A stretch of DNA of 32,000 nucleotides. It comes from Promethearchaeota archaeon (lineage in GTDB: Archaea; Asgardarchaeota; Thorarchaeia; Thorarchaeales; Thorarchaeaceae). Of the stretch, positions 1 to 32,000 are shown one piece after another. The first letter of the stretch is position 1. Every line of letters starts with the position of its first letter. The stretch covers positions 1-32,000 of the forward strand of contig JALVPN010000077.1 of the NCBI GenBank assembly GCA_027031765.1, in the 5' to 3' direction. The translations under genes and the position numbers were made by a program. The notes beneath the pieces are model-generated. The model was not told the origin of the DNA and ran no database searches. It saw nothing but the letters and a program-made list of their open reading frames with translations.

Positions 1-55
1 GAAGAGGGGAGGGGAGGGGAGGCGTAGAGGAGAGACCTCCCCCAGACATATCTGC
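1..55 (-). terminator. Putative pyrimidine-rich terminator region downstream of the PHP gene
   Basis: Directly after the stop at 56, the minus strand reads as a C/T-rich run (CCCCT repeats). On the plus strand, GGGGAGG and CCTCCCC form a short inverted repeat. Confidence 0.3.
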
Positions 56-2497
56 TCAGCCCCGCCTCCGCAGCCAGAGCACAATGCCGACCACGGCTAC
101 CAGCCCCACTGCACCAGCCACAATGTATGGGAGCAGCGCAGTGAGGTCAGCACCACCAGCAGGTGGTTCGACCGTTATTTCGCCGGACTCCAGTTCGAAC
201 GTTGTGCCCAGCGAGTCCGTCACTGTGACTGTGTACGTTATGGTCGTGCCGACCGGGTAGGGGCCAAGGCGCACCGAGAAGTACGACCGACCGCGCGTCA
301 TCTCGACCGTAGTGTCGCCAGAACCGTCGTCGTAGGTGATAACGGCCTTCTTCAGGTAGGCCATCGTTGAGCTGTGGAGCTGCAGCGTTAGCACGGTTTC
401 CACACCATCGGGGGTGGACTCGAAGGTCACGGTCCGGTTGTCAATCAGCAGGCCAAAACGCATCAGGAGTGGGAGCAACGAGCCAGAGCTGGACATTGGC
501 GTCACTGTGAGCCACCCCTCGGTATAGCCCGCAAGTCCAGCATGGCACGGATAGGCCACGCTGCCAGTATCACTGCCCGCAACATCGACCTCCACGTACG
601 TCTCGGTCGTGGAGGTGGTGCCGAACAGGAACAGTGTCGTGTTGACGGTAACCGCCGAGGCCATGCTGTTTGACACCCGGAGTGTCAGTGAAAAGTCGGA
701 GCCGGGGGCAACAGTCCGTGGGCTTGGCGACTCGATGCTCAGACTTGTGCCGAGGGCGAGGGGGGAAGTGGCGTTCCTTGCGAGCCTGAGTGCTCTCGCA
801 GGGTTCCACCAGCGCAGTGCGGTCTCTGCGGCCTCCACATACTCCATAGCCAGACCGACATCCTGTGAACCAGCAAGGGCTGTGACCTGGTCGCGTGCAC
901 TGGCGACTGTACTGTTGGCCTCGTCCCAGATCTCAAGCCAGCGGTCGACCCACACACCCTGTCCATAGACGAGGTTGTTGACCCGGTCGAGGATTACAAT
1001 CCGTCTGTTGAGCACCGCGTCTACAAAGTCCCACTCGTCCAGCAGTCCATGTCGACCGGCAGGGTGCCTCACGAACACCACATTGAGCATCTTGCCTACG
1101 AACTGCTGGCTGTGACCATCGCTTGCACCGAGGAAGTTCCTGAAGTAGCCCTCCTCTCCGCAACCGTGGAAATAGCCACTGTTGTCAACCTCAATTGCAT
1201 CATAGCCATATTGGTCGAAGGCCTCATACACCTCTGCGTAGGCCGGGGCGAGGGTCGGATGGGCAAGGACAGCAATCGCACCCTGTGCATGGATCCCGTC
1301 GACCATTTCCTGCTGCACGTTCGTGTAGACGTTCTCCTGTAGCGGGAAACCAACAGTGTGGCGGCCAGAGGAGAGCTCAGCACCCACGAACTGCTGGATG
1401 TACAGGTCATACTTCCTTGCAATTGCCCGCGCTGCCTGTGCCCCGGTCACACCGCCACGCGCAGCAGGCTTGTCATACGAGTGGTCCGTCAGCGTCATGA
1501 AGTCCAGGCCTACTAACAGGCCCTTTTCCAGCATCTGTTCGACAGTGTTCTGACCGTCACTATGGGTCGTGTGGTCGTGGTACAGGCCAACAAACGCCTC
1601 GTACCGGTCAAGTTCGGCGTCCGGGATGTCCGCCCCCGGGCCGACCCGGATCACCGCTTTGTCCGGCAGTACTGGTGCACGCTGTGGGTTGTGTGCCAGC
1701 CAGTCGACGACGTTTAGGGAGAACCGCGTGTGGTCGTCGATATGGCCCAAGGTGCTCCGGTCGTAGTCCATAAAGGGGCCCAGAGTGCCCACACAGACAA
1801 CACGACCAGCGCCAGTATCTGTCACGGCGATAATGGGATTGCCGTTGTAGGTCGCAACGGTCTCCGCTGGCGAAACGACCGTGAGACTGGCGCCCGACAG
1901 GTCACCGACACGTGTGATGAGCTGACCCACATCCGTGGTCACCGGGTGATCCGCGAGGTCCGTGACTATGGCCGAGACCTTGTCAGAGTTGAAGGTCACA
2001 CCGTACGGCTCGGAGACCGGGTTGAGGTTTGATGGGCCATAACCCCAGGCGTTTACGGAGTCCAGGCCCACTAGCAGCAGGCCCCCTCCGTTGGCGACAA
2101 AGCCGTGGACTGCCGTCACCTCCGCAGGTGATAGCGGCACCATGGGGAAGAACAGTGCGAGGACATCATAGTCGTTCAGAATCCCCGAGGCCAGCGATCT
2201 GTCAAAGTTGGTAGTTGTGTTGTATCCGCTCTCCTGCAATATCCAGCCAAATATCGATGCATTGCCCGGTGTCCAGAGACTGCTCGCATTCCTAGTGTGC
2301 GACTCGTCAAAGAGCACACGGCCCGGGCTCATCATCACTGCTGGGGCAACTGCACCGTGGTTACCGTTTGCGAACGGGCCCATAGCAGGGGGCACTAGGA
2401 GGACGGTGACAGTGAGGGCCAGCGAGAGTATACGCCACATCCGACTGTTCAATGTCTGACACTTCCCTAGACCATACCCGAATGTGTCCTGACTCAT
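56..2497 (-). CDS. Membrane-anchored surface protein: GIFT/DUF4350-like domain + PHP metallohydrolase domain + Ig-like region + C-terminal TM anchor
   Basis: N-terminal hydrophobic signal (RILSLALTVTVLLVPPAMG) and VLFDESH...LLLVG motif. PHP ligands are HDHTTHSDG, LTDH, GAE, AHP, EVDN and GASDGH. The C-terminus is a TM helix plus RRRG. Start placed at ATG 2497 (GAGTGA SD-like element upstream), with 2440 as an alternative. The ORF-track start at 2593 is probably too long. Confidence 0.75.
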   Translation of the reverse strand: MSQDTFGYGLGKCQTLNSRMWRILSLALTVTVLLVPPAMGPFANGNHGAVAPAVMMSPGRVLFDESHTRNASSLWTPGNASIFGWILQESGYNTTTNFDRSLASGILNDYDVLALFFPMVPLSPAEVTAVHGFVANGGGLLLVGLDSVNAWGYGPSNLNPVSEPYGVTFNSDKVSAIVTDLADHPVTTDVGQLITRVGDLSGASLTVVSPAETVATYNGNPIIAVTDTGAGRVVCVGTLGPFMDYDRSTLGHIDDHTRFSLNVVDWLAHNPQRAPVLPDKAVIRVGPGADIPDAELDRYEAFVGLYHDHTTHSDGQNTVEQMLEKGLLVGLDFMTLTDHSYDKPAARGGVTGAQAARAIARKYDLYIQQFVGAELSSGRHTVGFPLQENVYTNVQQEMVDGIHAQGAIAVLAHPTLAPAYAEVYEAFDQYGYDAIEVDNSGYFHGCGEEGYFRNFLGASDGHSQQFVGKMLNVVFVRHPAGRHGLLDEWDFVDAVLNRRIVILDRVNNLVYGQGVWVDRWLEIWDEANSTVASARDQVTALAGSQDVGLAMEYVEAAETALRWWNPARALRLARNATSPLALGTSLSIESPSPRTVAPGSDFSLTLRVSNSMASAVTVNTTLFLFGTTSTTETYVEVDVAGSDTGSVAYPCHAGLAGYTEGWLTVTPMSSSGSLLPLLMRFGLLIDNRTVTFESTPDGVETVLTLQLHSSTMAYLKKAVITYDDGSGDTTVEMTRGRSYFSVRLGPYPVGTTITYTVTVTDSLGTTFELESGEITVEPPAGGADLTALLPYIVAGAVGLVAVVGIVLWLRRRG

Positions 2498-2687
2498 AAG
2501 GATTTCACTCGTGACCATCACCGGGTCAAGTTCGGAAACAAGCAGGCAGGTAGCGGGTCGGCAGGACAGCGGCATGACAGATGATGGTGTCAAGGTACCA
2601 ATGAGAACTGTAATGAGTCAAGCCAACCCGTGGGGTGGAGTGGACTTCTAACGACGGCGGATGACAGAGGATGACAGAGTGTGGAGC

Positions 2688-2714
2688 GGAAGGGGGGAAG
2701 AGAAAGAAAAAGGG
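2688..2714 (-). terminator. Putative pyrimidine-tract terminator downstream of the 2771-3811 gene
   Basis: Purine run on + (GGAAGGGG...AGAAAGAAAAAGGGA) is a T/C-rich run on the coding minus strand, about 60 nt after the stop. Confidence 0.35.
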
Positions 2715-2770
2715 ACGAAGTAGCCGGTGGATGACCGGTCTACTTCAGTTCACATGTCACTTGCATTGGA

Positions 2771-3811
2771 CTATGCCGCACTCTTCTTCTTCATCATGAC
2801 AACGGCCACAATGATGACGATCACGACCACACCGATGCCACCGATGAGGAGTATCATGGTCATGTCGCCACCGGTGGCAACGTTCACGCCAAAGGTGAAT
2901 GCCTGTAGCACGAACCTGTTGCCCTGCAGTGGGACGCCATAGTACTCGTCGGCATACATGGGCATGTAGTCACCGTAGGGTGAAGCACCTGAAACAACCA
3001 AGACACTGCTGTGGGTCGGGCCCATCTTTGTCTCGATGGTAGCTGCAACGAAGGCCCCAGAGTCACCGTCGTTGTGCGCCACTGGAGCAATCATGTCAGC
3101 ATCGGCAATGGTCGCACTTGAGTTGTAGTAGAGGATGGGCTCCACGTTGGCAATGTGTGTGGTCTCAAGTGCCACCGGACTCTTGTTGGCCGCTGGGGTG
3201 TCACTGTTGCTGCCGTAGAGGAGCGTTGGGCCGTGCATGAGCACGTTCGTCACACCCTCGACAATTGATGAAACACTGGCATCAACGTCCGTATTGTTGG
3301 CCACGACACGGTAGGACGCCTGTGCATTGACATAGGCATCGCTCACGGAGGTCGGCTCGGGGTACACATGCGAGCCTACGGCCTCAAGCAGTACGGTCAT
3401 GTTGTTGTTGATGTATGCTGCGCCTTTGTAGTCAGAGTCACATCCAATCCACAGGAACTTGTTACCCGACTCGAACCAGTTCTTGACTGCAGTGACCTCA
3501 TCCTCTGTGAAGTTGTTGGTGACCCCATAGAGGGAGCCGATGAACAGCGCCACCGCATCCGACAGGACCGAGCTGTTCAGTCCGCCCTTCGCCCAGACCA
3601 CTGTGTAGCCCATCTGGGTCAGGTTGTTCTTGAGCCACAGGTCAGTGGTGTTCAGGAGCTTGTCTGCTGACTGACCATGAGAGTAGTCAAAGACAACTGT
3701 ACTCTTGCTCTGGGCGGTCACGGGCACAACTGGGATAACAAGAAATGTGGAAAAGAGTGCTGCAAGGATTGCAATGGTCAGGGCTCTCCTCGCGAGTATA
3801 TCTTTCCTCAT
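2771..3811 (-). CDS. Secreted, C-terminally anchored GIFT/DUF4350 (GldG/IFT52-like) domain glycoprotein
   Basis: Signal peptide (RRALTIAILAALFSTFLVIPVVPVTA), VVFDYSHGQ start motif, FLWIGCDSDY, and multiple N-x-S/T sequons. The C-terminus is a TM helix plus KKK. SD GGAGG lies upstream. Confidence 0.65.
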   Translation of the reverse strand: MRKDILARRALTIAILAALFSTFLVIPVVPVTAQSKSTVVFDYSHGQSADKLLNTTDLWLKNNLTQMGYTVVWAKGGLNSSVLSDAVALFIGSLYGVTNNFTEDEVTAVKNWFESGNKFLWIGCDSDYKGAAYINNNMTVLLEAVGSHVYPEPTSVSDAYVNAQASYRVVANNTDVDASVSSIVEGVTNVLMHGPTLLYGSNSDTPAANKSPVALETTHIANVEPILYYNSSATIADADMIAPVAHNDGDSGAFVAATIETKMGPTHSSVLVVSGASPYGDYMPMYADEYYGVPLQGNRFVLQAFTFGVNVATGGDMTMILLIGGIGVVVIVIIVAVVMMKKKSAA

Positions 3812-3873
3812 TCCGTCGGTGTCCTCCTTCTAATGGCTTAGCATTAGAAGATGAAATGTGTTTTCCCGCAACC

Positions 3874-3889
3874 TGATAAATCTTTTTCG
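3874..3889 (-). promoter_or_regulatory. Archaeal BRE-TATA promoter for the 2771-3811 gene
   Basis: Minus strand reads CGAAAAAGATTTATCA: a purine-rich BRE followed by a TTTAT box in an otherwise GC-rich region. Confidence 0.55.
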
Positions 3890-4180
3890 TGACACAGGAC
3901 GCGGGCCACGGCCCGCCAGAGGCCTCTGTACGACGGGCCCGGACCAGCAGACCCGGCTGGCGGCTCACGCAACATGTCGTGAGGCAGAGAAACAAGGGGC
4001 CGGGACACATCACTGAGCACGGACAGAGCATGTGGACAACTGCATGGCCCCGTCCCGACCAGGCGCCCCGTGTTGGCCCTCTGACCGTGTCAGCCCACGG
4101 CACCACGATACTGTACGGTCTCCACAACCCAGTGCCCTGCGGGAGCAACAGAGGCCCTGCACATGGACATCCGACCTGAC

Positions 4181-4197
4181 GCAACATTAATTATATC
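4181..4197 (+). promoter_or_regulatory. TATA-like promoter of the ABC transporter operon
   Basis: CATTAATTATAT AT-rich island about 60 nt before the SD-preceded ATG at 4254. Confidence 0.5.
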
Positions 4198-4253
4198 CGC
4201 AACACCCCCTTCGTCTGGAGCTGCATCTATGCACCCAAGCAGAGGAGTGTGAC

Positions 4254-5738
4254 ATGAGCGAGTTTGAAAGTGCTCGGAGCACAGGACGGATTGCGGCGGC
4301 AATCGTCGTAATCGTGATTGTCGGCGTGGCCGGCGTGATTGGGTTCATGTCCCTCACAGGCACTGGGCCCTTTGGGCCCGGGACTACACCGACAGGCACC
4401 ACAACGACCAATACCACCGCAGCCGGGATTACCCTGACAATACTGACGAGGCATGATGTGTCAATACACAGCGTGTTCGAGCCGGCGTTCCTTGCAACCG
4501 ACTTTGCGAAACAACACGGGATTACCGACATTCTGTGGAAGACGCCTTCAGCGGAGTTCTGGGATGACCTGATTGATGCGGGTCAGGTGGATGTGTGTTG
4601 GGGCGGAGGGCCGACCCTCTTCGACCAGCTCATGAGGGACGACCGCCTTGCACCACTCAACTCCACACACATGCAGCAGGTGGCTGCCCGCGTCAACGAC
4701 ACCATTGCTGGTGTGGCCATGAAACGCTACAACAGCCACGGCGACCTCGTCTGGGTTGCGGCTGCAATCTCCACCTTCGGGTTCACGGTCAACCATGCCT
4801 TCCTCGACGAGTACAGCCTCCCCGTCCCACACAAGTGGACAGACCTTGCCAATGCGACGTACGGGAAGTACCTCAAGGCAACACCGACGATAGCCATGGG
4901 CAACGCCCCGGACACCACATCGAACACAAGGATCTACGAGATTATCACCCAGGCCCTGGGATGGGAGGAGGGATGGATTACGATGGCGAGGATGGCTGGC
5001 AACGCGAGGATATACGGTGGCTCGGTGGAGACCCAGACCGCAGCAGAGAACGGTGATGTTGGCGTCTCGATGTCAATTGACTTCTATGGATACCTGACAC
5101 AGTACAGGAACCCGGACTGCGAGTACATCGTCCCCACAGGACAGTCGATTGTCAATGGTGACCCTATAGCAATCCCTGCCACGACTGACAAGAGGGAACT
5201 TGCCGAGGGGTTCCTAGACTTTGTCCTCTCGCCTGAAGGGCAGGCCCTGTGGCTTGACAACAGGATCAGGCGGATGCCTGTCATGGAGGAAGCGTTCCAC
5301 ACCCCCGCGGGCGAGGACGCGCAGGACCTCTATGCAGTGTACAACATGACCATCGAGAACAAGGGGATTGACTTCAATGACACGCTGTCACTGGAGATCA
5401 ACATGGCCTTCATCACGTACTTTGAGGCCGTGTTCACACGCGCACACACGGAGCTTGTGAACTGCTGGGAACTGATGGCAAAGGCGTACCTCGATGGACA
5501 CCTCACTGAGGAACAGCTGAACTCCTTCGCAGCACAGATGGGCACACCGGTGACCATTCAAGACCCCAAGACGGGGATATCACACAAGTTCACCGTGGAG
5601 TATGCGAGGATGATCAACAACATGATGATCTATGACCCCACGTATGCTGCCGCGGTGGAGAGTGCATGGACGACCGCTGCGAAGATCCAGTACAACAATG
5701 TCCACGACGCCGTAGCAGCAGTCATCCCGGCATCGTGA
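4254..5738 (+). CDS. ABC transporter substrate-binding protein (AfuA/FbpA Fe3+/thiamine/sugar-phosphate-like family)
   Basis: N-terminal TM anchor, Thr-rich linker, and the motifs DVCWGGG, WTDL, P..TTS and DPIAI...A..FLDFVLSPEGQ. It is the first gene of an SBP-permease-ATPase operon. Confidence 0.85.
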   Translation: MSEFESARSTGRIAAAIVVIVIVGVAGVIGFMSLTGTGPFGPGTTPTGTTTTNTTAAGITLTILTRHDVSIHSVFEPAFLATDFAKQHGITDILWKTPSAEFWDDLIDAGQVDVCWGGGPTLFDQLMRDDRLAPLNSTHMQQVAARVNDTIAGVAMKRYNSHGDLVWVAAAISTFGFTVNHAFLDEYSLPVPHKWTDLANATYGKYLKATPTIAMGNAPDTTSNTRIYEIITQALGWEEGWITMARMAGNARIYGGSVETQTAAENGDVGVSMSIDFYGYLTQYRNPDCEYIVPTGQSIVNGDPIAIPATTDKRELAEGFLDFVLSPEGQALWLDNRIRRMPVMEEAFHTPAGEDAQDLYAVYNMTIENKGIDFNDTLSLEINMAFITYFEAVFTRAHTELVNCWELMAKAYLDGHLTEEQLNSFAAQMGTPVTIQDPKTGISHKFTVEYARMINNMMIYDPTYAAAVESAWTTAAKIQYNNVHDAVAAVIPAS

Positions 5739-5758
5739 GATAGGAGCCGAGTAGACCC

Positions 5759-7831
5759 ATGACGACAGCCACAGAAGACAGGGTCGACACCAAGGAGGAG
5801 CCAACCGAGGAGGAACTCGTCCCCGACGACGTCGTCACAGACCTCACCACGTTTGTGAAGGGGCTCCCGGGTGCCGTCTGGTCTCGGCTGTCGTCATGGC
5901 GCCGCCATGCCCCGGACTCGCCGAGCAGGTGGGAACGCCTGCACGGGTTCATGAACGACCCACGTACGAATGGCAGGCTCTTGCTGGAACGGCTGAAGAC
6001 GAGGGCGCAGTCAGGATACCGCAACCTCCGGAGAGAGATGGACTCACTGTCATGGGTGCAACTGATGGCCGTCCTCTTCACCTTCGGCCTTTTCCTTGTG
6101 GCCCCACTGCTCAGCGTCATCCAGTACTCCTTCACGTACTATGGACAGCCATCAGTGCAGCACTTCATCAACCTCTTCTCTGACCCGAACATCTGGCCCT
6201 GGCACTATGATGCGCCGAGTCAGACATGGTACTCGTTCGTCCACCTTGACACGGTCCATGTCAGTGGCAATACCGTTGCAGTCCGTGGGTGGGACTTTGG
6301 GTCAATAGTCAACTCGATATACGTGGCCATAGTCGTGACAGTCCTCTCGGTCATTATTGGCGTGTTCCTTGCCTTTGTCGTTGCGAGGTACGATTTCTTT
6401 GGCAAGCGGGTCATCCGGACCCTGCTCATATTTCCAATCCTGGCCACACCCTTTGTGGGGGCCATTGGTATCAAGGCATTCCTCGGCCCGGCCGGTGTGA
6501 TCAACAACCTCTTCTACACCGCCCTCGGATGGTGGCCATACCGCATTGTCATCGAGGGGCTGGCCGCGGCCATATTCATCCAGACATTCTCCTTCTTTTC
6601 ACTGGTATACCTCAATGCCTACTCGTCCTTCATGGGAATTGACCCCTCCCTTGAGGAGCAGGCAGAGAACCTCGGTGCAACCGGGTTCACACTGTTCCGT
6701 ACTGTCACCCTGCCGCTTGCAATGCCGGGCATACAGGCCGGCGCGATATTGACGTTCATACTGAGCATGGAAGACCTCGGCACGCCAATCGTGTTCTACG
6801 ACACGGCTGACAACCAGACGACAAAGACCCTTGCATATCAGGTCTTTGACAGCATTGCCACCGGGGCTGGCACCATCCACCCCAAGGGCCCGGCCCTGGG
6901 CATGATACTGCTCGCATTCGCCCTCATCGGCTTCCTTGCCATCCGCAAGTATGCCGCACTGCGGTCGTATGAGGCCGGCACCAAGGGCGGCCAGTGGAAC
7001 CCGAGGACCCGGTGGCTGAGCGGTCGTGCCACACTGCTGCTCTACATCATATTGGTGCCCCTGCTGTTCCTGGCCCTGATACCCCAGATCAGCGTCATCA
7101 TCCTCTCGTTTGCCGGTGCGTGGCCGACGAACGCGGTACTGCCAGAGTGGACCCTCGGGAACTACCAGTACCTTGCGGACTACCCAGAGGTCGTACAGTC
7201 GATAGACCTGACACTCATCTACGGTGCGATTGCCACCGTGTTCATTGTCCTGCTGGGGACAAGCGCTGCTTACATCATAGCACGCAAGGAGATACCGGGC
7301 AAGACCGCATTCGACCTGCTCGTGACGTCGCCCATCGCACTACCCGGGATAGTCATCGCGACGGGGTACTTTACGCTCTTCTACAACACGCCGCTGTTCC
7401 CACCAGGGGGCCCGGCATTCCTCATCACAATGTCGTATACGGTACGGAAGTTCCCCTTCACCGTCAGGGCAGCGTATGCAGGACTACAGTCCACACCCGT
7501 TACCCTCGAAGAAGCATCACAGAGTGTGGGGGCGAGCAGGAACCAGACCTTCATGAAGATCACACTGCCGCTGATTGGCGTGAGCGTGCTGGCAGGCTCA
7601 CTCCTGTCATTCGTCTACTCTGTGAGCGAGGTCAGCACGAGCCTGATATTGGGAAGCGTGGGGAGGGAACAGGCGCCCATGACCTTCTGGACAAAGGAAA
7701 TCCTCGAGGCACAGGGAGGGACGAACCCGGCAGCGTGCCTCGGCGTGCTGATGATGAGCCTACAGATGGTGGTCATAACCATCACCAACAAGATCCTCGG
7801 GGCGAGGTCTTCTGCAATAACAGGCATATGA
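5759..7831 (+). CDS. ABC transporter permease, fused two-module FbpB/ThiP type
   Basis: About 12 hydrophobic segments and two EAA loops (LEEQAENLGAT, LEEASQSVGAS). Confidence 0.9.
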   Translation: MTTATEDRVDTKEEPTEEELVPDDVVTDLTTFVKGLPGAVWSRLSSWRRHAPDSPSRWERLHGFMNDPRTNGRLLLERLKTRAQSGYRNLRREMDSLSWVQLMAVLFTFGLFLVAPLLSVIQYSFTYYGQPSVQHFINLFSDPNIWPWHYDAPSQTWYSFVHLDTVHVSGNTVAVRGWDFGSIVNSIYVAIVVTVLSVIIGVFLAFVVARYDFFGKRVIRTLLIFPILATPFVGAIGIKAFLGPAGVINNLFYTALGWWPYRIVIEGLAAAIFIQTFSFFSLVYLNAYSSFMGIDPSLEEQAENLGATGFTLFRTVTLPLAMPGIQAGAILTFILSMEDLGTPIVFYDTADNQTTKTLAYQVFDSIATGAGTIHPKGPALGMILLAFALIGFLAIRKYAALRSYEAGTKGGQWNPRTRWLSGRATLLLYIILVPLLFLALIPQISVIILSFAGAWPTNAVLPEWTLGNYQYLADYPEVVQSIDLTLIYGAIATVFIVLLGTSAAYIIARKEIPGKTAFDLLVTSPIALPGIVIATGYFTLFYNTPLFPPGGPAFLITMSYTVRKFPFTVRAAYAGLQSTPVTLEEASQSVGASRNQTFMKITLPLIGVSVLAGSLLSFVYSVSEVSTSLILGSVGREQAPMTFWTKEILEAQGGTNPAACLGVLMMSLQMVVITITNKILGARSSAITGI

Positions 7832-7840
7832 GGTGACATC

Positions 7841-8998
7841 ATGGTCGAGATCAGACTTGAGGACCTGAGAAAGACCTTCGGAGATGTCGTGGCCACAGAC
7901 CGTGTCACTCTGACCCTGAAGGAGGGACAACTGTCAACACTGCTCGGGCCAAGCGGCTGTGGGAAGACCACGCTGCTGCGGCTGATTGCAGGCTTCTACA
8001 CACCTGACAGCGGGCGGATATACTTTGACGACCGTGATGTCACGGATGTCCCGCCCCACAAACGGAACACAGGCATGTGCTTCCAGAACTATGCCCTGTG
8101 GCCCCACATGACCGTGTTCGAGAACATAGCCTACGGCCTGAAGCTCAAGCGCATCAACGGGATGAAGTACACCAAGAGTGCCATAGAGCGGAGGGTGAGA
8201 GAGGCCCTGGAACTCGTCCGTCTGGAAGGGCTCGGTGACAGGCACATACACCAGCTCTCTGGTGGACAGCAGCAGAGGGTGGCCCTGGCCAGAGCACTTT
8301 CCATCGAACCGGATGTGCTCCTGCTGGACGAGCCGCTCTCCAACCTGGATGCCAAGCTCAGACTGGAGATGCGCGAGGAGATAATCAGGATCCAGAAAGA
8401 GCTGAGGATAACCACGGTCTACGTGACACACGACCAGCGGGAGGCACTCAGCATCTCCGACATGGTGGCAGTGATGGACCGGGGATACGTACAGCAGTTT
8501 GGCCCTCCAAGAGAGATCTACGCGAGGCCCCAGACCATATTCGTCGCGGACTTCATAGGCCAGTGCACCTTCATCGACGGCGTCATAGAAACAGTAGGCG
8601 AAGAGCTCCATGTCCGCCTGCCCAATGGTGCACTGATCAAGGGTGTCGGGACAATTGATGGCTACCCCTTCGAAGAGGGCGAACAGGTGAAGTGTGCAGT
8701 ACGGCCCGAAGACCTTCTCATGAGCCGCTCGGACAGCTCCGACAACGAGATTGCCGGTGTCGTGACACGTACCATATACGTGGGCAATTCGCTTGAGGTC
8801 TACTTCAAGGTCGGCGACATACCGGCGGAGGCCCTGTTGCCGCCCGACGCTGACGTCAAGATTGGTGACGAGCTCCATCTGTACGCCCCGGTCCGGGATG
8901 TGATGGTGCTCCCACTTGGTGGAGTCCACGCCCTCGAGAAGGTGCCGGGACACTACATGGCACGTCAGACCGCCCCTACGACCGCTTCGAGTGCCTAG
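7841..8998 (+). CDS. ABC transporter ATP-binding protein (PotA/FbpC family) with C-terminal TOBE-like region
   Basis: Walker A GPSGCGKT, signature LSGGQQQR, Walker B LLLDE, H-loop VTHD. Confidence 0.93.
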   Translation: MVEIRLEDLRKTFGDVVATDRVTLTLKEGQLSTLLGPSGCGKTTLLRLIAGFYTPDSGRIYFDDRDVTDVPPHKRNTGMCFQNYALWPHMTVFENIAYGLKLKRINGMKYTKSAIERRVREALELVRLEGLGDRHIHQLSGGQQQRVALARALSIEPDVLLLDEPLSNLDAKLRLEMREEIIRIQKELRITTVYVTHDQREALSISDMVAVMDRGYVQQFGPPREIYARPQTIFVADFIGQCTFIDGVIETVGEELHVRLPNGALIKGVGTIDGYPFEEGEQVKCAVRPEDLLMSRSDSSDNEIAGVVTRTIYVGNSLEVYFKVGDIPAEALLPPDADVKIGDELHLYAPVRDVMVLPLGGVHALEKVPGHYMARQTAPTTASSA

Positions 8999-10994
8999 TC
9001 TGCACAGCGACACCACGACTGAATGCCAGCATCTCGGGCCCGGTCAGGAGTGCACGCCCCACGCCCACCATCTGCCTGTCGGGGCCCAGGACCACCACCT
9101 CCTCTCCGGCCCGCAGGTCATCACTGGCCCATGCCACGAACTTTGCAAGGGCCGAGCGGCCCTTGGCAACATATTCGGCAGCCTCCTCCTCCATGACAAC
9201 ATGGTACACCTCGTCGAGCCCCGCGTCAATGAGCAGCTGGCCACCCGAATAGGTGGGGGTAAGCAGCCCCGTAGTCGGTACCAGTGTGAACACCAGCTCA
9301 TCACCGGACAGGACATGCCTCACCTTGCCCGTGCTCCGCGATGTCCTCACATCCAGGCGTGACACATCGGACGCGTCAAGCTGCAGACCCCACTGGAACG
9401 CGACGAGTGCGGTGAGTTTCCTTTGCCAGTAGACAGCGCTGCCCGCCGGCGGCATGTGGTCCAGCACACTGGACATGGAGTCAATACGTGTGACACCGGG
9501 GACATGCTCAGAGAGGCGGTCGGTGGGTACAGGTCGCGACAGCCACAGTGCCTCTTCGTACTCGATGCTGTTGACCAGGGCCTGCAGACGCCGTCCTGCC
9601 ACTGCGAGGGTCTCGCTGTCGAGAGATGATGGGAACACGCACTGCTGGGCAGGATGGACATGCTCCAGTTCCCAGGGCACCACACCAATAGGAGTGACGA
9701 AGAACAGTAATGTGTCGTCCTGTGATGTTTCTCGCACCCTGTCGACGAGTGGTCCGGTCGTGTCTGCAAAGGGCGGGTCACCGAGAGGGGGTACGAACAC
9801 AATGGTGCGTGCCCGCCGGAACGGGTATCTTGTGGCGACGCGGTGGCTGAAACGTAGCACCGCCGGGTGACGTGTCGTCTCGGCGCCTGTGAAGAGCACG
9901 GAGGAGGGGTTCGCAACGGGGTCGTGCCGCTCGATGAGGTCGATGTGCTCCATCATGGCCTGGAATGCCTCATACAGTGCAGGGTGAGCACGTGCACGCA
10001 TGGCTGCAAGCTCGAAGAGCTTGCCCTCTGCAATTGCCACCCGCACACGTCGCATCTCGGCAGCACTCACATACAGGTTGTGACGCATCAACACGTAGGC
10101 CCGCTCACTCTTGGAATACGCCATGAGCATGTCCACCGAGTCACCGGCACAGACGGGACACTCACACGGCAGTTCCCGCAGCTCATCGAGGTGTGCAGTG
10201 CCAGTGGGGAGCAGCATGCGGTCCGTATCTGCGAACTTGGCATACGACGCAGAGTCGAAGAGGTCGCAGCCGAGCAGGGCGGCCTGTGCGAAGAACATTG
10301 GGTGACCACACCCAAAGAGGTGCACGGGTCTGTCAGGCGGCAGGTGCTGTTTCGCAGCGAGGACTGCACGCACTATGTCCGCATACCGGTACTGTTCCAT
10401 GAGGGGGACCGCACCACCCACAGGGTGCACATCGAAGTCCATCTTTGAGAGCTCCCGTGCAGCGTGGGCGCGCAGATCAGGATATGAACCGCCCTGCACG
10501 GTCCCGGCCAGCAGCATGTCCCCCTTCTCAGCAGTAGAGACCGCAGCACGTTCTAGCGAGACCCGGACATCCTCCTCTACCCGCTGGCGCCCGACATCCG
10601 GGTCCGAGAAGACATCGAGGATTGTGCCGATGTCAGAACCAATCTCCCGCTGGAAACGCACAATGTCAATGGGGTCAATCTCGTCCTCTGGGAGGTCGTG
10701 CACGTACATCTGGAACGTCCCGGAGTCCGTCATCACGGGGCCTGAGAACCCCAGCAGGCTGTGTACACCCTCTTCAAGGGCACGGTCACGGAACTTGGCG
10801 CGTGAACGGATGATGTACGAGTTGGTGATGACCATCTGGTAACCAAAGACCGACGCCATCTCTGCCGGTGGTATCTCGGACTTGCCCGGGTGCACAACAG
10901 GCATTAGGAGGGGGGTGCGCACCGTACCATGGGCAGTGCGGAGGAGCCCCAGCCTGGCAAGACCGTCCTTGGCACGGATCTCGAAGTGACTCAT
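8976..10994 (-). CDS. tgtA: Archaeosine tRNA-guanine(15) transglycosylase with C-terminal PUA domain
   Basis: GTVRTPLLMPV, catalytic MTDSGTFQ, GGAVP, HLFGCG, DLFDSA and the Zn site CECPVC...HN. The C-terminus is PUA-like (GRSALAKFV...GEEVVV...GVAVQTRH). Confidence 0.93.
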   Translation of the reverse strand: MSHFEIRAKDGLARLGLLRTAHGTVRTPLLMPVVHPGKSEIPPAEMASVFGYQMVITNSYIIRSRAKFRDRALEEGVHSLLGFSGPVMTDSGTFQMYVHDLPEDEIDPIDIVRFQREIGSDIGTILDVFSDPDVGRQRVEEDVRVSLERAAVSTAEKGDMLLAGTVQGGSYPDLRAHAARELSKMDFDVHPVGGAVPLMEQYRYADIVRAVLAAKQHLPPDRPVHLFGCGHPMFFAQAALLGCDLFDSASYAKFADTDRMLLPTGTAHLDELRELPCECPVCAGDSVDMLMAYSKSERAYVLMRHNLYVSAAEMRRVRVAIAEGKLFELAAMRARAHPALYEAFQAMMEHIDLIERHDPVANPSSVLFTGAETTRHPAVLRFSHRVATRYPFRRARTIVFVPPLGDPPFADTTGPLVDRVRETSQDDTLLFFVTPIGVVPWELEHVHPAQQCVFPSSLDSETLAVAGRRLQALVNSIEYEEALWLSRPVPTDRLSEHVPGVTRIDSMSSVLDHMPPAGSAVYWQRKLTALVAFQWGLQLDASDVSRLDVRTSRSTGKVRHVLSGDELVFTLVPTTGLLTPTYSGGQLLIDAGLDEVYHVVMEEEAAEYVAKGRSALAKFVAWASDDLRAGEEVVVLGPDRQMVGVGRALLTGPEMLAFSRGVAVQTRHSKRS

Positions 10995-11272
10995 GATGGG
11001 TCATCACGGGCGGAGCTGCGCATTGGATGAATCTTTTGATAGTGCGAGGACTGCTGACGGGACGGGACACCACATGTGTGTGACGCCTGCACGCGGGCTG
11101 CTGGTGACATGCGACATGGTGGCATGATACAGTACATGTGGGTATGGGCGGGTGTACACGGTCTGGTGACTGACCGATGGGGTACAGGGGCCAGCACCGG
11201 CCCCTCCATGAAGTGGGGCTGGCCAGTGGGGCGACTGCCAGTGGAATCAATGCTATAAGTCAAAGGGGCAAC

Positions 11273-12571
11273 ATGCACTGCAAGATGGAAACAGGCACCG
11301 CCGTGCTAGTCCAGCGCAGATCGCCTGAAGAACCAGACCTGATGGACGAGTTCGAGGCCCTTGCTGAAACGGCAGGCTACACGGTCATCGGAAAGTTCGA
11401 CGTAGTGGGCCCGCCGTCTGCTAGGTTCGGCATCCGGACCGGGAAGGTCGAGGAGATAGGGACATGGATTGAACACCGACAGCCGGACTTTGTGCTCTTC
11501 GCGCCGGCGCTCAGGTCGGGCCAGATGTTCAGGTTGATGGAGGAGTGGGGGGTCGAGGTACGCGACAGGACACAGCTCATCCTTGAGATCTTTGACAGGC
11601 ACGCACGTACACCACAGGCAAAGCTCCAGATAGAACAGGCACGTCTGAGCTACGAGCTGCCGTTCCAGAGGCACCAGATCAGGATGCGCCTGCAGAGGGA
11701 GCACACAGGGGACAGGCCGACCACCGAACAGGTCGGTGCTGGAGAGGACCTGCTCAACATGAGGGTGAGGGAGATACGCAGGCGGATAGCCCACATACGT
11801 CGCAGGCTCACCGAGATCTGGCGGGCCCAGGACCTGAAGCGGAAACAGCGTGACCAGAGGGGCTTCTACGAGGTGGCGCTGGCAGGCTATACGAATGCCG
11901 GGAAGAGCACCCTGCACCGGGCACTGACCGGCTCCGAGGTCGAGGTCGCAGACGGGCTGTTCACCACCCTTTCGACAAAGGCGTCGTTGCTCGGGACACC
12001 CGGGCGGCGCACAGTGCTGATAGACTCTGTGGGCTTCATCAGTTCGCTCCCCCGCGACCTGTTGGATGCGTTCCGGACCACCCTGCAGGAGATTGCCGAT
12101 GCCGATGTCATTGTCCTCGTAGTGGACGGGTCGGACAGCACGGACGAGATCATGAGGAAGACCGCGACCTGTACCAGCACGTTCCTGGAGATAGGTGCCA
12201 ATGGTATACCAGTCGTGGTGGCCATGAACAAGGTCGACCTGCTGACGGAGGCCGAGGTCGAGGAGAGGCTGGACGTACTCAGGAGCACATACGAGAGCGT
12301 TGTCCCGGTCTCAGCCATGCATGGGATCAACCTGCAGACACTCGTGGCCGAGGTCGAGAAACGGCTGCCACCTCTTGAACACTACCAGCTCTCATTGGAG
12401 TATGGTGACGAGTCTGCATCACTCATATCGTGGCTGCACGAGGTGGGACGCATTGAGCACAAGGAGTACAGTGCACATGGAGTGCGGTTGGATGTCGCAC
12501 TCACGGCGGACATTGCTGCCAAGTTGTCGAGGATAGTCCCACCGGACAGGATCCGCAGGAGAGGCCACTGA
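11273..12571 (+). CDS. hflX: Ribosome-associated GTPase HflX
   Basis: LILEIFDRHA, QIEQARLSY, G1 GYTNAGKS, LFTTL, G3 DSVGF, G4 NKVD. Start is at ATG 11273 or 11285 (CTATAAG box at about 11253). The ORF-track start at 11177 is probably too long. Confidence 0.92.
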   Translation: MHCKMETGTAVLVQRRSPEEPDLMDEFEALAETAGYTVIGKFDVVGPPSARFGIRTGKVEEIGTWIEHRQPDFVLFAPALRSGQMFRLMEEWGVEVRDRTQLILEIFDRHARTPQAKLQIEQARLSYELPFQRHQIRMRLQREHTGDRPTTEQVGAGEDLLNMRVREIRRRIAHIRRRLTEIWRAQDLKRKQRDQRGFYEVALAGYTNAGKSTLHRALTGSEVEVADGLFTTLSTKASLLGTPGRRTVLIDSVGFISSLPRDLLDAFRTTLQEIADADVIVLVVDGSDSTDEIMRKTATCTSTFLEIGANGIPVVVAMNKVDLLTEAEVEERLDVLRSTYESVVPVSAMHGINLQTLVAEVEKRLPPLEHYQLSLEYGDESASLISWLHEVGRIEHKEYSAHGVRLDVALTADIAAKLSRIVPPDRIRRRGH

Positions 12572-12646
12572 ACACGGTGCCCACGTGGGAACATTCTTTT
12601 GAGTGCGCACACCGCCAGTATGAGAGCTTGAGGAGGTATGTGAGAA

Positions 12647-13312
12647 GTGATAGCCCTTCGACTGAAGGCACCAGAGAAAATCCTTGAGGCGCTGGAGGGA
12701 CACGAGAAGATAGTGCTCTTTGGGGACTCCGGGTGTGCCCAGCTGTGTGATGTGGGCGGACTGCTCCAGCTCGAGGACATGGAGGACTTCCTGACAAGGA
12801 ACGGGAAGACCGTCCTCGGTGCTGTGTTCGTCGAGGGTGGCATCTGCAATGGCCCTGTCTTCAGGAGTACGGTGCAGGAGCAACGGGCAGTGATAGACAG
12901 CGCCGACGCACTGCTGGTACAGGCCTGTGGTGTCGCAGTACAGACCATTGTAGAACACATCCCGGAGAAGGAGGCCTTCCCTGCGGCTGACTCGATGTTC
13001 CTCGGGGTTTCAAGGGGGCGTGGGACACACTCCGAGCTCTGCGCGATGTGCGGGGACTGCATCCTCCACCTGACCGGCGGGATATGCCCACTGGCCCGCT
13101 GTGCGAAGGGGATACTCAACGGCCCCTGCGGTGGCTCCATGAACGGCAAGTGCGAGAGGGATGAGGACACTGACTGCGCATGGCAGCTCATCTACGACAG
13201 GCTGCGGGCACTGGGAAAGCTCGACAACATCCGGAAGGTGTGGGAGATGAAGGACTGGAGGAGCTCACATGGGCCGCGGGTCATCTCGCACCATGGAGGC
13301 GCAATAGCCTAA
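12647..13312 (+). CDS. metV: Methylenetetrahydrofolate reductase C-terminal-domain (MetV-like, Cys-rich Fe-S/Zn) subunit
   Basis: GCAQLC and ACGVAVQ, plus the Cys cluster CAMCGDC...GICPLARCAKGILNGPCGG...GKCE...CAW. It is immediately upstream of metF. GTG start with SD GGAGGT. Confidence 0.8.
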   Translation: MIALRLKAPEKILEALEGHEKIVLFGDSGCAQLCDVGGLLQLEDMEDFLTRNGKTVLGAVFVEGGICNGPVFRSTVQEQRAVIDSADALLVQACGVAVQTIVEHIPEKEAFPAADSMFLGVSRGRGTHSELCAMCGDCILHLTGGICPLARCAKGILNGPCGGSMNGKCERDEDTDCAWQLIYDRLRALGKLDNIRKVWEMKDWRSSHGPRVISHHGGAIA

Positions 13313-13360
13313 AGATAATAAGGGGTCTCAGCCGGTCGAGTCCAGAAACACGAGGAGAGG

Positions 13361-14293
13361 ATAACACTCGGTAGCGGAACACGGCTGCAACAGTCACTGG
13401 AAAGAGAAGGCCTGACCATCACCGGGGAAATCGTACCCCCCCGCGGTGCCAGCCCGAAGGCCCTGCTTGAGAAGGCACGGGCGGTCGCTGCGGACTGTGT
13501 CGCCATCAACATCACGGACAACATACGCGGGAACCCAGCAATGAGCAGCATTGCAGCCAGCCACCTGATATGTGACGTGGGTGCCGAACCAATACTCCAA
13601 CTGTCGACACGCGACAGGAACCGCATACTGCTTGAGAGCGAGCTGTATGGCGCCCATGCGCTTGGCATCAGGAACGTCCTCTTTGTGACTGGCGACCACA
13701 CGCTGCTCGGCACCCATCCGCATGCAAAGATGGTCTATGACCTCGACTCGATACAGGCCCTCCAGCTGGCCTCGGAGCTCATGCATGGCAGGGACCTGGC
13801 GGGAAAGGAGCTCGATGGTACACCGTCGTTCTATCTGGGCTCCACCTTCAACCCGTACGCAGACCCCATGGAGCTCCATGCCTGGCGGGTCGAGAAGAAG
13901 CGGGATGCCGGGGCACAGTTCTTCCAGACGCAGGCAGTATACGATGTCGGGCGGTTCAGAGACTTCATGGCACAGATACGGGGCCTCGGAGTGTACGTGC
14001 TCGCCGGGATATACGTCCTGAGAGGGCCGAAGACCGCGAGGTTCATGGACGAGCGCGTGCCGGGGATATACATCCCAGAGGAGATAATTGAACGGCTCGA
14101 GAAGGCTGGGGAGGGCCTGAGTGGCAAGGAGGCCCGGGCCCGCAGACGGGAGGAGGGCATAGCGATAGCCCTTGAGACCACAAGGGAGGTGATGAGGGTG
14201 CCGGGGGTGCACGGTATTGACCTGATGGGGACGGGCTGGGAGCCACACATCACACGCTTCATCGAATCTGCAAGCGGACAGCAGGAGGGATAG
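13361..14293 (+). CDS. metF: Methylenetetrahydrofolate reductase (MetF); start codon uncertain
   Basis: My translation upstream of the track's ATG 13541 continues as LTITGEIVPPRG...AINITDN. It is followed by EPILQLSTRDRN, LFVTGDH, KKRDAGAQFFQTQAVYD and GIDLMG. There is no ATG/GTG/TTG between the in-frame stops at 13310-13321 and 13541. Confidence 0.85.
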   Translation: MTLGSGTRLQQSLEREGLTITGEIVPPRGASPKALLEKARAVAADCVAINITDNIRGNPAMSSIAASHLICDVGAEPILQLSTRDRNRILLESELYGAHALGIRNVLFVTGDHTLLGTHPHAKMVYDLDSIQALQLASELMHGRDLAGKELDGTPSFYLGSTFNPYADPMELHAWRVEKKRDAGAQFFQTQAVYDVGRFRDFMAQIRGLGVYVLAGIYVLRGPKTARFMDERVPGIYIPEEIIERLEKAGEGLSGKEARARRREEGIAIALETTREVMRVPGVHGIDLMGTGWEPHITRFIESASGQQEG

Positions 14294-14297
14294 GAGG

Positions 14298-15215
14298 TTG
14301 TTCGTGTTCAAGAAGGAGCAACAGGTAATAGAGATTGGAGGCGTGAGCGTAGGCGGGCAGCCCGGGGAGCACCCCACCGTACTGATAGGTGGCATGTTCT
14401 TCAAGGGCCAGCCCATCGTCAAGAACACAAAGCAGGGGATATTCGACGAGGAGATGGCCCGTGAGTGGGTCGACCTTGCCAACGACATGGTGATCCGCAC
14501 AGGACACCCGCTCATCATACAGGTGTACGGCCGCACCGAGACCGCCATGGAGCGTCACATAGGCTGGCTCGCAGAGAACTTCGACGGGCCCTTCATGTTC
14601 GAGTCGACGAACGCAAAGGCGCGGGTGAGAGGGATTGAGTACTGCAACGAGACCGGCCTCCATGACAGGGCAATCTACAACTCGGTCAACCTGTCGATGA
14701 AGGACGATGAGAAACAGGTCCTGTCCAACAGCCGCATTGACTCCGCAGTTGTCCTTGGCTGGTCGCCACGCGCCACGAGCCTTGAGGAACGGATGGAAAC
14801 AGTAGGGGCAATGATTACGGAGGCCCGTGAGATGGGGCTCCAGCGGCTGCTCGTGGACCCTGCAACTCTGCCCGTGGGCGCAGGGTACGGACTCGAACTG
14901 CGCACTATGATTGCGATAAAGTCACAGCACGGTCTGCCGACCTGTCTGGGCCCCCACAATGCGCCCTCGGCGTGGCAGTTCATCAAGCAGCCCGGCCTTG
15001 ACGACGAGCCGGCACACCTCTCGGCAGTGGTCGCGGCAACGGTGGCGGCTCAGCTGTTCGCCACAGATGCGGTCATGTATGGCTCGATGGCACGGACGAG
15101 GGAGGCCTTCATTGCGGTTGCCCTGATAGGGAATGCACTCGCAGCCACTGCGGCCGAGGCATCCCATGCACTCGGGGTGGACAGGCAGCTCTTTGAACCG
15201 CCCACATCGTTCTGA
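14298..15215 (+). CDS. mtrH: MtrH-family methyl-pterin:corrinoid methyltransferase, divergent paralog 1
   Basis: MFVFKKEQQVIEIGGVSVGGQPGEHPTVL, IYNSVN, GLPTCLGPHNA and VMYG, all MtrH-family hallmarks. TTG start with SD. Confidence 0.8.
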   Translation: MFVFKKEQQVIEIGGVSVGGQPGEHPTVLIGGMFFKGQPIVKNTKQGIFDEEMAREWVDLANDMVIRTGHPLIIQVYGRTETAMERHIGWLAENFDGPFMFESTNAKARVRGIEYCNETGLHDRAIYNSVNLSMKDDEKQVLSNSRIDSAVVLGWSPRATSLEERMETVGAMITEAREMGLQRLLVDPATLPVGAGYGLELRTMIAIKSQHGLPTCLGPHNAPSAWQFIKQPGLDDEPAHLSAVVAATVAAQLFATDAVMYGSMARTREAFIAVALIGNALAATAAEASHALGVDRQLFEPPTSF

Positions 15216-15238
15216 TATCTGGCAGGTGGTGGTAGACG

Positions 15239-15931
15239 GTGGGGCAGAGTGCTGACAGGCAGTGGCCGCCGGTGCCAGGCGACTTCATTGTGGGCGACCC
15301 GGGACACCCGGTGGCCATATGCACGCTCGGTAAGAAGATTGATGTTGACTGTGAGTACGCCATAATCGGGACGTGCAAGACCGAGAACATAGGGATAGAG
15401 AGGGTCATTGTGAACATAGTCTCGAACCCAAGGGTCAGGTACCTGATACTCGCAGGCCCAGAGGTGCCGGGTCACAGGACGGGACAGTCCCTCAAGAGCC
15501 TGTATGAGAACGGGGTCGATAGCAAGACCCGGCGGATTGTGGGTGCGGAGGGGGCGATACCGTTCATTGAGAACGTGCCCCTTGAGGCGGTCGAGCGGTT
15601 CCGTCAGCAGGTACAGCTCGTCAACATGCTGAACATCACCGACCCGTCGAGGATTGCGGACACCGCTGCAGAGCTCGCACGCAAAGACCCCGGCGAGTTC
15701 CCGGACGGACCCATGTGGGTGGACTTTGGCACGCACCAGGGTGCCACCCGCGTCCTCACTCCGGGCGGTGCGGTTGCCATTGTCCCGGAGCTCGGTATTG
15801 CGCTCGACCCGTGGACGTCGCTGGTGTCATCACGGGACGCCATGGTGATAGTCTCAGTGCACCCATCAACCGTGGTCGCAGAGTTGCAGGAACAGGACGG
15901 TGGACACGTGATTGTTGTGAGGGAGGTATGA
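15239..15931 (+). CDS. mtrA: MtrA-family corrinoid protein, soluble, with C-terminal extension
   Basis: WPPVPGDFIVGDP, VAICTLG, KTENIGIERVIVNIVSNP, the cobamide-ligand motif EVPGHRTGQ, GAIPFIEN and KDPG. No convincing C-terminal TM helix. Confidence 0.88.
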   Translation: MGQSADRQWPPVPGDFIVGDPGHPVAICTLGKKIDVDCEYAIIGTCKTENIGIERVIVNIVSNPRVRYLILAGPEVPGHRTGQSLKSLYENGVDSKTRRIVGAEGAIPFIENVPLEAVERFRQQVQLVNMLNITDPSRIADTAAELARKDPGEFPDGPMWVDFGTHQGATRVLTPGGAVAIVPELGIALDPWTSLVSSRDAMVIVSVHPSTVVAELQEQDGGHVIVVREV

Positions 15932-15937
15932 CAGACA

Positions 15938-16873
15938 GTGTTCGTGTTCGAACGTGAGCAGCAGATCTTTGACATCGGTGGTGTCACGGTCGGTGGCACT
16001 CCGGGAGAGAACCCGACCGTCCTTGCCGGGACGATATTCTACTCCGGTGACAAGACCGTCCGCGACGCCCGTACGGGCGAGTTCGATGCGGCGGAGGCGG
16101 AGAGGCTGGTCACGACACAGGACGAGCTGTCAGACATGACGGGCAACCCGGCCCTCGTCCAGGTGTTTGCACAGTCGCCGCGTGCTGTGGAGAGGTACAT
16201 CGACTTTGTGAGCGAGGTCACTGATGCGCCGTTCCTGATAGACTCCACAGACCCTGAGACACGGGTCGCGGGGCTCCGTCATGCGGAGGAGGTGGGGCTG
16301 CTCGACAGGGCGGTGTACAACTCCGTCAACATCTCAATGACCGAGGACGAACGGATGGCCCTCTCCGAGATGGGACAGCTGTGTGCGATAGTCCTTGCTT
16401 TCAACCCCCATGACGCGACGATTGCAGGGCGCAGGGCCGTCCTCGAGTCAGGGACGCCGGAGATGGGAGAGGGGCTGCTTGAGACCTGTGAGAAGGTGGG
16501 CATCAACAGGCCACTCATAGACACAGCAATGACCTCCCTCGGGGCCGGGGCGGGGCCCGCCGTGGCATTCACCCTCGTTGCAAAGAGCCTCTATGGCTAT
16601 CCCACCGGGTGCGGTATACACAATGCCGTGTCGTCGTGGCCATGGCTGCTGGGACTGAAGCGACACGACAAAGAGGCATACCGCACCTGTGATGTCGCGT
16701 CCAACGTCATCGTACAGCTGATGGGCGGTGACTTTGTCCTCTACGGGCCCATAAAGAATGCCAGGCTCGTGTTCCCTGTGGCTGCAATGGCAGACGCGCT
16801 CGCGGCCGAGTGCGTGAGCATGGAGCTCGGTGTCAGTCCGGCCGATGGGCACCCGTTCAGGCGGCTGGTATAG
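15938..16873 (+). CDS. mtrH: MtrH-family methyltransferase, paralog 2 (closer to canonical)
   Basis: MFVFEREQQIFDIGG...GENPTVLAGTIFY, PFLIDST, VYNSVN, GYPTGCGIHNA and GDFVLYGPI. Confidence 0.88.
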   Translation: MFVFEREQQIFDIGGVTVGGTPGENPTVLAGTIFYSGDKTVRDARTGEFDAAEAERLVTTQDELSDMTGNPALVQVFAQSPRAVERYIDFVSEVTDAPFLIDSTDPETRVAGLRHAEEVGLLDRAVYNSVNISMTEDERMALSEMGQLCAIVLAFNPHDATIAGRRAVLESGTPEMGEGLLETCEKVGINRPLIDTAMTSLGAGAGPAVAFTLVAKSLYGYPTGCGIHNAVSSWPWLLGLKRHDKEAYRTCDVASNVIVQLMGGDFVLYGPIKNARLVFPVAAMADALAAECVSMELGVSPADGHPFRRLV

Positions 16874-16888
16874 GACGGGTGTAGCAGT

Positions 16889-18298
16889 ATGCCCACAAGG
16901 CCCACATTTGTGCGCCCGCCACGCATGGGCACGCTGTCACTCAGGAAGGGGCCGTTCTATACGGTGGCCTCTGTAGAACTCGGTAATACCACCACCAAGT
17001 GTGTGGTAGTGACGACCGACCTCAGGACAGCGCGCATGTACATGCTGGGAAAGCTCGTGCGTCTGACGCGTGAGGCAAGACCACCGCGGGAGGGGGAGCT
17101 GGTCTTTGGGAGGACGCTCACTGGCACACCGCTCACACGGGAGTCCGTGGCAGAGCTGGTCGCCGAGACCCTCACGGGAGCTGTAAGGCAGGTGAGGCTG
17201 GACATTGAGCGCGACCTCCACTTCGTCGTCCGGTCCACGGGCGTGACCGCAGGGTTCGCCACACCGTCAGAGGTCGGCGAGATGGTCAGGGCCCTTGCCC
17301 AGGGCTGTCTGCAGGCCGGGATCCCGCCACGGAAGATGACAGCATCAATCTCACTCGACAGGGTCCCACCAGGGCTCCGGCGCTACAGCCTCCTTGACAG
17401 GGTCTACTTTGATGGGGCGGTGGCCGGGACGCGTCCCCCGGCGGCAACGGAAATCGTAGCAAATGAAATGGAGGGGGAGCTGGTCACTGCCGGACTGAAG
17501 GGTGCCGCAAAGAACACGCAGGTCGACTTCAGGAACCCTGTCATGACCCTGGACTTCGGCACCACACTGGCCGGACGCGTGACTGACGAGTCGTACCCCT
17601 ATGCAGATACCATTGGCTCGTTTGCGGGGCTTGGTGGGGCGATACCGGACGCCCTCGTCCGTGGTGCAGGCCTTGCAGACCCGGTCACTGGTTGCGTCCT
17701 TGATGTCGAGGCCCCGAAACGGTACAGCGTGGAGGTGGGCGAGTGGCTCGAAAAAGTGCACTCGCTTGTGGATGTGCGGACAGTCCCAGCTGGTACCACC
17801 AGGTTCGGCACGGTGCCCGTAGACACCAGGGCAGCGGACGAGTCAGGGGTCGTGCTGATAGGCGTCGACGCTGGGAGGAACGGGTCTGCCCTGTCGGAGC
17901 TGGAGAGACTGGGCGCGGAGGTCTACGAGGCGGGCGGACTGGGACTGCTGATGGGCCTTGTCGACCGGGTGCAGGTACAGACAGTGCAGAGGCTCGTGAG
18001 CACCGCGGAGGAGGAGGGCATCGTGCTCCCCCGGACGGCACTTGGCCTGACAGGAAGGGGGATTACGACTGGCACGAAGCCGCGACTGGTCACAAAGTAC
18101 CTGACCACTGCGAGCGGCGAGCCCTGGACAGAGTCGCATGTCCTGCTCATGGTAGAGGACGGGCTTGCCCTCGGAGCTGCGGTAGCGGCCCGCTGCATGA
18201 ACTCCATGGGGACTCCCAAGCACCCGATAGGTGGCCGTCAGGGTGACGGGTGCGTGCTGGCCGCGCGGCGCGAGGCACAGAAGGGCCGTACTGGATGA
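16889..18298 (+). CDS. Methanogenesis marker protein 14 family (DUF2114), ASKHA/actin-like ATPase fold
   Basis: YTVASVELGNTTTK, FVVRSTGV, VANEMEGEL, DFRNPVMTLDFGTTLAG and the C-terminal EDGLALGAAVAARCMNSMGTP..PIGG. The family was recognised from memory of its conserved motifs. Confidence 0.8.
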   Translation: MPTRPTFVRPPRMGTLSLRKGPFYTVASVELGNTTTKCVVVTTDLRTARMYMLGKLVRLTREARPPREGELVFGRTLTGTPLTRESVAELVAETLTGAVRQVRLDIERDLHFVVRSTGVTAGFATPSEVGEMVRALAQGCLQAGIPPRKMTASISLDRVPPGLRRYSLLDRVYFDGAVAGTRPPAATEIVANEMEGELVTAGLKGAAKNTQVDFRNPVMTLDFGTTLAGRVTDESYPYADTIGSFAGLGGAIPDALVRGAGLADPVTGCVLDVEAPKRYSVEVGEWLEKVHSLVDVRTVPAGTTRFGTVPVDTRAADESGVVLIGVDAGRNGSALSELERLGAEVYEAGGLGLLMGLVDRVQVQTVQRLVSTAEEEGIVLPRTALGLTGRGITTGTKPRLVTKYLTTASGEPWTESHVLLMVEDGLALGAAVAARCMNSMGTPKHPIGGRQGDGCVLAARREAQKGRTG

Positions 18299-18364
18299 GG
18301 AAGACCTATCAGGCCACGGCCCCGTGTCAGGGGCGGCCGAGAGAGCACAGGAGGTCACCGGTCA

Positions 18365-26758: not shown

Positions 26759-27286
26759 TCACTGCTTCGTCGCGTCAATCATTAGTCGACAGAGCATGGC
26801 GAATGCCTCTTCTACATTCTCTCCTGTCAACGCACTCGACTCAACATAGAGAAAACCATTGGCCTCCGCATACTCCTTGCCCTCGTCGGTTGCGACCACC
26901 CTGCTGTCGGTAAGGTCCACCTTGTTTGCTACGACCACCATCGGTACTTCCCGCCCGATATTGCTGAAACCCTCCTCTTTCCACCGGTCGAGGTTCAGGA
27001 AGGTGCGTCGCCGGGTCACATCAAAGACCAAGAGGCCCCCACGAGCACCCCTATAGAACCCCTGCCTGACGACTTCGAAACGGGGCTGTCCTGCAAGATC
27101 CCAGACTTGGAGCACGACGTTTGCGTCACGGTCGAGCAGTGACACCCTCTTGATTGCAAAGTCGGAGCCAATGGTACGTTTGTAGTCGGCCTCAAAAAAG
27201 TCCTGTGTGAACCGCAGGGTCAGTGCTGTCTTCCCGACCGCGCCGTCCCCAAGCATGACGACCTTGAACCGGTACTCAGCGGGCAT
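26759..27286 (-). CDS. Rab-like small GTPase 2
   Basis: G1 GDGAVGKT, TIGSDF, G3 VWDLAGQ, FYRGA, LLVFDVT, G4 NKVD, G5 ESSAL. Start is ATG 27286 or 27295. Confidence 0.93.
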   Translation of the reverse strand: MPAEYRFKVVMLGDGAVGKTALTLRFTQDFFEADYKRTIGSDFAIKRVSLLDRDANVVLQVWDLAGQPRFEVVRQGFYRGARGGLLVFDVTRRRTFLNLDRWKEEGFSNIGREVPMVVVANKVDLTDSRVVATDEGKEYAEANGFLYVESSALTGENVEEAFAMLCRLMIDATKQ

Positions 27287-27324
27287 GTGACACACATCCT
27301 CGGTGGCTCACGGGTCGCGAGACC

Positions 27325-27331
27325 CTATAAT
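27325..27331 (-). promoter_or_regulatory. TATA-like box for Rab-like GTPase 2
   Basis: Minus strand ATTATAG, about 30 nt before ATG 27295. Confidence 0.35.
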
Positions 27332-27518
27332 CGTGACGCAGTCCAATGGCAGGACGCAAGTCGCTAGCGCAGGCCTCCCTTTTGAAGATTGCCTATTGCA
27401 ACAAAGAGATGCGTGTTGCCTCCGACCAGTAGCGGCAGCACGCACTACTGACGGTGGCGGCACGTACATGCGCACTGGTCGTTGTTGCGCAGCATGTGGG
27501 TCATTGAGGCCAGTATTG

Positions 27519-27525
27519 TTTAATA
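27519..27525 (+). promoter_or_regulatory. TATA-like box for the roadblock gene
   Basis: TTTAATA, the same heptamer as at 23391, followed by an SD-like GGGGTGA before ATG 27570. Confidence 0.4.
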
Positions 27526-27569
27526 GCAGATTGGAAGAGCAAGGTACTGCTGGCATGGGGTGAAACAGG

Positions 27570-27950
27570 ATGAAGCGACCGGACTACGTGTTACTCGCTG
27601 AGATACTTACCGAGATGAACATGGAGGGTGGCTACACGGCATCTATTCTTGCCAGGGCAGATGGTCTGCTCGTGGCCTCTGCAAAGACCCCATCTGTGGA
27701 CCAGGACATTGTGGCCGCCATGGCCGGGTATGTGTCTGCGACCGTGGAGAGGATGCGGGACGAACTCGCACTCGGGAATGTGCATGACATCACCGTGAGG
27801 TGTTCAGAGGGCAAGGCGGTGTTCAAGAAGGTGCCGGTGACGGGGGAGGACCTGATCCTTGCAGCACTGATGCCAAGGGGGATACGATATCACGCGAGAC
27901 TCCTCGGCAAGACCGCGACAAAGATAGCGAGGATGTTCGGTAAGCAGTAG
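27570..27950 (+). CDS. Roadblock/LC7 (MglB-like) domain protein
   Basis: 126 aa with the pattern helix - SILARADGLLVAS - IVAAMAGYV helix - ITVRCSEGKAVF - LILAAL - terminal helix. Confidence 0.85.
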   Translation: MKRPDYVLLAEILTEMNMEGGYTASILARADGLLVASAKTPSVDQDIVAAMAGYVSATVERMRDELALGNVHDITVRCSEGKAVFKKVPVTGEDLILAALMPRGIRYHARLLGKTATKIARMFGKQ

Positions 27951-28222
27951 GTAGGACGCACAGGTCGTGTCACGGTGGTGTCGTACTTCATCCCCACAGT
28001 GCCACACGGCACCATGCAAGAGGACACTGTGTCTGGACGCGCACCTGCACAGCGCCGTACGACTTCTGGACTACAGTAGACATGGGGACTCTTGGCCAGC
28101 ACCAGCAGGTGGTCACAGGACAGTGGGCCTGACACGGGCAAGGTGAGGGGCCTGTCAAAAGATTCAAGAGAGTAGGTAGCACCACGCCCTTGATGTCACC
28201 TCAATCCTAGGAGTGCAGCTGA

Positions 28223-28546
28223 GTGGCGGAGAACACCGGAACGGCAGACACGGACAATGCGGACGGGGCAATTGAGATACTGTTCTTCAAGTCTGACAGC
28301 TGCCCGTTCTGCCCCCGGGCCGAGGAGGTGATCCGTGAGGTCATCGGGGAGTTCGACCCCGGCGTGTTCAGACTCGTCGTCATCAACGTCTCGGAGAAGC
28401 CGGAGGTCGCAGAGGAGTATGGCGTGTTTGCCCTGCCCACCGTCGTTGTGGGTGGCATGTCAGTGACTGGAGTCCCCGAACCCGAGATGCTGGTAAAGAT
28501 TATTCTCGGTTCAAGACTCTCAAGGAAAAGGAGAACGACCAGATGA
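28223..28546 (+). CDS. Thioredoxin-fold protein with CPFC motif, KaiB-like
   Basis: CPFC, VINVSEKPEVAEEYGVFALPT (cis-Pro motif). GTG start with SD. Its stop overlaps the start of the next gene (ATGA at 28543-28546). Confidence 0.85.
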   Translation: MAENTGTADTDNADGAIEILFFKSDSCPFCPRAEEVIREVIGEFDPGVFRLVVINVSEKPEVAEEYGVFALPTVVVGGMSVTGVPEPEMLVKIILGSRLSRKRRTTR

Positions 28547-29286
28547 GCAAGTTCACAATTGAGCGCGTCAGGACCGGCATCCCCGGTCTGGATGAGCTGA
28601 TTGAGGGCGGGTTCCCCAGAGGGGATACCATCCTTGTCGCAGGAAAGGCAGGCACTGGCAAGAGCATCCTTGCAGTGCAGTTCCTGTACAAGGGGGCAAC
28701 CGAGTACAACGAGCCCGGTGTGCTCGTGACTCTGGAAGAGCCGCCCCACCTGATAAAGAGGAATATGATGAGGTTTGGCATGGACCTCGAGAGACTGGAG
28801 AGGGAGGGACTGCTTGCAATAGTCGACCTGTCACCGTCCAAAGAGAGGACGCCGGTCATGGTCGGGGAGTATCCCAGTTTTGACCTCTCAGGACTGGAGG
28901 CAATAATCCTCAGTCATATCCGACGCATAAAGGCCAAGCGGGTGGTCATTGACACGCTCTCAATAATGGCATACAAGTTCCGGAGCAGGGACATCCTCCG
29001 GGAAGAGTTCTTCAAACTGTGTGCGAGCATTACCGGCGAGGGGTGCACCCTGTTGCTCACCAGCGAGATCCCGGCACAGGACACCGGACTCGGCGTCTTT
29101 GACATTGAGACCTTCCTCGCATCGGGAGTAATCGTCCTGTACAACGAGAAGATCAGCGAAACGTCACGTTCGCGCTCAATTGAAATACTCAAACTGCGCG
29201 GCTCAAAACACAGCTCACGTATCCACTCGATGCGGATAACCGACGAGGGGATCCGTGTATGGCCGGGTGAGATACCCGGACACTGA
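28543..29286 (+). CDS. Single-domain KaiC-like ATPase, resembling the KaiC CI domain
   Basis: RVRTGIPGLDELIEGG, Walker A GKAGTGKS, QFLYKG...EPGVLVTLEE, RVVIDT, IEILKLRG and ITDEGIRVWP. Confidence 0.9.
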   Translation: MSKFTIERVRTGIPGLDELIEGGFPRGDTILVAGKAGTGKSILAVQFLYKGATEYNEPGVLVTLEEPPHLIKRNMMRFGMDLERLEREGLLAIVDLSPSKERTPVMVGEYPSFDLSGLEAIILSHIRRIKAKRVVIDTLSIMAYKFRSRDILREEFFKLCASITGEGCTLLLTSEIPAQDTGLGVFDIETFLASGVIVLYNEKISETSRSRSIEILKLRGSKHSSRIHSMRITDEGIRVWPGEIPGH

Positions 29287-29316
29287 CCGACAACACTGTA
29301 GTGTGGAGTGTGACCT

Positions 29317-30024
29317 ATGAGGCCAGAAGTGAGGACAACAAGCAGGCGCCGCGCACTGACGGCACGGCCCATGATAGACGACCTTGTGAAGTTCGGCCAG
29401 TTGACACAGGTCTCGTACGTGCTTGTTGGCCCGCTGGGTTCCGGCAAGACCACATACGCTGAGGCGTTCATTGCCGAGGGGCTGAAGCAGGGCTTCCCTG
29501 GGGTGTTCGTCACCACGGACGTGTCGCCACGGGTCATAAGGAATGACATGAGCCGCCATGGATGGCCTGTGGAACGGTACGAGCAGTCAGGACAGATGGT
29601 GTTCATTGACGGGTACTCAGAACGGATGGGGGCACCAAAGATGGGCAGTGCCCGCGCCCTGACAAAGGTCGATGACATAAGCGAGCTCGGTATTGTGCTG
29701 TCCGAGGTCCTCGAAGGCCTTGTGGTGGCGCGCGTGGTCGTTGACAGCCTGTCGACCCTGATCCTCCACTCAGCACCCACCACCATGCCACGGGCTGTCC
29801 AGAGGCTGAGTGGCCGCATCACACAGAGCTCGCACAGCATAATGTACATCCTTGAAGAGGGTGTGCACGACGACAAGGTGTACGCTACATTCTCGTATCT
29901 CATGGACGCTGTGCTCAGGTTCCGACTCGTCGAACGTGAGGGACAGACAGTCCACCAGGTGCGGATGGAGCGGATGCGTGGCACAGAGGCCTCACGTGAG
30001 TGGCACGACTTTGTGCTCGAATGA
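29317..30024 (+). CDS. Second single-domain KaiC/RAD55-like ATPase, degenerate catalytic EE
   Basis: Walker A GPLGSGKT, VFVTTDVS (no EE), RVVVDSLS, FSYLMDAV and ERMRG. Confidence 0.85.
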   Translation: MRPEVRTTSRRRALTARPMIDDLVKFGQLTQVSYVLVGPLGSGKTTYAEAFIAEGLKQGFPGVFVTTDVSPRVIRNDMSRHGWPVERYEQSGQMVFIDGYSERMGAPKMGSARALTKVDDISELGIVLSEVLEGLVVARVVVDSLSTLILHSAPTTMPRAVQRLSGRITQSSHSIMYILEEGVHDDKVYATFSYLMDAVLRFRLVEREGQTVHQVRMERMRGTEASREWHDFVLE

Positions 30025-30132
30025 GAGGGCGGCCTGTCGTCGCAGGGTATCCCCTCTGGTCACCCCCTCATGGTCTGCAGCTGGGGATCCCGGGGCTGCC
30101 AACAAATCATCATGACACCAACCGGTGCGCTC

Positions 30133-30146
30133 TCAAAGTTTTTAAT
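30133..30146 (+). promoter_or_regulatory. BRE-TATA-like promoter of the large solenoid gene
   Basis: TCAAAGTTTTTAAT about 45 nt before the SD (GAGGAG)-preceded TTG at 30188. Confidence 0.45.
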
Positions 30147-30187
30147 CAACCCCAGTCGAACTTCAGAAGGCTTGAGGAGAGCACACG

Positions 30188-32000
30188 TTGAGGAAACTGA
30201 TTGTCGCGACATTACGGGAGATACTCTGTGCATCAATGTCACTCGATGATGGACTGTCAGCAATCCAGAACATATCCATAGGGCACACGGAGGAGTCGGA
30301 CATCCCATATGACATTGCAAGGGCAATAGAGGAGATACTCCTCCGTAGACCGGGACTGGCAAGTGCCAAGTTGATGGAGTTGACAGTACGCCTCTCCTCG
30401 GACCCGGACCGGACGCTCCCAAAGATGTTGATGCTCCTTGACACGAGGTCCAACACTGCATATAGGAGGGGCGAGTGCGAGATACTGCCAGATATCCAAG
30501 CCCTACCACAGCTGCTGGACATCCTTGGCGAGCTGTCCAGCGCAGTCATGGACGGGCTGTCCCTGAACCTCAGACCACTGATCCCGTTCCTTGCAGACGA
30601 GATGCTCATGACGCTGACATCCATAGTCGACCGGGGACACCCCGCGTCGACGCGGCTTGCAGTCAGGGAGACCCACCACCTCGCGAGCATCCTAGTAGAC
30701 AGGGGCTTCTACGAGTGTGCGGAGCTGCTCTTGGAGGCGCTCGTACGGGTCGCGGCCGAGGTGCAGGACGAGAGGCTCTACTTTGAGGTCGCCATCGACC
30801 ATGCCGTCGTACTGACCGAGACCGGTCTCTACAAGCAGGCACGGACTATCCTCGAAGACCTTGAGAGGAGGGTCAAGGAGAACAGTGACGTGGCCGCACA
30901 GGCGGCAGTGGCCCTGCAGATTGCAGTGAACGAGACCCGTGATGACACTGTGGACCATACCACTGCAAGGGCGTCTGCGGACAGGGCGGTCGAGCTGCAC
31001 CGGCTGGCAGTGGAACAGGGGCGCATGGCGCCTGACGAACTGGCCGTTGCCGAGCTGACGGTGGGGGTGAACATCTTGGCCAACGGCTGGCGGGAGGCCG
31101 TCCCACAGGCAATGGAGCGTCTGGAGGCCGGGCTTGCGGTCTACGAGGAGATGGACTCGCTCACCCAAAGACAGGCCTCCCACTGTTTCAAGGTCCTGGC
31201 CGGACTGGGGTTTGCGCACGGCCTGCTGAGTGACCACGACAATGTGACTCTGAGCATCAGGTACCTGAGACGTGCTGAGGCACTGTTGAGGGAGTCTGTG
31301 AAACCAGAGGAGGACATCACAGAGAAGATTGCTGCATGTGAACACTGCATTGGCTGGGTGTGTCTGTGTTCGGAGTCCGACGAACACTGGGAGCTGGGCA
31401 TCGACGCCTTCAGAAAGGCCACCGAGTTGCGTCGTGCCCTTGTCGGTGAGGGGCGGCTGTCATGGCTCGCCCTACTCGGTAGCGAGCTTGGCCATGCACT
31501 GTCGTTGATACGGACTGCAGGAAGGATGGACGAAGGGCTCCAAGAACGCCTCGTAAGGATTATGCACCAGTATACCCTGTTGTTCCCGACCGATCTGCGG
31601 GCCTTCGAAGAGGCTGCCATTGCTACCTACAACATTGTGTGGCTAGCCTCACGACATGGGGCGGAGCTGTCACAGGAGTTGCTCCGACTCCTTGAGGACA
31701 TAGACAGGATGTTGACCGATGCGACGCCTGTGGAGGACTCTGTCTTCGTGCGCGGGATCTCCCTACTGATGCCATACCTGAAGTCGGACTGGAGAGCACT
31801 GCGGTACAGGGCCGAGGCCCTGCTCCATGCTGGCGGCCCACTCAGGGACGTGGTACTGCTGATGAGCACGCTGGCAAAGATGCGCATCGCTCTAGACTAC
31901 ATGACCCTAGAGAGCATCACGCAGGTGATAACGGGTCATGACGGACAACTGGACGGCACCGACGAGCTAATGGCGAGGTACTGGGACGGACAGGTCGTAC
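30188..32000 (+). CDS. Large alpha-helical TPR-like/solenoid protein, 3'-truncated by the window end (not in the ORF track)
   Basis: My translation from TTG 30188 (alternative ATG 30236) shows no stop for 604 codons to the window end. It contains helical repeats such as RGFYECAELLLEAL, TGLYKQARTILEDL and AIRY-like SIRYLRRAEALL. Confidence 0.85.
   Translation, partial: MRKLIVATLREILCASMSLDDGLSAIQNISIGHTEESDIPYDIARAIEEILLRRPGLASAKLMELTVRLSSDPDRTLPKMLMLLDTRSNTAYRRGECEILPDIQALPQLLDILGELSSAVMDGLSLNLRPLIPFLADEMLMTLTSIVDRGHPASTRLAVRETHHLASILVDRGFYECAELLLEALVRVAAEVQDERLYFEVAIDHAVVLTETGLYKQARTILEDLERRVKENSDVAAQAAVALQIAVNETRDDTVDHTTARASADRAVELHRLAVEQGRMAPDELAVAELTVGVNILANGWREAVPQAMERLEAGLAVYEEMDSLTQRQASHCFKVLAGLGFAHGLLSDHDNVTLSIRYLRRAEALLRESVKPEEDITEKIAACEHCIGWVCLCSESDEHWELGIDAFRKATELRRALVGEGRLSWLALLGSELGHALSLIRTAGRMDEGLQERLVRIMHQYTLLFPTDLRAFEEAAIATYNIVWLASRHGAELSQELLRLLEDIDRMLTDATPVEDSVFVRGISLLMPYLKSDWRALRYRAEALLHAGGPLRDVVLLMSTLAKMRIALDYMTLESITQVITGHDGQLDGTDELMARYWDGQVV

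What the first reader, a model, noticed from the sequence alone, without database searches (positions are those of the whole stretch)
15722..15931. MtrA tail resembles the N-terminus of MtrB instead of a membrane anchor (possible MtrA-MtrB fusion)
Seen in the sequence: after the MtrA core ends (KDPGEFPDGPMWVDF) there is no clear TM helix. A linker is followed by VAIVPELGIALDPWTSLVS (nt 15773-15829). This matches the MtrB N-terminus as I recall it from Methanothermobacter (VKIAPEYNLTLDPSTGMIG): V-x-I-x-P-E-x-x-L-x-L-D-P-x-T-x-hydrophobic. Inference: the cytoplasmic MtrB arm, thought to help hold MtrH on the Mtr stalk, has been fused to MtrA to tether it directly to an MtrH dimer, giving a minimal soluble complex.
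Basis: partly seen in the sequence, partly recalled or inferred. Interest (0 to 1): 0.72.

Follow-up and report, generated by a model that had tools for sequence, protein, structure and literature searches.

The report
MtrB-like docking tail on soluble MtrA
In this Thorarchaeota (Asgard) genome the vitamin-B12 carrier protein MtrA has no membrane anchor; it ends in a small beta-strand tail whose first ~30 residues copy the arm that methanogens' MtrB uses to hold the methyltransferase MtrH, so it probably clips MtrA onto the two MtrH proteins encoded beside it.

Summary
Gene 15239-15931 (+) encodes a 230-aa MtrA homologue. It has an intact corrinoid core (aa 1-163), a variable linker, no transmembrane helix and a conserved all-beta tail.

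Tail residues 179-209 resemble the N-terminal arm of MtrB:
- MtrB is the only Pfam hit of the tail (E 0.003-0.005, below the cut-off).
- MtrB is the top PDB hit of a tail profile.
- Profile-profile comparison with 36 canonical MtrB arms gives 96% probability and P 2.9e-9. The best control reached P 0.006.
- The tail ranks first of 57,342 six-frame reading frames in its own genome.

The 2025 M. mazei cryo-EM structure shows that this MtrB arm is what docks the MtrH dimer. Its Glu9 aligns with the tail's invariant Glu184. Glu9's partner, MtrH Arg211, is invariant in the upstream paralog MtrH1 and absent from MtrH2.

The tail and the metV-metF-mtrH1-mtrA-mtrH2-marker14-cofE-larC order recur in 76 of 85 genomes of the family. 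The genome has no MtrB, C-to-G-type or Mcr genes.

Binding to MtrH is inferred, not shown. Only the arm of MtrB is present, not a whole MtrB. The searched literature calls these proteins 'canonical MtrA' and does not mention the tail. This scan reached the same reading earlier on two other Thorarchaeota genomes (e1-5447981, e1-1448014).

The parts
15239..15931 (+). mtrA-like gene, 230 aa, soluble corrinoid protein with MtrB-arm-like tail
   Evidence: PF04208 E 1.7e-56 over aa 4-166. TIGR01111 scores 192 bits, below its cut-off of 249. It is the only MtrA in the genome.
15239..15727 (+). MtrA corrinoid-binding core (aa 1-163), with invariant His79 in the PGH.TG motif
   Evidence: Alignment A1. 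Matches PDB MtrA 5laa, 8q3v and 9qtq at E 6e-50 to 7e-41. AF2 pLDDT is mostly above 90.
15728..15772 (+). variable, probably flexible linker (aa 164-178)
   Evidence: No conserved columns in A1. pLDDT is below 50 at aa 166-172.
15773..15865 (+). MtrB-N-arm-like segment (aa 179-209); invariant Pro183-Glu184 align with MtrB Pro8-Glu9
   Evidence: Pfam MtrB positions 2-33, E 0.003-0.005. Genome search with PF05440 hits only 15773-15865. hhalign 74.5% to 96.1%, P 2.7e-5 to 2.9e-9.
15866..15928 (+). two further conserved beta strands (aa 210-230; G222, T223, L225, E229) with no MtrB counterpart
   Evidence: A1 and A2 conservation. AF2 strands at 212-219 and 222-229, pLDDT 59-70.
14298..15215 (+). 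MtrH1, the divergent MtrH paralog; keeps the Arg (R202) equivalent to M. mazei MtrH Arg211
   Evidence: PF02007 250 bits. R202 is present in 62 of 62 orthologues. It has Glu for the pterin-site Asp103 and lacks the Arg239/Lys242/Lys243 patch.
15938..16873 (+). MtrH2, canonical-type MtrH; Ala210 at the Arg211 position, acidic residue 5
   Evidence: PF02007 364 bits; TIGR01114 376 bits, above its cut-off. 0 of 63 orthologues have Arg at that column.
16889..18298 (+). methanogenesis marker 14 / DUF2114, ASKHA-fold ATPase-like protein
   Evidence: PF09887 598 bits and TIGR03285 589 bits. AF2 pLDDT 86.6. Foldseek hits ASKHA kinases, Kae1 and the corrinoid activator RACo 3zyy at rank 7.
12647..14293 (+). 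metV-like (12647-13312) and metF-like (13541-14293) methylene-pterin reductase genes, conserved upstream neighbours
   Evidence: PF12225 and PF02219. MetF lies directly upstream of mtrH1 in almost every complete locus; MetV was detected in about a third of the 68 related loci.
18365..20594 (+). cofE-like (18365-19138) and larC-like (19254-20594) conserved downstream neighbours
   Evidence: PF01996 and PF01969; synteny.

Best explanation
The gene encodes a soluble, anchor-less MtrA corrinoid protein. Its C-terminal membrane helix has been replaced by a ~52-residue beta module joined through a ~15-residue flexible linker. The first ~30 residues of the module are a homologue of the N-terminal arm of MtrB. 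In the membrane-bound Mtr complex of methanogens, that arm forms a small beta-sheet that plugs into the hydrophobic pocket at the MtrH dimer interface. By homology, the tail docks MtrA permanently onto a dimer formed by the two flanking MtrH paralogs. The tail's invariant Glu184 most likely pairs with the invariant Arg202 of MtrH1. The corrinoid domain can then swing on its linker to the MtrH active site(s). The result would be a membrane-free MtrA-MtrH methyltransferase module that does without MtrB-G. Shown: the anatomy, the conservation, the likeness to MtrB, and the absence of the other subunits. Inferred: the binding itself, the partner residue, and the composition of the dimer.
For: (1) Sequence likeness.
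- The tail alone hits only Pfam MtrB, profile positions 2-33.
- PF05440 run over the whole genome hits only nt 15773-15865.
- The tail profile's top PDB hit is MtrB 8q3v_B residues 7-25.
- hhalign of 61 tails against 36 canonical MtrB arms gives 96.1% probability and P 2.9e-9.
- Controls, run against the first 13-sequence arm alignment (real P 4.5e-7), give P >= 0.006.
- The tail ranks 1 of 57,342 genome frames.
- Some canonical MtrB N-termini fetched from Halobacteriota genomes read MAYVQVLPEFGLVVDP. The Thorarchaeota tail consensus is LLPEYG..LDP.

(2) Function of the arm.
- Cryo-EM of M. mazei Mtr shows the MtrH dimer bound to MtrB residues 1-23, with salt bridges Glu9(B)-Arg211(H) and Arg5(B)-Asp5(H) (PMC12774963).
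- The arm is disordered when MtrH is absent (PMC10998594).

(3) Matching residues.
- Tail Pro183-Glu184 are invariant and align with MtrB Pro8-Glu9.
- The Arg211 equivalent is Arg in 62 of 62 MtrH1 and in 0 of 63 MtrH2.
- The same column is Arg or Lys in 22 of 24 canonical MtrH sampled.

(4) Conservation.
- The tail is present in 76 of 85 genomes of the family and in one genome of another Asgard family (G310). G310 has the same mtrH1-mtrA-mtrH2 order and an even more MtrB-like tail.
- The operon order is conserved in ~65 species.

(5) Need for a substitute.
- The genome (95% complete) has one MtrA and two MtrH, all in this locus. It has no MtrB, MtrE, MtrG or McrA.
- There is no TM helix.
Against: - All single-sequence scores are below curated thresholds: Pfam 18 bits against a cut-off of 27, and PDB E 0.06.
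- Only 9 of 32 tails hit Pfam MtrB at E <= 1.
- The shared segment is short (26-31 residues) and forms beta strands. Low-complexity beta-repeat proteins can also match an MtrB arm.
- The equivalent of MtrB Arg5 is not conserved in the tails (A1).
- The AF2 confidence for the tail is only 55-70.
- No experiment or accepted model shows the contact.
- Which dimer is bound (H1-H1, H2-H2 or H1-H2) is unknown.
Confidence: 0.65

Rival explanations
1. The tail is truly MtrB-arm-derived but serves another purpose. It could be an oligomerisation module for MtrA, echoing the extended sheet that the MtrB, F and G N-termini form in the stalk. It could be a handle for the marker-14 ASKHA protein or for MetVF. 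It could be a lid that folds back on the corrinoid.
For: The tail has about six predicted strands, of which only the first three match MtrB. In the M. mazei complex the MtrB sheet is extended by strands from MtrF and MtrG. Marker 14 is tightly linked to mtr genes in Thorarchaeota and in ANME-1.
Against: The residues that contact MtrH in M. mazei (Pro-Glu, small hydrophobics) are the conserved ones. The MtrH-side Arg is invariant in MtrH1. No evidence links the arm to any partner other than MtrH in any solved complex.
Confidence: 0.17
2. The likeness to MtrB is convergent or due to chance. On this view the tail is a generic soluble beta cap that arose after loss of the anchor.
For: Scores are sub-threshold in the curated libraries. 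The match is a short beta hairpin. Repetitive beta proteins match an ANME-1 MtrB arm.
Against: Profile-profile P is 2.9e-9, and the controls stay at P >= 0.006. 90% of real tails score above every shuffle. The tail ranks first in the genome with an 8-9 bit margin. MtrB is the only family hit among 24,736 Pfam models. The independent Asgard lineage G310 also hits only MtrB.
Confidence: 0.1
3. The tail is a decayed remnant of MtrA's own linker and transmembrane helix.
For: It occupies the same position in the protein. BLAST of the ANME-1 MtrA extends weakly to residue 213.
Against: That extension has almost no identities. A second canonical MtrA aligns only to residue 163. There is no hydrophobic stretch in any of the 61 orthologues. 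Strong purifying conservation of specific residues across about 15 genera is not decay.
Confidence: 0.03

Closest known systems
N-terminal arm of MtrB in the membrane-bound MtrA-H complex (M. mazei 9qtp/9qtq/9qts; M. marburgensis 8q3v/8q54)
   Same: Same motif: hydrophobic-x-hydrophobic-Pro-Glu-aromatic/Leu-Gly/Asn-x-x-Leu-Asp-Pro-x-Ser/Thr-small-hydrophobic, followed by a third strand ending in Pro. The Glu that pairs with MtrH Arg211 is kept. It has predicted beta strands and is cytoplasmic.
   Different: It sits at the C-terminus of MtrA instead of the N-terminus of a separate 100-aa membrane protein. It lacks MtrB's helix, its LDP...P.REG motif and its TM segment. It is followed by two extra strands. 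The Arg5 equivalent is not conserved.
Canonical MtrA (TIGR01111; PDB 5l8x, 5laa, 8q3v_A)
   Same: Same corrinoid-binding core with the His ligand motif; 43-50% identity over aa 9-163.
   Different: No C-terminal stalk or TM helix. Scores below the equivalog cut-off. Encoded between two mtrH genes rather than in mtrEDCBAFGH.
MtxA of the mtxXAH cluster (NF010654/PRK14053; Methanosarcina, Methanococcoides, Methanohalophilus)
   Same: Also a soluble, anchor-less MtrA homologue encoded next to an MtrH homologue. Its C-terminus (…DIIISEEFVMDS..GII…) is weakly MtrB-arm-like (hhalign 61%, P 8e-5). MtxH has Arg at the Arg211 column in 9 of 9 sequences.
   Different: The tail is shorter (~25 aa, no extra strands). 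There is one MtrH partner, not two. It is associated with MtxX, not with MetVF or marker 14. The window protein scores 165 bits against a cut-off of 279.
Thorarchaeia 'canonical MtrAH' plus marker m26 as methanogenesis remnants (Adam et al. 2022, PMC9635834)
   Same: Same genes in the same lineage; the gene set is published.
   Different: The paper treats the MtrA as canonical. In the text searched it mentions neither the missing anchor nor an MtrB-like tail.

Membership tests
MtrA (PF04208 / TIGR01111) | Corrinoid-binding core with conserved His ligand motif | tested here: met
   PF04208 191 bits over aa 4-166. His79 in PGH.TG is invariant in 32 orthologues. PDB MtrA hits at E down to 6e-50.
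MtrA (PF04208 / TIGR01111) | C-terminal stalk helix and transmembrane anchor | tested here: not met
   Maximum KD19 is 1.38 against 2.57-2.76 in anchored MtrA. AF2 shows only strands after aa 179.
MtrA (PF04208 / TIGR01111) | Score above the NCBIfam equivalog cut-off | tested here: not met
   TIGR01111 192.5 bits against a cut-off of 249.
MtrA (PF04208 / TIGR01111) | Part of an mtrEDCBAFGH operon or complex | tested here: not met
   No MtrB, MtrE or MtrG in a 95%-complete genome. The gene is flanked by two mtrH genes.
MtrB (PF05440) | N-terminal MtrH-docking beta arm (about residues 1-30) | tested here: met
   Below the Pfam cut-off (18 bits against 27) as a single sequence. Profile-profile gives 96.1% and P 2.9e-9.
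MtrB (PF05440) | Cytoplasmic helix, the LDP...P.REG motif and a C-terminal TM helix | tested here: not met
   The MtrB invariant columns P56, R67 and G83 (A5) have no counterpart. Matches stop at profile position 33-35. The protein ends 21 residues later.
MtxA (NF010654 / PRK14053) | Score above the family cut-off | tested here: not met
   165 bits against a cut-off of 279; the match covers profile positions 6-182 of 197.
Tail-MtrH docking complex (works like MtrB-MtrH) | Physical contact of the arm with the MtrH dimer interface | not testable with these tools
   Inferred from PMC12774963 and residue matching. Needs pull-down or structure.

The most novel reading that the evidence does not exclude
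The tail pins one corrinoid protein at the interface of an MtrH1-MtrH2 heterodimer. The two active sites of that dimer face opposite ways and bind different pterins. MtrH2 keeps the H4MPT-tail basic patch. MtrH1 lacks it, has Asp-to-Glu in the pterin site and sits next to MetVF. MtrA would then swing on its 15-residue linker between the two sites and pass methyl groups between the folate and methanopterin C1 pools. Marker 14 (ASKHA fold) would act as its ATP-dependent corrinoid reactivase. This genome encodes both pools' enzymes: Fhs and FolD, and Mch and Ftr.
Probability: 0.2. Interest if true: 0.8.

Novelty: new variant of a known kind. Interest (0 to 1): 0.55.

Why it matters
The way the mobile MtrA domain and the easily lost MtrH subunit are held together has been the hardest part of the Mtr complex to see. 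MtrH falls off on purification, and the MtrB arm is disordered without it. A natural, soluble, single-operon version in which the docking arm is covalently attached to the corrinoid protein has three uses:
- It is independent evolutionary support for the docking role assigned to the MtrB arm by cryo-EM.
- It shows that the arm is a portable module. A weaker version is probably present in MtxA as well.
- It offers a tractable minimal system, without membrane proteins, for structural and kinetic study of methyl-pterin:corrinoid transfer.

It also corrects the literature label 'canonical MtrA' for Thorarchaeia. It gives concrete, testable predictions (Glu184-Arg202; tail deletion) for the unknown role of MtrAH in Asgard C1 metabolism.

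Tried and rejected
- Complex prediction of MtrH1 + MtrH2 + tail, each given as a 32-row alignment. It returned 'no answer': scores 0.02 and 0.28 against a mark of 0.32, and the controls were not run. I take this as neither for nor against binding.
- phmmer of the single tail against PDB found nothing at E <= 10. Only the profile search found MtrB.
- I asked whether the ANME-1 MtrA linker carries the motif, because tblastn matched to residue 213. The extension is near-random, so I rejected this.
- The long proteins P0127, P0131 and P0134, which match the ANME-1 MtrB arm several times, are low-complexity beta repeats with many spurious Pfam hits. They are not relatives.
- The apparent in-frame stops in MtxA-like matches lie upstream of the start codon. 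They do not indicate split genes.
- The marker-14 profile has no PDB sequence relative. Only the fold is ASKHA. That RACo is among the hits does not single it out from sugar kinases, Kae1 or MreB.
- The weak LAMTOR5/roadblock-like match of tail residues 200-228 (E about 1) was not pursued.

Full report
**What is there.** The window carries eight co-oriented genes:
- metV-like, 12647-13312
- metF-like, 13541-14293
- mtrH1, 14298-15215
- mtrA, 15239-15931
- mtrH2, 15938-16873
- methanogenesis marker 14 / DUF2114, 16889-18298
- cofE-like, 18365-19138
- larC-like, 19254-20594

The MtrA-like protein is 230 aa. Pfam MtrA covers aa 4-166 (E 1.7e-56). NCBIfam's canonical MtrA equivalog (192 bits against 249) and the MtxA-type model NF010654 (165 bits against 279) are both missed.

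**No anchor.** After residue 150 the highest 19-residue hydropathy mean is 1.38. Two canonical MtrA fetched here (an ANME-1 genome and a Methanobacteriota MAG) reach 2.57 and 2.76 over their terminal helices. The 60 orthologues have a median of 1.07. An AF2 model built on 32 orthologues gives a confident core (pLDDT above 90). It shows a disordered stretch at aa 166-172 and then six short strands between 179 and 229 at pLDDT 55-70, with no helix.

**Is the tail MtrB-like?**
- Given alone to Pfam at E <= 10, the tail returns a single family: MtrB, profile positions 2-33, E 0.004, 18 bits, below the 27-bit cut-off.
- Run the other way, the MtrB model over the whole 2.95-Mb genome returns one place, nt 15773-15865.
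- A 32-sequence tail profile searched against 177,635 PDB sequences puts M. marburgensis MtrB (8q3v_B, residues 7-25) first, at E 0.06.
- Nine of the 32 tails hit Pfam MtrB at E <= 1. No other family is hit by more than one tail.

I then collected real MtrB sequences: 13 from a representative search and mtr operons, and 20 more operons from Halobacteriota genomes. Profile-profile comparison rose as the sets grew:
- 74.5%, P 2.7e-5 with 13 whole MtrB
- 92.6%, P 4.5e-7 with the arm only and 61 tails
- 96.1%, P 2.9e-9 with 36 distinct arms

Controls, run against the 13-sequence arm alignment of the second step:
- reversed arm alignment, P 0.018
- 30 column shuffles, best P 0.006 and median P 0.22
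- unrelated alignments, P 0.014-0.17

Against the enlarged arm HMM the 61 tails score a median of 12.2 bits and a maximum of 27.7. 1220 shuffled tails reach at most 7.4 bits, and 90% of real tails exceed every shuffle. In a six-frame scan of the genome the tail ranks first of 57,342 frames, at 16.4-16.5 bits against 7.4-8.6 for the next. Several canonical MtrB begin MAYVQVLPEFGLVVDP or MSMVHAAPEAHLVLDPLTSLL. The tail consensus is LLPEYG..LDP.SSLV, and the window's tail reads IVPELGIALDPWTSLV. I therefore regard homology of aa 179 to about 209 with the MtrB arm as well supported.

**What the arm does in methanogens.** In the M. marburgensis structure without MtrH, the first 30 residues of MtrB are disordered, and AF2 predicted that they contact MtrH (PMC10998594). 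The M. mazei structure with MtrH bound shows the MtrH dimer sitting on a three-stranded sheet formed by MtrB residues 1-23. Small hydrophobic residues fill a pocket at the dimer interface. There are salt bridges Arg5(B)-Asp5(H) and Glu9(B)-Arg211(H) (PMC12774963).

**Residue matching.**
- The hhalign alignments place the tail's Pro183-Glu184 on MtrB Pro8-Glu9. Both are invariant in 32 orthologues.
- From the phmmer alignments to 9qtp, M. mazei Arg211 corresponds to Arg202 of MtrH1 and to Ala210 of MtrH2.
- Across the loci this column is Arg in 62 of 62 MtrH1, and Ala, Ser, Gly or Leu in all 63 MtrH2. It is Arg or Lys in 22 of 24 canonical MtrH sampled; the two exceptions are ANME-1 sequences, which have Ala.
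- Residue 5 is Lys or Arg in MtrH1 and Glu, Gln or Asp in MtrH2.
- The tail position equivalent to MtrB Arg5 is variable.

The simplest reading is a Glu184-Arg202 pair between the tail and MtrH1. This is inference from homology.

**Distribution and context.**
- The tail profile finds a match in 76 of 85 genomes of the window's own family, across at least 15 genera.
- Among about 315 other Asgard genomes it finds one match.
- That outlier (G310) has the same mtrH1-mtrA-mtrH2 order and a tail reading LLPEFNINLDPYTGLVSAIAGD. Its only Pfam hit is again MtrB.
- Public records call the relatives Thorarchaeota.
- The eight-gene order is kept in nearly all of 68 loci.
- The genome (95% complete) has one MtrA and two MtrH, all here, and no MtrB, MtrE, MtrG or McrA.
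- It encodes Mch and Ftr (H4MPT branch) and also Fhs and FolD (folate branch).

Both MtrH paralogs keep the pterin-site residues, with Asp-to-Glu in MtrH1. Only MtrH2 keeps the basic patch proposed to bind the H4MPT tail. Marker 14 folds as an ASKHA ATPase.

**Mechanism proposed.** A soluble MtrA is tethered by an MtrB-derived arm to an MtrH dimer. A flexible 15-residue linker lets the corrinoid domain reach the active site(s). The two extra C-terminal strands may complete the sheet that MtrF and MtrG strands extend in the membrane complex. That last point is inference only.

**Comparison with the literature and with earlier notes.** Adam et al. 2022 list Thorarchaeia as having 'canonical MtrAH' plus marker m26, without comment on the anchor or tail. 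Papers on Asgard MtrA/MtrAH fusions and on MtxX do not mention it either. Within this scan, two follow-ups on other Thorarchaeota genomes reached the same reading (e1-5447981 and e1-1448014). My tests were run independently on this window. They add four things:
- the enlarged MtrB-arm profile statistics
- the genome-wide rank
- the MtrH1 Arg / MtrH2 non-Arg split
- the observation that MtxA proteins of Methanosarcinales-type genomes also end in a weakly MtrB-arm-like hairpin, next to an MtxH that keeps the Arg

**Limits.** Binding is not shown. The dimer composition is unknown. The direction of evolution is open: the arm may have moved from MtrB to MtrA, or the reverse. mtrB lies upstream of mtrA in operons, so a simple read-through fusion is excluded.

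Noticed in passing
L085-L094 and L115-L118 (Halobacteriota genomes; MtxA-type genes, NF010654): Anchor-less MtxA proteins end in a conserved hairpin-like tail (…DIIISEEFVMDS..GII…, …DIMISENV.LDS.SGII). It weakly resembles the MtrB arm: hhalign 61%, P 8e-5; 2.4-7.4 bits against a shuffle 99th percentile of 4.0. The adjacent MtxH has Arg at the M. mazei Arg211 column in 9 of 9 sequences. This suggests the docking arm is a general feature of soluble MtrA homologues.
   Followed up: partly
L082 (G310:C86:815-3512, minus strand): A second Asgard family carries mtrH1-mtrA-mtrH2 with an MtrA tail that is closer to Methanothermobacter MtrB (LLPEFNINLDPYTGLVSAIAGD) than the Thorarchaeota tails are. The contig is only 3.8 kb, so the wider context is unknown.
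   Followed up: partly
window 14298-15215 vs 15938-16873: The two MtrH paralogs differ systematically. MtrH1 has Glu for the pterin-site Asp103, a 3-residue deletion and no Arg239/Lys242/Lys243-type basic patch. MtrH2 keeps all of these. This is compatible with two different pterin substrates. The genome has both folate (Fhs, FolD on contig C224) and H4MPT (Mch, Ftr on C217) enzymes.
   Followed up: partly
window 16889-18298; L070-L080 positions ~350-1790 (minus strand): Marker 14 / DUF2114 is an ASKHA-fold protein (AF2 pLDDT 86.6). It lies about 3 kb upstream of, and divergent from, the canonical mtrEDCBAFGH operon in ANME-1 genomes. This matches the published remark that marker m26 is tied to Mtr. 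Its function is uncharacterised in the library searched.
   Followed up: partly
P0130 (130 aa, from the representative library): A protein that joins the first ~57 residues of an MtrA core to the C-terminal ~70 residues of an MtrB (helix, LDP...P.REG motif, TM). It is probably a deletion or assembly artefact across adjacent mtrB/mtrA genes, but it could be a real fusion.
   Followed up: no
P0127, P0131, P0134: Long proteins (517-1073 aa) match residues 2-36 of an ANME-1 MtrB four to seven times. They are low-complexity beta-repeat proteins with many spurious Pfam hits. This is a caution for short beta-arm searches.
   Followed up: partly
L095-L110 (canonical mtr operons of Halobacteriota genomes): Many genomes carry two tandem mtrA copies about 940 nt apart, and their MtrB N-termini fall into distinct motif classes: VLPEFGLV.DP, APE.HLVLDP and VDVSSDVGLRMD. 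ANME-1 MtrB lacks the Pro-Glu and its MtrH has Ala at the Arg211 column.
   Followed up: no

Follow-up and report, generated by a model that had tools for sequence, protein, structure and literature searches.

The window analyzed here, a stretch of 32,000 nucleotides from a Thorarchaeia metagenome-assembled genome (MAG) that is 95.3% complete, contains an open reading frame at positions 16889-18298 (plus strand) encoding a protein of 469 amino acids (P0001). The initial annotation had assigned this gene to methanogenesis marker 14, and comparison with the curated profiles identifies the protein as a full-length member of this family, since it scores 598.3 bits against Pfam PF09887 (DUF2114; E 1e-179, cut-off 25, positions 1-448 of the 449 of the model matched) and 589.5 bits against TIGR03285 (methan_mark_14; cut-off 274, positions 1-445 of 446 matched), both far beyond chance. 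The family is also listed as arCOG04866, as m26 of Borrel 2019 and Adam 2022 and, in M. maripaludis, as MMP1223. The upstream mtrH reading frame stops with TAG at 16873, which leaves exactly the 15 nt to the DUF2114 start that had been noted before. The ATG start is supported because homologs from Thorarchaeia align from residues 1-8 on. The operon and its neighbors comprise the following features:

12647-14293, plus strand: reductase pair heading the operon, metV-like (12647-13312; PF12225) and metF (13541-14293; PF02219)
14298-15215, plus strand: divergent mtrH paralog, 305 aa (PF02007 250 bits; under the TIGR01114 cut-off)
15239-15931, plus strand: mtrA of 230 aa, soluble (lacking transmembrane helices), His79 being the cobalt ligand (PF04208 191 bits); predicted client
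15938-16873, plus strand: canonical mtrH, 311 aa (PF02007 364 bits; TIGR01114 376 bits, over the cut-off)
16874-16888, plus strand: mtrH-DUF2114 spacer of 15 nt, purine-rich (GGACGGGTG), possible ribosome-binding site
16889-18298, plus strand: DUF2114/methanogenesis marker 14 gene, 469 aa, ASKHA fold (Pfam, TIGR03285, AF2 model, structural matches)
18365-20594, plus strand: downstream neighbors cofE (18365-19138; TIGR01916 196 bits) and larC (19254-20594; LarC1 and LarC2 models)

The single mtrA and both mtrH genes of the host genome all lie within this operon. Neither MtrE nor MtrD nor McrA was found in the 95.3%-complete genome, in line with the original claim that only mtrA and mtrH have been retained, and MtrE and McrA were also not found in two near-closed relatives (G313, G320). 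The order metF-mtrH-mtrA-mtrH-DUF2114-cofE-larC is kept in about 20 Thorarchaeia loci, namely all those with enough flank, where the metV-like/metF pair retains its upstream position and cofE and larC follow the DUF2114 gene in every case. At Methanobacteriales-type loci the DUF2114 gene lies 0.4-3.5 kb 3' of mtrH. The loci of Methanosarcina, Methanolobus, Methanothermococcus and Methanothrix gave no functional hint, the neighbors being unrelated housekeeping genes (FrhB-like, GTP cyclohydrolase, PTH2, PAC2, thioredoxin).

Conservation within the protein was judged on an alignment of 15 sequences reaching from Thorarchaeia to methanogens (A2) and on 146 sequences. The following elements stand out:

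16973-16999, plus strand: PHOSPHATE-1 loop VELGNTTTK, residues 29-37, with Glu replacing the usual Asp; E30, G32, N33, T35 and K37 invariant
17264-17362, plus strand: helix-loop insertion ALAxGC...PPRKMT, residues 126-158, containing interface residues of the predicted complex; predicted MtrA-docking element
17462-17482, plus strand: NEMEGEL (residues 192-198), where the inter-domain helix begins; invariant in A2
17549-17575, plus strand: PHOSPHATE-2 loop LDFGTTLAG, residues 221-229; D222, G224, T225, T226 and G229 invariant
18050-18061, plus strand: TGRG at the adenosine-motif position, residues 388-391; G389 and R390 invariant
18191-18268, plus strand: C-terminal tail R-C-M-N-S...P-x-G-G...C...R, residues 435-460; Cys436 and Cys455 invariant

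Both phosphate loops, which had been picked out from the sequence as ASKHA-like, are thus real and invariant, with a conservation of 0.95-1.0 for PHOSPHATE-1 among the 146 sequences. The motifs ELGNTTTK, NEMEGEL, DFGTT, TGR and the R-C...G-G...C tail are family-wide in both alignments and all present in the Thorarchaeia protein. D254 is invariant from Thorarchaeia to methanogens and N192 even in divergent paralogs, and TGRG would, from its place in the modeled fold, correspond to the adenosine motif. In the helix-loop insertion, A135, G139 and Cys140 are invariant in A2. Paralogs from MSBL1, a lineage reported to be devoid of Mtr, have residues ~143-170 deleted. Only three cysteines, scattered over the chain, are invariant among the 146 sequences (C140, C436 and C455), and it is possible that Cys140 and those of the tail form a putative metal site.

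The AF2 model of the protein (pLDDT 94.2, pTM 0.93) clearly shows an ASKHA fold with two RNase-H-like domains (beta-beta-beta-alpha-beta-alpha-beta-alpha) and a nucleotide cleft between them. It matches 151 chains at Z >= 8, of which the BcrA/D-type ATPase 9gai_C ranks first (Z 17.8, rmsd 3.4, 250 residues aligned), with CoaX (Z 17.5), FtsA (17.3), Kae1 (16.4) and the HadI activator (15.9) among the further matches; the best matches span residues 21-448. Foldseek returned 371 matches at E <= 1e-3, and a fold search of the ESM Atlas yielded only the DUF2114 family itself and then an FGGY kinase at TM 0.53. Searches of PDB sequences with the protein and the family profile gave only chance matches (E > 0.1). 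With Z-scores of 15-18 to ASKHA proteins and both phosphate loops invariant, the fold assignment made initially holds. The suggested search against DdrA and RACo turned out otherwise, as no special kinship to either was found. DdrA (2d0o_A) ranks 37th (Z 13.0, rmsd 4.2, 268 residues aligned) and the Pfam scan showed no DDR or EutA match. RACo ranks 14th in Foldseek with a TM-score of ~0.32 and is missing from the best 50 of the wide structural search, which is no argument against a shared fold. Alignment of A2 with the genome's own RACo-like protein by hhalign gave 0.7% probability, and the Pfam scan found DUF2114 only, with no match to the RACo ASKHA/middle-domain models (PF14574). Sequence inspection and the Pfam scan also revealed no Fe-S, flavin or ferredoxin-like domain and no CxxC cluster motif. 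A bridging [4Fe-4S] site like that of HgdC/BcrAD was considered and not adopted, since the invariant cysteines occupy other positions in the chain.

The best fold matches include FtsA, PilM and EutJ (Z 14.4-17.3), in which the nucleotide works solely as a conformational switch, and DUF2114 might likewise be a non-catalytic or regulatory partner, either a cap shielding the Co(I) or methyl-Co(III) state of MtrA or an adaptor passing methyl-MtrA to an acceptor such as MesA. Some gene neighborhoods agree with this: two Met12-type genomes ('Serpentinarchaeum', a non-methanogen) show the order mtrA-mtrH-x-DUF2114-mesA, with mesA directly after DUF2114 (4-nt overlap in L090), a MesA-like gene lies 550 bp downstream in a methanogen MAG (L023), and MSBL1 paralogs adjoin a split MetE pair (the contig of one of them, P0161, is too short to give gene context). 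MesA is moreover predicted to draw its methyl group from MtrA (PMC7857596). However, most methanogen DUF2114 loci have no MesA neighbor, no Meth_synt_2 gene was found in the host Thorarchaeia genome, and both phosphate loops are strictly invariant, which points to genuine nucleotide chemistry. We regard a purely regulatory role as rather improbable.

We then compared the occurrence of DUF2114 with that of MtrA and McrA in two phylum samples of mutually related genomes, many of which are incomplete MAGs. Among 400 Asgard genomes, DUF2114 is present in 79 of the 85 belonging to the family of the window, in the sole outsider with a canonical MtrA and in none of the 23 with only low-scoring MtrA-like fusions; it is missing from ~314 other Asgard genomes. 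In the Methanosarcina-phylum sample (201 genomes), DUF2114 and MtrA occur together in 127, and DUF2114 was detected in 26/26 genomes with MtrA and without McrA versus 3/6 with McrA and without MtrA. The small McrA-less genomes with DUF2114 also lack MtrE (5/5). In both samples, DUF2114 hence follows canonical MtrA and not McrA. DUF2114 is present in M. jannaschii, in a Methanobacterium genome and in a partial (1.0 Mb) Methanothermococcus MAG, and no member of the RACo/RamA family was found in these three, which counts in favor of the reactivation reading given below.

This distribution also weighs on the idea that DUF2114 is a CoaX-like small-molecule kinase or ligase of cofactor biosynthesis that lies near mtr genes only via common C1 metabolism. 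CoaX is a top-ranking fold match, the GNT and DFGT motifs of DUF2114 presumably resemble those of type III pantothenate kinases, and cofE follows the gene in Thorarchaeia. Nevertheless, the occurrence of the family tracks canonical MtrA and not the use of H4MPT or F420, the genes next to it in Methanosarcina and Methanococcus have nothing to do with cofactor synthesis, and the predicted complex with MtrA described below passes its controls. Besides the ~314 Asgard genomes, the gene is missing from Methanomassiliicoccales (PMC4153887). A kinase or ligase function thus appears very improbable to us.

The complex of DUF2114 with residues 1-172 of MtrA was predicted in three runs without cobamide. 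It reached an ipSAE of 0.61 (runs 0.58, 0.64 and 0.61; best control 0.00), with at least 72% of contacts common to the runs and a partner pLDDT of at least 85. Of 80 solved complexes, 58 reach the pass mark, as do 2 of 110 mismatched pairs; these counts are only rough here because our own alignments were used. MtrA contributes residues 48-55, 77-79 and 105-112 to the predicted interface, and these are the loops that seat the corrin ring in PDB 5LAA (Wagner 2016, PMC4915002). DUF2114 is thus predicted to clamp onto the cobamide (vitamin B12) face of MtrA via its family-specific helix-loop, which would dock on three conserved MtrA loops, i.e. the Glu loop, the loop of the ligand His79 and the GAIPxxEN meander; in MtrA, neither H79 nor the GAIP/EN meander varies. 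One may speculate that Cys140 comes near the cobalt. Taken together, operon structure, co-occurrence, the Met12 lineage and the predicted complex support MtrA well as the probable client of DUF2114, and the earlier proposal that the client is the MtrA/MtrH part and not Mcr or the membrane Mtr subunits agrees with synteny, co-occurrence and the predicted cobamide-face binding alike.

Since no cobamide was included, apo-MtrA and holo-MtrA are indistinguishable in this prediction. A rival reading is a cobamide-loading chaperone that would bind apo-MtrA at its empty site and drive cobamide insertion or exchange with ATP, like the DdrA/EutA exchanger or a B12 delivery chaperone. In its favor, the docking helix of the cofactor-free prediction directly touches the corrin-bearing loops, including the His79 loop. 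MtrA expressed in E. coli contains no cobalamin and could be loaded only by unfolding and refolding, and isolated MtrA holds cobalamin only weakly (PMC4915002). DUF2114 also has its fold in common with DdrA, albeit with DdrA only in 37th place. Against a loading function, methyl-transfer corrinoids fail by oxidation and not by cofactor damage, hence cofactor exchange is not the expected repair, and no DdrB-like small-subunit gene adjoins the DUF2114 gene. We consider this explanation unlikely.

To our knowledge, Mtr is the one energy-conserving step that most forms of methanogenesis share, and its cobamide needs to be returned to Co(I) after each accidental oxidation. ATP-stimulated activation was reportedly observed in cell extracts between 1988 and 1993, and we know of few other universally conserved methanogenesis markers that, like DUF2114, are still without a function. 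The predicted clamp on the B12 face makes DUF2114 the leading candidate to date for the factor keeping the cobalt of MtrA active. The reading we favor, to which we give just short of an even chance, is that of a nucleotide-binding accessory protein dedicated to MtrA, with ATP-coupled reactivation of Co(II) MtrA as its most likely job: whenever the cobalt drops to the inactive Co(II) state, DUF2114 would use ATP to bring it back to Co(I). It would thereby function analogously to RACo/RamA, coming from an unrelated ASKHA family without an Fe-S domain of its own, and would service the soluble MetVF-MtrH-MtrA-MtrH methyl relay in the Thorarchaeon and the membrane Mtr complex in methanogens. Several observations speak against reactivation. 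DUF2114 lacks Fe-S, flavin and other redox domains and has only its three scattered invariant cysteines, its fold is not specifically near RACo or DdrA, and a RACo-family gene elsewhere in the host genome (G000:C22:2086-3402), separate from DUF2114, could serve MtrA instead.

A bolder version of the reactivation model, which we find possible yet doubtful, is that DUF2114 is the missing Mtr activator and represents a new class of Fe-S-less ATP-dependent corrinoid activases. Its helix would cap the MtrA cobamide and Cys140, or a metal site of Cys140, Cys436 and Cys455, would act at the cobalt. Every Mtr-using methanogen would have this activase, and Thorarchaeia and the non-methanogen 'Serpentinarchaeum' would have retained it because their soluble MtrA continues to supply methyl groups for anabolism, e.g. 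for methionine. In both lineages that lost methanogenesis, the MtrAH remnant appears to be kept for anabolic methyl supply, which in Met12 appears to go directly to the core methionine synthase. The predicted binding to the corrin face of MtrA and the proposed use of ATP give DUF2114 a concrete, testable assignment, and the soluble two-protein version of Thorarchaeia and Met12 would be much simpler to work with experimentally than the membrane complex.

The family had been described at the outset as uncharacterized and methanogen-specific. The first part stands, as we found no functional study in the literature on DUF2114, MMP1223 or TIGR03285, whereas the second is outdated, since both the link to Mtr (Borrel 2014, PMC4153887) and the occurrence with the canonical MtrAH of Thorarchaeia as marker m26 (Adam 2022, PMC9635834) are published. 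Our search on ATP-dependent Mtr activation gave nothing usable, and no description of the DUF2114 fold or of an MtrA-docking surface was found in the literature searched. A structural paper of 2025 still calls the reductive activator of Mtr "as-yet uncharacterised" (PMC12774963).

Compared to other members of DUF2114/TIGR03285, the Thorarchaeia protein has the same length and the same motifs and scores well over both curated cut-offs, but its host is a non-methanogen with only a soluble MtrA and two MtrH genes. RACo/RamA (PF14574; PDB 3ZYY, 4C1N) have the ASKHA ATPase fold and a methyl-transfer corrinoid client in common with DUF2114, whose client is a predicted one, and the prediction places DUF2114 on the cofactor face of this client, an arrangement known from the RACo-CoFeSP complex. 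In contrast to RACo/RamA, to which no sequence relation is detectable, DUF2114 possesses neither a [2Fe-2S]/[4Fe-4S] domain nor the RACo middle domain. DdrA, the large subunit of the diol/glycerol dehydratase reactivase (PDB 2D0O), is likewise an ASKHA protein that uses ATP to service a B12 enzyme, and acts together with DdrB in cofactor exchange on adenosylcobalamin enzymes; its match to DUF2114 is only distant and its small subunit has no counterpart beside the DUF2114 gene. The best ASKHA-core matches are the 'archerase' activators BcrA/D, HgdC and HadI (PDB 9GAI_C, 4EHT, 1HUX; Z 17.8 and 15.9), which are ATP-driven activators that deliver low-potential electrons and form dimers of ~260 residues, held in common by which is a bridging [4Fe-4S] cluster. 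DUF2114 is ~200 residues longer, and its invariant cysteines, located in an insertion of domain I and in the C-terminal tail, could not be mapped onto the archerase cluster site. MtrH, MtrCDE and the small protein MtrI (PDB 9QTQ-9QTS), finally, engage on MtrA the exposed corrin face that DUF2114 is predicted to bind, with folds unrelated to DUF2114, and MtrI coordinates the cobalt there through Cys40 as upper axial ligand (PMC12774963).

The initial annotation had read the open reading frame at 16889-18298 as a methanogenesis marker 14 gene, and database models confirm this identity: its 469-residue product, P0001, matches the Pfam DUF2114 model along the entire model with 598 bits and NCBIfam TIGR03285 "methanogenesis marker 14" with 589.5 bits (cut-off 274). 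The two quoted motifs, VELGNTTTK and LDFGTTLAG, are present at residues 29-37 and 221-229, and the gene does start 15 nt past the stop of the canonical mtrH. It lies in a closely packed row of plus-strand genes:

12647-13312, + strand, metV-like gene
13541-14293, + strand, metF
14298-15215, + strand, divergent mtrH
15239-15931, + strand, mtrA
15938-16873, + strand, canonical mtrH, immediately before the DUF2114 gene
16889-18298, + strand, DUF2114 gene (P0001, 469 residues)
18365-19138, + strand, cofE, after the DUF2114 gene
19254-20594, + strand, larC, after cofE

The closest homologues of P0001 (57-66% identity) all stem from Thorarchaeota MAGs, and Ras-family GTPase and WD40 genes are also found within the window. 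The host assembly (2.95 Mb, 95.3% complete) encodes one MtrA and two MtrH, all within the DUF2114 operon, while McrA, MtrE and MtrD were not found in it, and MtrE and McrA are likewise absent from two near-closed relatives. Hence, the proposed retention of mtrA and mtrH alone is borne out in this genome. The MtrA of the window contains the cobalt-ligand histidine (H79) and has no hydrophobic C-terminal anchor. At the site of the methanogen K-D-P-G-A motif, Thorarchaeia MtrA (15239-15931) reads R-K-D-P-G-E-F (residues 148-154); Connectase, another former "methanogenesis marker", recognises the K-D-P-G-A motif and reportedly acts on MtrA (PMC7980362).

An AlphaFold2 model of P0001 based on 36 homologues (pLDDT 94.2, pTM 0.93) was compared exhaustively to solved structures and displays a clear ASKHA fold across residues 21-448, as had been predicted from the motifs. 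We consider the family and fold assignments solid. The common ASKHA core comprises about 250 of the 469 residues, the remainder being insertions (126-190 and 255-335) and a conserved C-terminal tail. Structural matches include a BcrA/D-type ATPase (9gai_C, Z 17.8), CoaX (Z 17.5), FtsA (17.3), Kae1 (16.4), the HadI activator (15.9) and EutJ (15.3). The anticipated special kinship to B12 reactivases did not emerge, since the diol dehydratase reactivase DdrA ranks 37th (Z 13.0), RACo, a reductive activator of corrinoid enzymes, ranks 14th in Foldseek with a TM of only 0.32 (E 3.5e-6), and hhalign sees no visible relation to the host's own RACo-like protein (0.7%). Sequence and profile searches against solved structures revealed no relative and the family stands isolated in the ESM Atlas, so that DUF2114 is, judging from the model, an isolated ASKHA family. 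The host's RACo-family protein (G000:C22:2086-3402, 438 aa) consists of a RACo middle domain and an ASKHA domain and lacks the N-terminal Fe-S domain; its gene is adjoined by no corrinoid genes, the neighbours being a Usp gene, a tRNA synthetase and an M28 peptidase.

From Thorarchaeia to methanogens, at 37-66% identity, the phosphate-1 loop (E30, G32, N33, T35, K37), the phosphate-2 loop (D222, G224, T225, T226), D254, the T-G-R at the adenosine position and the NEMEGEL motif are invariant, which is, as far as sequence can tell, what a functional nucleotide site would show. Three cysteines (C140, C436, C455) are 98-100% and C38 is 92% conserved, and DUF2114 contains no ferredoxin-type motif.

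Borrel et al. 2014 observed that marker 14 (arCOG04866) is absent from Methanomassiliicoccales, a group without Mtr, and located close to mtr operons in several orders, and suggested that it contributes to the working of Mtr (PMC4153887). The family is not methanogen-specific as initially supposed, since its occurrence outside methanogens is already published (listed as m26_DUF2114; Adam et al. 2022, PMC9635834). Neither this occurrence nor the Mtr link is thus new; our literature search on DUF2114 and marker 14 found no mechanism proposal, and what the present analysis adds is a testable mechanism for the known association.

Four independent lines, namely synteny, two co-occurrence samples and a predicted complex, make MtrA, the client named in the initial annotation, well supported in silico. 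The gene order from metF to larC is identical in about 20 Thorarchaeia loci, that is, all with enough flank. In Methanobacteriales-type loci DUF2114 lies 0.4-3.5 kb past mtrH and is read from the same strand. Its location is away from the mtr genes in Methanosarcinales, Methanococcales and Methanothrix. A cofE and a two-domain larC of the nickel-pincer cofactor insertase family (18365-20594 in the window) follow DUF2114 in every adequately flanked Thorarchaeia locus (L006-L022, L042).

Among 400 Asgard genomes, DUF2114 occurs in 79 of the 85 that belong to the window's own family and in a single genome elsewhere. MtrA domains are found in 24 Asgard genomes outside this family. In 23 of them these are MtrA-like fusions that score low (84-162 bits; most open frames have about 500 residues), and DUF2114 is absent; G310, the only outsider whose MtrA scores high (221 bits), has it. 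In this 80%-complete genome (DUF2114 592 bits; loci G310:C91:8958-10274 and G310:C86:1976-2458) MtrA outscores every Thorarchaeia copy, and MtrE and McrA were not found; it may be a further remnant-bearing lineage or a binning artefact. The second sample comprised 201 genomes of the phylum containing Methanosarcina, which are mutually related and often incomplete, so that the counts are descriptive only: DUF2114 and MtrA occur together in 127, DUF2114 without MtrA in 8, MtrA without DUF2114 in 4 and neither in 62, whereas for McrA these numbers are 104, 31, 7 and 59. DUF2114 is present in 26/26 genomes with MtrA and without McrA, versus 3/6 with McrA and without MtrA. A Methanosarcina-like marker 14 gene that is 48% identical to P0001 and shows the coordinate pattern of Methanosarcina loci lies on a contig labelled "uncultured Bacteroidales bacterium" (L061), which is probably mis-binned archaeal DNA.

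The predicted complex of DUF2114 with MtrA residues 1-172 reached an ipSAE of 0.61 (runs 0.58, 0.64 and 0.61; best control 0.00), with at least 72% of contacts common to the runs and a partner pLDDT of at least 85. Among solved complexes 58 of 80 reached the pass mark, as did 2 of 110 mismatched pairs; these counts apply here only roughly because custom alignments were used. Since no similar solved complex exists, the pass is unlikely to reflect memory of a known structure. The putative interface involves a family-specific helix-loop of DUF2114 (residues 126-158, ALAxGC...PPRKMT) and MtrA residues 48-55, 77-79 and 105-112, which on M. fervidus 5LAA correspond to three elements that bear the exposed corrin ring, namely the loop of Glu54, the ligand loop of His84 and the GAIPFxEN "meander". 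Conservation within MtrA is highest in these elements (PMC4915002). In divergent DUF2114 paralogues of MSBL1/Persephonarchaea, residues ~143-170 of the predicted docking element are lost together with the phosphate-1 loop and the Cys tail, which is consistent with the predicted interface as this lineage reportedly lost Mtr (Adam 2022, PMC9635834). These paralogues measure about 350-400 aa, and on two contigs the paralogue stands divergent beside a split MetE pair (an N-domain-like and a catalytic-domain gene; loci L085 5688-9044 and L086 5802-9206). Both the predicted complex and the distribution of DUF2114 speak against a CoaX-like small-molecule kinase, which we consider unlikely.

Twelve small genomes of the 201 possess DUF2114 and MtrA without McrA, and MtrE is absent from all five examined. 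Two of them, on contigs of 0.99 and 1.07 Mb that approximate whole genomes, were identified by exact protein matches as "Methanosarcinales archaeon Met12" (Ca. Serpentinarchaeum) and a relative. Ca. Serpentinarchaeum is described as a non-methanogenic Methanocellales member that lost Mcr and "MtrABCDEGH" (PMC11176372); contrary to this, both genomes retain mtrA-mtrH-(small ORF)-DUF2114, directly followed by a methanogen-type core methionine synthase, mesA (NF002119, 328.6 bits, cut-off 258):

L090 (G408:C1:340001-356000), - strand: mtrA 9708-10295, mtrH 8762-9724, DUF2114 6797-8116, mesA 5871-6800
L089 (G477:C1:430001-446000): mtrA 6175-6825, mtrH 6835-7767, DUF2114 9269-10618, mesA 10624-11520

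In L090 the last 4 nt of DUF2114 are shared with the start of mesA; a thyA-like gene follows, as does mch in L089. That a genome as small as about 1 Mb keeps the trio argues for MtrA, MtrH and DUF2114 acting as a functional unit that needs neither Mcr nor the membrane subunits. The MesA methyl group is predicted to come from MtrA (Price et al. 2021, PMC7857596), and the Met12 lineage appears to keep the unit for methionine synthesis. Since the window's Thorarchaeia genome has no Meth_synt_2 gene, the methyl acceptor in this Thorarchaeon must differ. A third DUF2114-methionine synthase adjacency occurs in a "Methanobacteriota archaeon" MAG (L023), where DUF2114 is preceded by a canonical mtr operon and followed, about 550 bp downstream, by a MesA-like gene (9882-10796). 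The proximity of MesA also suggests a possible role of DUF2114 as a cap or hand-off adaptor on MtrA.

Our leading reading, which we hold tentatively, is that DUF2114 docks on the cofactor face of MtrA and would reactivate it in an ATP-coupled manner. The lack of a redox-cofactor domain in DUF2114 and the separate RACo-family gene of this Thorarchaeon count against it, as does a prediction that cannot distinguish apo- from holo-MtrA. A serious rival is that DUF2114 loads the cobamide into MtrA, since recombinant MtrA is cobalamin-free and difficult to load (PMC4915002). Reactivation, in turn, fits the fact that the Mtr activator is still termed uncharacterised (PMC12774963). It likewise fits the finding that M. 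jannaschii, a Methanobacterium genome and a partial (1.0 Mb) Methanothermococcus MAG contain DUF2114 and show no match to the RACo/RamA family. Mtr requires Co(I) and, to our knowledge, all known ATP-dependent activators of methyl-transfer corrinoid proteins are ASKHA proteins that dock on the cofactor face, both of which fit a reactivating role of DUF2114.

Follow-up and report, generated by a model that had tools for sequence, protein, structure and literature searches.

Several KaiC-like ATPases are found in most archaea, and their functions are unknown. In the cyanobacterial clock, KaiC (a fusion of a CI and a CII domain) is encoded beside KaiB, a small protein of about 85 residues with a beta-alpha-beta-alpha-beta-beta-alpha arrangement, and complexes of the CI domain with KaiB and with SasA have been solved (5JWO, 5JWR, 6X61). 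The B-loop of KaiC was defined as residues 116-123 (PMC12084410), and F122 and D123 are required for the binding of both KaiB and SasA (bioRxiv 10.1101/2020.06.17.158394). Outside cyanobacteria, KaiB has been described only with full-length KaiC, and species with a single-domain KaiC of about 250 residues were reported to be without a KaiB homolog (PMC5520375); a 2017 survey of archaeal KaiC neighbourhoods lies outside the literature compared here. The small thioredoxins MJ0307 and MTH807 (1FO5, 1NHO) and the MglA/MglB-type switches, made of a GTPase and a Roadblock protein, are the other described systems with which the present locus may be compared.

In the window, i.e., the whole stretch of 32,000 nucleotides analysed here, a small CxxC thioredoxin (hereafter Trx) is encoded in a cassette with a Rab-like GTPase, a Roadblock/LC7 protein and two KaiC-like proteins, KaiC1 and KaiC2 (Table 1). 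On balance we lean, if only slightly, toward the reading that Trx is a dedicated, redox-sensitive thioredoxin-fold subunit of KaiC1/KaiC2 which docks on the B-loop of KaiC1 through its active-site face. Like clock KaiB, Trx is a small protein with the same succession of strands and helices, its gene adjoins one for a KaiC, and its predicted position is on a CI B-loop in which the Phe-Asp pair has been kept. Unlike clock KaiB, it retains the CxxC and every element of the thioredoxin signature, and profiles score it as a thioredoxin. Its partner also differs from clock KaiC, being a single-domain KaiC accompanied by a separate, degenerate one, and, by contrast with the cyanobacterial clock, there is no KaiA, and fold switching and a phosphorylation cycle are not in evidence here. 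With MJ0307 and MTH807, Trx shares size, fold, CxxC and cis-Pro; it differs from them in belonging to a distinct clade that is confined to one archaeal order and has its own invariant motifs, and in the translational coupling of its gene to a KaiC gene.

Table 1. Features of the Trx-KaiC cassette in the window (aa, amino acids; nt, nucleotides).
Feature	Position	Strand	Basis and remarks
Rab-like small GTPase	26759-27295	-	Pfam Ras, 168.9 bits; divergent from the Roadblock gene
Roadblock/LC7 gene	27570-27950	+	Pfam Robl_LC7, 28.2 bits; upstream of Trx
GGAG, possible ribosome-binding site	28210-28213	+	Sequence inspection; 9 nt before the GTG start of Trx
Small CxxC thioredoxin (Trx)	28223-28546	+	ORF of 107 aa
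CPFC redox motif (C27, C30), residues 27-30	28301-28312	+	Sequence; inside the predicted KaiC1 interface (26-29)
LPT cis-Pro loop, residues 71-73	28433-28441	+	Sequence; belongs to the thioredoxin fold
ATGA stop/start overlap Trx/KaiC1	28543-28546	+	Sequence
KaiC1, single-domain CI-like KaiC ATPase, 247 aa	28543-29286	+	Pfam KaiC (PF06745), 242.6 bits
B-loop-like segment of KaiC1, residues 94-124	28822-28914	+	Alignment to KaiC CI; invariant stretch YPSFDLS
KaiC2, diverged single-domain KaiC-like protein	29317-30024	+	Pfam KaiC, 107 bits, and DUF7504; 30 nt after KaiC1
Large helical protein, >604 aa, running off the window	30188-31999	+	ORF; downstream of KaiC2

The preliminary description of this ORF had pointed to a CPFC motif and to an ATGA overlap with a KaiC-like gene. 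Both are indeed present, as is everything else that it reported observing in the sequence, and the peptide which it quoted corresponds to residues 32-73 of Trx. Among public sequencing runs, the one in which this stretch was located is a DNA run of a hydrothermal-vent metagenome, probably the sample of origin, and no RNA run was listed. The GTG start codon stands immediately 3' of an in-frame TGA. The protein is made of an acidic disordered N-tail, a beta-alpha-beta-alpha-beta-beta-alpha core (residues 17-103) and a basic C-tail.

The pairing of Trx with KaiC1 is not a chance adjacency. The order Roadblock-Trx-KaiC1 beside a Rab-like GTPase was found in 35/35 related loci (29 from other genomes of the family and 6 wider loci, the order-level relative included), with KaiC2 next wherever the locus extends far enough, and in the family loci the Rab gene on the opposite strand is followed by Roadblock, Trx and KaiC1 without exception (29/29). 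The translational coupling to the KaiC-like ATPase that had been proposed is borne out by these loci: among the 33 in which both gene ends can be read, 26 show a stop/start overlap of 1-20 nt between Trx and KaiC1, and the two genes are 0-10 nt apart in the other 7. The gap between Roadblock and Trx is mostly 15-116 nt. A lack of conservation of the gene pair, raised beforehand as an argument against the proposal, is contradicted by these counts and by the order-level relative (G108), in which Rab, Roadblock, Trx, KaiC1 and KaiC2 are all kept (46% identity for Trx, 65% for KaiC1), with the outer flanks unrecognisable and the Rab gene inverted onto the same strand. The large helical protein, which matched no Pfam family, has orthologs (41-51% identity) downstream of KaiC2 in 5/5 family loci reaching that far; no counterpart was found in G108. 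It should be noted that gene order is shared over about 10 kb in the family, WD40 and HEAT genes having been gained or lost in places, so that common descent accounts for much of the adjacency count; Trx/KaiC adjacency has only three or four independent cases. Across the 76 family genomes, Trx and KaiC1 are present or absent together, bar cuts at contig ends, a co-occurrence which adds nothing independent since the genes are adjacent.

As judged from sequence profiles, the ORF is by family a small thioredoxin of the MJ0307 type, and not a KaiB. It passed the Pfam Thioredoxin_3 model (PF13192) with 36.6 bits for a cut-off of 24.8, and Glrx-like ranked second (26.6 bits). The Pfam KaiB model (PF07689) reached 24.9 bits over residues 33-75, below its gathering cut-off of 27: the resemblance to KaiB noticed earlier is thus real but weak, and the comparison of KaiB and thioredoxin HMM scores, suggested as a check, came out on the side of thioredoxin. 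The top NCBIfam match was TIGR00411 (MJ0307 thioredoxin; 55.7 bits, E 4e-15), well short of its equivalog cut-off of 92.75 bits, which makes Trx a relative of MJ0307 rather than its equivalog; the NCBIfam KaiB models (TIGR02654 / NF006798) have cut-offs of 145 and 110 bits, respectively, and Trx scored 20.2-20.4 bits with them. In the PDB, the best sequence match was 1FO5 (MJ0307 thioredoxin, E 5e-14); next came protein disulfide oxidoreductases of archaea and Aquifex, and 1NHO, and KaiB was absent among the best 60 matches. A profile built from 68 family members matched 1FO5 with 66.5 bits (E 1.5e-17) and KaiB (1WWJ) with 22.5 bits at rank 54, and Thioredoxin_3 matched 68/68 aligned members, with a best E-value better than that of KaiB. 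In 17 of the 76 family genomes, the Trx orthologs lie just above the Pfam KaiB cut-off (27-29 bits). The same KaiB model gave sub-threshold matches, and none above its cut-off, in the genomes of M. jannaschii, M. acetivorans, T. thermophilus and L. lactis; as these genomes are free of KaiB, part of the cross-matching between KaiB and small thioredoxins is generic, and the weak KaiB match of Trx is, at the level of sequence profiles, largely of that kind.

Structural comparison drew the two families closer together. The AlphaFold2 model obtained on the family alignment (pLDDT 82.6) had a minimal beta-alpha-beta-alpha-beta-beta-alpha thioredoxin topology with disordered tails; only this topology was produced, and Trx may have a second state, like the ground state of the metamorphic KaiB (beta-alpha-beta-beta-alpha-alpha-beta). 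All of the top 50 Foldseek matches (50/50) were thioredoxins or thioredoxin-fold redox proteins. With VIA-align, fold-switched KaiB (5JWR_D, Z 12.9, rmsd 1.9 A, 82 aligned; 5JWO_B, Z 12.7; overall rmsd 1.8-1.9 A, 22% identity) was on a par with the best true thioredoxins (Z 13.3-12.0), and the N-domain of SasA reached Z 11.9. The model is thus as close to active KaiB as to thioredoxins, because it is without the N-terminal extension of classical thioredoxins. In a 33-row tree with long branches, weak resolution and no classical thioredoxin outgroup, the thorarchaeal Trx clade joined Trx-V4R and PAS-Trx-kinase domains, and true Asgard KaiB joined the thioredoxins of families f16 and f5. A phylogeny had also been suggested as a check: in this small and weakly resolved tree, Trx did not group with true Asgard KaiB. 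The earlier view of the protein as a relative of KaiB, or as a specific thioredoxin-KaiB intermediate, thus gives way to that of an MJ0307-type thioredoxin. We also considered Trx as the specific sister of KaiB, a placement which the small tree does not support and which sits poorly with the rank of KaiB in the family profile search.

A large protein search returned 67 relatives of Trx (52-70% identity), and those bearing a name were nearly all Thorarchaeota. The CxxC is kept in 66 of these 67 homologs, in 58 of them as CAFC, and the CPFC form was seen in the window copy alone. The invariant residues are F22, K23, S24, F29, C30, P31, A33, E35, P60, A70, P72, T73, G83 and P85; C27 is found in at least 90% of homologs. 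Among the 301 genomes of the phylum that were searched, orthologs (E <1e-30) were found in about 65 of the 76 genomes of the window's own family and in the single sampled genome of a second family of the same order (1/1); in the rest of the phylum, the best matches were about 30-40% identical. A canonical thioredoxin reductase (354 bits, above cut-off) is encoded on another contig of the same genome (C28 of G000), and three thioredoxins of canonical type, scoring 80, 74 and 66 bits, are also encoded on other contigs (C84 and C3 among them), so that the window Trx is an extra paralog and not the sole thioredoxin of the cell. A 576-aa ORF with a thioredoxin match was also seen on contig C188 of G000.

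These data allow a first alternative to be weighed, namely that Trx is a housekeeping thioredoxin- or glutaredoxin-like disulfide reductase, kept in a KaiC operon by inherited gene order and making no specific contact with KaiC. Best matches among redox-active small thioredoxins and protein disulfide oxidoreductases, an intact CxxC and cis-Pro, a list of Foldseek neighbours made of redox proteins throughout, and a synteny spanning about 10 kb in the family are what such an enzyme would give. Its identity as a housekeeping protein is nevertheless difficult to reconcile with a genome that already has its canonical thioredoxins and reductase, or with a TIGR00411 score so far under the equivalog cut-off. 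Inherited gene order, for its part, accounts poorly for the conserved Trx/KaiC1 stop/start overlap, for a five-gene core that survives at order level when the flanks have changed, and for the presence of Trx-fold genes beside KaiC in three other arrangements (see below). The controlled model of the Trx-KaiC1 complex, which gave a passing score, also argues for a specific contact. Altogether we consider this alternative unlikely.

KaiC1 has the features of a CI-type KaiC domain. It carries a Walker A motif (GKAGTGKS), a catalytic EE pair (residues 65-66), a Walker B motif and a KLRG arginine finger, and its match to clock KaiC is with CI (181 bits, about half of the residues identical by eye) rather than CII (82 bits). 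Its orthologs are 80-89% identical, with a mean column identity of 87% over 34 orthologs, in all of which the Walker A motif, the EE pair, the arginine finger and the Phe-Asp of the B-loop are invariant. F113 and D114 of KaiC1 align with F122 and D123 of clock KaiC, within a stretch (E109-L118) that is nearly or fully invariant and that includes a three-residue insertion (EYP) with respect to the clock protein. The 120 matches listed in a KaiC1 homolog search were nearly all labelled Thorarchaeota. In KaiC2, the Walker A motif and the arginine finger are kept, but a conserved T-D stands where KaiC1 has the EE pair (28 orthologs); judging from these residues, KaiC2 probably binds nucleotide without hydrolysing it. 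Of the two cysteines in KaiC1, one is shared by just 44% of orthologs and the other by 59%; KaiC2 of the window has no cysteine, and neither do 24 of its 28 orthologs. With no conserved cysteine in either protein, neither KaiC1 nor KaiC2 is likely to be a disulfide substrate of Trx, and this candidate role was discarded.

The complex of KaiC1 with residues 14-107 of Trx was modelled from custom alignments, in three runs and with three controls. The ipSAE was 0.75 in the three runs and 0.00 in all three controls. The value of 0.75 is one which 58/80 solved complexes and 2/110 mismatched pairs attain, these counts being approximate here since custom alignments were used. The runs shared at least 96% of their contacts, with a partner pLDDT of at least 84. 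The predicted interface comprises residues 94-124 (and 146) of KaiC1, and residues 22-33 (including C27-P28-F29), 56-73 (including the cis-Pro loop) and 75-93 of Trx, and the contacts of lowest predicted error join KaiC1 113-118 to Trx 70-73. This model suggests that the active-site face of Trx docks on the B-loop of KaiC1, the site occupied on clock KaiC by fold-switched KaiB and by the thioredoxin-like domain of SasA. The structure predictor treats the pair as it would a KaiB-CI or SasA-CI pair, and the high score may reflect a memory of the solved complexes of that kind rather than a property of this pair. Modelling with a hexamer of the KaiC-like product had been proposed as a check; the present model of KaiC1 and Trx gave a placement on the B-loop with a clear separation from controls, with the qualification that known KaiB-CI and SasA-CI complexes may drive the score. 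The mean column entropy of Trx is 0.35 bits in the predicted interface and 1.07 bits in the rest of the fold, a difference which does not discriminate between the readings, since no surface of a thioredoxin is as conserved as its active-site face. Overall, Trx has retained its redox site and probably partners a CI-type KaiC in the way that KaiB and SasA do. A conserved, co-translated thioredoxin, predicted at the KaiB/SasA docking site, would give single-domain KaiC a testable partner and a plausible redox input, a significance which rests on genomics and one structural model.

From a mechanistic point of view, Trx would be made together with the CI-like KaiC1 and the catalytically degenerate KaiC2, as their dedicated subunit, and its active-site face (CxxC and cis-Pro loop) would most likely dock on the exposed B-loop of KaiC1, as in the predicted complex. 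Of this scheme, the family assignment, the synteny and gene overlap, the conservation of the CxxC, the CI-like B-loop and the recurrence of the pairing in other lineages are shown by the sequences; binding is predicted, and redox gating and the link to the GTPase are inferred. As the CxxC is under selection and located in the predicted interface, its redox state probably alters the binding of KaiC1, and hence the ATPase output. Selection on the CxxC, together with a partner that has no conserved cysteine, suggests that the redox state of Trx itself may be the modulator; no disulfide target is visible in KaiC1 or KaiC2. Thioredoxin is known to bind signalling proteins in this manner: in the Trx-ASK1 and Trx-TXNIP pairs, contact is made through the active-site face and binding depends on whether the CxxC is oxidised or reduced, oxidation releasing thioredoxin from ASK1. 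The likeness is an analogy only, as the partner families are unrelated and the KaiC partner has no conserved cysteine.

Trx-fold genes, with or without cysteines, also adjoin KaiC genes in three further lineages. In Asgard family f18 (G025), four genes form a row: a Trx-like one that lacks CxxC, one for a thioredoxin with CAFC, one resembling KaiC1 (43% identical) and one resembling KaiC2, with the same DUF7504 signal; the locus contains neither a Rab nor a Roadblock gene. Family f5 encodes a CSWC thioredoxin of 85-87 residues 10 nt downstream of a double-domain KaiC (456 residues). This thioredoxin scores 37 bits with Thioredoxin and 30 bits with KaiB (above the KaiB cut-off), and no Ras or Roadblock gene accompanies the pair. 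A search of 1.8 billion representatives gave P0189, a double-domain KaiC, as the nearest relative of KaiC1 outside Thorarchaeia (43% identity); its start overlaps a 92-residue gene devoid of cysteine. The product of the latter (P0338) has KaiB as its top Pfam match (17.7 bits) and aligns to the thorarchaeal Trx profile (hhalign probability 81%, E 1e-5), and a single relative of it was found in the homolog search; immediately upstream of this pair are a V4R gene and a DUF7504-type KaiC. The loop motif FDLSGL was present in 4/4 KaiC domains with a Trx-fold neighbour and in 0/3 of those without (P0301, P0229 and G000 C144), a contrast drawn from a small sample.

The cassette also invites a comparison with GTPase switches. 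Its Rab-like GTPase is the ortholog of the crystallised Thor-Rab (PDB 7EZB; E 8.7e-89, 299 bits), and, as in MglA/MglB-type switches, a Roadblock gene lies near the GTPase, here preceding the Trx gene. As Roadblock and Rab-like GTPase belong to the same conserved cassette, the output of the KaiC module may feed a Rab/Roadblock switch, and the locus offers a route to the inputs of small-GTPase signalling in Asgard archaea. Neither "thioredoxin" nor "KaiC" occurs in the paper that deals with the structures of Thor-Rab, Roadblock and TRAPPC3 (PMC10933270). It may be, conversely, that Trx serves as a redox enzyme or sensor for the Rab-like GTPase, the Roadblock protein or the helical protein, or as a chaperone for the assembly of the KaiC1/KaiC2 ring, rather than as a regulator at the B-loop. 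In other Asgard families, CxxC domains indeed occur as Trx-V4R-V4R fusions near Ras-like GTPase genes, and tandem small Trx genes, some of which have lost both cysteines, follow a Ras gene; CxxC domains are also found in PAS-Trx-histidine kinases, the architecture of which is like that of SasA, and the thorarchaeal clade groups with these signalling-domain thioredoxins in the tree. The tightest and most conserved junction of the cassette is nevertheless that with KaiC1, the Roadblock gene being more distant in most loci, and both f18 and f5 keep a thioredoxin with KaiC where no Ras or Roadblock gene is present. KaiC1 was the one partner with which Trx was modelled. We give such other partners or functions a low probability.

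The docking of Trx on KaiC1 that we favour can also be placed in a broader and bolder scheme. Trx-fold partners of KaiC would form one Asgard family, ranging from CxxC forms (Thorarchaeia, f18, f5) to cysteine-less, KaiB-like ones; the pairing of clock KaiB and SasA with the B-loop would be one derived case of an older Trx-KaiC pairing; and, in Thorarchaeia, CxxC redox would gate the binding of KaiC1 and couple the redox state of the cell to the Rab/Roadblock switch. Taken as a whole, this scheme is speculative and decidedly improbable. The Trx-KaiC1 pairing itself bears on the origin of KaiB from the thioredoxin fold.

It is highly improbable that a timer of the KaiBC type, complete with phosphorylation cycles, operates here with Trx as a fold-switching, true ortholog of KaiB, for the KaiB scores above cut-off in some family genomes, the match to fold-switched KaiB and the CI-like B-loop of KaiC1 are set against a window copy below the Pfam and NCBIfam KaiB cut-offs, a family profile far nearer to MJ0307, a true Asgard KaiB placed elsewhere in the tree, an AlphaFold2 model with thioredoxin topology only, and a module with no CII-type domain, in which KaiC2 has lost the catalytic EE pair. 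A true kaiB-kaiC pair does occur among the Asgard genomes, in one genome of family f9.

The core made up of the Rab-like GTPase, Roadblock, thioredoxin and KaiC genes was constant across the five wider family loci. The presence of the HEAT-like and WD40 genes that flank it in the window (together 24151-26742) varied between family genomes, with a detectable HEAT gene absent in three of these same five loci and WD40 in one. A comparison with PDB (E 8.7e-89, 299 bits) identified the Rab-like GTPase adjoining the cassette as orthologous to "Thorarchaeota Rab", a protein that has been crystallised (PDB 7EZB/7EZD/7EZE).

Thioredoxin-fold genes were also found beside KaiC genes at other loci (see table). 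In family f5, a gene encoding an 85-87-aa CSWC thioredoxin begins 10 nt after that of a double-domain KaiC-like ATPase (456 aa), and this thioredoxin scored 30 bits with the Pfam KaiB model, above its cut-off. A metagenomic cluster displayed the order DUF7504-type KaiC, V4R protein, cysteine-less Trx/KaiB-like gene (76-92 aa) and double-domain KaiC, the 3' end of the third gene overlapping the start of the fourth. The double-domain KaiC of this cluster is the nearest non-Thorarchaeial relative of KaiC1, the single-domain KaiC ATPase of the cassette.

Two Asgard genomes, both from family f9, carry true KaiB genes, with scores of 60.7 and 82.6 bits; one of these genes lies immediately upstream of a full-length double-domain KaiC, and the other adjoins a response regulator gene. 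For the CLFC thioredoxins of f16 genomes (94-97 aa), KaiB ranked first in Pfam, above cut-off (34.9 bits), followed by Thioredoxin (34.0 bits), and no KaiC gene was found within 1.5 kb of them. In f16, two or three small thioredoxin-like genes also follow a Ras-like GTPase gene in tandem; CGPC is retained in the last one, neither cysteine remains in the others, and the top Pfam match of these cysteine-less genes was KaiB, below threshold.

Fusions of thioredoxin domains to signalling domains were observed as well. In proteins of about 500 residues from other Asgard families, two V4R domains come after a CxxC thioredoxin domain at the N-terminus, and a Ras-like GTPase gene is located nearby in two of the three loci. 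The PAS-thioredoxin-histidine kinase proteins of family f27 are reminiscent, in domain order, of SasA, which combines a thioredoxin-like domain with a kinase. In the window's own genome, outside the window, a 576-aa ORF gave a weak thioredoxin-like match (E 1e-4).

Coordinates of the features discussed (L loci come from other contigs or genomes and are numbered within each locus)
Feature	Source	Position (strand)
HEAT-like gene	Window, Rab gene neighbourhood	24151-25365
WD40 gene	Window, Rab gene neighbourhood	25507-26742
Rab-like GTPase	Window	26759-27295 (-)
Double-domain KaiC-like ATPase + CSWC thioredoxin	f5	L067:30-1668 (+), L069:1471-3115 (-)
KaiC/V4R/Trx-like cluster	Metagenomic	L053:54-3185 (+), L054:2-3142 (+)
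True KaiB	f9	L062:16-1740 (-), L061:1465-1752 (-)
CLFC thioredoxins	f16	L063-L066, e.g. L063:1405-1692 (-)
Ras-like GTPase, then small thioredoxin-like genes	f16	L051:3517-4243 (-), L052:2632-3686 (+)
CxxC thioredoxin + two V4R domains	Other Asgard families	L044:1227-2729 (-), L047:620-2119 (-), L045:1047-2495 (-)
PAS-thioredoxin(CxxC)-histidine kinase	f27	L042:1478-3511 (+), L043:1233-3236 (-)
576-aa ORF	G000 (window's genome), contig C188	L003:37-1767 (+)
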